Positions 1 through 64,000 of a stretch of 64,000 nt of DNA are shown here, piece after piece; position 1 is the first letter of the stretch; the number at the start of each line of letters is the position of its first letter. A program made the translations under genes and the position numbers. Origin of the DNA: a virus. The stretch lies in the IMG/VR virus record IMGVR_UViG_3300025381_000007; one strand, given 5' to 3'. Under the pieces are notes generated by a model. The model ran no database searches. It was given only the letters and a program-made list of their open reading frames with translations, and had not been told where the DNA came from.

Positions 1-1
1 C

Positions 2-520
2 TCCAAAAGAGAAAATCAACTTATCTCCATCTGTCTTAGCCAAGAAACTTGTATGTTCTGTATTTGCACCTGCTTGGAACTGAAAGCGTTGAATGCCGGT
101 AACAGTAGGAGTAACTTCAACTTCCCAGTTAGCACCTTTGAACTTAACAGTCTTAAGTTTTTCTTCAATAACATCTTGATTCATGAAACGATAATCGTTC
201 TTGAAATCACCGTCCTTGTTTTCAAAATGTAATCCTGTTGGGATGTTAACACCGTTGCGTTGACCAGTTACTAACTCAATCTTAGCATCTTCTTGGTATT
301 CTTTACCTTCGATAAGATAACGAAGTTTTTCAAGTTGTGGCATACCAAATGTACCGATCAACTGTGGATATGGATCTGTAGTTTCTGCGTATAGAATAAC
401 ACTTTTGTTTTCTTCAATACTATCGATTAATGTTTTGTCTGATGTGCCAGTTACCTTAACAATGTTTAGGAAACCTAGTTTTTGTGTATGAGCTACGATG
501 TCTTTAAGTAAATCTTGCAT
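2..520 (-). CDS. Probable sliding clamp (T4 gp45-like), truncated at window edge
   Basis: Manual translation MQDLLKDIVAHTQKLGFLNIVKVTG...; lies next to the DNA polymerase; resembles large-phage clamp proteins (recall). Confidence 0.6.
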   Translation of the reverse strand, partial: MQDLLKDIVAHTQKLGFLNIVKVTGTSDKTLIDSIEENKSVILYAETTDPYPQLIGTFGMPQLEKLRYLIEGKEYQEDAKIELVTGQRNGVNIPTGLHFENKDGDFKNDYRFMNQDVIEEKLKTVKFKGANWEVEVTPTVTGIQRFQFQAGANTEHTSFLAKTDGDKLIFSFG

Positions 521-537
521 GATAAAAGTCCTTTGTA

Positions 538-567
538 TAAGTTTATTTAGGTTGAGAAGTAAAGTCA
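538..567 (-). promoter_or_regulatory. Sigma70-like promoter with overlapping TAAATA late-type box
   Basis: Minus strand TTGACT-17nt-TAAACT, containing TAAATA, upstream of the clamp gene. Confidence 0.45.
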
Positions 568-576
568 ATGACTATT

Positions 577-3246
577 TTATTCAAATGAGAATAAGGAGTT
601 AAATGTATTGGTCTCAGTAGTAGAACTTAAATCCCACTCCAATACACCGATAAGATTTTCAATCTTGTTATTAATAATAGTTGCTTCCATTTCTGCATGG
701 TCAAATGGAAGTTCTTGGAACCACTTAGGTAATCGTAGTTCGTCGACTGGATAAGCAATGCTAGTGAATCCCAATGGATTTGGACGCATCTTGCAGACAA
801 TAACTTTCATACCGTCAACAATCTGTTGACTGTATTTGTCACCGTTCATACGTTTCAATGTGTTCCAGTTGATACTAGCACGAACGTGTCCTGGCATATT
901 GGCCTTGCCAGCTTTCTTTTCTTTTTCTTGATATTCAGCAATATTATTGGCACGTTTTGGTGAACCTTTTTCCCATCCAGGTCGGGCCTTGAACTCGGTT
1001 CTAAACTCGCTAATCATATCTAGAATCTCTCGTTCTTCACTGCCATTCAGTACTTTGGTAAGAACTTCTTCCAAGAACTTTTGCATAAATTCTGGAGTGT
1101 CACTGCGTTTCAAATCTAAACCCATGGCTTTGATCTTACCAGGCTTGCCATTAACATCACTGCGCTTGCCTTCTTTATCGTAGTACAATACAGCATAGCG
1201 TTTCTTAGTAATGAATAAGCCTTTAATAGCAACGATTTCACGACCAGCTTTAATAACTTCTCCACGTGATTTTGGGCAGTGATGAGAGTTTAACATATGC
1301 TGCGGGAATGTACTATTCACCTCATCGGCAATGGTATCATATAGCTGAACAACGGTATCTTTAGTCCAAGGAATCTGCCCTTTGGCAATTTCATTCTTCA
1401 AGGATGTATAGGCGCTGAAGTAAGCGGAGTCAGTGTCTCCATAAATGATACTTTTGCCGATGTGGTTGTATTCGCCTGTGATGACTTCGTTAATTTTTGC
1501 TGCCATGTGTCTTGCGATTCCTCGGCCTGTAAGAGTGGTTGACTGACCAATGCGATTATCGAAAAAACGACAACCAGCGTTGAGAATAGCACCGTATAGG
1601 CTATTGAGGTTAATCTTTTTAACCAATTGACGTTTGTCCCAGTATTCTTCTTCAATTTTGTTCTCCGCTTTGATAGCTTCTTTGAGCTTGGCCTGCATTT
1701 CCTTACGCTCTTTATACCAGCGGGCAAGCAACCCTGGAATAATACCTTCCTTTTCGTGTGTAAAAATAGTGCCATTAGAACTCAACATCCATGGATTATT
1801 ACTTTCAAAGATAAGTTCATAAATTTGAGCACCGCTCATTACACTGGTCTCGCCATTTTCCCAGTCGATGATGATATCGTGAGCACGGTCTTGGTTCATA
1901 ACAAATTCGTATTCGTTACTGCCAAACTTACCTTCCCATGCACCTGCAAAACTAGTACCCTTGGAAATTTTATCTTCGATTTCTTCTTTGGTATAATCTT
2001 GACGTAACTGTCCGACAATAGTTTCTGGACCCATGTTCAATGCACGAATCACTGATGGATATAGTGAGTTAATATCCATTGAACCGATATAGTCGTGAAG
2101 TCCTTTTTTAGGATAAGCAACATACGCACCTGCTGCCTGTGTGTTTAGTGTATCATCTCGCTTAGGACGACTAGGCACAATAAGACCGCGGTGATGTGCT
2201 TCATTTACAATAGCCTGTTCTGTAACAGCTACAGCACCCATTGTAGTTTGTAGCAACACGGTGTTTTCATGAGCAACAGTATTAGCAAGGTCGATGAACT
2301 TGAGTTTCTTATCTAACTTATCTAATAGCGCACAGTCTTGTCTATTATATTCGATAAACTTACGGAAGTCGTTATTGTAAAGTTGATCTAATGTGCCTTC
2401 GTAGACAGTCTTAGATTCGCCTACTTCCATTTCTCCGATTGCATCCAATCGATAAGTGTGACGTTCTTCATATGTGTACTTTCTGTACAACTCGAGACTA
2501 TCAAGATGAACGCGACCGACAAGGTCATAAGTAACAGCGGCCTTTCCATACTTTTCGTACTCTCTCTTTTTAGGTAGTTGATCCCATAAGCAAAAACGAC
2601 GAGTATCTTCCTTACTCAATGTTTTTGTAACTCTATTTACTGTGTAGGGAATATCGAAGCCTTCGCTATTCCAACCACTTAGCACATCTGCATCCTGAAT
2701 CAAGTCCAAGAATGTATTAAGCATTTCATATTCAGTTTCAAATAAAACAGTATTAGGAAATTCTTTAACTTGCTCTTGTGCTTGTTCCATGGTCAATGTT
2801 TTAGGTGGAACAGCAAGACAAACTAGTGTATCTAACCATTGTAGGTGAACAGCGATAGCAGTGATTGGCATAAATGCATCGTCTGGACTTGCATAGCCAC
2901 GTTCTGGATCGAAGTCCACCTCAATATCAAAAAATGCTACATTTAGTTTTGGAGCATCTTTGCCAAGATAGTTTTCTTCTAGTGTGCGGAATACAGGATT
3001 GATATCGCTTTCATAAAGTTTATGATTGCTGTGAATTCTCTGTTCTTTTGTGAATTCTTTAAATGTTCGGGCTGTAACTTTATTAAGATTTTCGCCGAAG
3101 ATTGACTTATACTTGCCCCTTTGATCGGGATAGTAAAACATATAACGAGCAGGATATTCTTGGAATATTCTACCTTTCTTAGGATCACGTTCAACAACAT
3201 AGACAATGTCTTTGTCACGATCCCATCGTGAATCTACATAACTCAT
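577..3246 (-). CDS. Family B DNA polymerase (T4 gp43-like)
   Basis: Exo motifs FDIEVD and YNRQD; polymerase motifs DINSLYPS, KINLNSLYG, YGDTDS, KKRYA. Confidence 0.97.
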   Translation of the reverse strand: MSYVDSRWDRDKDIVYVVERDPKKGRIFQEYPARYMFYYPDQRGKYKSIFGENLNKVTARTFKEFTKEQRIHSNHKLYESDINPVFRTLEENYLGKDAPKLNVAFFDIEVDFDPERGYASPDDAFMPITAIAVHLQWLDTLVCLAVPPKTLTMEQAQEQVKEFPNTVLFETEYEMLNTFLDLIQDADVLSGWNSEGFDIPYTVNRVTKTLSKEDTRRFCLWDQLPKKREYEKYGKAAVTYDLVGRVHLDSLELYRKYTYEERHTYRLDAIGEMEVGESKTVYEGTLDQLYNNDFRKFIEYNRQDCALLDKLDKKLKFIDLANTVAHENTVLLQTTMGAVAVTEQAIVNEAHHRGLIVPSRPKRDDTLNTQAAGAYVAYPKKGLHDYIGSMDINSLYPSVIRALNMGPETIVGQLRQDYTKEEIEDKISKGTSFAGAWEGKFGSNEYEFVMNQDRAHDIIIDWENGETSVMSGAQIYELIFESNNPWMLSSNGTIFTHEKEGIIPGLLARWYKERKEMQAKLKEAIKAENKIEEEYWDKRQLVKKINLNSLYGAILNAGCRFFDNRIGQSTTLTGRGIARHMAAKINEVITGEYNHIGKSIIYGDTDSAYFSAYTSLKNEIAKGQIPWTKDTVVQLYDTIADEVNSTFPQHMLNSHHCPKSRGEVIKAGREIVAIKGLFITKKRYAVLYYDKEGKRSDVNGKPGKIKAMGLDLKRSDTPEFMQKFLEEVLTKVLNGSEEREILDMISEFRTEFKARPGWEKGSPKRANNIAEYQEKEKKAGKANMPGHVRASINWNTLKRMNGDKYSQQIVDGMKVIVCKMRPNPLGFTSIAYPVDELRLPKWFQELPFDHAEMEATIINNKIENLIGVLEWDLSSTTETNTFNSLFSFE

Positions 3247-3260
3247 ATTATTTTTCTTCC

Positions 3261-3312
3261 TTGAGATTTCAGGCTCTCAAATACCACTATGCGATTTATG
3301 GCTCGCTAGACC
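3261..3312 (-). promoter_or_regulatory. Tandem hairpins in the polymerase leader, candidate translational operator
   Basis: GCGA-GCCATAAA-TCGC and TTGAGA-GCCTGAAA-TCTCAA, both with 8-nt loops, abutting the SD. Confidence 0.5.
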
Positions 3313-3316
3313 GTTC

Positions 3317-3613
3317 TCAAAAATATTTAGCCAACATTCGAATGAGGCCTATAGAATCTATGCTTACAAGCAAGACATAGTTAGCAAGCATGCCAAATGA
3401 TTGCCTAGTAAAACTAGCCCAAGCATACAACATACAGCCAAAAATCCAAGCGGGATATAGTAGAACCAATGGAGGATTGGGTACCGTGACCGCCATCGTG
3501 ATGCTACACGCGATGCTAATAGTCCAAGCCACAAACTCAGCAATGAACCTAATATGATTAGATTTGTAGTCATCTTTGATCCATTGTATAGTGTCTAATA
3601 TAATTTTACGCAT
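3317..3613 (-). CDS. Small membrane protein
   Basis: About three hydrophobic helices; ATG overlaps the upstream stop. Confidence 0.7.
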   Translation of the reverse strand: MRKIILDTIQWIKDDYKSNHIRFIAEFVAWTISIACSITMAVTVPNPPLVLLYPAWIFGCMLYAWASFTRQSFGMLANYVLLVSIDSIGLIRMLAKYF

Positions 3614-3878
3614 CGTCGCGACGATTTGCGTGGCCGCTGATGTCAACAATAGTTTCTAAATCATCAAATTCACGGAATACTTGATCCCATTGGTCTTTTT
3701 GTGCAATCTTAATAGCCTTGCGAATAACACTGGGCTTGACATCTAGTTCTTCGGCTACTGCTTTGATAGTTTCATTCAGACCTTCTGTAAGGTCTTGAAT
3801 TTCCTGCATGACTGTGCAACCTTCTGCTACGATTTGTTTAATCTTTGCCTGTTCGGGTGCGCCAAAACTTTTACTCAT
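3606..3878 (-). CDS. Small helical protein, possibly T4 DsbA-like dsDNA-binding protein
   Basis: IKAVAEELDVKPSVIRKAIKIA pattern; AAGGAG SD before MSKSF. Confidence 0.5.
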   Translation of the reverse strand: MSKSFGAPEQAKIKQIVAEGCTVMQEIQDLTEGLNETIKAVAEELDVKPSVIRKAIKIAQKDQWDQVFREFDDLETIVDISGHANRRDDA

Positions 3879-3900
3879 AAAAAATCTCCTTGTTAGTAAG

Positions 3901-3928
3901 TTTATACTATACAAGGAGTAAATGTCAA
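3901..3928 (-). promoter_or_regulatory. Sigma70-like promoter
   Basis: TTGACA-16nt-TATAAA. Confidence 0.55.
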
Positions 3929-4668
3929 CTTTTGTCGTATAATTCTGAGTATTTTTCTTTTAATACTTTCTGTGCGTTTTGATAGTTGGTCACTGTTTGT
4001 ATTAATGCCGGTGTTCTGGGAATTTCTGTAACTTTTTCTACAAATGATAATGTCCCTTCTGCATCATTTGTTAATGTTGTATAAGGAATATTAAAATATT
4101 TTTCTATGCAGTCTTCTAAAAAATCATCAATATATCCACATCGTTTATTTTGTTTTTTTAATATCTTGGCTATTATAGAAGTTGGTAGATCTTTTAAACT
4201 AGATGCACTAGTTAATAGCGGTAAATCACTGTTTTTTGATTGTTCAATATTATAAAGATCGTAAACATCATTTTTTCTATCATCTGTCAATCCGGGCGTT
4301 ATAGGATCATTACCCCACATTTTTAAAAAATGATTTATTTCTATTTCATGATAATCATCAGGAGTAATGGTTATTCCTATCAATGAATAGTTTATGTACA
4401 TGTTTTTTATTGTTAAATCATCACCTGTACTAACTTGTACTATATAAGGACTCGATGTATCTTTAGGTTCGAATTCAGTAAATTTTGGATTCCATGGCGT
4501 TTCGGATTTTATAGTTGTGTGGTTATTAATATATTGAAACCAATATAAATGTGCATCGCCTTTTGGAAAATCGTATGTATTCCAATTTAAAAAAGAATGA
4601 GCAATAAGTCCGCCTAAAAAACTATGCCCGTCACCACCACGGCTGAATACAGCATATATATCTTTCAT
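3925..4668 (-). CDS. Hypothetical protein, sulfotransferase/P-loop-like N-terminus
   Basis: AVFSRGGDGHSFL; similar N-terminus to the ORF at 23195; very AT-rich. Confidence 0.5.
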   Translation of the reverse strand: MKDIYAVFSRGGDGHSFLGGLIAHSFLNWNTYDFPKGDAHLYWFQYINNHTTIKSETPWNPKFTEFEPKDTSSPYIVQVSTGDDLTIKNMYINYSLIGITITPDDYHEIEINHFLKMWGNDPITPGLTDDRKNDVYDLYNIEQSKNSDLPLLTSASSLKDLPTSIIAKILKKQNKRCGYIDDFLEDCIEKYFNIPYTTLTNDAEGTLSFVEKVTEIPRTPALIQTVTNYQNAQKVLKEKYSELYDKS

Positions 4669-5298
4669 TTAGTTGTTTAGATCAAATGCTTTAAGATTTT
4701 TTTCGATTTGATCTGGACGAACATCACGGGTCAAACTCATTGAGTAGCGGGGATCATTGGCCTGTTTCTTAGTGGCAATAACCCCACTGGCATCTTCTAT
4801 AGGATGATTTTCATCACCTAAGAATGTATCAGCAAACTTTTTACATAGTTTTGTGATGTCCTTATTACCGGTACATTCTACGGTAAATTCAAAATCTTCA
4901 TCATGTTGGCTAGGATCACTGTATCCACAATAGACTTTTTTTACAGGACTAGCATTGATGTAATCTGTACAACTACCTTGATACCGATCTGCCATAGCAC
5001 CATCGCATGGACTTAGAGTTGTTAGTATAATACTACCTTCAGGGATATCGCCATACTCTCGTTCGTAAGCATCTATAGCATTACGTTCAGCATGGCTCCA
5101 TTTGTTGCCAACTTTCATACTGGTACGAGCAACCGCACGATGATCTGGATCTAATACACAGGCCGACACCATACCAAATTTTTTGGGATCTTTCTTTTGT
5201 CCAGCAATGATTAAATTGCAAAGTTCAACAAGGTACTTATCCAAGTGTTTACGACCGTGGATTTTGTAATCGCTCTTGATAAACTCTAAGATTTTCAT
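4669..5298 (-). CDS. Zn-dependent deaminase (CDA/RibD-like fold)
   Basis: HAE motif, TLSPC and a downstream Cys. Confidence 0.75.
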   Translation of the reverse strand: MKILEFIKSDYKIHGRKHLDKYLVELCNLIIAGQKKDPKKFGMVSACVLDPDHRAVARTSMKVGNKWSHAERNAIDAYEREYGDIPEGSIILTTLSPCDGAMADRYQGSCTDYINASPVKKVYCGYSDPSQHDEDFEFTVECTGNKDITKLCKKFADTFLGDENHPIEDASGVIATKKQANDPRYSMSLTRDVRPDQIEKNLKAFDLNN

Positions 5299-5876
5299 TT
5301 CTTTTTAGCCCGGCCTGCTTTCATGTTTGCTAGCCAATGTGCCATACGGGCCTTTTCACCTGTTGAATGTTTGGCAGTATTTCTTAAACTACTAACACTT
5401 GCTTTGGTATTTACGCCACTACGTTTGGCAAGACCTTTTCGTCCGGGATTTTTTCCATCGGCAAAGTTCTCATCTGTTTTACCTGCTTTTTTTTTAGCAA
5501 TAGCAATAGCAGCCTGTTGAGCAGGATTGGCTGCTTCTTTCAATGTTTGTAATACATTGTATAGTTGTTCAACACTTTCACAATGCCATTTACGTAGTGC
5601 TTTATTGATACGGCTATTTGGATCTCTCTTGGTCGAGGCTCCTGTACGATGTTTCTTCATGCCCTTCATACGAGCACAGAAACTCTTACGACGTTTGCTG
5701 GCCTTGCTGCCTTTCTTTAACTTACTGGGTTTAGTAGTCACAGCAGTTTGTAGTTTACTACCGGGATGTTCGCGACGATAACTCGCTACGCCTTTTTTAT
5801 TAAGGCCACCGTTTTTATTTTTACCACTTGATTTTTGCCAAGCGGCTGATTCAGTAATAAATTCTTCGGCTCTCAT
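5295..5876 (-). CDS. Basic modular protein (DUF6321-like, by recall), putative internal head protein
   Basis: MRAEEFITE leader; GGLNKKG...RRKSFCARM...KALRKWHC; further modules each begin after Glu. Confidence 0.65.
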   Translation of the reverse strand: MRAEEFITESAAWQKSSGKNKNGGLNKKGVASYRREHPGSKLQTAVTTKPSKLKKGSKASKRRKSFCARMKGMKKHRTGASTKRDPNSRINKALRKWHCESVEQLYNVLQTLKEAANPAQQAAIAIAKKKAGKTDENFADGKNPGRKGLAKRSGVNTKASVSSLRNTAKHSTGEKARMAHWLANMKAGRAKKK

Positions 5877-8365
5877 TTCTTTTTCTTCTTAGGATTTTTA
5901 GCGCCGTAGCTGGCAGCAATAGCCATCTGACGTATTTTTTCTGGACTCTTGTTTTTAAACTGATGATGACCTTTTGCGTTAGGTGTTTGAGCAGCTTTGG
6001 CAAAATCATCAATATACTTTTTTACTGGATCATTGGGTTTAAGTTTTTCAGCTAACTTAGAAGATAGTGACTCTAAATAAGCATCTTGTTCTTCGCCCAT
6101 ATCGTGTTCATCGTCTACAGCATTAAACACCGCATCTAAGTAATCAGCGGCCTTAGTAACTTTACTTTGTTGCCACGGTTCCAATGTATCGCCTTGTGCT
6201 TGCATTTGTTTGACAGCATGACGTAGTTTAGATGCATGTTTGACTAGACTCTTTAGTTGGCTGCTGGTCATGCCATTGGCTTCATCATTATACCATTCTG
6301 GATTTTCGTGAACACTATCATCGTGACCAGCACCGGCCCATTTGCTAGTACCGTGTGCTGTAGCAGCCGCTCCTTGTCCCCAACCTTTGCCTACATCGCT
6401 ATGATCTTCTTTAAGACCACCAACTTTCATGGCCTGTTCTTTATTTGAACTATATCCTTGAGCAATGGCCTGTTGTCTTTGGTTAGGCCAAATATTGGCA
6501 ACATACATTTTTCCATCACGAACAATGTACCAAGATTCCTTGTCCATTTCGTCACCAGCAGGACCACCTGTACCGTATCTTGTGCTGCGGTTGTAGTCCA
6601 TTTGACGTTGTTGATCGCGCTCGTTATCGTTGGCGTAATAGCCGCCTTCGTCATCATGACGACCTTCGTTAGGTACACAGTTACGAACTTGTCCACCGTT
6701 CTTACCTTTCTTAGTACCAGCCGCATGATGTCCTGGCCAACATTTAGTAAAACCATTTGAGTCCTTAGCACCTTTCTTGATCTCATTAAGATTACCATGT
6801 GTTTGGCACATACCGCAATCTGGGCATACTGCTTCCATTGTCATCATACTTTCTTCGTGCTTTTTCTTACCGGCACAGTGAGCCTTTTGACTAAAGCCTT
6901 TTGGATGACTACAGTTGATTGAACTCTTATACTTCTGACTCCACTCTTCCGCCACACCTTGCTCTTTAGGCATAGGAATATATCCTTTGCCACTACAACG
7001 ACGACACGATTTGGTAGGGTCTAAAGTATCTTCGCCACTGCCATCGCATTGCGGGCAGGTGCGAGTGGCTTGATCTTCCGCCACACCTTGCTCGTTAATT
7101 CTTAATTGTTTCTTTGTGTAGGCGATATTACTATCAAAACTTTTTTGACCTTTTTCTTCTGTGGGTTTGGTTATATCCGAATGAACTTGTTTTCCGCCAG
7201 CATAAACTCTTACTTGATATCCCCATGGTGTCTTATGTAGTTCATGTGTGTATGGTCCTATTGTTTCAGAGCGGATAACAGATTCTTTTAGTGAGCCTTC
7301 CGCCACACCTTCCTTCATTCTGCGACCATGTTGATCTAATACTATAAGTTTGCCGCCGAATTTTTTAATATGAGCCAATGCCAAGTCTCGTGATAGGAAT
7401 GTTTTAACAAACTCATTTTTGCTATCAGGAAATACACCATACTCAGTTGGTTCAGGGGTATATGTAAGTTTACCTTTTGCTTCCGCCACACCTTCCTGTA
7501 ATCCCGGAATAGGATGTAATCCTTTGGGAATTTCTCCAGTCCAATGCTGTGATCCGTGCCTTGCTGGTAAATCTCTTATGGCATTTTCTTCCGCTAACTC
7601 ACACAATTCAGTATGATGTAAAAATATAGTGCTACCACAATCATAACAAGGATAGTTATCAAATGGGTCCTCATCGTCATCGCCACCACTCATAGCAAAT
7701 TCATTCAAGGAGCCTTCCGCCACACCTTGCTCGTCACTCTTGTTAATCAAATCGATGTTACCAAACTGACGAAGATGTTTTATTGTGTTATTAAGATGGT
7801 GGTAATAATCTGGATCGTCTTTACTGACACCATTTTGTGCTAATAATTTTTCAGCATAACGATGTGTTGGCATTTCTTTCTTCAATAGTTCCGGAGCGCC
7901 TTCCGCCACACCTTCTTCTTTTTTAACAACAAAGTTTATGTTTTTGTTTCCGGTGTTGGGATCAATGTATGTGCTTTTGAATACTTTACCGCCGTGTTCT
8001 CGAGCGTAGGCAAATGCTTCATGTTTGTTATCAAATCTATTAGTAGGCGGTTTAATCATAGGGCTTGCTTCTTCCGCCATATCTAATTCACGGGCTTTGT
8101 GTTTTACATCGCCCTGCTTTTCGGCCTTCTTCTTATCCTTGTGAGCACCGGCACCGCCCATCTTGGCGTTCTTGGCCACAAAGTTTCTTGGTTTACTAGC
8201 AGGTATTTCTTTAGGACCCATTCTGCTTTGAACAATAATACTATCTTTGCCTAATGGTTTACTAACGCTAGCAATGCCGCCAGCACTTGTTCCGCCACTT
8301 GTAGCAGATTCTAACGTATAAACGGTAGTGTCTTTAAAGTTTTTAGATTTAAATTCGTTGTTCAT
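5873..8365 (-). CDS. Modular polyprotein with six [Q/E]GVAE linkers, putative internal head protein
   Basis: 830-aa ORF; repeated GVAE linkers separate unrelated mini-domains. Confidence 0.8.
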   Translation of the reverse strand: MNNEFKSKNFKDTTVYTLESATSGGTSAGGIASVSKPLGKDSIIVQSRMGPKEIPASKPRNFVAKNAKMGGAGAHKDKKKAEKQGDVKHKARELDMAEEASPMIKPPTNRFDNKHEAFAYAREHGGKVFKSTYIDPNTGNKNINFVVKKEEGVAEGAPELLKKEMPTHRYAEKLLAQNGVSKDDPDYYHHLNNTIKHLRQFGNIDLINKSDEQGVAEGSLNEFAMSGGDDDEDPFDNYPCYDCGSTIFLHHTELCELAEENAIRDLPARHGSQHWTGEIPKGLHPIPGLQEGVAEAKGKLTYTPEPTEYGVFPDSKNEFVKTFLSRDLALAHIKKFGGKLIVLDQHGRRMKEGVAEGSLKESVIRSETIGPYTHELHKTPWGYQVRVYAGGKQVHSDITKPTEEKGQKSFDSNIAYTKKQLRINEQGVAEDQATRTCPQCDGSGEDTLDPTKSCRRCSGKGYIPMPKEQGVAEEWSQKYKSSINCSHPKGFSQKAHCAGKKKHEESMMTMEAVCPDCGMCQTHGNLNEIKKGAKDSNGFTKCWPGHHAAGTKKGKNGGQVRNCVPNEGRHDDEGGYYANDNERDQQRQMDYNRSTRYGTGGPAGDEMDKESWYIVRDGKMYVANIWPNQRQQAIAQGYSSNKEQAMKVGGLKEDHSDVGKGWGQGAAATAHGTSKWAGAGHDDSVHENPEWYNDEANGMTSSQLKSLVKHASKLRHAVKQMQAQGDTLEPWQQSKVTKAADYLDAVFNAVDDEHDMGEEQDAYLESLSSKLAEKLKPNDPVKKYIDDFAKAAQTPNAKGHHQFKNKSPEKIRQMAIAASYGAKNPKKKKK
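6946..7914 (-). repeat. Six identical interspersed 15-bp repeats (plus strand CTTCCGCCACACCTT)
   Basis: Copies at 6946, 7075, 7297, 7480, 7714 and 7900; periods 129, 222, 183, 234, 186 bp, all multiples of 3; degenerate copy at 8071. Confidence 0.95.
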
Positions 8366-8733
8366 TTCTTTCTATTCCTAGGATTCCAATCAGCTATTGG
8401 ACTAGTCTTATTTACATCTTTACTTTCTCTACTGCCACCAGGTGTTAGTTGAACTTTTGGAGTACCTACTAGATTAGCCGCGGCTTGTAGAATGTTATCT
8501 TCAACGTCAGTGTATCCAATAGTAACCATTTTCAAGCCTGTTGGACCTGCAACATCCATTTTTTGATTCGGTAATCCTGCAACAGCAACACCAAATCTAT
8601 AAGCAAGATAACCACTACTATTATCTAATTCTGGCCAGATATGACTATTAGGTAGTGCTTCAGCTACATCAGGGTGCCAACCGCTTGCACCTGAATAGTC
8701 TTTGGCTTCTTTTACAAATTCTCTTGCTCTCAT
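8362..8733 (-). CDS. Hypothetical protein, putative internal head protein
   Basis: MRAREFVKE leader; coupled to neighbouring genes. Confidence 0.65.
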   Translation of the reverse strand: MRAREFVKEAKDYSGASGWHPDVAEALPNSHIWPELDNSSGYLAYRFGVAVAGLPNQKMDVAGPTGLKMVTIGYTDVEDNILQAAANLVGTPKVQLTPGGSRESKDVNKTSPIADWNPRNRKK

Positions 8734-9179
8734 AGTCTTGCATCCTTACTTAAACTAGCACGTAGGAACCAAAGGTGTTTCTTATGTGCATCCATACGCT
8801 CTGCTAGAAAGTTGCTTAGGCCATGTTCGCCTTCGCCTTCAGCAGCATCATAGTTTTTCTTTAAGATTATCAATAACTTTTCGCTATCTATGATCAGTTC
8901 TTTAACCATGTCATCTTTACTGGGTACACGATCTTCATCTTCGATCTTAGTTAACATACTTAGGTTATGATAACTTGTGGGCATATAGGCATTTAGCTTA
9001 CGAACATTTTCAGCAAATGGATCGATTGATTCATATACTTCATTATAGATTTCTTCAAATAGTTTATGGTATTCGTAAAAGTCGCTGCCTTCTACATTCC
9101 AGTGAAAACTATGAGTTTTCACATAGAAGCTAAAAGTGCTACTAAATGCTATTCGAGTTAATTGAACTAACTTATCCAT
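8730..9179 (-). CDS. dps: Dps/ferritin-like protein
   Basis: KTHSFHWNVEGSDFYEYHKLFEEIY...DPFAE and HKKHLWFL motifs. Confidence 0.9.
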   Translation of the reverse strand: MDKLVQLTRIAFSSTFSFYVKTHSFHWNVEGSDFYEYHKLFEEIYNEVYESIDPFAENVRKLNAYMPTSYHNLSMLTKIEDEDRVPSKDDMVKELIIDSEKLLIILKKNYDAAEGEGEHGLSNFLAERMDAHKKHLWFLRASLSKDARL

Positions 9180-9181
9180 TA

Positions 9182-9463
9182 TTATTTTCCATACCATAGT
9201 TCGAACCATGCGGGAGTGCCTGGGCGAATATTATTTGCCTTCATATATTGTGCTTTGTCATTGCCACTCATTCCGGCTTTGTCTATATTTAGTTTATTTG
9301 CTTCGGCAACTTTGGCCTTGTATTCAGCCAACCTAACCGTGCTGCCCAAGCCACCCATATAACTAGCAATTTTAAGTTCGTGTATAGGATCGTTGGGCGC
9401 AAGATAACAATCATCGGGACTATCCTGAGTTATGTTTTCTTTTGTAATACGAAACTGTTTCAT
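9182..9463 (-). CDS. Hypothetical protein
   Basis: ORF in a coupled operon. Confidence 0.65.
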   Translation of the reverse strand: MKQFRITKENITQDSPDDCYLAPNDPIHELKIASYMGGLGSTVRLAEYKAKVAEANKLNIDKAGMSGNDKAQYMKANNIRPGTPAWFELWYGK

Positions 9464-10572
9464 TTTAGCTGACTCTCAATTAATCTTGCTAGGGCATCGG
9501 CCTTATCTTCAACCCAGTTCTCGCCTATGTTTTGTCCACGCCAGTTAGGTTGTGCTGTATAGTTTGCTTCACCGCTATAGCCAGGTTTGTTGACGGCATA
9601 ACTTCCCCCGTCTGGAGTTTCCTTTACACCTTGTTCGGCCCTGCGGCGGAACAACTCTTTAGATATATTTTGTGCTATATTTGTTTTATCCTGTGATTTA
9701 CTTAGATTTTGTAATACTTGGATCAATACTTTTGTTGGATATTTGGTGTAATCTGCTTGATTGATATTTTCTCCAACATTTTGATCAGTCTTTTTAGGTT
9801 CTTCTTTTTTAGGAATACTGCTGGGAGTTCTTTTTAAACTAGCATCACTCTTGGCACGTTGTTGATCCCATGCCTTGCTCAATTTAGCAGCAGCACTCAT
9901 ACGGGCTTCTGCTACTTTGCCTTTTTTAGTAGGAGTCATGGCCTTCATACGTTGTTCGGCCTTGTTCATTAAGTCTCGTACTTCATCATCACTGAGTTCG
10001 GGATTCATAGCATTACGCCAAACCGCAAACTTTTCTTCTTCACTCTTGGCAGGATCCATTAATACGGCTCGCATAGGTGTAGCACGTGGTCCTTCTTGAT
10101 CACGGCTCGGATCCTTGGTTTCTTGACGACTTATGACGTTTAATGTGTTGAAATTAAAGGGAATATTGCCAGATTTGTTAGGTTTTCCGTTGTAATTTTT
10201 AACATAGCTTAATGCCTTAACTTGATCAGCACCTACCACAACGGTGGCAGCTGTATAACCCATTTCATTTAATTTGGCTAGTACCCGAGTTAAGTCTGGC
10301 ATTTCTTCTGTAGCAGTTTGGAAAATATGTCCGCTTTGTGGAAATACTTTTTTGTAGATAGCTAGTTTTTCTTTAGGGTTGATAGGATCATCTTTACCCA
10401 CCGTACGACTAACAACAAAGTATGGATCTGCTCCCAACTCTTTGGCCTGTGTAATAACACTGCTGGCCAAGAACATGTGTCCCTTGTGTCCCATACCACG
10501 ACCCCAACCGACCACCGCAGCCTTACCTTGACCAGTTCTTGATAGATCTTCAAAAATATTTCTTAATAACAT
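9460..10572 (-). CDS. HxGH cytidylyltransferase-like nucleotidyltransferase with modular C-terminal tail
   Basis: GRGMGHKGH and VVGADQ motifs; start reassigned to MLLRNIFE. Confidence 0.75.
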   Translation of the reverse strand: MLLRNIFEDLSRTGQGKAAVVGWGRGMGHKGHMFLASSVITQAKELGADPYFVVSRTVGKDDPINPKEKLAIYKKVFPQSGHIFQTATEEMPDLTRVLAKLNEMGYTAATVVVGADQVKALSYVKNYNGKPNKSGNIPFNFNTLNVISRQETKDPSRDQEGPRATPMRAVLMDPAKSEEEKFAVWRNAMNPELSDDEVRDLMNKAEQRMKAMTPTKKGKVAEARMSAAAKLSKAWDQQRAKSDASLKRTPSSIPKKEEPKKTDQNVGENINQADYTKYPTKVLIQVLQNLSKSQDKTNIAQNISKELFRRRAEQGVKETPDGGSYAVNKPGYSGEANYTAQPNWRGQNIGENWVEDKADALARLIESQLK

Positions 10573-10573
10573 A

Positions 10574-11713
10574 TTAGTCTTTCCTCGGTGCCCAGTTGGC
10601 TTGGTCAATGGCTTTGACAAATTGACCTGGTAAATCATTTTTAAATTGTGTACCGGGGTGTGCTTGTACATAACCTTCAGGTTTAGTTTGACGAATTCCA
10701 CCATGTGTGCCTGCACTGATTAGTTGTATTAGTTTGAGTTTTTCATGGCTAATCATTTCTACAGCATGTAATACAATATCTAGTCCAGGATCATTTAATA
10801 CCTTACCTGCTTGTCCCGCAGATAAGTTAGCCTGTGCCCATTGAGCAAACTTTTGTTTAACGCCGGGAATACGAAGATTTTGATTATAGAACTTGTACAA
10901 TATATCACCAGGTTTACTTAGTCCTGGTTTGGGTGCTAGAAACCCATCGATAGCCTGTGCATTTTTTGTAATGTATTGTTCGACTTTACTAACACCTGCA
11001 GGATCTAGTGTAGGAGCCTTTTCAACATATGTAGTACCTTGAACAATAATGTCTGGTGTACTTAATGCTTCTGCATTGGGATAACGGCTTTCTTCACTGC
11101 TGCCTAATGTTTCATACCAACCTGTGGCAGCAACCATGACTTTGGCGATTTTAATACGTTGTCCTAATTTGCTACCTACCGGAATATGAAATTCAGTGAT
11201 GTTGGGTTTGAAATCGTATTCTTGACTTTGTGGATTTAATCTAGGTGGTTGATCAGGACTGAATAAAATACCGCCTTCAATGTATCCACGTTCTGGACTT
11301 GCGGCTTCAAAGTATCTCCACAAGTTGGCCATACCGCTGGCAAAATGTTCACGTTGACGTTCTTTACCAGGTTCGACTCGACCTGTGCCTAAAATAAATG
11401 CCTTGATATCTTCGGGACTATACATTACGGTTTTTACACCGTTGTCTAATTCGGTCTTACCACGTTTTAAATATTCCCAAGCATTTTTAGGTATCATACT
11501 AAACCGGCCTTGCTCGTCCTTGCCCCAATATACAACAGGACTGCCATCCCATTTTAATTCAATGCCGTGTCCTTCCTTAGTCATGCTTTGTAGACGTTCG
11601 ATGGCATGTAGGCCACCTTGACTACCGTTAGTAAACACTAGGTCTTCGATATGTTGATATTTACGACCTACAGTAGGTGCTGCTGCTTCTGTTAATAGTT
11701 CGCGGATCTTCAT
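10574..11713 (-). CDS. Ligase-like nucleotidyltransferase (DUF6267-like, by recall)
   Basis: QHIEDL, KWDGSP (KxDG motif I), PEGYV and C-terminal VKAIDQ; MKIRELLTE leader. Confidence 0.65.
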   Translation of the reverse strand: MKIRELLTEAAAPTVGRKYQHIEDLVFTNGSQGGLHAIERLQSMTKEGHGIELKWDGSPVVYWGKDEQGRFSMIPKNAWEYLKRGKTELDNGVKTVMYSPEDIKAFILGTGRVEPGKERQREHFASGMANLWRYFEAASPERGYIEGGILFSPDQPPRLNPQSQEYDFKPNITEFHIPVGSKLGQRIKIAKVMVAATGWYETLGSSEESRYPNAEALSTPDIIVQGTTYVEKAPTLDPAGVSKVEQYITKNAQAIDGFLAPKPGLSKPGDILYKFYNQNLRIPGVKQKFAQWAQANLSAGQAGKVLNDPGLDIVLHAVEMISHEKLKLIQLISAGTHGGIRQTKPEGYVQAHPGTQFKNDLPGQFVKAIDQANWAPRKD

Positions 11714-12441
11714 AGTATGTGGTCCATTAAAAATCTAAACCATTCACGACTACCTTCTTGTAGACTAACATCAGGTGCATACTTGTCTCTGATTGCTGTG
11801 TATTTTTCTGGATAAGGTTTAAGAGCATTTAGTATGGCATGTACTGAACTCATATCTTGAGCAGTGGCATTTGGACCAATAATGCGTTTGGCAATTTCGT
11901 CTTTGTTATTAGTGATTAGTTCTTTAGTAGCACGATTTACTAGACCTTTATATGGACTTATCATCATGCTTAGTTCAGGTGTGCTGCTTAGATTAGCAAG
12001 GTCGGCCCAGATAGCGTGTAATGTGCCGCCCTTCATTTTAGGATCTTGACTATAGTCGTGTGTATGTAACGGTTGTGCAGCCTTAGCATTTTCCACAGCC
12101 ATGATATCTACTTGTACTAACTTATCAGTATTACCGATTGGTATACCTACATGGATACTAACTCCAGTACGGGCAGCAAACAGTCCTTTGTTTTTAAAAT
12201 ACTGTTCTAATGCCTGACGACTTAGTTTAAGTTCTTTTGCAGGAAACGCCTTCATTAATTCTGCGGCGTCTACCAATACATCGATATCACTACTAACTTC
12301 TTTCTTACCTGCAGACCCTATTGGATATAAGTTTATTCCTGGTGGTAGGGCTTTTTCCAGATTAGCCATGACTAGTGGAAAATTTTGTTTTGTTAGTTCA
12401 ACAGCACTAGGAACTACATTGCCACCTTCGTTTAAATTCAT
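11710..12441 (-). CDS. Pol-beta superfamily nucleotidyltransferase
   Basis: GSAGKKEVSSDIDVLVD (GS..DxD) and third Asp in QVDIM; start MNLNEGG. Confidence 0.75.
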   Translation of the reverse strand: MNLNEGGNVVPSAVELTKQNFPLVMANLEKALPPGINLYPIGSAGKKEVSSDIDVLVDAAELMKAFPAKELKLSRQALEQYFKNKGLFAARTGVSIHVGIPIGNTDKLVQVDIMAVENAKAAQPLHTHDYSQDPKMKGGTLHAIWADLANLSSTPELSMMISPYKGLVNRATKELITNNKDEIAKRIIGPNATAQDMSSVHAILNALKPYPEKYTAIRDKYAPDVSLQEGSREWFRFLMDHIL

Positions 12442-12442
12442 C

Positions 12443-12817
12443 TTATACTCCAATTTGATATTTGCCGTGAACAATATCTTCTCGATAGTGATCGAATAAT
12501 CGTTCACACATGTCTTTCATTAATTCTTTGCTAAAATGATCCTTAAAACGACCAGGCATTTTATTACTTTCAAAAAACTCACGGCATCCTTTTGCAACCA
12601 TTGGCTCAAATGCTTTAACCATATCTTCTTTATCTAGAGAACCGCCTTTGTGTGATTTATGAATCTTTACTGCTAATGGATGAAAATAATCTTTATGAAG
12701 GCGGTCGTGGTCTATAATGTACCAGAATAGGTCATTCCCGATACCTTGATCATCGCGTTCTTTACGCATTTCTTTAGCGATGTCTTTGGCTTTTCCGAAG
12801 AATTCTTTTAATAACAT
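12443..12817 (-). CDS. Hypothetical protein, putative internal head protein
   Basis: MLLKEFF leader; ATAAATA upstream near 12870. Confidence 0.65.
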   Translation of the reverse strand: MLLKEFFGKAKDIAKEMRKERDDQGIGNDLFWYIIDHDRLHKDYFHPLAVKIHKSHKGGSLDKEDMVKAFEPMVAKGCREFFESNKMPGRFKDHFSKELMKDMCERLFDHYREDIVHGKYQIGV

Positions 12818-12897
12818 ACTGATTCCTTATCAATCACAGTTAGACACTGAGATAGTAATACTATCGAGTATTTATTACAAATTAAACAAATAGGAAA

Positions 12898-13293
12898 TTA
12901 GTGATTGTAGAGAACAGATTGTACTTGACCGTCGTTGATCATAACAGTACTGCGAACCCACACAAAGTTACCGTAAAAGTTATAAACATCTACAGTACTG
13001 GTATTGCGATCCATGATTTGTGTATAGGTGCTGGTAGTACCTACAACATTAAACCAGTCAGTTTCAGATGGGTTTGTGGCTAAAGAAGCCTGCATGGTAA
13101 CAGTGCCTACAAAAGATGGACTACAGGTATACATTACTGTATGTAGTCCATCTCCGCTACTAAAATATCCATCGCCCTTTGCAGGATTACTTACATAGAC
13201 AAGTGTGCTAGTACCGCTGTTAGGGTACTGTACTGCTACACTGGCAGTTCCGAGGTAGTTGATAAATTCAAGGGCTTGGCTAAGTGCTGACAT
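12898..13293 (-). CDS. Hypothetical beta-rich protein, possibly structural
   Basis: S/T/V/Y-rich composition. Confidence 0.55.
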   Translation of the reverse strand: MSALSQALEFINYLGTASVAVQYPNSGTSTLVYVSNPAKGDGYFSSGDGLHTVMYTCSPSFVGTVTMQASLATNPSETDWFNVVGTTSTYTQIMDRNTSTVDVYNFYGNFVWVRSTVMINDGQVQSVLYNH

Positions 13294-13997
13294 GTGTTAT
13301 CCTGATCTAGATTAATATTTATACTAGATCTTGGGATATGTTCTTCAACTTTCTTAACATCTTGTCCCATGAACAAGCCGATCATAGCCAGCGTACCTGA
13401 GTCTTCTACATAGATATAGGGGCTTTGATACCACCCCTTGACAAACCAATGAACAGTGCCTCTGGGAATCTTAACCTTTGAGCTATAGTTATGGATCCAA
13501 GATTCAAATCGTGCCTTGGTATCTGCTTTACAACTAGGACTAAAATATACCTTGTACTTGTATTTGTTAAAGGGTATTTTATTACACAATACTTTTTTAT
13601 GTCCGTTATCGTTCAAATAGTCTAATTCAGCCGCACTTTCTGGCTCATGTAATTCTACAATGTATTGGTCTAATTCCTTTACCAACTCGTTGTAAAGATC
13701 AGTATCCTTGCAATAGATATTAAAGAAATCACCTTCTACTCGAATTTGTAGATCTTGGTCCAGGAACGGTTCTACACTTCGTGTAAAGTTTAGTAGCCGC
13801 GCCTTTTCTTCGGCGCCAATGGATCTAAAATCCCAGTAGTTGGACATACCCGGTCTGGCTCGATTTAGGCAATAATTCACAACCTCGTCGATGCCGAGCC
13901 GTTTAACCATCCAAAAGTTCTTGCCCCAACATTCAATCTTGTAGGGCCATTTCTTATAGAATAGTTTAGATGTTTTCAGTGTTCGATGTTTCGCCAT
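13236..13997 (-). CDS. Hypothetical protein
   Basis: 253-aa ORF downstream of clpA. Confidence 0.65.
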   Translation of the reverse strand: MAKHRTLKTSKLFYKKWPYKIECWGKNFWMVKRLGIDEVVNYCLNRARPGMSNYWDFRSIGAEEKARLLNFTRSVEPFLDQDLQIRVEGDFFNIYCKDTDLYNELVKELDQYIVELHEPESAAELDYLNDNGHKKVLCNKIPFNKYKYKVYFSPSCKADTKARFESWIHNYSSKVKIPRGTVHWFVKGWYQSPYIYVEDSGTLAMIGLFMGQDVKKVEEHIPRSSININLDQDNTCQHLAKPLNLSTTSELPV

Positions 13998-16245
13998 CTG
14001 TGACCTTTTCTACTGGTAAAATATCTACTACTTCAAGTTTAAGTTTGTTGTCAACAATCGTAAGATCAACAACACCACCATTGGTTAACTTACCAAACAA
14101 GATTTCCTTACTCAACGGGCGTTTGACTTGATCGTCAATAACACGTTGTAATGGGCGAGCACCCATCTTACTATCAAATCCATTAGACACCAAATACTCC
14201 AATGCTTCAATAGTGGGTTTGACAACAATATGTTTGTCCTTGACCAACAAGTTGAGTTCGTTAATAAACTTCTTAACAATCATGATCATAGTTGCATGAT
14301 CTAACTTGCCAAACTTGATAATGCCATCCAACCGATTACGGAATTCAGGTGCAAAGAACTTGTTAACAGCATCCTTGGGATCGCCGTCACGTTCTAAACT
14401 ACCAAAACCTACTGAATTCTTTTCAGCATCGGCGGCACCTAGATTAGATGTCATAATAATAATGGTTTGACGACCATCAGCCTTCTTACCATTGCTGCCT
14501 GTGATAAAGCCATTATCCATCAACTGTAGCAACACAGTGAGTACACTGGGGTGGGCCTTTTCAACTTCATCCAACAACAGTACACAGTTTGGATTCTCTT
14601 GTAGTTGCGTAATCAACTGACCAGCATTGTCATCAAATCCGACATAGCCCGGAGGAGCGCCAATGAATTTGGCTACACTATGTTGTTCCTGATATTCGCT
14701 CATATCAAAACGAACAAGTTTAACACCCAAGTTGCTGGCAAGTTGTTTAGCGGCTTCAGTTTTACCAACACCAGTTGGACCAACAAACAAGAAACTACCC
14801 ACTGGTTTGTTTAAAGACTTCAATCCAGATTGTGCAATAAACACTTTATCTAGCAATACTTCAATGGCTCGTTCTTGACCATAGACTTTGGCTTTCATAT
14901 TCTTTTCTAAGTTGACTAGATTATTGCTTTCTTTGTTACTAAGTTGTTCCAAAGGAAGGTTAGTAATCTTAGCGACTTCGAATAGAATCTCGTCATGGTC
15001 AACAATACCGCCTTCTTGATCCTTGACTTTAAAGCGAGCACTAGCACAGTCAAGCAAATCGATAGCCTTGTCTGGCAACTTACGATCGTTGATATATTTG
15101 GCACTATATTTTACAGCATCGATAATTGCTTGATTTGTGATCTTAACACCGTGATGTTTTTCGTAATACTTTTTGAGACCTTTGAGAATTTTAACAGCCA
15201 CTGCTTCGGTTGGCTCGTCTACAGTGACACGTTGGAATCGACGCATTAGAGCACGATCCTTTTCAAAGTGTTTACGATATTCTTCCCATGTAGTACTAGC
15301 AATAACTTTAATCTTGCCTTTGCCCAATGCACTCTTAAGCATATTGGCCATATCGTTGGCGCCACCACTGCCGCCAGCACCTGCACCATTCATCATATGA
15401 GCTTCATCGATGAACAAGATACAGTTGCCACGTTTTTCGATTCCGCTAATAACACCCTTCAGGCGTTCTTCAAAATCACCACGATACTTACTACCGGCAA
15501 GCATGGCACTAATATCTAAACTTAATACAGTATGATCTTTGATAAACTTTGGAACTTTACCTTCAAAAATCTTACGAGCAAGGCCTTCTGCAATAGCAGT
15601 TTTACCCACACCTGGATCGCCGATGAGAATAGCATTGGCTTTATTACGACGAGCGAGTACCAATGTGATTTCTTCGATTTCTTTTTCTCGACCAATAACT
15701 GGATCAATAGTTTTGGCCTTGGCTTTTGCACTTAGATCTGTACAGAACTGTGCAATCATCCTTTCTATTTGCGGATTTGATTTAGAACGAACTTCCTCTT
15801 CATCGATATCCCTAATAGCATCTTTGTTTAAGAAAGCAATAAACTTGTCTTTATCGATTTCTGCTTTATTGATAAAATATGATGCATGGCTTTTCTTTTC
15901 GCTGAATAGACTAATAAAGCAATCCACATGATCGATGGTATCGCGGCCACTAAACACCACTTGCGTAAATGCACGATTAAGCATTTGCTCTACCTTAGAA
16001 GTTTTCTTTGGTTTAGCAATATTAGGATTTACAATATCGAGTAAATCTTTGTCAATAAAGTTTTCAACATCTTTTTTGAGTTGATCTGTGTCGGCTCCAA
16101 AATCTTTTAGAATTTTTACAAAAGGTTCATTGTTTAATAGTCCGCACAAAAAATGCTCTAGTGTAATATATTCGTGATTATGACTAGATGCATTTTGTAC
16201 AGCATGTTCAAAAATCTTTTCTAAATCTTTACTTGGTTCCAACAT
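13966..16245 (-). CDS. clpA: ClpA-type AAA+ chaperone
   Basis: Clp N-domain; Walker A motifs GDPGVGKT and GPTGVGKT; GARPL; no ClpB middle domain. Confidence 0.93.
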   Translation of the reverse strand: MLEPSKDLEKIFEHAVQNASSHNHEYITLEHFLCGLLNNEPFVKILKDFGADTDQLKKDVENFIDKDLLDIVNPNIAKPKKTSKVEQMLNRAFTQVVFSGRDTIDHVDCFISLFSEKKSHASYFINKAEIDKDKFIAFLNKDAIRDIDEEEVRSKSNPQIERMIAQFCTDLSAKAKAKTIDPVIGREKEIEEITLVLARRNKANAILIGDPGVGKTAIAEGLARKIFEGKVPKFIKDHTVLSLDISAMLAGSKYRGDFEERLKGVISGIEKRGNCILFIDEAHMMNGAGAGGSGGANDMANMLKSALGKGKIKVIASTTWEEYRKHFEKDRALMRRFQRVTVDEPTEAVAVKILKGLKKYYEKHHGVKITNQAIIDAVKYSAKYINDRKLPDKAIDLLDCASARFKVKDQEGGIVDHDEILFEVAKITNLPLEQLSNKESNNLVNLEKNMKAKVYGQERAIEVLLDKVFIAQSGLKSLNKPVGSFLFVGPTGVGKTEAAKQLASNLGVKLVRFDMSEYQEQHSVAKFIGAPPGYVGFDDNAGQLITQLQENPNCVLLLDEVEKAHPSVLTVLLQLMDNGFITGSNGKKADGRQTIIIMTSNLGAADAEKNSVGFGSLERDGDPKDAVNKFFAPEFRNRLDGIIKFGKLDHATMIMIVKKFINELNLLVKDKHIVVKPTIEALEYLVSNGFDSKMGARPLQRVIDDQVKRPLSKEILFGKLTNGGVVDLTIVDNKLKLEVVDILPVEKVTDGETSNTENI

Positions 16246-16769
16246 TATTTAAATTTCCTGTTTAATCTTACAATCTTTGTTTTCTTTGGTTTAGACTTTT
16301 TAACAGCCATTTCCCATTTCAATGAACTTACTCTGTCTTTGAATACAATACCTTCTAAATGATCCAACTCATGTAAAAAGCATTTGCAGTTATACCCGTC
16401 AAATTCTGATTCTTGCCATTCTCCCTTTGAGTTTTGCCATCTTGCTAATATCTTCTTAGGACGCTTAATGTTAACATAAATCCCAGGAAAACTCAAGCAT
16501 CCTTCTTCGAGATCATCGGTTTCGTCAGTCCATTTAACAATAACTGGATTGAAAAATGCCTGTGCTAGTTCTGGACTGGCCTTGTATCCCATAACGAATA
16601 CACGCATATCTAACCCAACTTGGGTAGCAGCCAAGCCGATCCCGTCATTGGCCAGCATTGTTTCGATTAAATCCTTTTCTAACTGTATAGGATCAGTGAT
16701 TGGATTTTCAAAATCAAACTCTTTTACAACTGTTCTTAGGCTATTGTGTGGAAATTTTAATATTTGCAT
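16245..16769 (-). CDS. def: Peptide deformylase
   Basis: GIGLAATQ, EGCLS and HELDH motifs. Confidence 0.95.
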   Translation of the reverse strand: MQILKFPHNSLRTVVKEFDFENPITDPIQLEKDLIETMLANDGIGLAATQVGLDMRVFVMGYKASPELAQAFFNPVIVKWTDETDDLEEGCLSFPGIYVNIKRPKKILARWQNSKGEWQESEFDGYNCKCFLHELDHLEGIVFKDRVSSLKWEMAVKKSKPKKTKIVRLNRKFK

Positions 16770-16776
16770 ATGGTAT

Positions 16777-17616
16777 TTAAAATGTTATTTGTTTTAGAAT
16801 ATCTTTTTGTACTTGATTGAGTGCAGGAATAATAATGTTTACTGATATTAACATGCGTCCTTTGAATCTATTATCATTTACCTTAGGCATACCGTAGCCA
16901 GCTGCCGATAACATCTGTCCATGCTGTGTTCCCGGGTTTACAGTTAGTTCTAAAGTACGTTTATCAATAGTTTCTACTAGGTATTTTTTACCTAACATAG
17001 CATCGATGCAGTTAACATCAAGTTGGGTTACTAAATCATCGCCTTGTCTAATAAACTTAGAATGTGGTTGAACAGCAACAGTAAGATGTATATCACCCCT
17101 AGGAACACCTTGTATGCGATCATCGCCCATTCCGGATAATCGTAATGTCATACCATCGTTAATACCTGCTGGGATTTTAACTTCTAATACCTGATCACGA
17201 CCGCTAGGCAATGTTAGGTTAGCAATCATATCTTTGCCACTAAATGCTTCTTCTAATGTAATAGTAGTTTGTATGTTTAGTGTTTGATTGCGTGGTTGCT
17301 GTGGCCTTCCTTGTCCAAAACCAAATCCAAACGGGCTACCGCCGCCACCAAACATACTATTGATAATGTCTTCAAACCCCGGAGGAACTCCGCCGCCAAA
17401 ATGGCCACCTCCCCCAAACTGGGGTCTAGGGTTATCGTATTCTGCCCTGGATTCGGGATTACTTAAAATACGATATGCTTCTTCAACTTCTTGGAACTTA
17501 CGAGTATCGCCACCTTTATCAGGGTGCCAGGCACTTGCTTGTTTCCTATAGGCCTTTTTGATTTCTTCAGGTGTGGCCGATTTAGAAACACCTAATATTT
17601 CATAATAATTATTCAT
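16777..17616 (-). CDS. dnaJ: DnaJ-class co-chaperone (J-domain, G/F region, C-terminal domain, no Zn finger)
   Basis: YYEILGV...HPDK; G/F-rich linker; start MNNYYE. Confidence 0.9.
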   Translation of the reverse strand: MNNYYEILGVSKSATPEEIKKAYRKQASAWHPDKGGDTRKFQEVEEAYRILSNPESRAEYDNPRPQFGGGGHFGGGVPPGFEDIINSMFGGGGSPFGFGFGQGRPQQPRNQTLNIQTTITLEEAFSGKDMIANLTLPSGRDQVLEVKIPAGINDGMTLRLSGMGDDRIQGVPRGDIHLTVAVQPHSKFIRQGDDLVTQLDVNCIDAMLGKKYLVETIDKRTLELTVNPGTQHGQMLSAAGYGMPKVNDNRFKGRMLISVNIIIPALNQVQKDILKQITF

Positions 17617-17708
17617 TTTTGTTTTTGCAATTGCCTCCGTGCCATCTTTGATAATTGCCAAGGACCTGCGTTTTTATCTACGCCTAATGTTTGATAATGA
17701 TCTGCCAT
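17610..17708 (-). pseudogene. Relic dnaJ 5' end fused to a homing-endonuclease 3' remnant
   Basis: MADHYQTLGVDKNAGP in one frame, then GNYQRWHGGNCKNKNE* in another. Confidence 0.65.
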
Positions 17709-17713
17709 AATAG

Positions 17714-17745
17714 AAAAAAGGTATAGTAAATTATACTATACCTTT
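17714..17745 (-). terminator. Hairpin plus T-run overlapping the -10 box
   Basis: Minus strand AAAGGTATAGTA-TAATT-TACTATACCTTT followed by TTT. Confidence 0.5.
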
Positions 17746-17758
17746 AGAGTTAAGTCAA
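17730..17758 (-). promoter_or_regulatory. Sigma70-like promoter for dnaJ-def-clpA
   Basis: TTGACT-17nt-TATAAT. Confidence 0.7.
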
Positions 17759-17764
17759 CTAAAA

Positions 17765-17968
17765 TTATTTCTTATCTGGTACTACTTCTGCACCTTCTAA
17801 TTTCTTATGAACTTTGATTTTTTTACAATCTTGAACAGCCTTGCCATCTTTCATAACTGGCTTACCTGCTTTGTCTAGTTTGTCATGACAAACTTCTTTT
17901 ACTTCTGCTTCGGCAAATGCCATGCCAACGAATGCTGTTGCTAATAATGCGATTAATAGTTTTTTCAT
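17765..17968 (-). CDS. Small secreted protein
   Basis: Signal peptide MKKLLIALLATAFVGMAFA; two Cys. Confidence 0.7.
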   Translation of the reverse strand: MKKLLIALLATAFVGMAFAEAEVKEVCHDKLDKAGKPVMKDGKAVQDCKKIKVHKKLEGAEVVPDKK

Positions 17969-17979
17969 TTTTATTTCCT

Positions 17980-18612
17980 TTAAATGACTGGATCTACTTG
18001 TGGTGCAGGAGCCGGTTTGCCCCCAAACCCTGTTACTACTTCTGCTGTTGTTGCAACTGGAGTTGTTCCCCAACTTGGGGTTGTCTCGACTGATGCTGTT
18101 GAAGGTGTGCTTCCAAACCCGCCTGGAGTAGGTACTGCGGCGGCTGCGCCGAATCCTCCTGGCGTAGGTGTGCCAAATGCTGGTGCGCCAAACGCTGGTG
18201 GGGTGACTGTTGAGCCGACATTTCCAAATCCTCCTAATGGTTGTGAACCAAACGAGTTAGTAACTGCTGGCGCACTTGGTGGTGGGCTTACTGGCGCTGT
18301 TGGACGATCCCAACCTTTGTTTGCCGCATCCAATGCTGCTTTTTGAGCATCTTTGTCTCCATTTGACAACATAATACCTGACAATGTGCCTGTTAAGAAT
18401 GTAGCAATAGGAATAATCAGTTCAAAGAACTTTTGGTCAATTGGACTAATAGCATTAAGTGGTTGTGTTACAAATATCAAAGAATATAACACAACGAACA
18501 CAATACCAGTTAATGTCAATGCTAGGCAAATACCGATAAAGAATTTCAAACGAGCCATCAACTGCTCTTCGGTATATAAAATAGGTTGATGTTGTTGGTT
18601 ATTATTTTCCAC
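17980..18612 (-). CDS. Two-TM membrane protein with Pro/Gly-rich tail (holin candidate)
   Basis: GTG start with AAGGAG SD; two TM helices; FG-rich tail; in lysis block. Confidence 0.6.
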   Translation of the reverse strand: MENNNQQHQPILYTEEQLMARLKFFIGICLALTLTGIVFVVLYSLIFVTQPLNAISPIDQKFFELIIPIATFLTGTLSGIMLSNGDKDAQKAALDAANKGWDRPTAPVSPPPSAPAVTNSFGSQPLGGFGNVGSTVTPPAFGAPAFGTPTPGGFGAAAAVPTPGGFGSTPSTASVETTPSWGTTPVATTAEVVTGFGGKPAPAPQVDPVI

Positions 18613-18919
18613 AATTCGCTCCTTGGGCTGTTGCTGGGGTTGAACAACACGGCGTCGGCGCGACGGAAGCCAACGGTTTAATATCTGCTTTAGTTGGGTC
18701 ATCTTTTGGTGGTCCTAATCTCGGGTCTCTTTGACCTTTAAAAATATGTTCGGGGCAGGTTCTTGTAACATCACAAGTAGGAAACTTGCATAGTTCCTTG
18801 TCCCAGTTTAGTGGATCTTGGCAAGGATAGCGGAATCTATCCCCGCTACACATAGCCATGAGTACTGGTATTGCGATTACTACCGCCGCCCATCTCATTA
18901 ATTTATGATCATTCATCAT
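18602..18919 (-). CDS. Cys-rich exported protein or lipoprotein
   Basis: Hydrophobic N-terminus then C-SGDRFRYPCQDP. Confidence 0.65.
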   Translation of the reverse strand: MMNDHKLMRWAAVVIAIPVLMAMCSGDRFRYPCQDPLNWDKELCKFPTCDVTRTCPEHIFKGQRDPRLGPPKDDPTKADIKPLASVAPTPCCSTPATAQGANCGK

Positions 18920-18941
18920 TGTGTTTTGCTCCTTTTGGCAT

Positions 18942-19562
18942 TTAAACGCCAAATATTTGTAGTGCATGTTGATAATTTTTGATACGATCATCGAGACCTA
19001 ATGTACCGCCATTGATACGTTTGGTCATTGTGGTAATATCGCCATTATCAGCATATTGATTTAGGTTGTTGGCTTCCCAGAACCAGCAAGCACTTTGTAC
19101 ACAACCTTCGAATGTTTTTAAATATTCGCTAGCATCGTCGATGCTGATTTGTAAACTGTCAGCAAATGCTTGATAGTTACTGCGACCAGTTAACTGAATA
19201 AGTCCACGACCGCAGAACTTCCAACCATCACCTGATTCTTCTGGACCATTGCCCATACGACCGGCATATGCTCTGTTGGCAATCTTTTCTTGATTGTGAG
19301 CATATTGAGCGGCATTGCCAGCATTAAAATAACGAGGCCAAACACGTACTAGACTTTCTGCTTTATAGTTTAAATTTTCTTTAATAAAGTTAAAATTCCC
19401 ACTTTCGTGAGCACATTGTGCTAGGAAAGCTGCTACTCGTTTTGGAGTATTGATTTCATAATCGGGTAATGCTTGTGATAAAGCATCAAACCAATGATCT
19501 AAATAGGGATTTTTTCCTATAATCTGTGATAGTTGTTCTTTTGTTAGTGCGAAATCTGCCAT
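18942..19562 (-). CDS. Glycoside hydrolase family 19 endolysin
   Basis: FLAQCAHES, ENLNY, GRGLIQLTGRSNY, TKRINGG. Confidence 0.92.
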   Translation of the reverse strand: MADFALTKEQLSQIIGKNPYLDHWFDALSQALPDYEINTPKRVAAFLAQCAHESGNFNFIKENLNYKAESLVRVWPRYFNAGNAAQYAHNQEKIANRAYAGRMGNGPEESGDGWKFCGRGLIQLTGRSNYQAFADSLQISIDDASEYLKTFEGCVQSACWFWEANNLNQYADNGDITTMTKRINGGTLGLDDRIKNYQHALQIFGV

Positions 19563-19566
19563 AATA

Positions 19567-19827
19567 TTATCCTGCTAAACTTGCTAATGTAATCAATCCA
19601 TTTATAGCAGTATTTAACATTTCTAGGTTAGCTAAATCATTCATGGATTGTTGAATTCTTGCTGTATTGTTTAAATCTGCTATGGCCTGCATGTATTCTT
19701 CTTTGGTTAGTTGCCCTGCCTTAAACATTTCTGTATATTGATTAGCGGTATTAGCCGCTTGTTGGATCACTGGATCAGGACTTGTAAAGGCTTGTCCTAG
19801 TTGGCCTTGGAATGTTTCTACGCTCAT
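19567..19827 (-). CDS. Hypothetical helical protein
   Basis: Coupled ORF in lysis block. Confidence 0.6.
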   Translation of the reverse strand: MSVETFQGQLGQAFTSPDPVIQQAANTANQYTEMFKAGQLTKEEYMQAIADLNNTARIQQSMNDLANLEMLNTAINGLITLASLAG

Positions 19828-20225
19828 CTTGGTCTCCTTGCAATGGTTTCTTGCATTTTGTCAGCGTTGGTTTCTACGCTAGTAAACTTAATCTTACAAA
19901 ACCCCGGACTTACCTTATCAAACTTAGCATATTGATCTGCTAGACCCTGTGCTATAGTATGTAGATCTCGACTGGCACTAATAACATTGTCATTACGTGG
20001 TACATGTTCGCTGTATAGCACAAATAGTTGTGTATCGTTTGCTACTTTAACGGCATTGACCTTGCTTAGAACAGGATCATCGCATTGTGCTTTGGCCAAC
20101 TGTGCTTCTGCTCTAATGTCAGTTATTAACTTATATTCGTTAGGATCGTAGTGTGTCATCAGATACGCATCTAATAATGTACATCCTGATAATAATAGCA
20201 ATGGTAACAATAAAAGTTTTTTCAT
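19824..20225 (-). CDS. Lipoprotein
   Basis: Lipobox LSGC after MKKLLLL. Confidence 0.75.
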   Translation of the reverse strand: MKKLLLLPLLLLSGCTLLDAYLMTHYDPNEYKLITDIRAEAQLAKAQCDDPVLSKVNAVKVANDTQLFVLYSEHVPRNDNVISASRDLHTIAQGLADQYAKFDKVSPGFCKIKFTSVETNADKMQETIARRPR

Positions 20226-20497
20226 TTTATACTATCAAATATTTTCTTTTGGCTGTTATACCATTCAATCCAGTTATCTACTTTGACTTTACATTCATAG
20301 TATTGTGAGTAGTTAGCAGTAACGCCTGCTATTACTTGACTTAACTGTGTAGTTTTTTCAACATCTAATTTTGCTAGATCTGGACAAGTTGTGATCAAAT
20401 CTTGTGGAACATCTGGAAATTTAGCAACTATAGGTACACCTTGACTAGCACAACCAGCAAGTGAACAAATTGCACATATTAAAAGGAGTCGTTTCAT
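20222..20497 (-). CDS. o-spanin-like lipoprotein
   Basis: Lipobox LAGC; Pro-rich segment; NY..Y.EC motif; follows i-spanin candidate. Confidence 0.7.
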   Translation of the reverse strand: MKRLLLICAICSLAGCASQGVPIVAKFPDVPQDLITTCPDLAKLDVEKTTQLSQVIAGVTANYSQYYECKVKVDNWIEWYNSQKKIFDSIK

Positions 20498-20955
20498 TTT
20501 GTACCCCCTGTTTGATTAAACGGATTTGTAGCCGCATTGTTTAAGATTTTAACTACAACAGGATCCAATTTACATTCTGCATTGATTATTTTTTCATTAA
20601 CCTGTATTTCTTTTTGTATTTGAACTTGAACATCATGAACAATTTGTTTTTGTTTAACAATCTTAGTTTCGATCACGGTGTTAACTTCTTTTGATTGTTC
20701 TGCTGCTAGTCTAACTTTTTCTTCGGCTTCTTTAACTTTGGCACGCCATGACATTTCGTTAGCATAACTACCTTCGCCGTAAACACCTGCAACAATTAAT
20801 AAAGTTGCTAATATACGAATTGGTTCTTTATATACATTAAACGCTGGAAAAAAGCCGAGTAATAGCCCTATTACATATAAGACTAGCCCTACTCCTAAAA
20901 CACTCAAAATCGCAAACTGTAATACACTATCTGGAATAAAAGATAGCATCCACAT
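20494..20955 (-). CDS. i-spanin-like membrane protein
   Basis: N-terminal TM helices, coiled coil, C-terminal Cys. Confidence 0.65.
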   Translation of the reverse strand: MWMLSFIPDSVLQFAILSVLGVGLVLYVIGLLLGFFPAFNVYKEPIRILATLLIVAGVYGEGSYANEMSWRAKVKEAEEKVRLAAEQSKEVNTVIETKIVKQKQIVHDVQVQIQKEIQVNEKIINAECKLDPVVVKILNNAATNPFNQTGGTK

Positions 20956-20956
20956 C

Positions 20957-21724
20957 TTACCACCTATTTTTTTGGAGTACAACCGCACGGGTACCGTTTC
21001 TAATCAGAAACTTGTCTCCAACCTTGTTTATATCGTAGTTACCTAAATATTTGTTTAAGAATGTTACCTGACTATTGCTACTTTCGTCTAATGACAATGC
21101 ACCGGGCAACGTTTCTTTAACATCTTCATAATCACCGATAGCAATAAATGTAGCATCTATATTGCCACTATATGGTTTGCTAAATGTAATAGTATTATCT
21201 GATTCTAAAGTAACTTCTACAGTGCCTTGATCAAAAAACTCTTGTACATCTGTAGTTTTAATTTCTGTAATCTTGTTATCATAATCTGCAGGAGTCATTG
21301 GAATATGTTCCATAACAGATTGTTCATTGAACTCTACACTACTTGGTGCTTTTTGATATCTAAATCTCCAGGTCTTATTGCCTGTTAGTTTGCTTACACC
21401 GTCTAATAAATGTTTTAGATTTTCTGGAAGTTGAGGATTGCGCTCTAACTCAACAAAAACTTGATATTGACCGTCATGTTCTTCACCTGTGCTCATGTCG
21501 GCATCTAAGATATAGGTGTAACCACGTTCGATAAACTCAACTAGATCTGTTGCAGGATGTTTTTCTTTAACACGAAATCCTAATACAACAATATCAGCAT
21601 CGTTGCCCATTTTACTTTTATATTGGTCAACGGTAAAAACTTCACTAACTAGATCTTTAAGATCGTTAGAGCGAAGACTTTCGTTTAGATTACGCGGTTG
21701 GTGCTGTTTCATCTGCTGTGTCAT
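20957..21724 (-). CDS. Hypothetical phage protein
   Basis: 255-aa ORF with LNE motif near the N-terminus. Confidence 0.7.
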   Translation of the reverse strand: MTQQMKQHQPRNLNESLRSNDLKDLVSEVFTVDQYKSKMGNDADIVVLGFRVKEKHPATDLVEFIERGYTYILDADMSTGEEHDGQYQVFVELERNPQLPENLKHLLDGVSKLTGNKTWRFRYQKAPSSVEFNEQSVMEHIPMTPADYDNKITEIKTTDVQEFFDQGTVEVTLESDNTITFSKPYSGNIDATFIAIGDYEDVKETLPGALSLDESSNSQVTFLNKYLGNYDINKVGDKFLIRNGTRAVVLQKNRW

Positions 21725-22229
21725 TGCCTGGTTCCTCTAAACCTAACTCGCCTGTACTGGCAGTACCGTCATTTTTATATTTCATTAATTCAGCCATTTG
21801 AACATGATCTTTATTTTGTTGCCCAACATAAACATCTTGCATTAATTTCTTAGGCATAGTGATTTCTACAACCCAAACTGGGTGTGCATCAATCTTACCT
21901 TTCTTTGTGCCTGGTCTAAAATCGTCTGGATGTTTAATCTTACGTGGAACCATAACATGTTCACGTTTGTAAACAACTTGGCAACCATAATCGTATAATC
22001 GTTTAGCACCTTCAGGATCTGGCATTTCTTTTTCGTGCCACATAAATGCACATTTGACAGCATATCGTCCGACATCTGGTCCTTCGACTAACTCGCCTTC
22101 TTCCCAGTTCTTGAAAACATAGATATCCAACTCGTCAAGAACACGCTCAAAGTCTTTAATAACTTTAAAAGCATTATCGTTCTCTGCTAGTTTTTGGACG
22201 TTTTTGATTACTTCTACAATATCGTGCAT
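21690..22229 (-). CDS. Hypothetical phage protein
   Basis: Start MHDIVE; ATAAATA upstream. Confidence 0.7.
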   Translation of the reverse strand: MHDIVEVIKNVQKLAENDNAFKVIKDFERVLDELDIYVFKNWEEGELVEGPDVGRYAVKCAFMWHEKEMPDPEGAKRLYDYGCQVVYKREHVMVPRKIKHPDDFRPGTKKGKIDAHPVWVVEITMPKKLMQDVYVGQQNKDHVQMAELMKYKNDGTASTGELGLEEPGNDTADETAPTA

Positions 22230-22363
22230 GGTGGTTCTCTTTGCTTTAGTATTTATGTTTAGCAAGATTTAAACAAGATTAAACTTTTACCCATTTTGAG
22301 CTGATTTTTTCGATATAATGTAAATATCTATGCAGGTCGATCTTCAATTTACGGAGGCATAAT

Positions 22364-23122
22364 TTGTCCAGAGCAAGAAGACGTAACGAGAAAGAGCAGG
22401 TTCAGCGTGATCCACGCTTCCAACCTGACACAAATAACTTGATTCAAATCAAGCCTTATTTGAAAAGAAATAAGCAGGTAACGATTGTTCCACGCAACCT
22501 AGCACAAGAACAATATCTAGAACTGCTGAAAAATCCCAAGAAATTCATTGTATTTGCCATCGGGCCAGCAGGCACGGGTAAAACAATGTTGGGTGTACAG
22601 ATGGCTATTAAACAGTTAAAGGAGGGGATGATTAGTAAAATCATTATAACCAGGCCAGCTGTAAGTGTAGATGAGGAGCATGGTTTCCTACCGGGAACCT
22701 TAAATCAAAAGATGGAGCCTTGGACTCGTCCCATTATGGATGTGTTTGAGGATTATTACCATCCAAAAGAAATAGCAGAAATGCTAGAAGATGGCGTTAT
22801 TGAAATAAGTCCCTTAGCCTACATGCGAGGTAGAACTTTTAAAAATGCGCTTGTTATCGCAGACGAAATGCAAAACGCCACACCTAGTCAAATGAAAATG
22901 TTACTTACACGCATCGGCGACAATAGCCGTATGGTAGTAACTGGAGACTTAAACCAGGCTGACCGCCCAAGAGAAAACGGATTGCTAGAATTTTGTAATT
23001 TATACGGCCAAGGAGGTGAGTATCGTATGATTGCTATGGCAAGGTTTGAACAACAACACGTTGAGCGTCACCCTGTAGTCAGAGAAATTTTAAAACTATA
23101 TAAGGATACAGATATCGACTAA
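22364..23122 (+). CDS. phoH: PhoH-family ATPase
   Basis: GPAGTGKT, RPAV, GFLPG, YMRGRT, DEMQN, GDLNQAD. Confidence 0.95.
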   Translation: MSRARRRNEKEQVQRDPRFQPDTNNLIQIKPYLKRNKQVTIVPRNLAQEQYLELLKNPKKFIVFAIGPAGTGKTMLGVQMAIKQLKEGMISKIIITRPAVSVDEEHGFLPGTLNQKMEPWTRPIMDVFEDYYHPKEIAEMLEDGVIEISPLAYMRGRTFKNALVIADEMQNATPSQMKMLLTRIGDNSRMVVTGDLNQADRPRENGLLEFCNLYGQGGEYRMIAMARFEQQHVERHPVVREILKLYKDTDID

Positions 23123-23148
23123 CACACTCTCTTAACCCCACAAGAGCG

Positions 23149-23182
23149 CCGCACAGTTTTCGACCTGCAATCGACTGTGCGG
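23149..23182 (+). other. Stem-loop after phoH
   Basis: CCGCACAGT...ACTGTGCGG 9-bp arms. Confidence 0.6.
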
Positions 23183-23194
23183 TTAAATATTTGT

Positions 23195-24010
23195 ATGTTT
23201 AAAGACCCTGAAAATTTTTATATAATAGACTACACCGAAGGATCCTGTGGACATTTTATGTCTACCTTATTGATAAATCTTTTAGCAAATGAAAAAGATG
23301 CAATACCTTGGAATCATTACAGGGGGGCAGTAGCTTCGGGACACTGGACAGGATATGCCAAAGAACATTTGTCTTTGCCACCTGAAAAGGCTAGAGTGTG
23401 GGATGTTAAACTAAAACAGGAAAGTCCATTTGATTCTGTAGTAGTATGGGGTGTTCCCGAAACAGAACAATATTACAGCATACATTATATGGATCCAAAT
23501 GAATATTTTACTACTTTTAAAATTCCTAAGAACTTTAAATATCTTGCCATAACATATGAAAAATCTGATTTGCTATTAATCAAAACTTTATTTTATTATA
23601 AAAATCTTTGGCAGTTTAATAGATGGTATCAAGAAGATAAAGAGCGTTACTCAAAACAAGTTCGAGATTTATTTGATGATTTTGATTTTGCTAACAATGG
23701 TTACACTAAACCCTATTCAGAAATTTCTTTATTTTTAAAAGAATTTGTAGAAATAAGATCAAATAATTTTATGGATTTAGAAGTCAATAGCTTTTCAAAC
23801 TGCATATCCAAACTTAAGCCAGAATATAAACAATACATCCATACAATAAATTTTCATGACGTTTGGTACAATCCTGATGCAGCTCTACAACGATTAAGCG
23901 AAATAACAGGAAGACCTGTTACTCCGTATGTTAGACATTTATATCAACTTTATATTAAAGAAAATACACAGCACTTTGACCAGTACGGTATTAAAGTCTA
24001 CCCAACTTAA
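23195..24010 (+). CDS. Hypothetical protein, sulfotransferase/P-loop-like
   Basis: IIDYTEGSCGHFM; TAAATA 5 nt before ATG; AT-rich. Confidence 0.55.
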   Translation: MFKDPENFYIIDYTEGSCGHFMSTLLINLLANEKDAIPWNHYRGAVASGHWTGYAKEHLSLPPEKARVWDVKLKQESPFDSVVVWGVPETEQYYSIHYMDPNEYFTTFKIPKNFKYLAITYEKSDLLLIKTLFYYKNLWQFNRWYQEDKERYSKQVRDLFDDFDFANNGYTKPYSEISLFLKEFVEIRSNNFMDLEVNSFSNCISKLKPEYKQYIHTINFHDVWYNPDAALQRLSEITGRPVTPYVRHLYQLYIKENTQHFDQYGIKVYPT

Positions 24011-24914
24011 TCAAGACTGCTGCTAACCCAATCTCTGGATCAATCAATGCAGTATGGTCCACCAGACCTTGTTTAATAATCAATACTGCTGAATCTTTTT
24101 GTTCTTCAGTCTGACCTAACAAATCTAGATTATTATACAACCAAGTATAAATTTCTGGAATCTCTTCGGGTCGTGCTCGGCCGCACAGCAACTTGCGAGC
24201 ATCTTGTATTCGGCCAGCTTTAAATAACTCAACCATTTCAATCTTATAATCACTGCTATCACTATCACCCGATGTGGGACTAGTTAATCCTCCGGCTTCG
24301 GTAATATTTTGCTGAACAAGATTGATACACTTTCGCAAATCTGGATAACTTAGTTTGACATAGGTATCTAATGTATCTAAATCAAACTCAATGTTTTCAT
24401 TCATTAGGATTGTGGCAACACGAGCTGTAAATTCTGTTTGATCAGTTTTATCTACATGAAACCCCTGGCAACGACTGTGTAGTGCTGGAATAATCTTATT
24501 AGGATAGTTACAGGTTAAAATAAATCTAGCTGTGTTGGAATAAGTCTCCATCAATCCACGCAGGATAGCCTGTGAGTTTAAAGACAAATAATCTGCTTCA
24601 TCTAACAGCACAACCTTAAATGGTCCAAACGGGATCATTTGAACAAAGTTCGTGATTTTATTACGAACAGTATCTACATCATTTTCACGTGACGCATTGA
24701 TTTCCAATACATCAAAATCTTCGATACCTAATTCGTTCATTAGAACTTTAGCTAAAGTAGTCTTGCCAATACCTGCTGAACCGCTTAACAACAGATGAGG
24801 AATGCTGCCTTCTTTGATCCAAGACTGTACTTGGCGTTGTTGCGCCACATCTTTAAAAACATATTCTTTAATAGTTTTAGGGCGATATTTTTCTACCCAA
24901 AGCTCTTTAGCCAT
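23991..24914 (-). CDS. Clamp loader AAA+ subunit (RFC small/gp44-like)
   Basis: WVEKYRP, GSAGIGKT, LLDEAD and SRC motifs. Confidence 0.93.
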   Translation of the reverse strand: MAKELWVEKYRPKTIKEYVFKDVAQQRQVQSWIKEGSIPHLLLSGSAGIGKTTLAKVLMNELGIEDFDVLEINASRENDVDTVRNKITNFVQMIPFGPFKVVLLDEADYLSLNSQAILRGLMETYSNTARFILTCNYPNKIIPALHSRCQGFHVDKTDQTEFTARVATILMNENIEFDLDTLDTYVKLSYPDLRKCINLVQQNITEAGGLTSPTSGDSDSSDYKIEMVELFKAGRIQDARKLLCGRARPEEIPEIYTWLYNNLDLLGQTEEQKDSAVLIIKQGLVDHTALIDPEIGLAAVLIKLGRL

Positions 24915-25213
24915 TATTCTTCATCCTCTAGATATTCACATGCACCAGTTCCACGATTAATGTCTTTGGCAATTTCGTAGCCCCAGTCGTAGTTGTTGTC
25001 GTAGGCTTCTTTCCACTCAGGAGTATCTTCGTCGGCGTCGATATAACCTTCTAGTGCATAGGCCCACCATTGTGCAAATTCATCTTCTTCGATGGAGTTG
25101 ATATCAACTACTCCGGGCTTTTCAAGAATTTCACGAACGATGTCGATACTGACACCTTCGCCAACATATTCTTCTAATGCTTCGTCAGTTAATTCTAACA
25201 GAACATTAGCCAT
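24914..25213 (-). CDS. Acidic hypothetical protein
   Basis: Coupled ORF, D/E-rich. Confidence 0.65.
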   Translation of the reverse strand: MANVLLELTDEALEEYVGEGVSIDIVREILEKPGVVDINSIEEDEFAQWWAYALEGYIDADEDTPEWKEAYDNNYDWGYEIAKDINRGTGACEYLEDEE

Positions 25214-25719
25214 TATTCATCTTCCTCAGCTTCGGAAAAAGTAATAACATTACCTTCTGGATCTGCACAGATAATACGAACAGTTTCGCCATCTTCATTT
25301 TTAATTTCAATAGGCCCCCAAATCCACCAGTGAGTATCGCCTTGCCGCCAGCCTTGTTCTTCTAGATTGTAGGCTGTATGATCTTCGAGGAACTCACGGA
25401 GTTCATCTTCCTCGTCATCAGTAAGCCCTTCGATTTCAACATCATACCAGCAACCACCGTCAAACATTTCATTAAGTTCGACACTTTCAATATTGTTGAC
25501 TTCACAGTCTAACATATCAATACTATCTTTCTTACCATCGCCTCCGGGTACAAATGTAAATTCAAATTCTGGAGGATTGTCGTCTGAAGTTTCTACAGTC
25601 CACTCGCCATAACGGAAACCGTTAGTGACAGTGACTTGACCTTCGCCTTCTTGTTGGTGATATGACTCGACTTCTTGACAAGACTTTTTATAATATGTAC
25701 TAACGGCCCAGGTTGCCAT
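25213..25719 (-). CDS. Acidic hypothetical protein
   Basis: SD present; D/E-rich. Confidence 0.7.
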   Translation of the reverse strand: MATWAVSTYYKKSCQEVESYHQQEGEGQVTVTNGFRYGEWTVETSDDNPPEFEFTFVPGGDGKKDSIDMLDCEVNNIESVELNEMFDGGCWYDVEIEGLTDDEEDELREFLEDHTAYNLEEQGWRQGDTHWWIWGPIEIKNEDGETVRIICADPEGNVITFSEAEEDE

Positions 25720-25729
25720 GATATTTTCC

Positions 25730-25921
25730 TTATTCCAGATCCATTGAATTCCACTCTTTAATCACAGCAACGAGTTCTTCCTCTGTGTTACAAAGAGTTT
25801 TAACAGATGCCCAGTCGTCTTTCTTATTGCGACCACTAACTTCTACCATCCAACCGTTGTCGTAACGATTAAGGGTGATGTTTTCATTTACTTTTGCTAA
25901 TTTACCTAGTTTATTCGCCAT
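25730..25921 (-). CDS. Small protein, paralogue of the adjacent ORF
   Basis: KVNE...DNGWMVEVSG...DDW..VK. Confidence 0.7.
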   Translation of the reverse strand: MANKLGKLAKVNENITLNRYDNGWMVEVSGRNKKDDWASVKTLCNTEEELVAVIKEWNSMDLE

Positions 25922-26133
25922 TATTTTGCCCTATCCATTAATGAAATATCTTTAATACATTCAACCAGTTCATCAAATGAGTGATACATAAGTTTAACTG
26001 ATTTCCAGTCATCGGTTTCGGCTTTGCCGCCAATTTCGATACCGTAACCGTTATCGAAAAAGTAAACAGTAAAAACATCATTTACTTTTTTTATTTTGTC
26101 ACTAACTTTAGTGATACTTGCTTTTTTTGCCAT
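25921..26133 (-). CDS. Small protein, paralogue of the adjacent ORF
   Basis: KVND...DNGYGIEIGG...DDWKSVK. Confidence 0.7.
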   Translation of the reverse strand: MAKKASITKVSDKIKKVNDVFTVYFFDNGYGIEIGGKAETDDWKSVKLMYHSFDELVECIKDISLMDRAK

Positions 26134-26134
26134 A

Positions 26135-26389
26135 TTATACTAACTCCTCTAAAATACCTAAAAATTCTGCAAAGATTAACAATGCGCCAGCAATGATTAA
26201 CTCGCCTCGAACTAATGCAATACCTGCGCCAATTCTAACTCCACTCTTTACAAGGCTAACATAGAAATGCCTCTTGCTAGGATCCATGGGTTGGATTTTA
26301 AATAGTGGCGGATGCATAGGGCACCGACCTTGTTTATAGTCACACAAAGGTGAATATTCTTTATTACAAATGTTACAATGTGTTGTCAT
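26135..26389 (-). CDS. Small membrane protein with Cys-rich N-terminus
   Basis: CxxC...C...C followed by hydrophobic segments. Confidence 0.65.
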   Translation of the reverse strand: MTTHCNICNKEYSPLCDYKQGRCPMHPPLFKIQPMDPSKRHFYVSLVKSGVRIGAGIALVRGELIIAGALLIFAEFLGILEELV

Positions 26390-26395
26390 AGTTAA

Positions 26396-26424
26396 ATTAT
26401 ACTATAGTTTAAATTTTTAATCAA
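26396..26424 (-). promoter_or_regulatory. Sigma70-like promoter, leaderless geometry
   Basis: TTGATT-17nt-TATAAT, then 6 nt to ATG. Confidence 0.6.
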
Positions 26425-26999
26425 GCAGTAAAGGTTAAATCTAATATCTGATGCGGCTGTTGTATTGCCCAATTACACAAATCAAAAACATAGTTTGTAT
26501 TCATTTTTTCAAAATGTAAATGTTTAGTCATATCAGTATCCACTAAACCAGGTTTTAAATGAATGATTTCTGGAGATTTCCAACTTAATGTTCTTAACTC
26601 GTTGACTGTGTGCTCTAAAGAAATCTTATGTGTTTCATACATAAGTAATCCATATTTTGCTTCTTCTGTGTTAGGATGTAAAGACCTGTATACCTCAGAA
26701 AGAGAACTACCAATCACTACGATTTTTTTAGATTGTCCTTGCCATAGTCGGTGTAGTTTAAGTAATAAATCAGTTTGAATAAATCCCTCCATTACGGAAG
26801 TAAAATTTCCTGAATAGGCATTGTTAATAAAAACATCGCAATCGGCTGATTTTTTAATTATCTTATCTACATTTTTTGGATTAACAATGTCGTATCCATT
26901 AGAACGACTGAACCCTATAACTTTGTGGCCTTGTTTTTTAAAACCTTCAGCCAAAGCAAGACCGATACCTTTTGTATGACCGGTTATTGCTATTTTCAT
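26421..26999 (-). CDS. Short-chain dehydrogenase/reductase
   Basis: ITGHTKGIG, INNA, YETHK (YxxxK), PGLVDT. Confidence 0.85.
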   Translation of the reverse strand: MKIAITGHTKGIGLALAEGFKKQGHKVIGFSRSNGYDIVNPKNVDKIIKKSADCDVFINNAYSGNFTSVMEGFIQTDLLLKLHRLWQGQSKKIVVIGSSLSEVYRSLHPNTEEAKYGLLMYETHKISLEHTVNELRTLSWKSPEIIHLKPGLVDTDMTKHLHFEKMNTNYVFDLCNWAIQQPHQILDLTFTA

Positions 27000-27000
27000 A

Positions 27001-27393
27001 TTAACCGCGTAAGCTCTCCATAGTAATAATCTTTGACAAACTTTCACCTAAATCCTGATCATGACCGACAATGTGTAGTTGATTCATATTGCGATCCTTA
27101 GCTTCATCGTAGCGCATAGTTTCAACAATAGTTCCACCATTGGCACGAAATACATTCATACGCAGCGGATTACCTTCTAGTCTTGGACTATGATCGAGGG
27201 ATACAACGGTATTACTTGCTAGACTATTTTCTTCTTCATAGGCTCGTTTGCCAATATTAACTAGCCATCGTTTAAAAAAGTTCATTTTCTTTTCCTTTGG
27301 TTCTTCTTCCCACCTTGCCATTGATCTTATTTGTTGTTTCCTATTACCACTACTGAGTTTTGCTGTTGTTGCGTACATACTACCTTGACTCAT
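27001..27393 (-). CDS. Hypothetical protein
   Basis: Coupled ORF. Confidence 0.65.
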   Translation of the reverse strand: MSQGSMYATTAKLSSGNRKQQIRSMARWEEEPKEKKMNFFKRWLVNIGKRAYEEENSLASNTVVSLDHSPRLEGNPLRMNVFRANGGTIVETMRYDEAKDRNMNQLHIVGHDQDLGESLSKIITMESLRG

Positions 27394-27854
27394 TTTTTTG
27401 TCCTTTCTGCTTCTGCTACACGCTTGCGTAGACTTGAACTACTAAATGAATGATCTCGTCCGTTATAGACAATTTCTATTCCACGGTCATAACAGATATC
27501 TCTACCTGTAAATTCTTTGTCTGCGTACTCTATACCTAATATTCTAACATCTATCGGCAATGTGAGCAAGATATCTTCGAGGTCTTTTTCAGTCTGATAT
27601 ACAACTATTTCGTCCACATAACGAACTGCGGCAAGTTGGATTTGCCGTTCCACAATACTTTGAACTGGCGGATTTTTGGTATCGGGTCTATCGATTGATG
27701 CATCTGTTTGTAGTGCAGCAATTAGGTAATCACAATGGTTTTTAACTTCGGCCAACATGGCAATATGTCCTGCATGTAGTAAATCGAACTGGCTAAACAC
27801 AATACCAATCTTTTTACCATCTGCTTTGAGTGCTTTAACTTTATTGAATATCAT
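27390..27854 (-). CDS. Cytidylyltransferase (TagD/RfaE-like)
   Basis: FDLLHAGH; C-terminal SSSSLR. Confidence 0.85.
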   Translation of the reverse strand: MIFNKVKALKADGKKIGIVFSQFDLLHAGHIAMLAEVKNHCDYLIAALQTDASIDRPDTKNPPVQSIVERQIQLAAVRYVDEIVVYQTEKDLEDILLTLPIDVRILGIEYADKEFTGRDICYDRGIEIVYNGRDHSFSSSSLRKRVAEAERTKK

Positions 27855-28090
27855 TTCTTAAGTATCTTGATTATTTTTCGTTGTTCTTGTTCTCGTAACC
27901 ATTCATCTTCTGTCGTACCGAAACTTGGACAACGACTAATAGCATCGTCTAAAATTTCTTTTAATTGATAAAGGTCTTGTTTAACACACCAACCGTTAAA
28001 TCCGTCAGTGTATGGACTTTGGCAAGTATATGCCGCTGAATTGATTTGTTGTGCTATGTTAGCAACTTCTAAAGGTTTCTTAAATCCCAT
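27851..28090 (-). CDS. Hypothetical protein
   Basis: Start MGFKKP just downstream of a promoter. Confidence 0.65.
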   Translation of the reverse strand: MGFKKPLEVANIAQQINSAAYTCQSPYTDGFNGWCVKQDLYQLKEILDDAISRCPSFGTTEDEWLREQEQRKIIKILKK

Positions 28091-28095
28091 ACTAG

Positions 28096-28124
28096 ATAAT
28101 AGCATGGGAGTTAATCTATGTCAA
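28096..28124 (-). promoter_or_regulatory. Sigma70-like promoter, leaderless geometry
   Basis: TTGACA-17nt-TATTAT, then 5 nt to ATG. Confidence 0.6.
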
Positions 28125-28127
28125 TAC

Positions 28128-28469
28128 TTAAACACCTTGACTGCGATAAATATCGCTGGGTTTTTCGTCCGCAATCATCATCATGGCAGCGACATCGGCT
28201 TTTTGAAGTTTGGTAATAGATCCATCTTCATTTTCATACTCTGCTGCACGGCTCCAGCGGCCGTGTTCCATAAGAACCCAATCGCCTACTTTAACATCAG
28301 TTTGGTCCGGACCTACTGCCCAAACTCGACCCCAACGAGGTTTGATACCTTGTACTTTACCGTCATCACTTTTTACAATAATGCCACTTTTGGTTTTTTC
28401 ATCACCAAATTCCATATCGGACAGTATTACACCGTTGCCTAATGGTCTTAATGTTCCTGTTACTTTCAT
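28128..28469 (-). CDS. groES: GroES-like co-chaperonin
   Basis: LRPL, KTKSGII, GRVWAVGP, VKVGDWVL. Confidence 0.85.
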   Translation of the reverse strand: MKVTGTLRPLGNGVILSDMEFGDEKTKSGIIVKSDDGKVQGIKPRWGRVWAVGPDQTDVKVGDWVLMEHGRWSRAAEYENEDGSITKLQKADVAAMMMIADEKPSDIYRSQGV

Positions 28470-28763
28470 TTATTCCTCTGTTGATTGTTGTTGATTTTTA
28501 GTTGATTTAGTCGTCGCAGGTGCTACAACTTGTGGCGGTACAATTTCAGGAGCTTCTGTGTTAGAAACTGTTGATTTTTTAGCAGGAGTATCATAATATG
28601 ATGCTACTACTTCTTCGCGCTTTTTAATGATTTCTCCGCCAGGCCCTATTTGATCTCCGCGGGCATTCACTCTAACATTGCCTACTGCAAGAGTTAGCTC
28701 GTTTTGTTTAGCTAACTTGTTCATGTCTACCATTTTACCTTGAGCTGATCTGTGTAATGTCAT
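28470..28763 (-). CDS. Hypothetical phage protein
   Basis: AVGNVRVNARGDQIGPGG motif; SD present. Confidence 0.7.
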   Translation of the reverse strand: MTLHRSAQGKMVDMNKLAKQNELTLAVGNVRVNARGDQIGPGGEIIKKREEVVASYYDTPAKKSTVSNTEAPEIVPPQVVAPATTKSTKNQQQSTEE

Positions 28764-29284
28764 TTTATTTCTCCTTTTAGGAACTCTTGAATATCAAGTT
28801 CGTATCTTAGACTGTCAATTTTGTGTATGCCTATCAAATATAAAACATATGATGCTACACTACTACCGCGACCTACGCCCCAAACAATATCATGTTCTCG
28901 CATAGTATCTACCAAGTATTTACAATAGTGCAGAACGTCAAACATATTATGTTGAATAAACAGTTCTAACTCTTCGGTGACCCTTGCTGTTTGCTGGTCT
29001 GTAGTACACATACCGTAAAGCATTTCTACAAGATTTGGACAGTAGTCCTTGGGCATAAACCATTCTGTTTGATTTGCTTCATCAAACAGTTCAACGCTGT
29101 CAAACTTATCGTGTTTGATTTTTTTGAGTTCGGGAAATCGATCTGCATTTTTGGATCTTGCTTGATTGAACTGTTCAATCATATCCACATATACATCGTC
29201 AAAGTTAACAATCTTGCCTGCGTATAATGCGTTAAACGCTTCGATTTCTGTTAGTTCAACTTCGCCGTAGTTATTGATTTTCAC
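28760..29284 (-). CDS. Stand-alone fragment of DNA polymerase III alpha (DnaE)
   Basis: WGVGRGSSVASYVLYLIGIHKIDSLRYEL; ends before the PDID motif. Confidence 0.75.
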   Translation of the reverse strand: MKINNYGEVELTEIEAFNALYAGKIVNFDDVYVDMIEQFNQARSKNADRFPELKKIKHDKFDSVELFDEANQTEWFMPKDYCPNLVEMLYGMCTTDQQTARVTEELELFIQHNMFDVLHYCKYLVDTMREHDIVWGVGRGSSVASYVLYLIGIHKIDSLRYELDIQEFLKGEIK

Positions 29285-29822
29285 TCTTACCGCCCTTGAT
29301 AATTCGAGGTTCGAATTTCGGGCTATCATTAAGTTCTAAATCATCCCAGGATACATCTATTGTTGTACCTGTTTCTAGATTGTCCATATTCCACCAATGT
29401 TCGCCCGATAAATCTAATCCAGATTCTTCCGGATCTCGTATACAATACTGTACATGATCTCCAACGGCACTGTCAACAGTCATAAAGCCAATTTCAAAAT
29501 ATTTTGCAGTTATTACTTGGAATTTTCTGAGCAATACACTACCTACAAAATAATCGTAGGGTTCTGTGGGAAACTGTACTAAGTTACTGCTCGATATATT
29601 TAAAGGTTCTAACAATATGTTTTTATCGAAAATAAAAATGCTATTGTGTAAACAACTATCTACAAAAGTTCTTAGTCTTCTAAATCCCATGGCAAGATCA
29701 TGAGGACTTACTGGTTCTATTGCTATCCCTATACTATATTGATTAGGAATAATAGTTGTATCTGATATAAGAGTACAGGCAAAGTTAGTGGGCCAAATGT
29801 AATGTTCTAGGTCATTCGACAT
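29271..29822 (-). CDS. Hypothetical protein
   Basis: Coupled ORF. Confidence 0.65.
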   Translation of the reverse strand: MSNDLEHYIWPTNFACTLISDTTIIPNQYSIGIAIEPVSPHDLAMGFRRLRTFVDSCLHNSIFIFDKNILLEPLNISSSNLVQFPTEPYDYFVGSVLLRKFQVITAKYFEIGFMTVDSAVGDHVQYCIRDPEESGLDLSGEHWWNMDNLETGTTIDVSWDDLELNDSPKFEPRIIKGGKSENQ

Positions 29823-30057
29823 TGATTAAATCATCCAATCCGCTATCTTGACTTTTCTTTGCAAGTGCTTTGTTAGCAGTTACTTGCCGTTGTTGTTGTT
29901 CCATTTTAAATGCATCTAAATTTAAAATAATCTGTTGAGCAACACTACCATTTCCTAATCGTAGTGCTGTATAGTATTTTTTAGTTAACTCGAAAATTTT
30001 GTTATCGAGATCTTGATCTTTCATTTTGCTTAAATCTGGTAATAAGGGATTGAACAT
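29812..30057 (-). CDS. Hypothetical coiled-coil protein
   Basis: Coupled ORF. Confidence 0.65.
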   Translation of the reverse strand: MFNPLLPDLSKMKDQDLDNKIFELTKKYYTALRLGNGSVAQQIILNLDAFKMEQQQRQVTANKALAKKSQDSGLDDLINVE

Positions 30058-30058
30058 A

Positions 30059-31318
30059 TTAAAATCCTATAGCCATCCATTCGATTGCTTCGACTCCCGA
30101 TGCTGGAGTAGAACTGTAACCGGGTGAGTTAATAAATCTAATATTAAATCCGGTAGCTGCTGTATTGACTACTTGGACCTGTGAATCAATACCATTGTCG
30201 TCTGTGATATTCCATGCAGTTGCCATTACTTGTAATGCACCGTTTGGAAAACCTGTTTGTTGAACTCCGTTTTGTATTGGGGAGATACCGGGGATGATCG
30301 GGAATGATATAGTGGTAGTAATGTTTCCTGCTGAGGAAGTATTAAAGGCCGCATTGGCCAAAGTGCCCCAAATCATAATTAATCCACTGGGTAATACATG
30401 GTATCCGACTCCTGTAGTGTTTCCAGTACCGTCGCCACCTGTAAGACTACATCTCCATGTAGCAGTATTATTTCTTTGTTCTATTACTTGATTTGCATCA
30501 GTGAATATTAGATCACCGTCTATGGTTAAATTAACAAATTTTACAGAAGTTGATGTGCTTGATAGATTACCTTGCACATTCATATTTCCATTAACTACCA
30601 GGTTACCGTTGATATTTAGAGAGTTTGTAATACCAACCCCTCCTTGTACAACCAAAGTTCCTGTATTATATGCTGTTGATTCTATTCCAGCAGAAAATAC
30701 AACATCCTGACTAAATGCTTCTGAAAGTAAAGTTGTTACAGTGTTGGCATTGATTACAGTGAATAACTCAAATGTTGGATTTGTAACATATACAACATTG
30801 TCAACAAATGTCGGCGGGGGGTCAAAATAAACAGTATAACCGTCTATAGCAGTTATAGTATATGGGCCACTAGCAGTGGGATTTTTTCCATAAAATGTTC
30901 CCCCTACTAGTAGTTCGGTTGTTGTATTATAAGACATAAAACTACTAGTAGCAGCCGATAGAGATTCTATAGACATTGGTACAACATTTGGAAACATTGC
31001 TATAGAACCTGCGGCAGGGGTATTGTTTGCGTTTTTTCCAATAACTACAACATCATTCAACTGACCGATGCTAATAGAATCTATAGAACCTAATTTTAAA
31101 GTTTTTAAAGCATTAACAATATGAGTTCCTGTAATAATATTAGTAGTTGTATTATTAATAGTAGCTGCTAGTGTATCTATATACGAGTTTAATGTAGTTA
31201 ACGATGCTTGTATATTATTGAAATTGTCACGAAACCCCTGTGCGTTATTATTTTCGCCAGGAAGGGGGTATAGGGAATTTATATTATTAATATATTGTGT
31301 TGCGCCAGTTGTGCTCAT
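30059..31318 (-). CDS. Tail fibre/adhesin paralogue 3
   Basis: YP..G.NNNAQGFRDNF N-terminus; GYHVLPSGLIMIWG...FPNG...WMAIGF C-terminus. Confidence 0.7.
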   Translation of the reverse strand: MSTTGATQYINNINSLYPLPGENNNAQGFRDNFNNIQASLTTLNSYIDTLAATINNTTTNIITGTHIVNALKTLKLGSIDSISIGQLNDVVVIGKNANNTPAAGSIAMFPNVVPMSIESLSAATSSFMSYNTTTELLVGGTFYGKNPTASGPYTITAIDGYTVYFDPPPTFVDNVVYVTNPTFELFTVINANTVTTLLSEAFSQDVVFSAGIESTAYNTGTLVVQGGVGITNSLNINGNLVVNGNMNVQGNLSSTSTSVKFVNLTIDGDLIFTDANQVIEQRNNTATWRCSLTGGDGTGNTTGVGYHVLPSGLIMIWGTLANAAFNTSSAGNITTTISFPIIPGISPIQNGVQQTGFPNGALQVMATAWNITDDNGIDSQVQVVNTAATGFNIRFINSPGYSSTPASGVEAIEWMAIGF

Positions 31319-31322
31319 AATT

Positions 31323-32411
31323 TTAGTGTCCTATTGCAAACCAAGTAAACGCTCCGGCCGAAGAGTTTTGAACTGCTGATGCATTACTCATAAACACAAA
31401 CGAAGAATTGTTATAACTAACAATATTTGGAAATACGTCCCAATAAAATGCTCCGGGTGTTCCTGGAGTATTATTTGCTGGCGGTGTTCCTGCGGCCCCT
31501 GCATTGTAGTTTAAGTTCCAATAGCTCATTTGAAGATTTAAACATGCATTTGGAAATCCGGGATTAGATTGTCCAGGCAATGTTGGGAATGGAATTGTAT
31601 TTGTCGATTGCCAAGAAACTAACCCAGTAGTCCCCCACATCATTATTAATCCTGTGGGTAATATTTGATATCCTGAGGTAAGATTAGTAGCAGACGATGT
31701 AGAGGAAGTGATTGATTGTGTGTCTGAAGTAACAAAAAAGTTTAAAAAAGATGATGTGTTTAAAATAATAGCAGGGGATGCATCATTATTTTTATCTTTA
31801 AGTATTAAATTGCCAGTTAAGGTAACACCGTTAAACGTTACATTACTTGATGTATTGATCAGATTTCCTTGAACAGTTAAGTTTCCATTAATGCCAAGAC
31901 CGCCACCAACATTTAATGTTTTGCTAATACCGACCCCACCTTCTACAACTAACGTACCGTTGGTATAAGCATCTGAATCATCTCCAGCAGATAATATTAA
32001 ATCTTGATTAAATGACTGCGATATCATCTTATTAACATCGCTACTAGTCACTACTACAAAATCTTGGAATATAGGATTACTTCCGTTTTTAAAAAACCCC
32101 ACAGACCCTGCTGCTGCTGTTCCGTCTGGATTTTGTCCAGTGATAACAATATCGCCTAACTGTCCGGTACTGATGTTAGTTCCTGTACCTAATTTTAACA
32201 AGGTTAATGCAGATAATAGTTGTGTAGCAGTAACAGTTGATGCATTTACATTTAATGTAGTTCCTGCTAAGTTATCCATGTAGGAGTTTAAATCATTCAA
32301 CGAAGTTTGTATATAGTTGAAATTATTTCTAAATGTCTGGCTGGAGTTATCTATACCCGATTGTGGATATAGTGTATTAATAAGTTGTGTACTAGTTAAG
32401 GCTGCGGTCAT
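31323..32411 (-). CDS. Tail fibre/adhesin paralogue 2
   Basis: Same N-terminus; GYQILPTGLIMMWG...FPNAC...WFAIGH. Confidence 0.7.
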   Translation of the reverse strand: MTAALTSTQLINTLYPQSGIDNSSQTFRNNFNYIQTSLNDLNSYMDNLAGTTLNVNASTVTATQLLSALTLLKLGTGTNISTGQLGDIVITGQNPDGTAAAGSVGFFKNGSNPIFQDFVVVTSSDVNKMISQSFNQDLILSAGDDSDAYTNGTLVVEGGVGISKTLNVGGGLGINGNLTVQGNLINTSSNVTFNGVTLTGNLILKDKNNDASPAIILNTSSFLNFFVTSDTQSITSSTSSATNLTSGYQILPTGLIMMWGTTGLVSWQSTNTIPFPTLPGQSNPGFPNACLNLQMSYWNLNYNAGAAGTPPANNTPGTPGAFYWDVFPNIVSYNNSSFVFMSNASAVQNSSAGAFTWFAIGH

Positions 32412-32434
32412 TGTTTTTATCTTTATTTATTGGG

Positions 32435-33610
32435 TCAATAACCTGTTGCAAACCAAATAACACTACTGCCGCCATTGGCACCGTTGTGTGTTTTGTTGTT
32501 TATTAGAGTTAGGCCTTGTGCTGATATACTTACAATCTGAGACATCATAGCATAATTTGTAGTAGCCGCTGAGTTTTGTACAACTGTTTGTGCATTAACA
32601 CAGGCATTTGGAAATCCGGGAGTTGAATATCCTGGTAATGTCGGAAACACCACAGACCCTTGATTATCGAATGGAATATATGAACTTACACCCCACATCC
32701 ATATCATTCCTCCAGGAAATACCTGATATCCGCCGTTAGCATTAAATGACGAATCCCATGAATTAACATTTAGTACTAGAGTTGGTGAAGCATCGTTGTT
32801 AGAATCTGCAAGAGTAAGATTACCTGCTACCATTAATCCGTTTAATACTGTATTTGCAGAGTTTGATGTATAGTTTCCCACTAGATTTACATCGCCAGTG
32901 ATATTAGTATTACTATTAACATATACATTACCACTAACTCCCATACCGCCTTGTACCTGTAAGGCACCTGATGTAGTTGAAGTTGAATCGTGTCCGTCTG
33001 TTAGAGTGACTATTCCTGCAAATGCTGACGAAATTAAATTACTAACTGTACTGGCATTAATAACAGTGTAGTCCTGAAAAATAGGATTTGTAATGTTTAT
33101 TCCTACATCGTCAAATCCAGGATCTGGACTAACATAAATGGTATATCCATCTACACCTGTGACAGTATAAACTGTGGTTGTATTAACAGGTGTAAATGAA
33201 GCACCTGGTAAAATATTTGTTGTAGTATTGAAAGTTGTAATAGAATGTGAACTAGACGAAATACTTTTAACTGCTATTGGTATAACATTAGGAAAAAATG
33301 CTATAGATCCTACAGCAGCAGTCCCATTAGGATTAACACCTTGAACTTTAGTTTCGTTTGATGAACCTACAGTAATAAAGTTGTTAGCACCTAACTGTAA
33401 AGTTTGTGACGCAACTATAGTAGTTGCAGTAACACTTGGGGCATTTATATTAGACGGTGGACTAGCCAACGCATTCATATAAGAATCTAAACTTGCCAAG
33501 GCCTGTTTAATATTTCCAAAATTATCGCGAAATCCTTGAGCATTGTTAAGTACTCCGGATGTTGGGTAGTTTACATTAATTTTGTTAATATATGGCAGTG
33601 CCGATGTCAT
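32435..33610 (-). CDS. Tail fibre/adhesin paralogue 1
   Basis: Same N-terminus; GYQVFPGGMIWMWG...FPNAC...WFATGY. Confidence 0.7.
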   Translation of the reverse strand: MTSALPYINKINVNYPTSGVLNNAQGFRDNFGNIKQALASLDSYMNALASPPSNINAPSVTATTIVASQTLQLGANNFITVGSSNETKVQGVNPNGTAAVGSIAFFPNVIPIAVKSISSSSHSITTFNTTTNILPGASFTPVNTTTVYTVTGVDGYTIYVSPDPGFDDVGINITNPIFQDYTVINASTVSNLISSAFAGIVTLTDGHDSTSTTSGALQVQGGMGVSGNVYVNSNTNITGDVNLVGNYTSNSANTVLNGLMVAGNLTLADSNNDASPTLVLNVNSWDSSFNANGGYQVFPGGMIWMWGVSSYIPFDNQGSVVFPTLPGYSTPGFPNACVNAQTVVQNSAATTNYAMMSQIVSISAQGLTLINNKTHNGANGGSSVIWFATGY

Positions 33611-33645
33611 TGTTATCTCCAGATAGTCTTATTTATTGTTAAAAA

Positions 33646-35526
33646 TCAATCAAAAAAGAACATCTGCCATAGTCTACAGTTATCTTGATTATATCCAAAA
33701 TATCCCAGTGCAGAATGTAGGTATCCTGCGTTAAAAATAACTAATCTGTTGTAAACATTTCCGATAACATCTACAGGTTCTAAAATAGTTTTATCTAGAT
33801 TTTGCGAACCCGGTCTAAACGCCTCCATAATGCCTTCTTGACTGTTATGGAACACTCTATTCTTTTTAATGGCATGTGTGCCTGTACCTGTTTCGAAAGG
33901 AGCATCGGGAGTTAGATAAATCATAGCAGCCCATTTTTGACTGTCGCAATGATAAACTAATGGCTCACCTTCTGTGTTATATTGAAAACGACCATTCATA
34001 CCATGTTCTTCCCACGCAGTGATTTCGCGACCCATGATACGTTCAAACTCAGGTTTTAGTTCAGGGAATAAAAACTGTTTAAAAGTTCTACGTCCAATAT
34101 ATCCCCGACCGATACCACCTTGATGATATTCTTGTTCAAGTGCAAACTTTCTAATAGCATCCGGATCTTTATAAAAGTTATCTACGACCCAAAATCCCGG
34201 TCTAGGATTGCTATTGATTTTGCTATTAGAAATAACAGTATTAATACTTCTATTAATGAGAGGTGCCTTAACTACAGTAGGCTCTGGGAACATATAGTCT
34301 CCAGCATACTGTAAATTATATTCAGTAACATTCTGCATCTTAGCAAGCACTTCCGCATCTATTAGATCAGGGTGTGCCCACCAATCTTCATAACTGTGAA
34401 GTTTATTATATCCAATGTCGTTGGCAACTAATACATACCCTTTAGATTTCAAAAACTCTCTAGACTGGTCTCGTATTGATTGATCAACATAGTAATCGTG
34501 TTCATAAGTGATTACCGCAAACTTGTGTGTGTCGAATGGTATTTTTTTTAAGATATTAAATGTTTGCTCAGGAGGATCGCAATCTAGTTGAAGAAAATCT
34601 ATTGTCTTTTCTAAGTTAACTTTATCAATGAACTTGGTGTAATCAATTTGTGTAGCGTCTAAACAAAACACTAGATTATTTCTTTCGTTCATGAACTTTT
34701 CAACAAGTTCCCTGTTAAAATCAATACTAGCGCCAGTCCATCCGAATTTAGTTTCTAATAATGCTGTGTTATTGCTTTTAAATGGATCGGCACTACCTAT
34801 TTCTAAATAAGTTCCGTTTGTTTTTCCATTTAACATAGATAGCACAAACATGTCTTGATATGATTGCGAATAGTTGTCATCGATTGTTTCGATGTTATTA
34901 AACTTAAATCGTATATTGTCTAACATTGACTTTTTATATTTAGATACTGTATATCGAGTTGCTGTATTTTGAGGATAACCAATAGAGTTAAGATTATTTT
35001 CTACAATATTTGAAAATAACTCTTCCATAGGATAGTTGTATTTTAGATCAGCCATGATTTCTCGGGCCTCTTCATTTTTACCAACCCACCATGCTGCTAC
35101 ACCTTTTTGGAAATATAATCCATACCACCCCGGATATAATACATCTGATCGTAATGGATCTTGATTAAACTCACATATTGTTAGCCCTAATACAGCAAAT
35201 GTATAAGAGTTTTGCCAATCTTTTTTCTTTTCGTATAATCTGCTTAACAAGAAATATGCTTCTGGTCTGTTGTGTATTAGTACGATGGCTTTTTGTAAGA
35301 TTGCTTCTTCGGTCATGTCTCTGAGACCTTGCCGATCAAAACATCTAGCACATTTAAGTAATGCTTCATATTGTTTTAAATCGTCAGTGGCACGTTCTGC
35401 GGCACGTAGATAAAAACTCAATGCAGCACCTGTTTGACCTAATGAATCGTATTCCAGTGCTAGGTTAAAATTAGCATCCGAATCTTCTGGGTTATCAATG
35501 TAATAAGAAAGTTGTGTTAGTTGCAT
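33646..35526 (-). CDS. TPR + FkbM-like methyltransferase + 2OG-Fe(II) oxygenase-like fusion
   Basis: Helical repeats with RPEAY; SQSYQD...YLEIGS...NT..LE; VVDNFY...HCD...LH. Confidence 0.7.
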   Translation of the reverse strand: MQLTQLSYYIDNPEDSDANFNLALEYDSLGQTGAALSFYLRAAERATDDLKQYEALLKCARCFDRQGLRDMTEEAILQKAIVLIHNRPEAYFLLSRLYEKKKDWQNSYTFAVLGLTICEFNQDPLRSDVLYPGWYGLYFQKGVAAWWVGKNEEAREIMADLKYNYPMEELFSNIVENNLNSIGYPQNTATRYTVSKYKKSMLDNIRFKFNNIETIDDNYSQSYQDMFVLSMLNGKTNGTYLEIGSADPFKSNNTALLETKFGWTGASIDFNRELVEKFMNERNNLVFCLDATQIDYTKFIDKVNLEKTIDFLQLDCDPPEQTFNILKKIPFDTHKFAVITYEHDYYVDQSIRDQSREFLKSKGYVLVANDIGYNKLHSYEDWWAHPDLIDAEVLAKMQNVTEYNLQYAGDYMFPEPTVVKAPLINRSINTVISNSKINSNPRPGFWVVDNFYKDPDAIRKFALEQEYHQGGIGRGYIGRRTFKQFLFPELKPEFERIMGREITAWEEHGMNGRFQYNTEGEPLVYHCDSQKWAAMIYLTPDAPFETGTGTHAIKKNRVFHNSQEGIMEAFRPGSQNLDKTILEPVDVIGNVYNRLVIFNAGYLHSALGYFGYNQDNCRLWQMFFFD

Positions 35527-35527
35527 T

Positions 35528-36532
35528 TTATTCTTTCAATAAATCTGCTAAAAGTGATTCTGGCATTTTAACAATAAATGCAGCATTATCTTGGAATCCA
35601 AAGGACAACAATAAGTCTCCTTTATAAAATGTTGCTCCACAGCAAAACTCGATATCAGCCTTCATGAAACTAAATGTGTCAGTATATTTGATCAAGTTCC
35701 AGTTTTTATCCCAAACTAGAAATCTATGAAGATATGTTCCGTCCTTTTCTCCTGCAGGACTCTTAAACAAGTTTACCTCGTGTATCAAAGCAATATAATA
35801 ATCGCCGTACGGAATAACATGGCTACTTCCTCTAAAGTCTGGAACTCCTTGAATGTACGTGGTTTCATCTAAATGAATAGTAGTTGTAGTATTGTTTACC
35901 GGATCAAATTTTACAACTTCTGTTGGATTACACCATTTAACGTATGTAAACGGTTGATCCAAGACTGGCATCCAGTTTTTTTCGCAATATGTATCGTTTA
36001 GTTTAGTAGCGGGGATTCTTGTTCTTTTTATTTCTTTTGCTGAGCTACTTGAAATCTCTAACTCAGACAGTTCCATACGTCCTTGTCCATTAGTTGTGGT
36101 ATCTCTACGAACACCACAATGATAAAGCGTATCATTCCATCGAAATAATCTAGCATCTTCTAGACCAATAAACTCCCAAAGTGGTTCTACATCTAACTTT
36201 GATGTATCTACTTTGTTTACTGTTTTAATGGTTAAATCTTCATTTAGTTCAGCAATATAATTCCAAGTACGCAGTTTAATATCGTTTTCAGGATGAATAT
36301 ATTGTAAAGGCCCCCAACGATGTTGGAATTGTTTGCGCTCAGAATGGTATAATGTATAGTTTACATGGCGAATGTTACACAGGATTTTGTCTCCATCTAT
36401 ATAAATGGAAGGGTTCATTAATCCAGTGCCATTGGTTTGATCTGCTGGAATTATGAGTGGATGTATGCTGCCACCGGCATCTATGGCACATTTGACCAAG
36501 CCGTACTTTTTAAATTTGGATATTAAGCTCAT
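35528..36532 (-). CDS. Beta-propeller glycoside hydrolase/phosphorylase-like protein
   Basis: NPSI, GLEDARL, EKNWMP, IEFCCG, SFGFQD motifs. Confidence 0.6.
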   Translation of the reverse strand: MSLISKFKKYGLVKCAIDAGGSIHPLIIPADQTNGTGLMNPSIYIDGDKILCNIRHVNYTLYHSERKQFQHRWGPLQYIHPENDIKLRTWNYIAELNEDLTIKTVNKVDTSKLDVEPLWEFIGLEDARLFRWNDTLYHCGVRRDTTTNGQGRMELSELEISSSSAKEIKRTRIPATKLNDTYCEKNWMPVLDQPFTYVKWCNPTEVVKFDPVNNTTTTIHLDETTYIQGVPDFRGSSHVIPYGDYYIALIHEVNLFKSPAGEKDGTYLHRFLVWDKNWNLIKYTDTFSFMKADIEFCCGATFYKGDLLLSFGFQDNAAFIVKMPESLLADLLKE

Positions 36533-36583
36533 GTAACCTTAAATAATTTTAGACAAACTATTTAAGGTTAGGGGTAGTTGTAC

Positions 36584-38968
36584 TTAACTATTCTTGAGTG
36601 CTGCTATTTCTGTTGTTAACTCTTTAATAGCTTCAATTAATACGCCTACAATATTACCGTAAGCAACACTTAACAATCCATTTTCGTTATCGATAACAAC
36701 TTCTGGTAATATTTTTTGTATTTCTTGAGCAATAACACCTGTACCGTCTTTATTATTATCCAAACGTGTGTATGTTACACCTCGCATAGACATTACTTTA
36801 TCTAACGCATTTTGTATAGTTTTTACATCTGTTTTAATACGCTCATCGGAATATGCTGTGACGTTTCCGCCGCAAGTCAAATCTCCGTTATAGGTTAATC
36901 CACTGCTACCAGTTACACCACTTCCGGTACCGTAAACGACATAACTATTAGAAATACTTAGTGTAGCACCACTGGTACCTTGCGGACCTGTGCCTCCTGT
37001 ACTGCCAGTTGATCCTGTGGTACCTTGCGGCCCAGTTGATCCTGTTGATCCGGTATATCCTTGCAGTCCGGTAGAACCATTAGAACCATTAGATCCAGCA
37101 GTTCCTTGTGGTCCAGTAGAGCCTGGATTACCTTGTGGTCCTGCACCTCCAGTAGTTCCCTGTGCACCTGTAGATCCAGTTGTACCTTGAGCGCCTGTAG
37201 CACCAGTAGTTCCTTGCGGTCCGGTAGAACCAACAAATCCTTGGGTACCAGTAGTTCCTTGCGGTCCGGTGGCACCTGTAGTACCTTGTGGTCCCGTAGC
37301 ACCTGTTGTTCCCTGAGAACCTGTGCCACCACTGCTACCAGCACTACCTTGTAGACCAGTACTACCCTGAGTACCACTGCCTCCACTGCTACCAGCACTA
37401 CCTTGTAGACCAGTACTACCCTGAGTACCACTGCCTCCACTGCTACCAGCACTACCTTGTAGACCAGTAGCACCTGTTGTTCCTTGATTACCAGAACCAT
37501 TTGCCCCTTGGAAGCCCTGTACCCCAGTTTGCCCTTGAATGCTACCTGCTTGTCCTTGAACACCTTGTATTCCTGCACCCTGTAAACCTTGAGTTCCTTG
37601 TGTTCCCTGTGTACCTTGCGTTCCGTAAACACCTTGAACTGATGTACCTTGAACACCTTGAACACCTTGGATGCCCTGAGTTCCTTGTGTACCTTGCGTT
37701 CCGTAAACACCTTGTATAGAAGGCCCTTGAGTTCCTTGGATGCCTTGAATTCCTTGGACACTACCTGCTTGTCCTTGAACACCTTGTATGGCTGGACCTT
37801 GAATACCCTGTGTTCCTTGGATGCCGGTGGTTCCTTGAACCGATATTCCTTGTAAACCTTGTGTTCCCTGAGTTCCTTGTGTGCCCTGACTACCTTGAAG
37901 TCCTTGCAAGCCCTGAGTACCTTGAATACCTTGAGCCCCGATACCGCCCGTAAATCCTTGTGTACCGTTTGATCCTTGAATACCTTGAATACCTTGAATA
38001 CCTTGAATACCTTGGATACCTTGGATACCTTGATTTCCCTGTAAACCTTGAATACCTTGATTTCCCTGTAAACCTTGAATACCTTGATTTCCCTGTAAAC
38101 CTTGAATACCTTGGCTACCAGTAGCACCTTGCGGCCCTGTAAACTGTACTCCGTTGTGATATATGTATCCACCGAGATAGATGTCACCGTCGATACCAGC
38201 ACCCCCGGCAACATATAAAGCATTACTTGCTGTAACAACCGTGTTGGCTGTACTCAATACATTAACAATCGGTGCAGAAAATACATTATTACTATAACTT
38301 ACATTAGTAGTAGCATATTCTGCTGAAAACCCTGGGAAAGTTCCCTTGGCCAATACAGGATAAAACACACTAGAATCTGTGTTTAATATTTGAGCAAGAT
38401 TTGTTTGATTAGCAAATCCTACCCCGATACTAGAAGTTGTAACCCAAGTGGCTGTATTACCCTGGCTTAATAGGATAGTACCAGTTGAACCGATGGGAAT
38501 AAATGCAGTGGTATTAGGCGCACTTTGAATAAGAATACTACCGGTATTACCGCCTATTACATTTTGTACTGTATTTGGAGTAACACCCTGTAGTCCTTGA
38601 AGTCCTTGAAGTCCTTGATTACCTTGTAGTCCTTGAATGCCTTGTAAACCTTGGGTCCCTTGAGTTCCCTGCAGGCCCTGTATCCCTTGAATACCTTGAA
38701 TACCTTGATTTCCCTGTAACCCTTGAATGCCTTGTATGCCCTGTAAACCTTGAGTTCCCTGAAATCCCTGTAAACCTTGAGTTCCCTGGGTGCCTTGAGC
38801 ACCAGTCGGTCCTTGCGGCAGTGGCGTTTGATTAAGTAGTTCTAAAACTTGAGGAGTTGTAATAAGGCCATCCACCCCACCAACTTGGACAATGAACTCA
38901 GTCGTACCGACTGTTGGGCTAGTAATCACTGGCAAAGAAGTAAGATTTGGTCTATTGGTAATGGTCAT
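36584..38968 (-). CDS. Collagen-like fibre with C-terminal S74 intramolecular chaperone
   Basis: Long Gly-X-Y runs dominated by G-x-Q; YSDERIKT...[15 protein letters not shown]...[17 protein letters not shown]. Confidence 0.88.
36975..38140 (-). repeat. Collagen-coding 9/27/45-bp tandem repeats
   Basis: (ACCTTGAAT)n near 37975-38010; 27-bp units near 38030-38110; 45-bp units near 37330-37470. Confidence 0.85.
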
Positions 38969-39014
38969 TTTTCAAAATACCTAGTTATTTTTATTGTATA
39001 TTTATTGTTTTTTC

Positions 39015-42000
39015 TTATATGGCTGTATTTGGAAAAATCAAATATGAAGAGCCAGTAGTGTAAACTGTACTCAACATTTGTTCAACAACAATACGGTCTA
39101 TGGTAAATTTAAGTTGATTAAAGTTAAATCCGCTGGTGTTTGCTGCACTGTTAACTCTGCTTACTATCTTAGCCCCTTGCTTGGCATTAGCATAACATAT
39201 TACAACTCCGTTAATAAATCCAACACCTGAGTTGATAGCAGTTTGTTGCCAAAGCGGTAATAGATTTGGATTTATACTGATTGTTCCTGAGTTTAAACTT
39301 GCTAGGTTAGATTTCATATTGGCTAAACTACCAGGGTAATAAGTTTTTCCATTTATTTGAACACTATGTAAAGAACTATGATGGTCGCTTACTGGCACAT
39401 ATACTACATCATAGATTGCGTTTCCGTTATTGTCTATAGCTGTAATACTACTTACAGGTCCAAAATATAGTTGTTCTTTGTGAAAGTTTTCCTGTAACGC
39501 AGATACATAATCAGTAGATGAGTTTAGTTCTTGAATGCCATACTCTAAATATGCCTTAATTTTAGATTTTAATCCAAAATTAGGATCATCTGCACGGTAT
39601 ATTAAACTAGCAGGAAACACAGATGAGTTATTAATAAAAGTATTATATGCTGTTCGTTGTGCCGCTGGCAACAGTGGACTTAGATATATATTGGTATATG
39701 GTAGACTAGTGCCCTTAACTGTAAATGTAAAACTTTCTGCTGTACTAACAGCGGTAGTATAAACTCCGCTAGCTACAGTATTTGCCCATGATACATTGTT
39801 GTAAACAGTGCCAGTGGTTGCAACAACAGTAATAGTGTATGTTCCTGAAGCAGTAGTAACTCCTATAATATCTCCATTGTTTGTTAGGGTAAGCCCACCT
39901 GGTAATGCAGTTGATCCAACTTGTGAGTATACTAATGGATATTGAGTTTGTATATGTGTAGCTGATATATGTAGATTACTAGGTTCTTCGGCTATTAATG
40001 TACCTAAGTTTGTAGGCCCTGACCAAGATATTACATCAGCATTACTTTGTAGTACAGTAAGAGTAAAAGTATTAACAACAGAAATTGACGATCCAATAAA
40101 TTTACTTACTTTGGTAGCCGTGATAGGGATATTATAAGATTGTCTGTAGTTTGTTTGTGCATTGATATGACCATACAGATACCCGCTATTGGTGTCCAGA
40201 GTTAATCCCAAAGGTAAAACAGTTGAAGTACTATAGGTTAAAGGACCTGCCCACGGTTCGGGATCGTAGGCAGTAACCGGAAGATATTGATTACTGTTAT
40301 CTTTAATGATTCCTAAATCTGTTCCATTTATAAATTCTGGTGCCTGTATCGAACTAGTATTGGTAACAGTCATTACAAAAGTCTGCGTGGATGTTGTATA
40401 TCCATTAGTTGCTTCTACTGTAAATGATTTGTTAACAAACTGATTTAGGCCTACCTTGGTATCTAATATTCCCGATATTATTCCAGATGGGCTAAAAGTT
40501 AAGTTGTTTGGTATTATACTAGTTAGATTATATCTAATCTGATAATCTGATAATGCACCCCCCGGCGGTCTTGCTTCTAGCTGAATACTTACATAATCTC
40601 GATCTATAAAAGTTCCTAAAGTACTTGGTGTAACCCAAACTGGTGAGTCTTCTCCAATATAATATATTGAAAATGATTTATCGGCTATTTGCGAAAGTAG
40701 TTGACTAGATGCTCTAACTGTAAAAATATAGTTTGAACTGGTTGTTAGATTAACAGGGTTTCCTGTTATAACTCCTGTGGAAGTATTCATACTCAATCCA
40801 GGAGGCAAAGACCCAGACAATATATTAAATGTTGCAGTTGGATCAGACGTTTGTAATGGAGGATTTGGTGTCCATACTCCTGGCCCTGCTTGACCTAATA
40901 CTGAGTTGCTGGTTATCCAATATAGATTGTTTAATATATATAGGCTATAAGCAGATGATGTAGATAGCCTTGTAGGATAACTGCTATCAACTACCGCAAC
41001 CGTAAATGTAAATGTACCTGCTATAGTAGGAGTACCTGATAAAATAAATGTATTAGTATTAAAAGTTAACCCACTGGGCAAAGAACTAGCAGATGAGAAA
41101 TAAGGACTAGTTCCTCCAGTAACTGAATATGTTACTGGATTAATTGTTCTTGATATAATATCATTGGCTAACGATGTTGGCGATAAAGTTAAAGGTACTG
41201 CTTGTACATTAATGTTTACGGTTGCAGTATTTGAAATACCATTTATATTACTGGCCTGAAAACTAAATGAATCACTCCCATCAAAACCAACAGTTGGTGT
41301 ATATGTTATTGTAGCATAAGTTGATGTGGTTGCAGTTCCATTTAGTGGAGGAGTAACTATATCAAAATATACAGGAAAATTAGTAACAGATAGAGATATT
41401 GAGTTATTTAAAGAATTTTGATAAATCGAAACATTGGAGTTAGATGCTATCGGAAGATCTGGCGGGATAACTGTAATGCTTACAATACCCGCCGGCGATG
41501 TTCCTATAGAGTTAGTTGCATTATAAGATACAGTATCAGTACCTGTATAACCGATATTTGGTGTATATAAAATTTCTAATCCGGATACATTTGCAGTTCC
41601 GTTAGTTGGTAAGGACACTATTCCTACACTAGTATAAACATTAGTAATAGACAACGGCAATATATTATTACTACTATTGTATGCAACTATTGTTGATGTA
41701 TTTCCTACGGCCGGCGGCGAAGACTCTAGGTATATTGATTGACCATTAGGAGTACCTAATCCTGTAACAGCATCCCATCCTGTTGTGGCTGCATATCCTG
41801 TTGTTACATTAGTGGCATTATTGCCAACAGTTATATCATTAAAAAATCTAGTATTTTGATAAAAATATGGATTTACATATCCCATATTTTTACCTAATAA
41901 TGAATTTAATCTTGCAATCAATCCTGCCCATAATGGAGCGGCAGCACTAGTACCTCCGTATTGGACTAATTTGTTAGATTGAGAAGTACCGAGATATGCA

Positions 42001-43307
42001 TAATATTGATAACCAGATGCAGGATCAGCATTGGCTGCTACATCAGGCACACCTCTAGTAGGTAATGTTGTAGCAGAGCCATTTCCTGTTGTTCTAGAAT
42101 ATGGAGTATAAGTTAATCCTGATTGCCAAGACGGTGTTGTATATGCTTGACTAAGCCCTCCCCCACTACCACTGCCGCCTGGATAAGGTCCTTGGTACCA
42201 GGCTATTTCTTGTGCTATAGTGTTGTTAACATTAAGTGTTAATGAAGTTCCGCCAACACCTAGTACATAAGGACTGCTGGCCGGCCAGCATACTTCGACA
42301 GGACTACTACTTCCACTAAATGTACTTCCATAATCTCCTGAAGCTGCAACAATGGTTATCCCCATGGCCTTGGCAACAGAAAATACCTGTGAATCTATTG
42401 TTGCAATAAAACTAAGAGGATACTGAGATGGGCTAGTAACACCTTCGGCTCTTGCCCAACTGATAGAAATAACGCTAGGTTTGTTAATACTGTCGTCTAT
42501 AATGTAGGTTAATATATCTTGCCAAGTATTAATAAAATAAACAGCAATAGTTGCTCCTGGAGCAACACCGCCTGCAACATAAATGTCCAACATAACTTCT
42601 GTATTGTAGTTTGTTTGACTAATGTTATTAGACGAATCAGTAGGTGGTACTACTACATTTGGTACTGGAAGACCGTTTTGAACAAAAGATGATTGAATGT
42701 TTTGTGCGGTAAATCCACCACCAAACTCTAATAATGCAATGCATGTGCCTGCACCTGTACTATCAGGAAATTGATATGCGCTGGCAACCGCGGTAGGTAA
42801 TAATGAAACCGATCCTGAAAGTGATTCAGCAGTTGCTTCTGAACGTATTCTTGTTGTATCGTGTGGTTGATCTAGATCAAAAACATATGTTATTACATTT
42901 GCAACATTATTAGGAACAGCTAATGAACCTTCGTAGGTATTGTAAGTTCTAGTCGGTGTGGTTACTGTGGATAGTGTTATTCCAAATAAACTATTGATTT
43001 GTTCTATAGTTCCAGAAAGTTTTACTAATGCTGTTCGATTATTAGAACTTACTACAGTAAGTCCATTTTCTTCTGCCCAAGATGAAACTATATATAAATC
43101 GGCGTTAAAAGCACCAAAGTGATCAGTGAATGTATCTCTATCTAGGGGAGAATGTGTGCCCGCATCAATACCTTGAACAAACTGCTCTAGGGTAAGTCCA
43201 TCCGGATTGGTACGTCTTTTTACCGAAATACTAAATGTAAGTGTTTCAGTTATATCTACCGGTGTTATTGATATAGCATCGGATGGAAAACTTAGGGGCT
43301 GAATCAT
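39015..43307 (-). CDS. Sedolisin (S53) peptidase with prodomain fused to Ig-like repeats and a probable virion-anchoring C-terminus
   Basis: EVMLD, AASGDYG, RGVPDVAANADP, GGTSAAAP, GWDAVTGLGTP; then LPSGLT...SGTPT Ig-type repeats. Confidence 0.85.
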   Translation of the reverse strand: MIQPLSFPSDAISITPVDITETLTFSISVKRRTNPDGLTLEQFVQGIDAGTHSPLDRDTFTDHFGAFNADLYIVSSWAEENGLTVVSSNNRTALVKLSGTIEQINSLFGITLSTVTTPTRTYNTYEGSLAVPNNVANVITYVFDLDQPHDTTRIRSEATAESLSGSVSLLPTAVASAYQFPDSTGAGTCIALLEFGGGFTAQNIQSSFVQNGLPVPNVVVPPTDSSNNISQTNYNTEVMLDIYVAGGVAPGATIAVYFINTWQDILTYIIDDSINKPSVISISWARAEGVTSPSQYPLSFIATIDSQVFSVAKAMGITIVAASGDYGSTFSGSSSPVEVCWPASSPYVLGVGGTSLTLNVNNTIAQEIAWYQGPYPGGSGSGGGLSQAYTTPSWQSGLTYTPYSRTTGNGSATTLPTRGVPDVAANADPASGYQYYAYLGTSQSNKLVQYGGTSAAAPLWAGLIARLNSLLGKNMGYVNPYFYQNTRFFNDITVGNNATNVTTGYAATTGWDAVTGLGTPNGQSIYLESSPPAVGNTSTIVAYNSSNNILPLSITNVYTSVGIVSLPTNGTANVSGLEILYTPNIGYTGTDTVSYNATNSIGTSPAGIVSITVIPPDLPIASNSNVSIYQNSLNNSISLSVTNFPVYFDIVTPPLNGTATTSTYATITYTPTVGFDGSDSFSFQASNINGISNTATVNINVQAVPLTLSPTSLANDIISRTINPVTYSVTGGTSPYFSSASSLPSGLTFNTNTFILSGTPTIAGTFTFTVAVVDSSYPTRLSTSSAYSLYILNNLYWITSNSVLGQAGPGVWTPNPPLQTSDPTATFNILSGSLPPGLSMNTSTGVITGNPVNLTTSSNYIFTVRASSQLLSQIADKSFSIYYIGEDSPVWVTPSTLGTFIDRDYVSIQLEARPPGGALSDYQIRYNLTSIIPNNLTFSPSGIISGILDTKVGLNQFVNKSFTVEATNGYTTSTQTFVMTVTNTSSIQAPEFINGTDLGIIKDNSNQYLPVTAYDPEPWAGPLTYSTSTVLPLGLTLDTNSGYLYGHINAQTNYRQSYNIPITATKVSKFIGSSISVVNTFTLTVLQSNADVISWSGPTNLGTLIAEEPSNLHISATHIQTQYPLVYSQVGSTALPGGLTLTNNGDIIGVTTASGTYTITVVATTGTVYNNVSWANTVASGVYTTAVSTAESFTFTVKGTSLPYTNIYLSPLLPAAQRTAYNTFINNSSVFPASLIYRADDPNFGLKSKIKAYLEYGIQELNSSTDYVSALQENFHKEQLYFGPVSSITAIDNNGNAIYDVVYVPVSDHHSSLHSVQINGKTYYPGSLANMKSNLASLNSGTISINPNLLPLWQQTAINSGVGFINGVVICYANAKQGAKIVSRVNSAANTSGFNFNQLKFTIDRIVVEQMLSTVYTTGSSYLIFPNTAI

Positions 43308-43355
43308 GTAAATCCTCTAGAAACTTAAAGTCTATAGAGGTATTTACCTAAAATA

Positions 43356-43577
43356 TCAATGTAAAGTTCTATTGCCTAATTCGTTAATATCATCGATCCC
43401 AAATATACTTAGGATCATCATTACTTCTTCTGGAGGATCATCCATTAAGTGTTCGGGAATCATAAAACTTTTTAATTCACCATCTGGACCTAGGACAAAA
43501 CCAAAGTCATCTGCACCGTATTCTTCTTCATCGTACTCCTCAATATGTACGATTGCTTCTATATTATTGTTGGGCAT
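43356..43577 (-). CDS. Small acidic protein
   Basis: GGAG SD before MPNNN. Confidence 0.6.
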   Translation of the reverse strand: MPNNNIEAIVHIEEYDEEEYGADDFGFVLGPDGELKSFMIPEHLMDDPPEEVMMILSIFGIDDINELGNRTLH

Positions 43578-43634
43578 ACTTTTACTCCATATAAAGTATA
43601 ACATACATTTTGGTCATTGACCGTTAACTAACAA

Positions 43635-44186
43635 CTATTTGCCCTCCATTTTGTTATTAATCTTGTCCCAATCGATGATTTTCCATTGATTTTCTAAATA
43701 TTTTTTCTTATCAGTACCAAAATCTGTCATAAAAGAGTGTTCCCACCAGTCTACAAGTATCACTATATCTTTTTTAATTTCGTGATTTGTAATAGTTTTA
43801 ATCTCGCCACTTTTAGACAAATAAACCCAACCGCTGCCTTGAATTTTCATTGCGGTTTCTTCAAATTTGTCTTTAAATTTATCAAAAGATTTAAAATGTT
43901 CGTCAATAAAATCTTTGATTGCACCGGTAGGAGTGTTTGAACTCTTAGGTGAACGAAACTGTGTAAAGTAAATGTCGTGCAGGAAAGCACCTGCTTCATT
44001 AAAGTCGGGATCGCCTTCGCCCTTGTTAAAACGGTCAACATAGCCCTTGTATAGTTGTCCGTAGTGATAATCTAATGCGGCCTTACTTAGACTACGACCT
44101 AGTGCATCTCGAGCATAAGGTAATGGAGTTTGTGTTAACTCTTTAGGAGTACGACCTTCATTAAGTGATTTGATAAAATTATACAT
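43635..44186 (-). CDS. Fe/Mn superoxide dismutase-like protein
   Basis: LPYARDAL, YHY, LHDIYF, QGSGWVYL, DWWEHSF. Confidence 0.85.
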   Translation of the reverse strand: MYNFIKSLNEGRTPKELTQTPLPYARDALGRSLSKAALDYHYGQLYKGYVDRFNKGEGDPDFNEAGAFLHDIYFTQFRSPKSSNTPTGAIKDFIDEHFKSFDKFKDKFEETAMKIQGSGWVYLSKSGEIKTITNHEIKKDIVILVDWWEHSFMTDFGTDKKKYLENQWKIIDWDKINNKMEGK

Positions 44187-44208
44187 AGGTAAATATCTCG
44201 TCAAGTGG

Positions 44209-44313
44209 TTAACAGGGCATCCAAGGACCCCTAACTACGAACTTTCCCTGTCTTTGCGTAGTACAGCCAATGTGGTTTAAAGGTAAATTGGCACTTGACT
44301 TCATTTTTTGCAT
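44209..44313 (-). CDS. Putative 34-aa ORF
   Basis: MQKMKSSANLPLNHIGCTTQRQGKFVVRGPWMPC; TAAATA 5 nt upstream. Confidence 0.35.
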   Translation of the reverse strand: MQKMKSSANLPLNHIGCTTQRQGKFVVRGPWMPC

Positions 44314-44368
44314 ATCAGTATTTAGCGGCTGTTAAATAACTGTACATTTATATAAAGGAATCCATAAC

Positions 44369-44710
44369 ATGGAACTCATTATCGTTATTACTCTTGTTGC
44401 TCTTGCTGGTCTTGTTTATTATTATAATCGTAAACCCAAAGCGGCTGCAACTACCACAGTTGAGGAAACTGCACCCTACAAGATCGAAGCACCTGCTCCT
44501 GTAGTTGAAGAAGCACCTGTACCTGCTACTGTAGTTGAAGAAGCACCTGTCGCCAAGAAGCCACGTAAGCCGCGTGCTCCTAAGGCTGCTCCTGCTCCAG
44601 TGGTTGCTGAAAAGCCAGTCAAGGCCACACGTAAACCACGTGCCGCTAAAGCTGAACCTGCTCCAGCTCCTGCTAAAAAGCCACGTGCTCCACGTTCAAA
44701 GAAGGTTTAA
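44369..44710 (+). CDS. Membrane-anchored Lys/Pro/Ala-rich protein
   Basis: N-terminal TM helix; VVEEAP and KKPR repeats. Confidence 0.75.
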   Translation: MELIIVITLVALAGLVYYYNRKPKAAATTTVEETAPYKIEAPAPVVEEAPVPATVVEEAPVAKKPRKPRAPKAAPAPVVAEKPVKATRKPRAAKAEPAPAPAKKPRAPRSKKV

Positions 44711-45724
44711 TTCTCGAGCTTGATTGGCAAGGGCAAAACTAGCCAGGTTTTTACCTTTACTTTCGCACATGATGTCGAACTGATCGGTAAACCCCAAAGC
44801 CCAATCATTAACTGCGGCGTTCCAATAGAAATCACTATGGGCCCGCAGTTTTTGTTTTTTGTAGCCGTTTTCTAAAAGTAAACTATGCTCGGGCTTTATA
44901 GTAGTGTCGTGGTCCACGAGACAATCTTCGCGGCTGACAGAATAATGGCAAGTAGGGCGAACGCCACGCCAAGACTGAACCACCCTATCAACACGGGGGT
45001 CCATGGGGGAGAGGTATTCTCCTGTTTTAATCCAATGGTGATGAATGTCCAATACGATAGGAACGACATCAGCCAACTCAAGACAATCATCCAAACCATA
45101 ACTAATCTCCTCGTTTTCAATAGTTAACATATTACGAGCCTCAGGGCTCAAGCGTTTCAACGCCTTGCGGATACCTTCAGGACCTTGGCGACCACTGATG
45201 TGTACATTGATCTTAAAATCCTGGAAAGTTTGACCATAGCCCATCCAACGAGCCATGTCTGTGTGATACTCAAATTCTTCTATGCTACGGTTGACGATAT
45301 CGGGATTATCACTGGCCAGTACTGTAAACTGTCCAGGATGAAAGCTAAGGCGTACATTATTGAGCCTAGCACATTCGCCAATAGCGATAAAATGGCGAGC
45401 ACAGTATTCCATAACATCACTACGGCGCCAAAAATAGCTCCAGCTAGATTCGGTGTAAGCAGGCAAAATATCACTGCTAATGCGAACCATGCGAAGATGC
45501 GGATCCAAACGGGATACACGTTCCACCAAACGGCGAGTTGATTCGATATTTTGGACCATAATGTCCCAAAGTTTTTGTTCAGCCACTTCTCGTTTTTGGC
45601 GGTTGAGCCAGGAGATTGTGGTGCCTCCGGTGTTGTATTGTTTTGCATCATCTGTTGCCTTAATACCGTCTACTTGTTCTACGTGATCGATCCACTTACA
45701 CGCAAAACCAATTCGTTTAATCAT
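44696..45724 (-). CDS. uvsE: UV damage endonuclease
   Basis: [42 protein letters not shown]. Confidence 0.9.
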
Positions 45725-46679
45725 TGTTTACTTTCTGTGTCATAGTATTATTGTACACTACTTTGCGGAAATAGTCAATGGTCTTAACCAACCCCTTATC
45801 CAATTTGATTTTCGGTTCCCAATCTAATAATGCTTTAGCCAGTGTAATATCGGGCTTGCGTTGTTTAGGGTCATCTTTTGGCAAATCCATAAAAACAATT
45901 TTACTCTTACTCTTGGTTAATTTAATGACCTTCTCAGCCAATTCCTTGATGGTAAATTCGCCAGGATTTCCAATGTTGACAGGTTCGTGATAATCGCTAT
46001 GCATCAACAACATCATACCATCTAAAAGGTCTTCAAAATAACAGAAACTACGAGTTTGGTCACCTTCTCCGTAAATGGTAATGTCTTCACCACGTAATGC
46101 TTGTACAATAAAGTTACTGACTACACGTCCATCACCTTCAGCCATCTTTGGACCATAGGTGTTGAAGATACGCATGATTTTAGTATCAACACCATGTTTA
46201 CGATGGTAGTCCATAAACAGAGTTTCTGCGGCACGTTTGCCTTCATCGTAGCAACTGCGAATGCCGATTGGGTTTACATTGCCCCAATAACCTTCGGGCT
46301 GTGGATGTACGGCGGGATCGCCATAACACTCGCTAGTACTGGCCTGTAGGATCTTGGCACCGGTTCGTTTAGCCAACCCCAGCATATTGAACGCACCGAT
46401 AACAGATGTTTTCATAGTTTGAATTGGATCGTGCTGATAATGTTGTGGACTTGCAGGACAGGCAAGATTATAAATCTCATCTACTTCGACATAAAGCGGA
46501 ATACAAATATCCTGCCGAATAACTTCAAAGTTTGGAAACTTGAGTAAATGTTCAATGTTTTTTTTACTACCTGTAAAATAGTTGTCAACACATAGAACAT
46601 GATGGCCTTGTTTTACTAATCGTTCACAGAGATGTGATCCAAGAAAGCCAGCACCGCCAGTTACTAATATCTTTTTCAT
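45717..46679 (-). CDS. UDP-glucuronate decarboxylase-like NAD-dependent epimerase
   Basis: [38 protein letters not shown]. Confidence 0.92.
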
Positions 46680-46680
46680 T

Positions 46681-46848
46681 TTATTGATTCCAGTGACGAA
46701 TAACGCCTGCTACAATAAAGCAGTTAGTTAAAATATACGATAATATGATGATTGATCGAACAATGGCAATACGATCTGATTCGTTGTCTGTACTGCCTGC
46801 CTTTTCGCCTAGAGCCTTGGCCCATAGTCTCCAAAGTTTACCTGCCAT
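46681..46848 (-). CDS. Small membrane protein
   Basis: Manual translation [18 protein letters not shown]...AGVIRHWNQ. Confidence 0.6.
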
Positions 46849-47050
46849 ATTTCTTTTCTATTTGTTTTAATGTACGGTCTGCCATAGCACCACTAGGGTG
46901 ATCTTTATACATACGAGCTATATCGTCTAAGGCAGTCCACATAAGTTCGTGTTCGTTTTCTACGGTATAGACACGATTACGGAGATTACTGGCATCTACT
47001 ATGCTGATAATGCCTGCTACAAAGCGGGCTAGTAATCGTGCTAAGTCCAT
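46838..47050 (-). CDS. Hypothetical protein
   Basis: Coupled ORF. Confidence 0.55.
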   Translation of the reverse strand: MDLARLLARFVAGIISIVDASNLRNRVYTVENEHELMWTALDDIARMYKDHPSGAMADRTLKQIEKKYGR

Positions 47051-47063
47051 ACATTAAGCGAAT

Positions 47064-47570
47064 TTACTCAAAACCTTCAAATAAGTCCTCATTCCATTCT
47101 CTATGACCTTCTCTAAAAGCCATATTGCTCTGAGTCTCACGAACTTCTACACGATAGCACCACAAACGCTCGGCTTCGCCTGGTCCCCACATATCGGGAA
47201 TATATACGGCATTGATATATTTGTATAACATATCGGCCAACCCCTCGCAGCCAAGTTTAGGCAAAATTGTAAGTTTGGCCATTTTCTTTTCTTGTAGTAG
47301 TTTATATACTTCAAGATGGGGATCATCGGAACTGACCAGAAGGGTATGATCGAATTTGTCCTCCAAAAAGCGTTTAAGTTCTTTAAGGCCGCCGTAGTCA
47401 GCAGCCCAATTGCGAGCATCTAAATCATTAGTACCAAAGTAAAACTTCATACTAAATGAATATCCGTGAATAGTATTACAGTGGCTATCCGCACGCCACT
47501 GACGATATGCACATGGAAAGGCATCGACATATTCCTTTGTGCTTGTATATTTGTATACGACTGGTTGCAT
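47064..47570 (-). CDS. queD: QueD/PTPS-family 6-carboxytetrahydropterin synthase
   Basis: CNTIHGYS, FDHT, VEVRET. Confidence 0.85.
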   Translation of the reverse strand: MQPVVYKYTSTKEYVDAFPCAYRQWRADSHCNTIHGYSFSMKFYFGTNDLDARNWAADYGGLKELKRFLEDKFDHTLLVSSDDPHLEVYKLLQEKKMAKLTILPKLGCEGLADMLYKYINAVYIPDMWGPGEAERLWCYRVEVRETQSNMAFREGHREWNEDLFEGFE

Positions 47571-47575
47571 TATTT

Positions 47576-47641
47576 TTCTCCTATGTTAATAATAGCATAG
47601 GCAGCAGAATTTGTAAAGCGGGAATGATGCCCAAGGCCGCT
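47576..47641 (-). promoter_or_regulatory. Candidate structured RNA leader (riboswitch-like) of queD
   Basis: AGCGG/CCGCU stem; loop GGCA can pair with downstream UGCC; SD-sequestering CCUAUG/CAUAGG hairpin. Confidence 0.5.
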
Positions 47642-47648
47642 ATTAAAT

Positions 47649-48209
47649 TTATTCAAACCCAAAACCTGGAATATTTTTTCTAATCCTAGTTCTTAATGTT
47701 TCTGTCGACATTCCAAGTGCTATTGCAGCATCATTCATACAAGGAAATACTCCAATCGGAGTTTTTACTTTTTTGGCTCTAACACTGTTTCCGCCTTTTG
47801 GTTGTTTTGATTTTATCTCTTTTAATTTTAATATAGTTTCGGGTTTATGTTTTTTACCATAAAAAGAAGTCTGGTTACCAGTCTTTCCCCAATTTGGATT
47901 TTTTTCTCCTTTGAGTCCAGGACTACCGGGTGCTCGACCATCTCTTCCATTTTCTGGTCTTAAATTTGCCCAGTCTTTAGATTCGACAATATTATTTTTT
48001 TTAGAAAAATCCAAAGCAAATTTTTCGCATTCGTCTATATTAGTAAATTCCCATACTTCTAATGTATCAATATCTTTTCCGTGAACTTTTAAATGCCGTC
48101 TCCAATGTTTTCCAGAACCTAAATACACATAAGGATCTTTAGTAGCAGTCATTCCGAAATATTTTAATTTTGTTATTTTATGTTGTTTTACATATAGATA
48201 AATCTTCAT
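47649..48209 (-). mobile_element. Free-standing GIY-YIG-type homing endonuclease with NUMOD repeats
   Basis: IYLYVKQH...LKYFG...YLGSG; GEKNPNWGK and FYGKKH; flanked by a duplicated target segment. Confidence 0.8.
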
Positions 48210-48270
48210 AGGACTCTCCCTATGATTATTTATCCTAATTAGCGGGTTGATGCTCGGAGGCCGCTTGAAC

Positions 48271-48444
48271 TTATTTAAGTTCCTTGATATCTTGTTTGAT
48301 TTTTTTAAGTTCGACGGATATTTCATCAATCATATCCAACTCTTTACGACGGCTACAAACAGTTTGTACCAATGTATACGCAAATAAACTCCAACCTAAT
48401 AAACCACCTGTAAATAAAAATGCCAATATAAAGTATTGTGCCAT
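48271..48444 (-). CDS. Small membrane protein
   Basis: Manual translation MAQYFILAFLFTGG...IKELK; GGGAG SD. Confidence 0.55.
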   Translation of the reverse strand: MAQYFILAFLFTGGLLGWSLFAYTLVQTVCSRRKELDMIDEISVELKKIKQDIKELK

Positions 48445-48503
48445 AATGATTCTCCCATAAGTGTAATTATTTACATAAGATTATGGGAGAATTTAGCTAC
48501 CTG

Positions 48504-49103
48504 TTATCGACTTTCGACAATTTTGTCACATAGTCCGTAGGCTAACGCTTCTTCGGCACTCATAAATGTATCACGATCCATGTCTCGTTCAAAGTCCTCG
48601 TAGGTCTTACCTGCTGTATTATGTTTAACATACAATTTAGTAAGCATGGTTTTCATTTGAGTGATTTCTTTGTATTGGATTTCAATATCACTTTGCATAC
48701 CACGAGCACCACCACTGGGCTGATGGATCATATGACGACTGTGTGGCAATATATAACGCTTGCCTGGAGTACCTGCCTGTGCTAGGAAACTGCCCATTGA
48801 ACAACCTTGCCCAATAACATATGTGGCCACATCAGGTTTAACAAACTGCATGACATCGTAAATTGCCATGCCGCTGGTAATAACACCACCAGGACTGTTG
48901 ATATAAAAGTGAATATCTTTTTCACTGTCAGCACTTTCCAAATGTAGCATTTGTGCTACAACAAGACTGGCACTGGCATCATCCACTCCGCCATTTAAAA
49001 ACACAATTCGCTCATTAAGCAAGCGACTAAAAATGTCAAATGCTCGTTCGCCTTGACCGGTCTTTTCCACTACCATTGGTACTAGCATATTATTCTCTTT
49101 CAT
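48504..49103 (-). CDS. clpP: ClpP protease
   Basis: YINSPGG, CSMGS (Ser), MIHQP (His), DRD (Asp). Confidence 0.95.
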
Positions 49104-49535
49104 TTAAAAATCATCATTTAATACTGGATTATTTGAACTCAATCCAGCAATAATTTGGAATCGTTCCCATGCTTCTTTTACAGCAGGTCGAGATTCGAGT
49201 TCTTCCTTAGGTAAACTTGCTTCTAACCAGTAATAAGGCAAACGAGCAACATTAGCACCAAACTGACGAGGCTGATGTAGTCTACCAGTCTCATAAAGTT
49301 CAATACTTATTTCTCGGAACTTTTCTTCGTCCTCGTCTGCGTAAGATGTCCACTCAGGATTGCTCCATGGACTATAACCATGGTAGCCTGCCCAAATGCT
49401 GGCCCACTGTTCGTCAATAGTTGGATTGAAATCTGTGCGGGCAATGATTACCAACACATCTCCGACATTGACTTTACCATCCACGATGTCGCGAACGCAT
49501 CGGCTATAACTAAGACCAATCTTTGCCATTATCAT
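49104..49535 (-). CDS. Hypothetical protein
   Basis: KIGLSYSRCVRDI...GRLHQPR. Confidence 0.7.
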   Translation of the reverse strand: MIMAKIGLSYSRCVRDIVDGKVNVGDVLVIIARTDFNPTIDEQWASIWAGYHGYSPWSNPEWTSYADEDEEKFREISIELYETGRLHQPRQFGANVARLPYYWLEASLPKEELESRPAVKEAWERFQIIAGLSSNNPVLNDDF

Positions 49536-50068
49536 GCTCCATTAGGTGAACCAAACATTACTTTTGCCCTGGCCTTCATGCCTTCGGGGTCTTGTTCAAA
49601 ATTTGATATCATTGTTCGAAGTGCTTCTTCGATAAACGCATTGAAAGTCATATCACGCTTGTGCGCTTCTTTCATATACAACAGCAAGTCCTCTTCCGGA
49701 ATATCTAACTCCATTTGGACACGAGTATCATAGTCCTTACCATCCTTGATAGCAAGAGCCTTTTGAATGAAGTCGTCATCGACTTCCAAGTCAATCCATT
49801 TTGTACCATCCCAAGCCTTTTCACCTGCTTGGACTTGATCCTTATATAAAGGATGAACCAAACGATAAGCACGATTGAGTCGATAATCACAGGCTTCAAC
49901 TTGGTAAACGACTTGTGTCTTGGTATCAAACACAATGTCAAAACTATAACCATCTTGGGTCCCGCTCCAAGCGTTTAGGCTATAGGCGTTGGGGCTAAAG
50001 GCATAATAGTCTGTGCCTTCGGTGATCTTATAGTCAACCAGTTCCATCCATTCTTTAAGACTTAGCAT
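49532..50068 (-). CDS. Hypothetical protein with possible C-terminal ribbon-helix-helix
   Basis: Start MLSLKEW; EAHKRDMTFNAFIEEAL. Confidence 0.65.
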   Translation of the reverse strand: MLSLKEWMELVDYKITEGTDYYAFSPNAYSLNAWSGTQDGYSFDIVFDTKTQVVYQVEACDYRLNRAYRLVHPLYKDQVQAGEKAWDGTKWIDLEVDDDFIQKALAIKDGKDYDTRVQMELDIPEEDLLLYMKEAHKRDMTFNAFIEEALRTMISNFEQDPEGMKARAKVMFGSPNGA

Positions 50069-50330
50069 GCCATACCTCTTTGCTTTCTTTAATGTTAAAA
50101 TGTTGTTTAATCGATTGTACAGCAGAACCATGTACGCAGTCAACTATACTTTTGTCAAATGTCGTATGTTGGCAACTACGGCCACTTTGTTCTACTAAGG
50201 CAACGCATTGATCCAAAACAAGACTTACCAACTTTAGTACAGCATCTCGATCATACTGATCCATTTTGTCCCATGAACCCTGGGCTGTTAGTCCCGCTTG
50301 GTACATCAAATCTTCCAAACTATTTTCCAT
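50055..50330 (-). CDS. Hypothetical protein
   Basis: Coupled ORF. Confidence 0.6.
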   Translation of the reverse strand: MENSLEDLMYQAGLTAQGSWDKMDQYDRDAVLKLVSLVLDQCVALVEQSGRSCQHTTFDKSIVDCVHGSAVQSIKQHFNIKESKEVWHAKS

Positions 50331-50496
50331 TTTGTAATTCCTTTAATTTGATTTCAACTTCTGATCGACTCCAATGGTAATAAACCGTTCGATTATCCTG
50401 GTCTTTAACAACCCAGTAAGTAAGCATACAGCCTTCAAACTTTCCGCTGTCTATGCGATACCTGTTAGTATCGACTTCCTGGTTGATTTGGTTCAT
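50320..50496 (-). CDS. Small hypothetical protein
   Basis: Manual translation MNQINQEVDTNRYRID...; fills the gap between coupled genes. Confidence 0.45.
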   Translation of the reverse strand: MNQINQEVDTNRYRIDSGKFEGCMLTYWVVKDQDNRTVYYHWSRSEVEIKLKELQNGK

Positions 50497-50662
50497 TGCT
50501 GTTAGTACATTCTAGATTATGATCTGTTGCCTTTGGGCAACGCTTATTACCGCATATCGGGCATACAATAAAAGTTGACATAGTAATAGGCCATCCATTA
50601 TGGTCCTTTACTTCTTTCAAACAATTATAGCAACCGCACTGATTTTTGTCAAGCATTGTCAT
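50465..50662 (-). CDS. Cys-rich putative Zn-binding protein
   Basis: CGCYNC...CPICGNKRCPKATDH...C. Confidence 0.7.
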   Translation of the reverse strand: MTMLDKNQCGCYNCLKEVKDHNGWPITMSTFIVCPICGNKRCPKATDHNLECTNSNEPNQPGSRY

Positions 50663-50871
50663 CTCTTTTCGTCACTTCCGTCTGGCCCTATTCGATCCTT
50701 ATCCAATGGATCGTCGTCCCACTTGTTGCCTTTGTCCTCTCGTGTATTCACAATATAGACCTGTTCGGCAACAGGGGGACTTTGATCTTCATCGTTTTCA
50801 TATTGGTTAGCATAGTTGGCAATACTAAATGCCAACGCTAACGCAAACAAAATCGAATAGAGTATGCTCAC
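50659..50871 (-). CDS. Small exported/membrane protein
   Basis: Hydrophobic N-terminus, acidic tail. Confidence 0.55.
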   Translation of the reverse strand: MSILYSILFALALAFSIANYANQYENDEDQSPPVAEQVYIVNTREDKGNKWDDDPLDKDRIGPDGSDEKR

Positions 50872-52073
50872 TTGTACACTTTCAGGATAATAGTATCTTC
50901 ACCAAATCGACCATTCAACAATGTGTCTGTAGTCTTGATCTTACCAAACCAAGTTTCAAAACGTCGTTGTGTATTTTGATCCTTGAACTCTTTGATCTGT
51001 TCCGCAGGTTTACGTAGTGTGCGTTGAACGCTTTTTGCTGTAAAGTTTAGTAGTGTAGTACCACGAACACTAAAACCTTCTGTACTAGTAGCAATATAAT
51101 AGCCTAACTTTCGAGTCTTGTTGTTAAACACTACAACACCCTGAGCACCAACAATCTGTGCTGGCGGAACACTTACAATGCCTAACTTGTCGTCACGAAC
51201 CATAAACTTCAATTTAGCAACCAACTTATCTGCAGGCACAGCCTTTTTAGCACGTGGCTTCTTAAGCACTTTGGCTTCTGCGGCAATCTGTTCACAAGCA
51301 CTAGCAATACCTTCGTAAAACTCAATCAACTTCTTAACGTTTTTACGACTAGCAAACTTGTAGCCTTCACGCAACTGTTCATCGGCATTGCCACTGGCTA
51401 GCTCATGAAGCTCTGCCATACCTTTGGCAAAGAATGATTTAATATAACGAGCTTGAGCGGCTTTGGCACCCTTGCCACGTAACAAACTAACTAACTTGAT
51501 TGCTTTAGGATCAAAAGCCTCTGGATCCATGATCCAACTATCGATTGCTTCATCGATCTCGTCACTCATAGCAACTGCTTGTTCACGGATACGATCTTGG
51601 ATGTTAATAACTTGAGTTTGGGGTTTGACACCTTTTTCCTCAACTACTACTTCAACATCGTATTGCCCTGCTTCCATAATTTTGGCAATTTCGTTCTTTA
51701 ACCAAGTAACTGCACTCTTACCGCTATTAAAATCTGCTCGAACATCGGGCATACCTTTTAACAAACAAGATGCAATAGCACCCATGGTCAAATGACAACG
51801 CCAGTCTTTGGTTTTCTTAAACTCTTGGATTTGATCTTTAGAGTAATCGTTACGGCCCATCCAATTGATGACCTTAACTTTCAAATCTTTTGCGCTAGTT
51901 TCCAAGTTGTAATACTTCATAGCACTACGGAAATGAGACGCATATTGTTCGGCAGTCATATCAGCAACACCATCCCATTGTGGGCTGTGATCACGTTTGG
52001 CATTCTCGCGGATGCTAACGCTGGTGATCTTTTTTGCTTTGGGTTTGATCTTAACCCCTGCTACTGTTGCCAT
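50868..52073 (-). CDS. Hypothetical early protein
   Basis: AGGAG SD before MATVAG; consensus promoter upstream. Confidence 0.75.
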   Translation of the reverse strand: MATVAGVKIKPKAKKITSVSIRENAKRDHSPQWDGVADMTAEQYASHFRSAMKYYNLETSAKDLKVKVINWMGRNDYSKDQIQEFKKTKDWRCHLTMGAIASCLLKGMPDVRADFNSGKSAVTWLKNEIAKIMEAGQYDVEVVVEEKGVKPQTQVINIQDRIREQAVAMSDEIDEAIDSWIMDPEAFDPKAIKLVSLLRGKGAKAAQARYIKSFFAKGMAELHELASGNADEQLREGYKFASRKNVKKLIEFYEGIASACEQIAAEAKVLKKPRAKKAVPADKLVAKLKFMVRDDKLGIVSVPPAQIVGAQGVVVFNNKTRKLGYYIATSTEGFSVRGTTLLNFTAKSVQRTLRKPAEQIKEFKDQNTQRRFETWFGKIKTTDTLLNGRFGEDTIILKVYK

Positions 52074-52104
52074 TTTCACTCCTATGTTGTTACACAATGT
52101 AGTT

Positions 52105-52133
52105 ATTATAACGCAGAAGTGTCAAAGTGTCAA
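52105..52133 (-). promoter_or_regulatory. Consensus sigma70 promoter
   Basis: TTGACA-17nt-TATAAT exact match. Confidence 0.85.
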
Positions 52134-52864
52134 GGCTTTTCGTAGACAAAGTATAGTCTATTATTGGCATCTTTTTTGAATTCCAATAAGTTTAGCCCAA
52201 ATTTATCAGCAAATTCATTAACTATTTCAAAATTCCAGGGGAATATTTCAACATATGGACCATTTTTATGGATAATCCCGGGATTAGCACGTAGATAAAA
52301 CTTTCCGCCCTTCATTAATAGATTAACACAATGTTGAAAACGGGCTTCTATTTCATCCCGGCTATTAAAGTTAATACTTCCTAATGCTATTATATGATCA
52401 AAGCTTTCTGGTTTAACTCGATATTCAAGAATATCAACTTCAAAATCGGCTAGATTATTGTAGGGATCAATTCCGATTAAGTTTGGTATTCTCCCTTTAA
52501 ATGGATGATAACCACATCCGACATCTAAAACCTTTATTGGGTTACTGGCAGTAATAGTTTCGGCCAGTTTCCATCCTGTATAATCATAATCATTAGTACG
52601 GGGTTTCCAAATCTCACTAAAAAATCTCAATATATAACGCTCGCTTAAATCATCGACAATATCTTTTAATGTACCTTGATAATCGCAAGGTAAATCTATT
52701 TCTAATTCAACTGCATCTTTAAACTTTCTATATCGAGCAGGCGTCCAAGGTAAATCTTCGATAATAGTATCTTCATTAATACTGTCTAAGATTTTTTTAT
52801 ATTTTGGTAAACTAAAAGATTTTTGTAAATTTTCTTTAATCAAGTTTAAAATTTTAGTGTTCAT
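52130..52864 (-). CDS. Class I SAM-dependent methyltransferase with extra N-terminal domain
   Basis: VLDVGCG, GIDP, FDHIIALGS, LMKGG. Confidence 0.8.
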   Translation of the reverse strand: MNTKILNLIKENLQKSFSLPKYKKILDSINEDTIIEDLPWTPARYRKFKDAVELEIDLPCDYQGTLKDIVDDLSERYILRFFSEIWKPRTNDYDYTGWKLAETITASNPIKVLDVGCGYHPFKGRIPNLIGIDPYNNLADFEVDILEYRVKPESFDHIIALGSINFNSRDEIEARFQHCVNLLMKGGKFYLRANPGIIHKNGPYVEIFPWNFEIVNEFADKFGLNLLEFKKDANNRLYFVYEKP

Positions 52865-52958
52865 TAAGTTTTTTTCCGTTTTGAGTAAATATTATTGCAC
52901 TAACTCAAGAAAATCGTCTGGAGTTTTGTGTTTCATTAAATATATTTAAGGAGATATT

Positions 52959-53654
52959 ATGAACGCGAAAGAATTTGTTAACAAAATTGTAGCGGATAAC
53001 CAAGCACTTTTTAAAGCTAGCCAGCACAATGTTAAAGCTTACTTTGACAGTAAGCCGGCTCAAGAAGAACTAGTTGAACACTTTGTTGGCCGTATGGTCA
53101 ATGAGCGTATGAACATGGTTGAAATCGCTAAACAAGTTGCCGAAATGGCCGCTGCCGCCGATCCGGTAGAGCTACAGTTGTTGACTCAACAAGCTCACGA
53201 CGAAGCTGTTCACTTCCGTCTAGTTAAGGAAGTTATTGAACACATCCAAGGTTCGCCAGTTGATGTCGAAGCTGCTATTGCCGCCGAAGCTGCTAAACCG
53301 ACTGCCAAAGGTGCTGGTCTATTGGCTAAGTATCAAGCTGAAACTGACGCCGCAGCCTTAGCCGCTTACCAGTTGGTTGCTGAAGGTCGTGCTGAAGCTG
53401 TTTGGGATCAAATGGCAGATTGTATCGAAGACACTTTTATCTCCGGTGCCTATCGTAAGATTGCCAAGGACGAAGGTTTCCACAGCAAGATCGGTGCTCG
53501 TAAACTAGAACAACTAGTTACTACTGCTGAAGAACAAGCTCGTGTACAAGCACTTGTTGAAGCAATGCGTAAAGACCTGTATGAAATTTCATGCAAGAAC
53601 ACCGTTGCCGCTGAAGCTGGTAAAGAACTAGTAGCAGACGCATACGGGTGGTAA
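52959..53654 (+). CDS. Ferritin-like di-iron protein
   Basis: Paired E...DEAVH and E...DEGFH motifs; strong SD. Confidence 0.8.
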   Translation: MNAKEFVNKIVADNQALFKASQHNVKAYFDSKPAQEELVEHFVGRMVNERMNMVEIAKQVAEMAAAADPVELQLLTQQAHDEAVHFRLVKEVIEHIQGSPVDVEAAIAAEAAKPTAKGAGLLAKYQAETDAAALAAYQLVAEGRAEAVWDQMADCIEDTFISGAYRKIAKDEGFHSKIGARKLEQLVTTAEEQARVQALVEAMRKDLYEISCKNTVAAEAGKELVADAYGW

Positions 53655-53655
53655 T

Positions 53656-54207
53656 TTGAGAATAGCTCTAAGCCAAAGAATTATCAAGTTTAGAGGCCGA
53701 GCGTATGATTCAATCGAGCACGGGTGGTACTCGTACTTGAAAGAGCATACGCTCTTTTTTGTCCCTAACAGATTGGATCAAGATTTCACAGCCATTGCTG
53801 ATGAAGTTGATTGTTTTATTATCACAGGCGGCGACGACCGTTTGATAAGACGCACAACAGAATTAAAACTTGCAACTCAAATGATGTTGCATAATAAACC
53901 TATATTAGGTGTTTGCCATGGATGTTTTTTATTAACAGATACCCTGGGAGGCACCGTGCTAAAGAAAGCCGGACATAGTGGTGGCATTACACACGATGTG
54001 AACTATAAAGGTCAAAAGCATCAGGTAAACAGTTTTCACGGATTAAACATCAAACTGCCACAACACAGTGCTACAGTATTGGCCACAGATGATGATGGCG
54101 ATTGCGAAGCGTGGATAGATGGCAATGTTGCCGGAGTTGTTTGGCATCCTGAAAGAACCAAGGACCACTGGCTTCCCGATGAAATACAAAACTTAATGAA
54201 ACTATAA
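53656..54207 (+). CDS. Class I glutamine amidotransferase (peptidase C26-like)
   Basis: TGGDD, GVCHG, VNSFH, WHPE. Confidence 0.85.
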   Translation: MRIALSQRIIKFRGRAYDSIEHGWYSYLKEHTLFFVPNRLDQDFTAIADEVDCFIITGGDDRLIRRTTELKLATQMMLHNKPILGVCHGCFLLTDTLGGTVLKKAGHSGGITHDVNYKGQKHQVNSFHGLNIKLPQHSATVLATDDDGDCEAWIDGNVAGVVWHPERTKDHWLPDEIQNLMKL

Positions 54208-55661
54208 TGGACTATGTTCACTATCTGCCATATTTGCTAGTTGGAACATTATATGGTTTTATTTTTGGTATTATACCTATCGCAGGTGCAACAACAGCAT
54301 TACTAACTGTTTATGCTTTTATGGATTACTTTAGAGCTGATCCATATTCCCTAGTAGTATTCACTACTTCGATAATTATTTCGTCTAGCGTGGGAGATTT
54401 GTTTTCTAGTGTAGTCATGAATATACCGGGCGGAGGTGGCAGTGCCGCCACAATGGTTGATGGATTCCCACTAGCAAAGCGTGGTGAAGGTGCAAGGGCG
54501 TTGAGTGCCAGCATCTTTAGTGCCTGCGGACAAGGCCTATTTTGGGGTATATTGGTATTTGCATTTCTTCCTTACTATGCCAATGTTGTTACATATTTTG
54601 GCATACCTGAAATGTTATGTTTCTTATTGCTAGCCTTGACCACAGTGACCTTTGTTAATAACGAATACTGGGCAAGAGGATTGTTTGGTGTATTTTTAGG
54701 AATATTCTTAGGACTGGTAGGAACCAATCCAGTTACCAATGCTGAACGATTTACTGGAGGTTGGTTTTATCTTGCTCATGGTATACAGATATTGCCACTA
54801 ATGTCGGGATTGTTAGCAATGCCTGAAATATTAGAATCCTTGTTCGATAAAGCATCATATACACCAGTGTCTAATAATATTGTTAAACAAATGTGGCAAG
54901 GTGCAAAGGATGCTTGGCAATATCGTTGGGATAGTATGCGTTCGGGATTGATCGGTGGATTCATTGGCTTGTTACCCGGTGTAGGTGGTGCAGTTGTTGA
55001 TTGGTTAGCGTATAGTCAAACAGTGGCCGCTGGTAAAAATGATCTAGTTAAGTTCGGTGAAGGAAATATAAGAGGTGTTGTTGGTGCTGAAGGTGCTAAC
55101 ATGGCACAAAAATCTACAGCATATATTCCTACTATCTTGTTTGGTGTTCCCGCAGCACCATTCGAAGTCATTGTCATGAGTCTGTTTATGTATGTTGGAT
55201 TAGAAATGGGTAGTCCGACTCTACTTGCTGATCCCGTATTCTTTCATGCTTTGAACTATAGTTTTATATTAAGTCTGTTGTTGACATTTTTAATAAGTCT
55301 ATGGTTTGTTCGTTGGGCCACGATGCTTACCCGTGTGCCAGTAATGTATTATTTTATTCCGTTGATTATTTTAATATTTTGGAGTTGCGCCGAATATACA
55401 GGTGGTTGGGAAGATTATGCTATGTTAATAGGCTGTACGGTGCTAGGCATGGTTCTAAGATATTTTAAGATCAGCAGAGCCTGTGTATTAATAGGATTTG
55501 TACTAAGCCCGAGGATTGAACTAGTGGGTGAACAGTTCTTTACCATTTATCAAATCGACGAACTACTACATCATCCTATATCCGTTGGATTATTAGTTGC
55601 TACATTGATATCTATTGTTTACGGAATATTTTTTAGCAAAACAAAAATTAACTATCATTAA
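54207..55661 (+). CDS. tctA: Tripartite tricarboxylate transporter permease (TctA family)
   Basis: Multi-TM; NIPG...DGFPLAKRG; GLLPGVGG; GAEGANMA. Confidence 0.85.
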   Translation: MDYVHYLPYLLVGTLYGFIFGIIPIAGATTALLTVYAFMDYFRADPYSLVVFTTSIIISSSVGDLFSSVVMNIPGGGGSAATMVDGFPLAKRGEGARALSASIFSACGQGLFWGILVFAFLPYYANVVTYFGIPEMLCFLLLALTTVTFVNNEYWARGLFGVFLGIFLGLVGTNPVTNAERFTGGWFYLAHGIQILPLMSGLLAMPEILESLFDKASYTPVSNNIVKQMWQGAKDAWQYRWDSMRSGLIGGFIGLLPGVGGAVVDWLAYSQTVAAGKNDLVKFGEGNIRGVVGAEGANMAQKSTAYIPTILFGVPAAPFEVIVMSLFMYVGLEMGSPTLLADPVFFHALNYSFILSLLLTFLISLWFVRWATMLTRVPVMYYFIPLIILIFWSCAEYTGGWEDYAMLIGCTVLGMVLRYFKISRACVLIGFVLSPRIELVGEQFFTIYQIDELLHHPISVGLLVATLISIVYGIFFSKTKINYH

Positions 55662-55670
55662 GAGGAAAAA

Positions 55671-56726
55671 ATGAAAAAACTATTATTGTCGTTATTGTTT
55701 CTAACAGGTTTGGCACATGCCGATTACACATTTGTTGTACCTCAAGAACCCGGTGCCGGTACTAGCGTGTGGACAAGCATCGTGGCACATGAACTAGAAA
55801 AGAAACTAGGTGAAAAGATTGTCATTAGACACATTCCAGGCGCCAGGGATATTCCCGGGGCCAATAAGTTTCAAGACGAACTAAGATTTGATAATAAGAC
55901 TGTAATGGTTGCACACGGTGGCAATGCTGAGAGTTATCTAGTTGAAGATGTGCGCTACAACTACAACGACTGGGAAGCGATAGGTGCAATGAACATTACT
56001 ATTCAAACAGTACGCAGAACCGACAAAGATGTATTTCAAGACCTAAGATTTGCCGCAGGTTCTGGTAACAATCCAGACATGATTGCTATGACATTGTTGT
56101 TATGTGGTGACTTGCCAGATATTCAAGCATATGCAAGTTGTTACAATAGCAAGAACTTTAAGTTCATTCCGGGCATGAACGCAGGTGAACGCAGACTATC
56201 ACTAACTCGAGGTGAACTAACTGCTATGCGTGAAACACCCAGTGCTTATTTGAAGTTCTTTACTACTATCCCTAATGTTGGTCCATGGTTCAACGAAGGT
56301 GTACTAAACATTAAGACAGGGCGAGTTGTTGCTGACCCTAACTTCCCTAAAGAACAATTCTTTGAAGAAGTTTACAAAGCTAAGTGGGGCAAATATCCCA
56401 AGGGTGATTTGTATGACACCTATATGTTAGTAAAGAACTGGCGCGATGTATTACAAAAAAGTTTATGGGTTAACAAAGGTAACCCTAATCGTGACAAACT
56501 GCGCCAAGCATTAAAAGAGATGTTAGCTGACACAGAGTCAATGGCAGTTATTGAAAAGGACAACGGTAAATATGAATTCCTAGTTGGTACACAAGTTAAT
56601 GATGCTATGAAGCACTTAGAAGCATTGACTACTAAGAAAGCATTAAAGAATCTAGTATGGTGGAACAGCACGGTGTTTAAACAAAATGCTATATATAAAG
56701 ACAATATTGCGAGTATTGCAAAATGA
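55671..56726 (+). CDS. TctC/Bug-like periplasmic binding protein
   Basis: Signal peptide; FVVPQEPGAGT...LEKKLG...HIPGA; follows tctA. Confidence 0.7.
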   Translation: MKKLLLSLLFLTGLAHADYTFVVPQEPGAGTSVWTSIVAHELEKKLGEKIVIRHIPGARDIPGANKFQDELRFDNKTVMVAHGGNAESYLVEDVRYNYNDWEAIGAMNITIQTVRRTDKDVFQDLRFAAGSGNNPDMIAMTLLLCGDLPDIQAYASCYNSKNFKFIPGMNAGERRLSLTRGELTAMRETPSAYLKFFTTIPNVGPWFNEGVLNIKTGRVVADPNFPKEQFFEEVYKAKWGKYPKGDLYDTYMLVKNWRDVLQKSLWVNKGNPNRDKLRQALKEMLADTESMAVIEKDNGKYEFLVGTQVNDAMKHLEALTTKKALKNLVWWNSTVFKQNAIYKDNIASIAK

Positions 56727-57343
56727 AATATATATTTGTAGCTGGTGCACCTGGAAGTAAATGGAGTAGTGTTGTTAAAAACATTTATTATAGCTCCGAT
56801 ATTGATCGAAGTGACTATACTGATATTCGTACCTATTATCACGATGCGTCAGGTACTATGGATTTGATGCACCTTGGGGCCTATTACGACCCAGGAATGG
56901 AGTTTGGTGGATTCTTTGATAGGTTACAAGATTTTACTAAAGAGCAATGCGAAAAAGAATTTGATAAACCATTCGACGGGAATGGAATACGCATTGTTAA
57001 AAGTCATGTATTTGCCCATCAAATAGACTATCTAAAGAAAACTTGGCCCGATTGTCCTGTTGTACTAGTACATCGTGGTAATGATGCTTGCTTGGGCTGG
57101 TGGGTAAAATGCGGTCATTTTGATATCACATATCCTAGTTATGTAGGTTATTACAAAAATTTAAAAACCATGGCAGGTATTATTCAAGATCAAAATCGAG
57201 ATATATTACAGGCTTGGAACACTTTTAAAGGCATTGATGTAGATACAAATCAGCATTTAAGCAAAGCATTAAATATTACTATTCCCCCGGTTGAATATTT
57301 CCAAAATTATCCGGCTAACGATATAAAGGTAAAGGTAATATGA
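56723..57343 (+). CDS. P-loop/sulfotransferase-like protein
   Basis: IFVAGAPGSKWS, IVKSH, VLVHR. Confidence 0.55.
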   Translation: MKYIFVAGAPGSKWSSVVKNIYYSSDIDRSDYTDIRTYYHDASGTMDLMHLGAYYDPGMEFGGFFDRLQDFTKEQCEKEFDKPFDGNGIRIVKSHVFAHQIDYLKKTWPDCPVVLVHRGNDACLGWWVKCGHFDITYPSYVGYYKNLKTMAGIIQDQNRDILQAWNTFKGIDVDTNQHLSKALNITIPPVEYFQNYPANDIKVKVI

Positions 57344-58005
57344 AAAAGAGCAGTTTTGATAAACTACGTGAAATAAGTCAGTATCATTTTGATAATGATA
57401 CCATTGATCCTAGATGGGACACCGTTATTCAACTAGGTAAAATAGCACCTAACTGGGATGACGAGTTAGAACAGATACTTACAGAAAGTAAACCAGCTAA
57501 CTGGGAAACACGCGGGTTTAAGGGAGAAGGCGTGTTTGTGCCTAAACCAGAACTAGAAGATGAAGAATATGATTTGGAAAGAGTTGGTATTGATCCCAAA
57601 GTAATCATTACTGATCTTGCTTGGCAACTTGGCCCTAAGTTGCAGGCTATCAGTGATAATTTTGGATTACAAGATTGTATGAATCGTATTCATGTACAGC
57701 GTCCAGGACAACTATGGCATTTACATATTGATAAATTGTACAAATGGTTTCCGGAAAAACCAGAAAGAGTACTACGAGTTTTTATCGCCTTAACCGATTG
57801 GCAACCTGGACAGTTTTGGGAATATGGCAATTTTGTTCATCGTAACTGGAAGGCCGGAGATGTTACTACATTTGATTGGCGTAACGTTCCTCATAGCACG
57901 GCCAACGCCGGATTCCATCCTAGAGTAACATTACAAATTACCGGTGTTATGACAGATAAGACTGACGACTATTTGAAAGAGTTAGCTAAGACAAATCCTC
58001 AATGA
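57340..58005 (+). CDS. 2OG-Fe(II) oxygenase-like cupin
   Basis: PGQLWHLHID...PHSTANAG...RVTLQITG. Confidence 0.7.
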   Translation: MKKSSFDKLREISQYHFDNDTIDPRWDTVIQLGKIAPNWDDELEQILTESKPANWETRGFKGEGVFVPKPELEDEEYDLERVGIDPKVIITDLAWQLGPKLQAISDNFGLQDCMNRIHVQRPGQLWHLHIDKLYKWFPEKPERVLRVFIALTDWQPGQFWEYGNFVHRNWKAGDVTTFDWRNVPHSTANAGFHPRVTLQITGVMTDKTDDYLKELAKTNPQ

Positions 58006-58655
58006 AAAAACTTTTAATAGTAACAGGTCCACAGGGATCTGGCAATCATATATTCAGCCGTTTACTAAGCCTTCATCCTGATGTGGAAGGGTGGACTGAC
58101 ATGTTAAACAACTATTGGGTACCTAGTGATCAGGAACCTTTTGCCGAGTATTGGGTTAATCCTGAACTATTAACTGAGGACGTATTTGAAGGTAAAGATT
58201 ATTATTTTGCCAACGTCAGTTGTCCGTTCTTTTTTAATGGTACAAGGTATGTACCTAAAATTTTAGAAGTTGCAGAACGTGCTAAAAGTTTTGGAGTTAA
58301 CGTGGAGATTGCTATCGTAGTTCGCGATCAAAATATAAATCGGGTCCAGCAGTTGCGTGTTCGTAAAGAACATACAACCCCTATAGCACAAAAATACTAC
58401 TATGAAACTTTATTGCCTAGTGAATTTCCTGTTCATTTTTTAGATCATGAAGCTTTCTTCCTTCATACAACTCACTATTTAAAATGGGTTAGTAAAATAT
58501 TAAATTTCCCCATTGCCTATGACAATCCTGATATTATGAAATTTATTACTGATGATGCTAATCATAAGTATGTATCTGCAATAGATACACATTGGTTAGA
58601 TGAAGTAATACTTGCAGGTTGTCAGCCTACCAGAGAGGAACGACTAAATGGCTAA
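58002..58655 (+). CDS. P-loop/sulfotransferase-like protein
   Basis: LIVTGPQGSGNH, IVVRD. Confidence 0.55.
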   Translation: MKKLLIVTGPQGSGNHIFSRLLSLHPDVEGWTDMLNNYWVPSDQEPFAEYWVNPELLTEDVFEGKDYYFANVSCPFFFNGTRYVPKILEVAERAKSFGVNVEIAIVVRDQNINRVQQLRVRKEHTTPIAQKYYYETLLPSEFPVHFLDHEAFFLHTTHYLKWVSKILNFPIAYDNPDIMKFITDDANHKYVSAIDTHWLDEVILAGCQPTREERLNG

Positions 58656-59091
58656 AAGAATATTGATTATGGGATTACCTGGCTCTGGTAAAACTACTAT
58701 TGCTTCGTTGTTAGCAGAAAAACTTGGAGCAGATCATTTTAATGCTGATGCTGTTCGCAATCAGTTTAATGATTGGGATTTTAGTAAGGAAGGGCGTATT
58801 CGGCAAAGCCTACGTATGCGTGAGTTATGCGATGCTAGTACTGCTGATTATGCCATTGCTGATTTTGTTTGCCCATTGCCTGAAATGCGTAACAATTTTG
58901 ATGCACATTATACCGTCTGGATGGACACCATACAACAAGGACGCTTCGAGGATACAAACAAGTTATTTGTACCACCCGAAGCGTTTGATATATGTATTAC
59001 AGAAATGAATTCAGATTATTGGAGTGATTATATTACTCTGAATCTTCCCATTCAACAGATATCCAACCTAATTTCTTTAGATCTTCTTTGA
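58648..59091 (+). CDS. Adenylylsulfate kinase-like protein
   Basis: GLPGSGKTT, NADAVR, DFSKEGR, FVCP, FVPP. Confidence 0.75.
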   Translation: MAKRILIMGLPGSGKTTIASLLAEKLGADHFNADAVRNQFNDWDFSKEGRIRQSLRMRELCDASTADYAIADFVCPLPEMRNNFDAHYTVWMDTIQQGRFEDTNKLFVPPEAFDICITEMNSDYWSDYITLNLPIQQISNLISLDLL

Positions 59092-59575
59092 TCTCATCAG
59101 TAACTTGACCCTCGGGAACATATTTCATTTTTTCCATATATTGATCGTTCTCATCTAACTCGTGAGAAGCAAATCCCCCTGAGCCGCTACAATACCAATC
59201 AATGTAATCACCTTTTTCACGCATATCGGCAATGATGCCGCCGGCACTACGCCAAGAGCATGACCAACGCTGATCCTTTAGTATAGGCATAACATCCAAC
59301 TTTTGGAACTGCATATTACACATGGCCGCATACAGGTTTTGAGCATAACTATCCGACGCCTTGACCTTATCACAGATCCATTTAGTACTACGAAGATCAT
59401 ACTCCAAATTGTCTTTTTGCCACTCAGGATTTTTAAGATTAGCCTCATCCTGTTCTCGCCAAGTTTTGAACATCTCAAGATAATCTTCGCTAGGTTCTTG
59501 ACCTGTTTCTTTACATCGTCTGAGATAGCCTTCCTTTTGAAAGGTGTTACGTTCGGGGCTTTTATTAACGGTCAT
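59033..59575 (-). CDS. Hypothetical phage protein
   Basis: YAQNLYAAMCN...SWRSAGGIIADM...DWYCSG. Confidence 0.7.
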   Translation of the reverse strand: MTVNKSPERNTFQKEGYLRRCKETGQEPSEDYLEMFKTWREQDEANLKNPEWQKDNLEYDLRSTKWICDKVKASDSYAQNLYAAMCNMQFQKLDVMPILKDQRWSCSWRSAGGIIADMREKGDYIDWYCSGSGGFASHELDENDQYMEKMKYVPEGQVTDEIKEDLKKLGWISVEWEDSE

Positions 59576-59578
59576 AAA

Positions 59579-59623
59579 TCAAGTCCAAAGTGAATCACGG
59601 ATTTTGATAAGACGAATCATCAT
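59579..59623 (-). pseudogene. Orphaned original 3' end of the 60322-61149 gene
   Basis: Encodes MMIRLIKIRDSLWT*, versus the current C-terminus MMIRLIRVRHGLWT*. Confidence 0.8.
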
Positions 59624-59645
59624 TCTAAATTGTATAAATAACACT

Positions 59646-60344
59646 ATGAATACCTTTATTGAAAAATTAAAAACAACTAATAACAAATATTATACTTGGT
59701 ACAGCAACATCTGTCAACGTGCTTTATTAAGAAATTTACCAACTTTTGTATATACCGAAAAACATCATATATTACCAAAATCTTTATATCCGGAGTATTC
59801 TAAAAATAAAGATAATTTGGTAAAACTTACAGCCCGAGAACACTTCATATGTCATTGGTTATTAACTAAAATTATAAACGATCCAAAAACAATTTATGCT
59901 TTTCAAATGATGATTCCTAATAAAACATCTAACCGCTATCGTCTAAAATCTTCTACGGTTTATGAAAATCTAAAAAAACAATTTTCTAAAAATAATAAAG
60001 GATCTGTTGGAAAAACTTGGTATACTAACGGTACTGATAATAAATTTACATTAACTGCTCCGTCGGGGTTTGTTCCAGGCAGAACTTTCAGTGTAGATCA
60101 CAAAAATAAATTAAAAGGTATTCCAAAAACACAAGAACAAAAACAAAAACAATCGACTGTCATGACCGGAAAACCTGGACTTACTGGAGATGCTAATCCT
60201 GCAACACGCCAGGAAGTGAGAGAAAAAATTAGCAAATCTCGCACAGGAACTACTGCATCTGATGAAACAAAAACTAAAATGAGAAATTCTAAATTAGGTA
60301 AAAAACGAGGACCTTATAAAGTTAAGTCCAAAGACCGTGTCTAA
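59646..60344 (+). mobile_element. Free-standing HNH homing endonuclease with NUMOD3-like repeats
   Basis: EKHHILPKS...NLVKLTAREHFICHWLL; WYTNG; TATAAATA at 59633-59640. Confidence 0.85.
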
Positions 60345-61149
60345 CACGTATCAATCTTATCATCATTTCTTCATCCTCTGCTTCGTATTCTGCTTCAAGT
60401 CTACGCAGTTCATTATGGGCCAAATCACTTGCTCGAGCTAACTCGGGTGAATCTTTTGTGCCATCCCAACTTAACTTGCCGCCGTTTTGCAAACGACTTA
60501 GTTCGCAATAGGCAGTCCAACCGCTAGCATCGTAGGGGTCAGGGCGATTACGATATGTAGTAGTCCACCATAGATACAGCTCTTTGATTTCTCGAGCAGA
60601 CAGTGCTTGCTGTGTAGGCTCTTCCTTCTCACCTTCTTCAATAAAATCTCGGTTAGTGAGTCCAGCAGCCCAATCTAAGTGAGCAAGTCCGGCTTCGGCG
60701 CAACGCCAAGTGCGCCAGCGCAACCAGCCGCTACGATACCATGGAACTGCATATTTCTTACGAGCCTCATTATCCCAAGCACAATGATGCCAAGCAGTTT
60801 CTATTTCAACAAAATCCACAAGCTCATTAAACAAACAAGGAAGGAACCGATTTCCAACGTCTTTCCATTGTCCAGGTTTAATATCTTGAGGATTTGCTGT
60901 AAGCTGATGACTACGAGAGACCCAACGATTATTAATGTAATATCTGACATCATTTAATTTGTCCGTAGGATAATGAATAAAATTTTGGATAGCGTCTAAT
61001 GCATCTTCAGCTAACCAATAGCGAAAGCTGTGTTGCATTTTGGCACGAGTATTCCACTCATCCCATTCTTCACTGGTACCCATACCGAGTTTAGGAGTTC
61101 CGCGAATGTAATCTGCAAACTTTGAACAGGACCAATAATTACTTCTCAT
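60322..61149 (-). CDS. Trp-rich hypothetical phage protein
   Basis: Long ORF; 3' end apparently replaced by the HNH insertion. Confidence 0.75.
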   Translation of the reverse strand: MRSNYWSCSKFADYIRGTPKLGMGTSEEWDEWNTRAKMQHSFRYWLAEDALDAIQNFIHYPTDKLNDVRYYINNRWVSRSHQLTANPQDIKPGQWKDVGNRFLPCLFNELVDFVEIETAWHHCAWDNEARKKYAVPWYRSGWLRWRTWRCAEAGLAHLDWAAGLTNRDFIEEGEKEEPTQQALSAREIKELYLWWTTTYRNRPDPYDASGWTAYCELSRLQNGGKLSWDGTKDSPELARASDLAHNELRRLEAEYEAEDEEMMIRLIRVRHGLWT

Positions 61150-61150
61150 T

Positions 61151-61516
61151 TTATTTTCCAATAAAGGGTTTTAGATTAGGAGGAGTCCAACCTAAAGGTT
61201 TTAACACTTTTCCATCTTCACGCTTACGAACTTTGCCTGTTTCTTTATCGATTTTGGCAAAATTGGTAGCCATAACTTCTTTCCAAGCACCTTCAGCATC
61301 AAATCCTGCTGAATGAATAGCGCCGATTGTGACAACTAGTATATCGATTAAGGCATCTAGTTGTTCGACTTGATCGCCATTATTAATGGCTTGTTCGAGT
61401 TCTTCACGTTCTTCATCGATTAAAGTTACGTACATATTATACTGCGAACTATTAAACTTGTCAACACTTTGGTCGCAAGCCTTCATAAACTTATATTGAT
61501 CCTTGAACGGGTTCAT
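61151..61516 (-). CDS. MazG-like all-alpha NTP pyrophosphohydrolase
   Basis: LIDEEREEL, DALIDILVV, NFAK, REDGKVLKP. Confidence 0.85.
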   Translation of the reverse strand: MNPFKDQYKFMKACDQSVDKFNSSQYNMYVTLIDEEREELEQAINNGDQVEQLDALIDILVVTIGAIHSAGFDAEGAWKEVMATNFAKIDKETGKVRKREDGKVLKPLGWTPPNLKPFIGK

Positions 61517-61520
61517 TTTT

Positions 61521-61751
61521 TTATCTTCCTGTCTTTGATGTTGTTATTGTTGGCCCTTCTGTGGTAAAGTCAATTCCAGCCATACGGCCTTCGTAGAGTC
61601 TACCATTCCACGACATATTTAATTTTACTGATTTGTTCAGTACCACAGTGAGATTTCGTTTTTCGTTGAAGTTGAGTACTTCTGCTTCTACTGTTTTACT
61701 GGTCTTTTCTTGTTTGACAATACACTTGCTACTGACTCGTGTTACTTCCAT
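61521..61751 (-). CDS. Hypothetical protein
   Basis: Coupled ORF. Confidence 0.6.
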   Translation of the reverse strand: MEVTRVSSKCIVKQEKTSKTVEAEVLNFNEKRNLTVVLNKSVKLNMSWNGRLYEGRMAGIDFTTEGPTITTSKTGR

Positions 61752-62037
61752 CTTTGCCCCATCTCAAATAAAATTCACTTAGTTTCTTTGCTTCAAGTTC
61801 TGCTGTTATAGCATATCGATAACCAAATGTTTCGTAACTTATTTGTCTGTGCCATTCGGGTTCACCTACGGCATGTTCCATAACAAACTTACCCTGTTCA
61901 CTTTGTTTCCAATCCCACATCGGTTGCGCGGCATACAAGTCCGGATCCTCTACATCGCTCAAATAGAAACGATATACAACAACCTTATGAATTTCTTTCA
62001 CAACATTGTTTTCAACTTTGAATCTCACTGATGCCAT
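61729..62037 (-). CDS. Hypothetical protein
   Basis: DVEDPDLYAAQP motif. Confidence 0.65.
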   Translation of the reverse strand: MASVRFKVENNVVKEIHKVVVYRFYLSDVEDPDLYAAQPMWDWKQSEQGKFVMEHAVGEPEWHRQISYETFGYRYAITAELEAKKLSEFYLRWGKDGSNTSQ

Positions 62038-62345
62038 GATAAATGAAATAAGGTAATAAACTTTTCTGCATCTTTTCGATGTTTAAAATCCCACATATCC
62101 CAAGACATACGTCGGCAGTTATCCCAACTTTCTAAACGCTCAGTGGTCCACTCAACTGCACGATCTAACTTATTAGAGGGTATATTAGCAAAGGTAGCAA
62201 CAGGATATTCATCTTCCACGTCAACAAGTTGTAAAGTCCAATGACCATTAAATGCTTTATGTAAAGTTGGCTTAACCATTGAAGTATCTATTTCGTCCAT
62301 CCAAACTTTCACAGCTCGTTCTAATGGACCAAAATCAGTTTGCAT
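62025..62345 (-). CDS. Hypothetical protein
   Basis: Coupled ORF. Confidence 0.65.
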   Translation of the reverse strand: MQTDFGPLERAVKVWMDEIDTSMVKPTLHKAFNGHWTLQLVDVEDEYPVATFANIPSNKLDRAVEWTTERLESWDNCRRMSWDMWDFKHRKDAEKFITLFHLSWHQ

Positions 62346-62802
62346 TAGTCTTTTTCTTACGGCTTGGATATCGTCGACGTGCCTTGGGTTCTTTAATAAC
62401 TAAAGGCTGATGACTGGAATCTTTTTTAGATTTTTCCAATGCGGCATGAATAGCATCGGGACTGATGTCATCGTCCTCATCATGTTGATCAAAGTCACCT
62501 TCGCTAGTTAGATCAACACCAGTCCTACGCATAAGCCTAATACCAGCATCTGGATCTTTAAATACTTCACGCAAACTACCGACATGCCCGTCCTTAGTTT
62601 GGCTAATAGTTTCCCATGTTCTTACTTCAAGCAAGTATTCGATTTCAGTCGGAACTGCTATAACATAATGAACCATATCTGGATCCCAACCTTCTTGATC
62701 AACGGCAAAAGTTTGAACAACCTTACCTTCTGTAGATTTACCATTGCTAACACCGTAGATCCAAACGGTGTCGCCTATGTTATATAGTTTCTTGACTGTC
62801 AT
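62335..62802 (-). CDS. Hypothetical protein with SH3-like N-terminus
   Basis: YNIGDTVWI...GKV. Confidence 0.65.
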   Translation of the reverse strand: MTVKKLYNIGDTVWIYGVSNGKSTEGKVVQTFAVDQEGWDPDMVHYVIAVPTEIEYLLEVRTWETISQTKDGHVGSLREVFKDPDAGIRLMRRTGVDLTSEGDFDQHDEDDDISPDAIHAALEKSKKDSSHQPLVIKEPKARRRYPSRKKKTNAN

Positions 62803-62808
62803 AATATA

Positions 62809-62976
62809 TTAGGCCGGAGCCTTTTCCTTACCTTGTGTTTCAAGAAGATCCTTTACGAATTTGATAGCTTTACTATCTCGGTCGTAAACGTATTCTTGGT
62901 CTTCGTCTTCTTCAGATCTAAGAGTGACAATAACGCCATTCTTGACCTTACGAATTTCTATGCTTTCGAACAACAT
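62809..62976 (-). CDS. Small hypothetical protein
   Basis: Manual translation MLFESIEIRKVKNGVIV...; SD present. Confidence 0.6.
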   Translation of the reverse strand: MLFESIEIRKVKNGVIVTLRSEEDEDQEYVYDRDSKAIKFVKDLLETQGKEKAPA

Positions 62977-62990
62977 GGGTTCCCTTTCGT

Positions 62991-63719
62991 TTATTTTGGA
63001 ACTGATAGATTGTAGTTAAAGTGGAAAATACCAATATGACTTACTTCTCTACTCAATTCTTGATCGCACCAGATTTCGTATCCAGCTTTCTGTGCTTGTT
63101 GACAGAAATAGATATCCTCACCAATTTCAAGATTCAAATGTGGAACATACTCTTGTAGGTAGTGCGGTTGAGGAACTTTTTCGTAAACTTCACGTTTACA
63201 CAATACCATGCCATGTGGCAATACATCAATCAATTCCATTGCTGGAGAGTTGTCTGTAGTTTGGAATTCTGTGAACTTACCGCTTGATCCCATCATACCT
63301 GTAAAGTTAGGATTTGGGAAACGGCGTCGGCGATAGTTCGCACCAACAATTTCTTTATTACGGGCTAACAGTCGCATAGGAGCATCGATGGGGAATTTCA
63401 TGTCGCTATCAACCCACCAAATGTAATCAAAATCACTCTTTAGGAAGATGTCAACTAAGTTACGACGAGCAATAGTGATCACTGATCCAATGTTAAATGC
63501 ACAATTAATCTTGACGCCGTTAGCAACTAGATTAGCACATGCCATAGCCAAATGCTGTGCGAATTCAGCATTAACCATTTCCATTGCTGGCACTGCAACC
63601 ATAATACTTGGTGGACGACCGCCCGGACGTTGCAATACCTGCTGAGCCGCATTTGCAGTAGGAGCAGGACGTTGGGCCACTTGCTGGCGGCTTGGGATAT
63701 TGAGTTTACCTTTTTTCAT
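62991..63719 (-). CDS. GT-A fold glycosyltransferase (GT2-like)
   Basis: ARRNLV, WVDSDM (DxD), GEDIYFC, HIG. Confidence 0.8.
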   Translation of the reverse strand: MKKGKLNIPSRQQVAQRPAPTANAAQQVLQRPGGRPPSIMVAVPAMEMVNAEFAQHLAMACANLVANGVKINCAFNIGSVITIARRNLVDIFLKSDFDYIWWVDSDMKFPIDAPMRLLARNKEIVGANYRRRRFPNPNFTGMMGSSGKFTEFQTTDNSPAMELIDVLPHGMVLCKREVYEKVPQPHYLQEYVPHLNLEIGEDIYFCQQAQKAGYEIWCDQELSREVSHIGIFHFNYNLSVPK

Positions 63720-63924
63720 TTTTTACCTTTTTAGATCTTGTTAATGCTTTTGCTTTTACAGCAGGTTTTATTTCTTCAGTAACGGAAATACGACTTTCGG
63801 CGCTTAGAATTGCAAGTCGCACATCTCGAGCAAGTGCTTCGTCGTCCCATTTCAATTCTGTTCGACCGTCGGGATAGGTAGTCACTGTTAAATGACTACC
63901 TACTACTACAGTAGGTTCGGTCAT
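63706..63924 (-). CDS. Hypothetical protein
   Basis: Coupled ORF. Confidence 0.55.
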   Translation of the reverse strand: MTEPTVVVGSHLTVTTYPDGRTELKWDDEALARDVRLAILSAESRISVTEEIKPAVKAKALTRSKKVKNEKR

Positions 63925-64000
63925 AGCTTTTTCGATAACCTTACTGGCTACTTTTTTAGCTTTGGTTGTTTTAGGTTTAACTGATTCTGCTACTTCAGCA

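Follow-up and report, generated by a model that had tools for sequence, protein, structure and literature searches.

The gene described here, an open reading frame of 830 codons from a T4-related freshwater phage, raises the question of why short and mutually unrelated protein modules should be separated by the same 15 bases of DNA, and whether these bases serve the protein, the DNA or both. The window, i.e. the whole stretch of 64,000 nucleotides that was analysed, is part of a 68-kb virus record, which encodes a family B polymerase. A preliminary description of this DNA had proposed that the repeat is a recombination or insertion site through which coding cassettes are gained, lost or shuffled, with an integron- or CRISPR-like logic, and that it doubles as a Glu linker at which a protease releases each cassette as a separate peptide.

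The repeat, AAGGTGTGGCGGAAG on the coding (minus) strand, is present in six exact copies and in a degenerate one with three mismatches to the 15-mer (Table 1). The spacings are 129, 222, 183, 234, 186 and 171 bases, and every copy is in frame with the ORF, reading as xGVAE, or as DMAE at the degenerate copy. Copy number, periods and frame were all as first described, and so were the double CxxCxGxG motif and the CxxC-His motif, each of which falls within one module. At up to three mismatches, the window holds nine matches, against a mean of 0.97 in shuffled sequence (largest shuffle, 5); two of them, at 24839 and 60621, do not exceed what chance would give, and the contig has no additional copy. 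The codon contrast that had been drawn with other VAE tripeptides was also borne out, since GTG GCG is used in none of the 11 others in the reading frames of the contig, including both that had been cited.

Table 1 Features of the cassette gene and of its neighbours in the window
Feature	Position	Strand	Basis or remarks
830-aa cassette polyprotein gene	5873..8365	-	ORF; relatives known
Constant N-terminal region common to the gene family	8086..8365	-	possible head-targeting leader; misfits the CTS-like pattern; weak DUF7230 / phrog_1359 matches
Degenerate repeat (DMAE), array entry point	8071..8085	-	3' nine bases same as in repeat
Module C1, 53 aa	7913..8071	-	occurs in four further versions beside different neighbours, one of them within another host gene (L011)
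Exact repeat	7900..7914	-	sequence match
Module C2, 58 aa, predicted helical	7727..7900	-	most mobile module; 21 loci
Exact repeat	7714..7728	-	sequence match
Module C3, 74 aa, CxxC-His, possible metal site	7493..7714	-	sequence
Exact repeat	7480..7494	-	sequence match
Module C4, 57 aa	7310..7480	-	block in common with L048, L164, L140 and L165 begins exactly at repeat
Exact repeat	7297..7311	-	sequence match
Module C5, 70 aa, predicted four-strand sheet plus helix, self-contained domain	7088..7297	-	10 loci; pLDDT 90
Exact repeat	7075..7089	-	sequence match
Module C6, 39 aa, double CxxCxGxG, zinc-finger-like	6959..7075	-	sequence; weak PHROG matches
Exact repeat, last in array	6946..6960	-	sequence match
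C-terminal block, more modules joined at other Glu sites	5873..6946	-	first module preceded by Glu in 23/23 homologues
Neighbour gene, CTS-like leader ending ITE, DUF6321 module	5295..5876	-	sequence and Pfam
Neighbour gene, CTS-like leader ending VKE	8362..8733	-	sequence
Neighbour gene, CTS-like leader ending LTE, DUF6267	10574..11713	-	sequence and Pfam

An exact-pattern scan of stored viral sequence, a search that had been suggested for related phages, revealed the 15-mer to be family-wide, with at least 137 loci and an estimated total of about 1700 stretches; 176 of 180 distinct exact matches are read in the xGVAE frame. As such a scan selects for DNA, we ran three tests that are free of this selection. 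For the first, 80 loci were retrieved by the N-terminal 96 residues (about half match residues 44-96 only and are not strict orthologues), which yielded 63 distinct ORFs, of which 30 had a scored GVAE, and 50 sites with unique flanks. Gly is encoded by GGT at 49 of these sites, Val by GTG at 47 and Ala by GCG at 46, against backgrounds of 45%, 12% and 6%, and the same full 12-mer is found at 34 of the 50, where 0.29% is expected. The wobble base of Glu is free (A at 40 of 50 sites, as background). In the second test, the collection was scanned with every wobble base left open, which gave GGT GTG GCG in 94 of 126 contexts; many of the remaining contexts are single-base variants or high-GC contexts of unrelated appearance. 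The third compared homologous GVAE-ending modules from 366 loci that had not been retrieved by the exact pattern (some from genomes first found with it, and with pairs that are non-independent): identity at four-fold sites falls through 0.82, 0.50, 0.41 and 0.37 as protein identity drops to below 60%, whereas identity at the linker wobbles in the same classes is 0.94, 0.86, 0.97 and 1.00, and in the class where the module is saturated the linker wobbles are identical in 96 of 96 cases versus 68 of 184 for the adjoining module sites.

The repeat is conserved at the DNA level, beyond what the peptide accounts for, as the preliminary description had claimed from the codons of the window. The idea that the peptide alone matters, with the sameness of the DNA due to codon bias or recent copying, is hardly credible in view of these results. 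The existence of joins made by other Glu motifs could be cited in its favour, but the idea is already contradicted by the codon counts, in which the rare GTG and GCG fill nearly all sites, by the wobble-free scan and by the comparison of linker and module; linker wobbles that are kept while the module is saturated cannot be produced by recent copying or codon bias. The constraint continues past the Glu codon, with a following G at 344 of 363 GVAE sites versus 626 of 1572 other hydrophobic-X-Glu sites; the consensus reaches weakly to about 20 bases, and the information is limited to these roughly 20 coding bases. Repeat variants are not clustered within genes (p 0.28-0.60), so that local homogenisation shows no sign.

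The modules, which in the window follow in the order C1-C2-C3-C4-C5-C6, are arranged differently in relatives: C1-C3-x-C4-C5-C2'-y in L145 and x-C4-C5-C2-C3-C4 in L140. C5 lies immediately behind the degenerate first site in L171, the array is absent from L138, and the module that follows the degenerate repeat also differs in L144, L171 and L157 (where the site reads DVAE). Mixed-population assembly can create some module orders, and two of the loci, L140 and L150, end in a repeated module. Setting contig ends aside, the thirteen DNA blocks held in common with the array have 23 ends, of which 15 are no more than 7 nt away from a repeat edge, 10 of these coinciding with it exactly, as judged by eye. 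Of the flanks that recur among 447 junction contexts, 49 of 51 on the left and 36 of 40 on the right were found with more than one partner; at control positions 60-90 nt away, of which one offset gave no data, the corresponding counts range from 8 of 46 to 18 of 41 on the left and from 6 of 31 to 13 of 43 on the right. Pairs of filled and empty alleles were also collected, the search giving 13 rows, from which three were dropped (two self-matches of duplicated contig ends and a second path of the same pair). All ten pairs are in frame. A single repeat-type copy marks the join in eight of them (near-exact in five, DMAE-type in two, shifted by a codon in one); the other two have no repeat at the empty site.

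The same cassettes also occur in other genes, a point that the preliminary description had put forward for checking. C2 stands behind nine different N-termini among the 17 loci with a complete 5' end (by eye; 21 C2 loci), and copies with an identity of at least 85% have 16 neighbour contexts. A join of C1 to C3 that lacks C2 was present in four of eight lake assemblies. Of the 24 loose ends listed from such assemblies, out of 48, 22 are no farther than 10 nt from a repeat; zones of this width make up about one fifth of the stretch. As lake contigs are mixtures of strains and phages, what they document is the coexistence of arrangements and not events. Segments between consecutive repeats number 242 and belong to 184 families, which is a small sample; C6, too short for the collection scan, was looked for among the collected loci. 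Block ends, partner switching and filled/empty pairs show that the genes have gained and lost modules and changed their order, with the repeat as the breakpoint, i.e. that modules are shuffled. The outcomes that had been named as speaking against the proposal (a fixed module order, normal synonymous variation of the linker, indel breakpoints away from the repeat) are not what the relatives show. Many joins consist of a Glu codon alone, with no repeat, and together with the two repeat-free pairs this indicates that the repeat is not required for fusion.

C2 is also found outside the family. It is carried (34.6% GC) by a 30.6-kb record of an unrelated phage, L245, with a local GC of 48.7%, and 180 of 184 aligned bases are identical, with one 9-base gap. 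The insert comprises 192 bases, in frame, in a small gene, and 14 close relatives of this phage have the empty, repeat-free site. Its start falls within the repeat, and its end is 10 bases beyond the second copy, where the sequence is donor-derived according to L504; this end beyond the repeat points to the capture of a linear piece, and not to a clean repeat-to-repeat integration. The capture is one event on one contig.

Concerning the machinery behind the exchange, five large repeat-bearing records (261-343 kb) hold 2-9 repeat copies each, in clusters, and a Chi-like genome-wide signal is rejected on these numbers. The preliminary description had envisaged an integron- or CRISPR-like logic and had suggested looking for excised circles and for a co-occurring recombinase or reverse transcriptase. 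The five records, which are possibly incomplete, gave no match to tyrosine recombinase PF00589 (control 14/14) or to reverse transcriptase PF00078, and none over the cut-off to serine recombinase PF00239, for which there is one weak 71-aa frame. No dedicated recombinase was detected among 274 of the 359 called ORFs of G003, the remaining ones being a single ORF of about 4200 aa and 84 short ones (90-139 aa); G003 has no portal, capsid or protease matches and is therefore probably less complete than its 99% label. Folding of 80 junctions was no better than that of flank-swapped controls on either strand. Circles were sought as backward joints in eight assembled runs and as head-to-tail C2 in 15 metagenome matches, and none were seen in these contigs, which drop rare forms; joints with 20-25 bases on one side are the repeat itself and were excluded from the counts. 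These results do not support an integron- or CRISPR-like machine. Full-length RecA/UvsX is encoded in four of the five records; G003 also encodes SMC-like and phosphoesterase proteins reminiscent of gp46/47, together with a helicase of the DEAD type. In T4, microhomologies of 6-10 bp serve as sites of DNA amplification and deletion (PMC9391042), so that an identity of 15-20 bases would be enough in principle. With no integrase-type enzyme, hairpin or circle found in this material, general recombination is the leading candidate.

The other half of the original proposal, the Glu linker as a protease site, receives indirect support. An S77 protease is encoded in two of the five relatives (G001 and G005), in G001 within a portal-core-protease-scaffold-gp23 (capsid) module, whose capsid protein matches T4 gp23 (E 9e-40) and has a leader with several hydrophobic-X-Glu sites. 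Both the protease and the recombination genes were found in relatives, not on the 68-kb fragment of the window. T4 gp21 is described to cleave after L/I-X-E (PMC9026906), T4 internal proteins to have a 10-residue targeting leader (PMC9026906, PMC3012670), and giant-phage proteases to cleave after Glu motifs as well (PMC5694885). The Val at P3 of the linker falls outside the T4 L/I-X-E motif given there. For the module that follows the last repeat of the window, all 23 distinct homologues (23/23) come after a Glu, which belongs to GVAE in six, to a short N-terminal CTS-like leader in seven and to another Glu motif in ten. As Glu always precedes this module, the linker occupies the place of the cut site of a leader. 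Modules start after Glu regardless of the preceding part in all 20 in-register cases (by eye; 26 rows, six off-register dropped). Hydrophobic-X-Glu outside GVAE occurs 1668 times in the repeat-bearing genes versus 1236 ± 29 in shuffled sequence, the values for control genes being 1224 and 1053. The CTS-like pattern, which was devised here, is present in 39 of 111 repeat-bearing genes versus 16 of 254 control genes, and in 0 of 20 members of the window gene's own family. We predict that the prohead protease cleaves xGVAE directly behind the Glu, and infer that the products are cleaved, packaged and injected; the individual peptides would be released in this way.

The modules themselves have few recognisable relatives. 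A model of C5, obtained with a seven-sequence alignment, is a compact domain (pLDDT 90), and this module is predicted to fold on its own. The model resembles many stand-alone phage proteins of 60-75 residues, with non-significant matches, and the fold searches gave no match at E <= 0.001; matches such as AcrF1 (E 0.34) are not evidence. C2 is modelled as helical (pLDDT 76), and the Atlas matches of C5 and C2 (0.79-0.80) are at chance level. Pfam gave any match for 12 of 148 segments (the longest of the 184 families), three of them over the cut-off, and none for the other 136. PHROGs gave nothing for C1-C5 and weak matches for C6. For the conflict domains MPTase, MuF and ART there was no Pfam match in the window protein or in the 148 segments, and a weak GNAT was seen in three. 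Among cultured relatives, there are weak partial matches in cyanophages alone (7 records).

We consider it fairly probable that the 15-20-base repeat is a shared in-frame connector, likely used as a short-homology crossover by general recombination, that xGVAE is the predicted prohead-protease site, and that the gene encodes a head-cargo polyprotein. Crossovers between any two copies, in the same gene, in another gene or in a co-infecting phage, would delete, insert or permute modules in frame, while copies that have drifted from the common sequence would leave the exchange and decay to joins of the GMAE, GVEE or DMAE type. With xGVAE cut after Glu by the prohead protease, the polyprotein would bring a large number of small proteins into the head; once packaged, cut and injected, these might act as host-takeover or counter-defence factors like the T4 internal proteins. 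Plain homology does not obviously explain the constancy across about 1700 stretches, nor a free Glu wobble beside fixed neighbours, and we infer that general recombination accounts for the fixed sequence through a network effect only, in which drifted copies stop exchanging. The position-specific tolerance and the kept 3' half at degenerate junctions maintain a dedicated enzyme as a candidate. A dedicated, sequence-specific recombinase or nicking nuclease that recognises the repeat and drives an integron-like cassette exchange within genes, with the Glu cut site riding along, would suit the free Glu wobble next to fixed Gly, Val and Ala wobbles and the fixed G, the invariance of the repeat across saturated divergence, the degenerate left junctions, which keep the 3' half (0.82-1.0) versus the 5' half (0.45-0.91; n = 11), and the L245 insertion into a repeat-free gene, which begins inside the repeat. 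We nevertheless regard it as unlikely: the recombinase and reverse transcriptase searches in the five relatives and the ORFs of G003 gave no such enzyme, there is no junction hairpin and no circle was seen, and the L245 insertion is a single event, the other end of which fits linear-fragment capture. Similarly doubtful is a programmed intragenic cassette system in a widespread family of giant freshwater phages, in which an unrecognised phage enzyme would cut or recombine at a 15-20-base site doubling as head-protease cut code, and a community pool of hundreds of mini-proteins would plug into virion cargo genes in any order.

If modules were shuffled at the repeat and the product stayed an uncut multidomain protein, GVAE would be a spacer. 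The window gene has no clear CTS-like start, cleavage is a prediction, and the N4 virion RNA polymerase, listed as an uncut polyvalent phage protein in the consulted part of PMC5512222, would be a precedent; yet modules begin after Glu whatever precedes them, in both sets of cases, and hydrophobic-X-Glu is enriched outside GVAE, which makes this reading quite improbable to us. We give even less credence to the repeat being kept for some other role of the DNA or RNA (binding of a protein, formation of a two-tier G-quadruplex, pausing of translation), with shuffling as a by-product. The strong DNA constraint and the three to four GG pairs on the coding strand would fit such a role, but the fourth GG arises only if Gly follows (218 of 363 sites), leaving the G-quadruplex reading weak, and the copies are few, clustered in cargo-type genes and nearly all in one reading frame.

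Our preferred reading, that of a shared connector used by general recombination, can be compared with known systems. Integrons rely on the tyrosine recombinase IntI, on attC sites that form single-strand hairpins and on circular cassette intermediates, and their arrays hold unrelated cassettes from a large pool, with one recombination-type site each and a degenerate first site. The present array is similar in its unrelated cassettes from a shared pool, one site per cassette and degenerate first site, but no integrase was found in the relatives, there is no attC-like hairpin, and the sites are short direct repeats in one open frame. CRISPR repeats are non-coding, with short spacers of near-constant length, whereas here the periods are 129-234 in the window, and 32-292 codons in relatives, all within an open frame. 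Retroelement-driven diversification uses a reverse transcriptase, and is rejected with PF00078 in none of the five relatives. Membership in integrons, CRISPR arrays or PeSLs (see below) fails in each case as tested.

The internal-protein locus of T-even phages is variable. With T4 IPI-III and Alt, the present genes share an S77 head module (in relatives), hydrophobic-X-Glu sites, neighbour genes with Glu-ended leaders and highly variable small cargo, as far as the available texts go (PMC9026906, PMC3012670, PMC5694885). The T4 proteins are described there as separate small genes with their own leaders, whereas here many putative cargo modules are chained in one gene, and the predicted cut site, unlike that of the T4 proteins, is a conserved DNA repeat. 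In the PeSL cassettes of the T4-type phages RB49 and phi1, a repeated motif flanks variable ORFans, the empty allele retains one copy, and shuffling by recombination between repeats has been proposed (accessible part of PMC2839356). The flanking of variable units and the single copy left at the empty allele (here in 8 of 10 pairs) are common to both. PeSLs are, however, intergenic promoter-terminator elements with a stem-loop, conserved over about 100 bp, and mini-circles have been detected (PMC2839356, same part); here, 15-20 peptide-coding bases in the reading frame build fusion proteins, there is no hairpin, and circles were not seen. Polyvalent proteins are likewise multidomain, variable in domain content and likely virion-borne, with cassette recombination suggested for some (part of PMC5512222); those have recognisable enzymatic domains, whereas most segments here have no Pfam match. 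That paper names no repeated coding linker in the portion consulted, 'linker' and 'shuffl' having 0 occurrences in its main text. No such linker appears in the available portion of a jumbo-phage survey (PMC7824862), a search of PMC12373910 by terms yielded nothing relevant, and no description of such an in-frame linker was found in the literature searched (largely open-access main texts, without supplements). By analogy, the array appears to work like PeSL-like shuffling moved into the reading frame, joined to T4 internal-protein processing.

If this is true, one short sequence would set both a frame-safe swap point and a protein cut site. The repeat gives the exact boundaries of the 184 segment families (from the small sample above), nearly all of them without a known family and predicted to be virion-delivered, and modules bounded in this way are candidates for counter-defence and host-takeover screens. 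Two further questions become accessible to testing: by what means large lytic phages replace the cargo that they inject, and whether a shared connector can be held constant across a phage family by general recombination alone. Near-identical DNA was detected in 22 runs labelled freshwater metagenome (at least half of the sampled words), one of which is possibly the source sample.

Module C2, the 58-residue, predicted helical segment of the cassette gene, has been captured by an unrelated family of small phages (L245:2375-2755 and family loci L275-L369), whose genes carry repeated K-x-x-GG modules of their own and have one module in common with those of the giant phages. A GMAEG join is found in one member (L320), within the same small gene that holds the C2 insert in L245. 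On the metagenome contig L504, a short gene contains C2 together with both repeats and the donor flanks, and the ends of this gene look unlike those of giant-phage genes; this may be a second capture.

In each of two relatives of the cassette gene (contigs L140 and L150), one of the gene's modules recurs at the 3' end of the contig, and this terminal copy may reflect a tandem duplication, a circle or an assembly path. A decayed repeat copy was also located in the window (see table).

Features located in the window
Feature	Position	Remarks
Decayed repeat copy	9618-9632	4 mismatches; reads QGVKE; in 418-aa gene 9460-10716
Closely packed gene run	3925-12817 (-)	
Stop-free alternative frame	36958-38238	426 codons; over GxQ collagen-like repeats of gene 36584-38968
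Two ORFs	47649-48329, 59544-60344	homing-endonuclease-like by eye

The closely packed run includes one deaminase-like, one ferritin/Dps-like and one cytidyltransferase-like gene, several of its genes have short leaders ending in Glu, and the AT-rich motif upstream of 12817 is late-promoter-like. The run is possibly a head-cargo operon.

The large relative G003 (L218-L235), which carries many genes of the radical-SAM, sugar-modifying and queuosine-pathway-like types, is probably incomplete despite its completeness label of 99%, because no match to a portal, capsid or S77 protease was found in it. Within the window, the long alternative frame is probably a by-product of the GxQ repeat.
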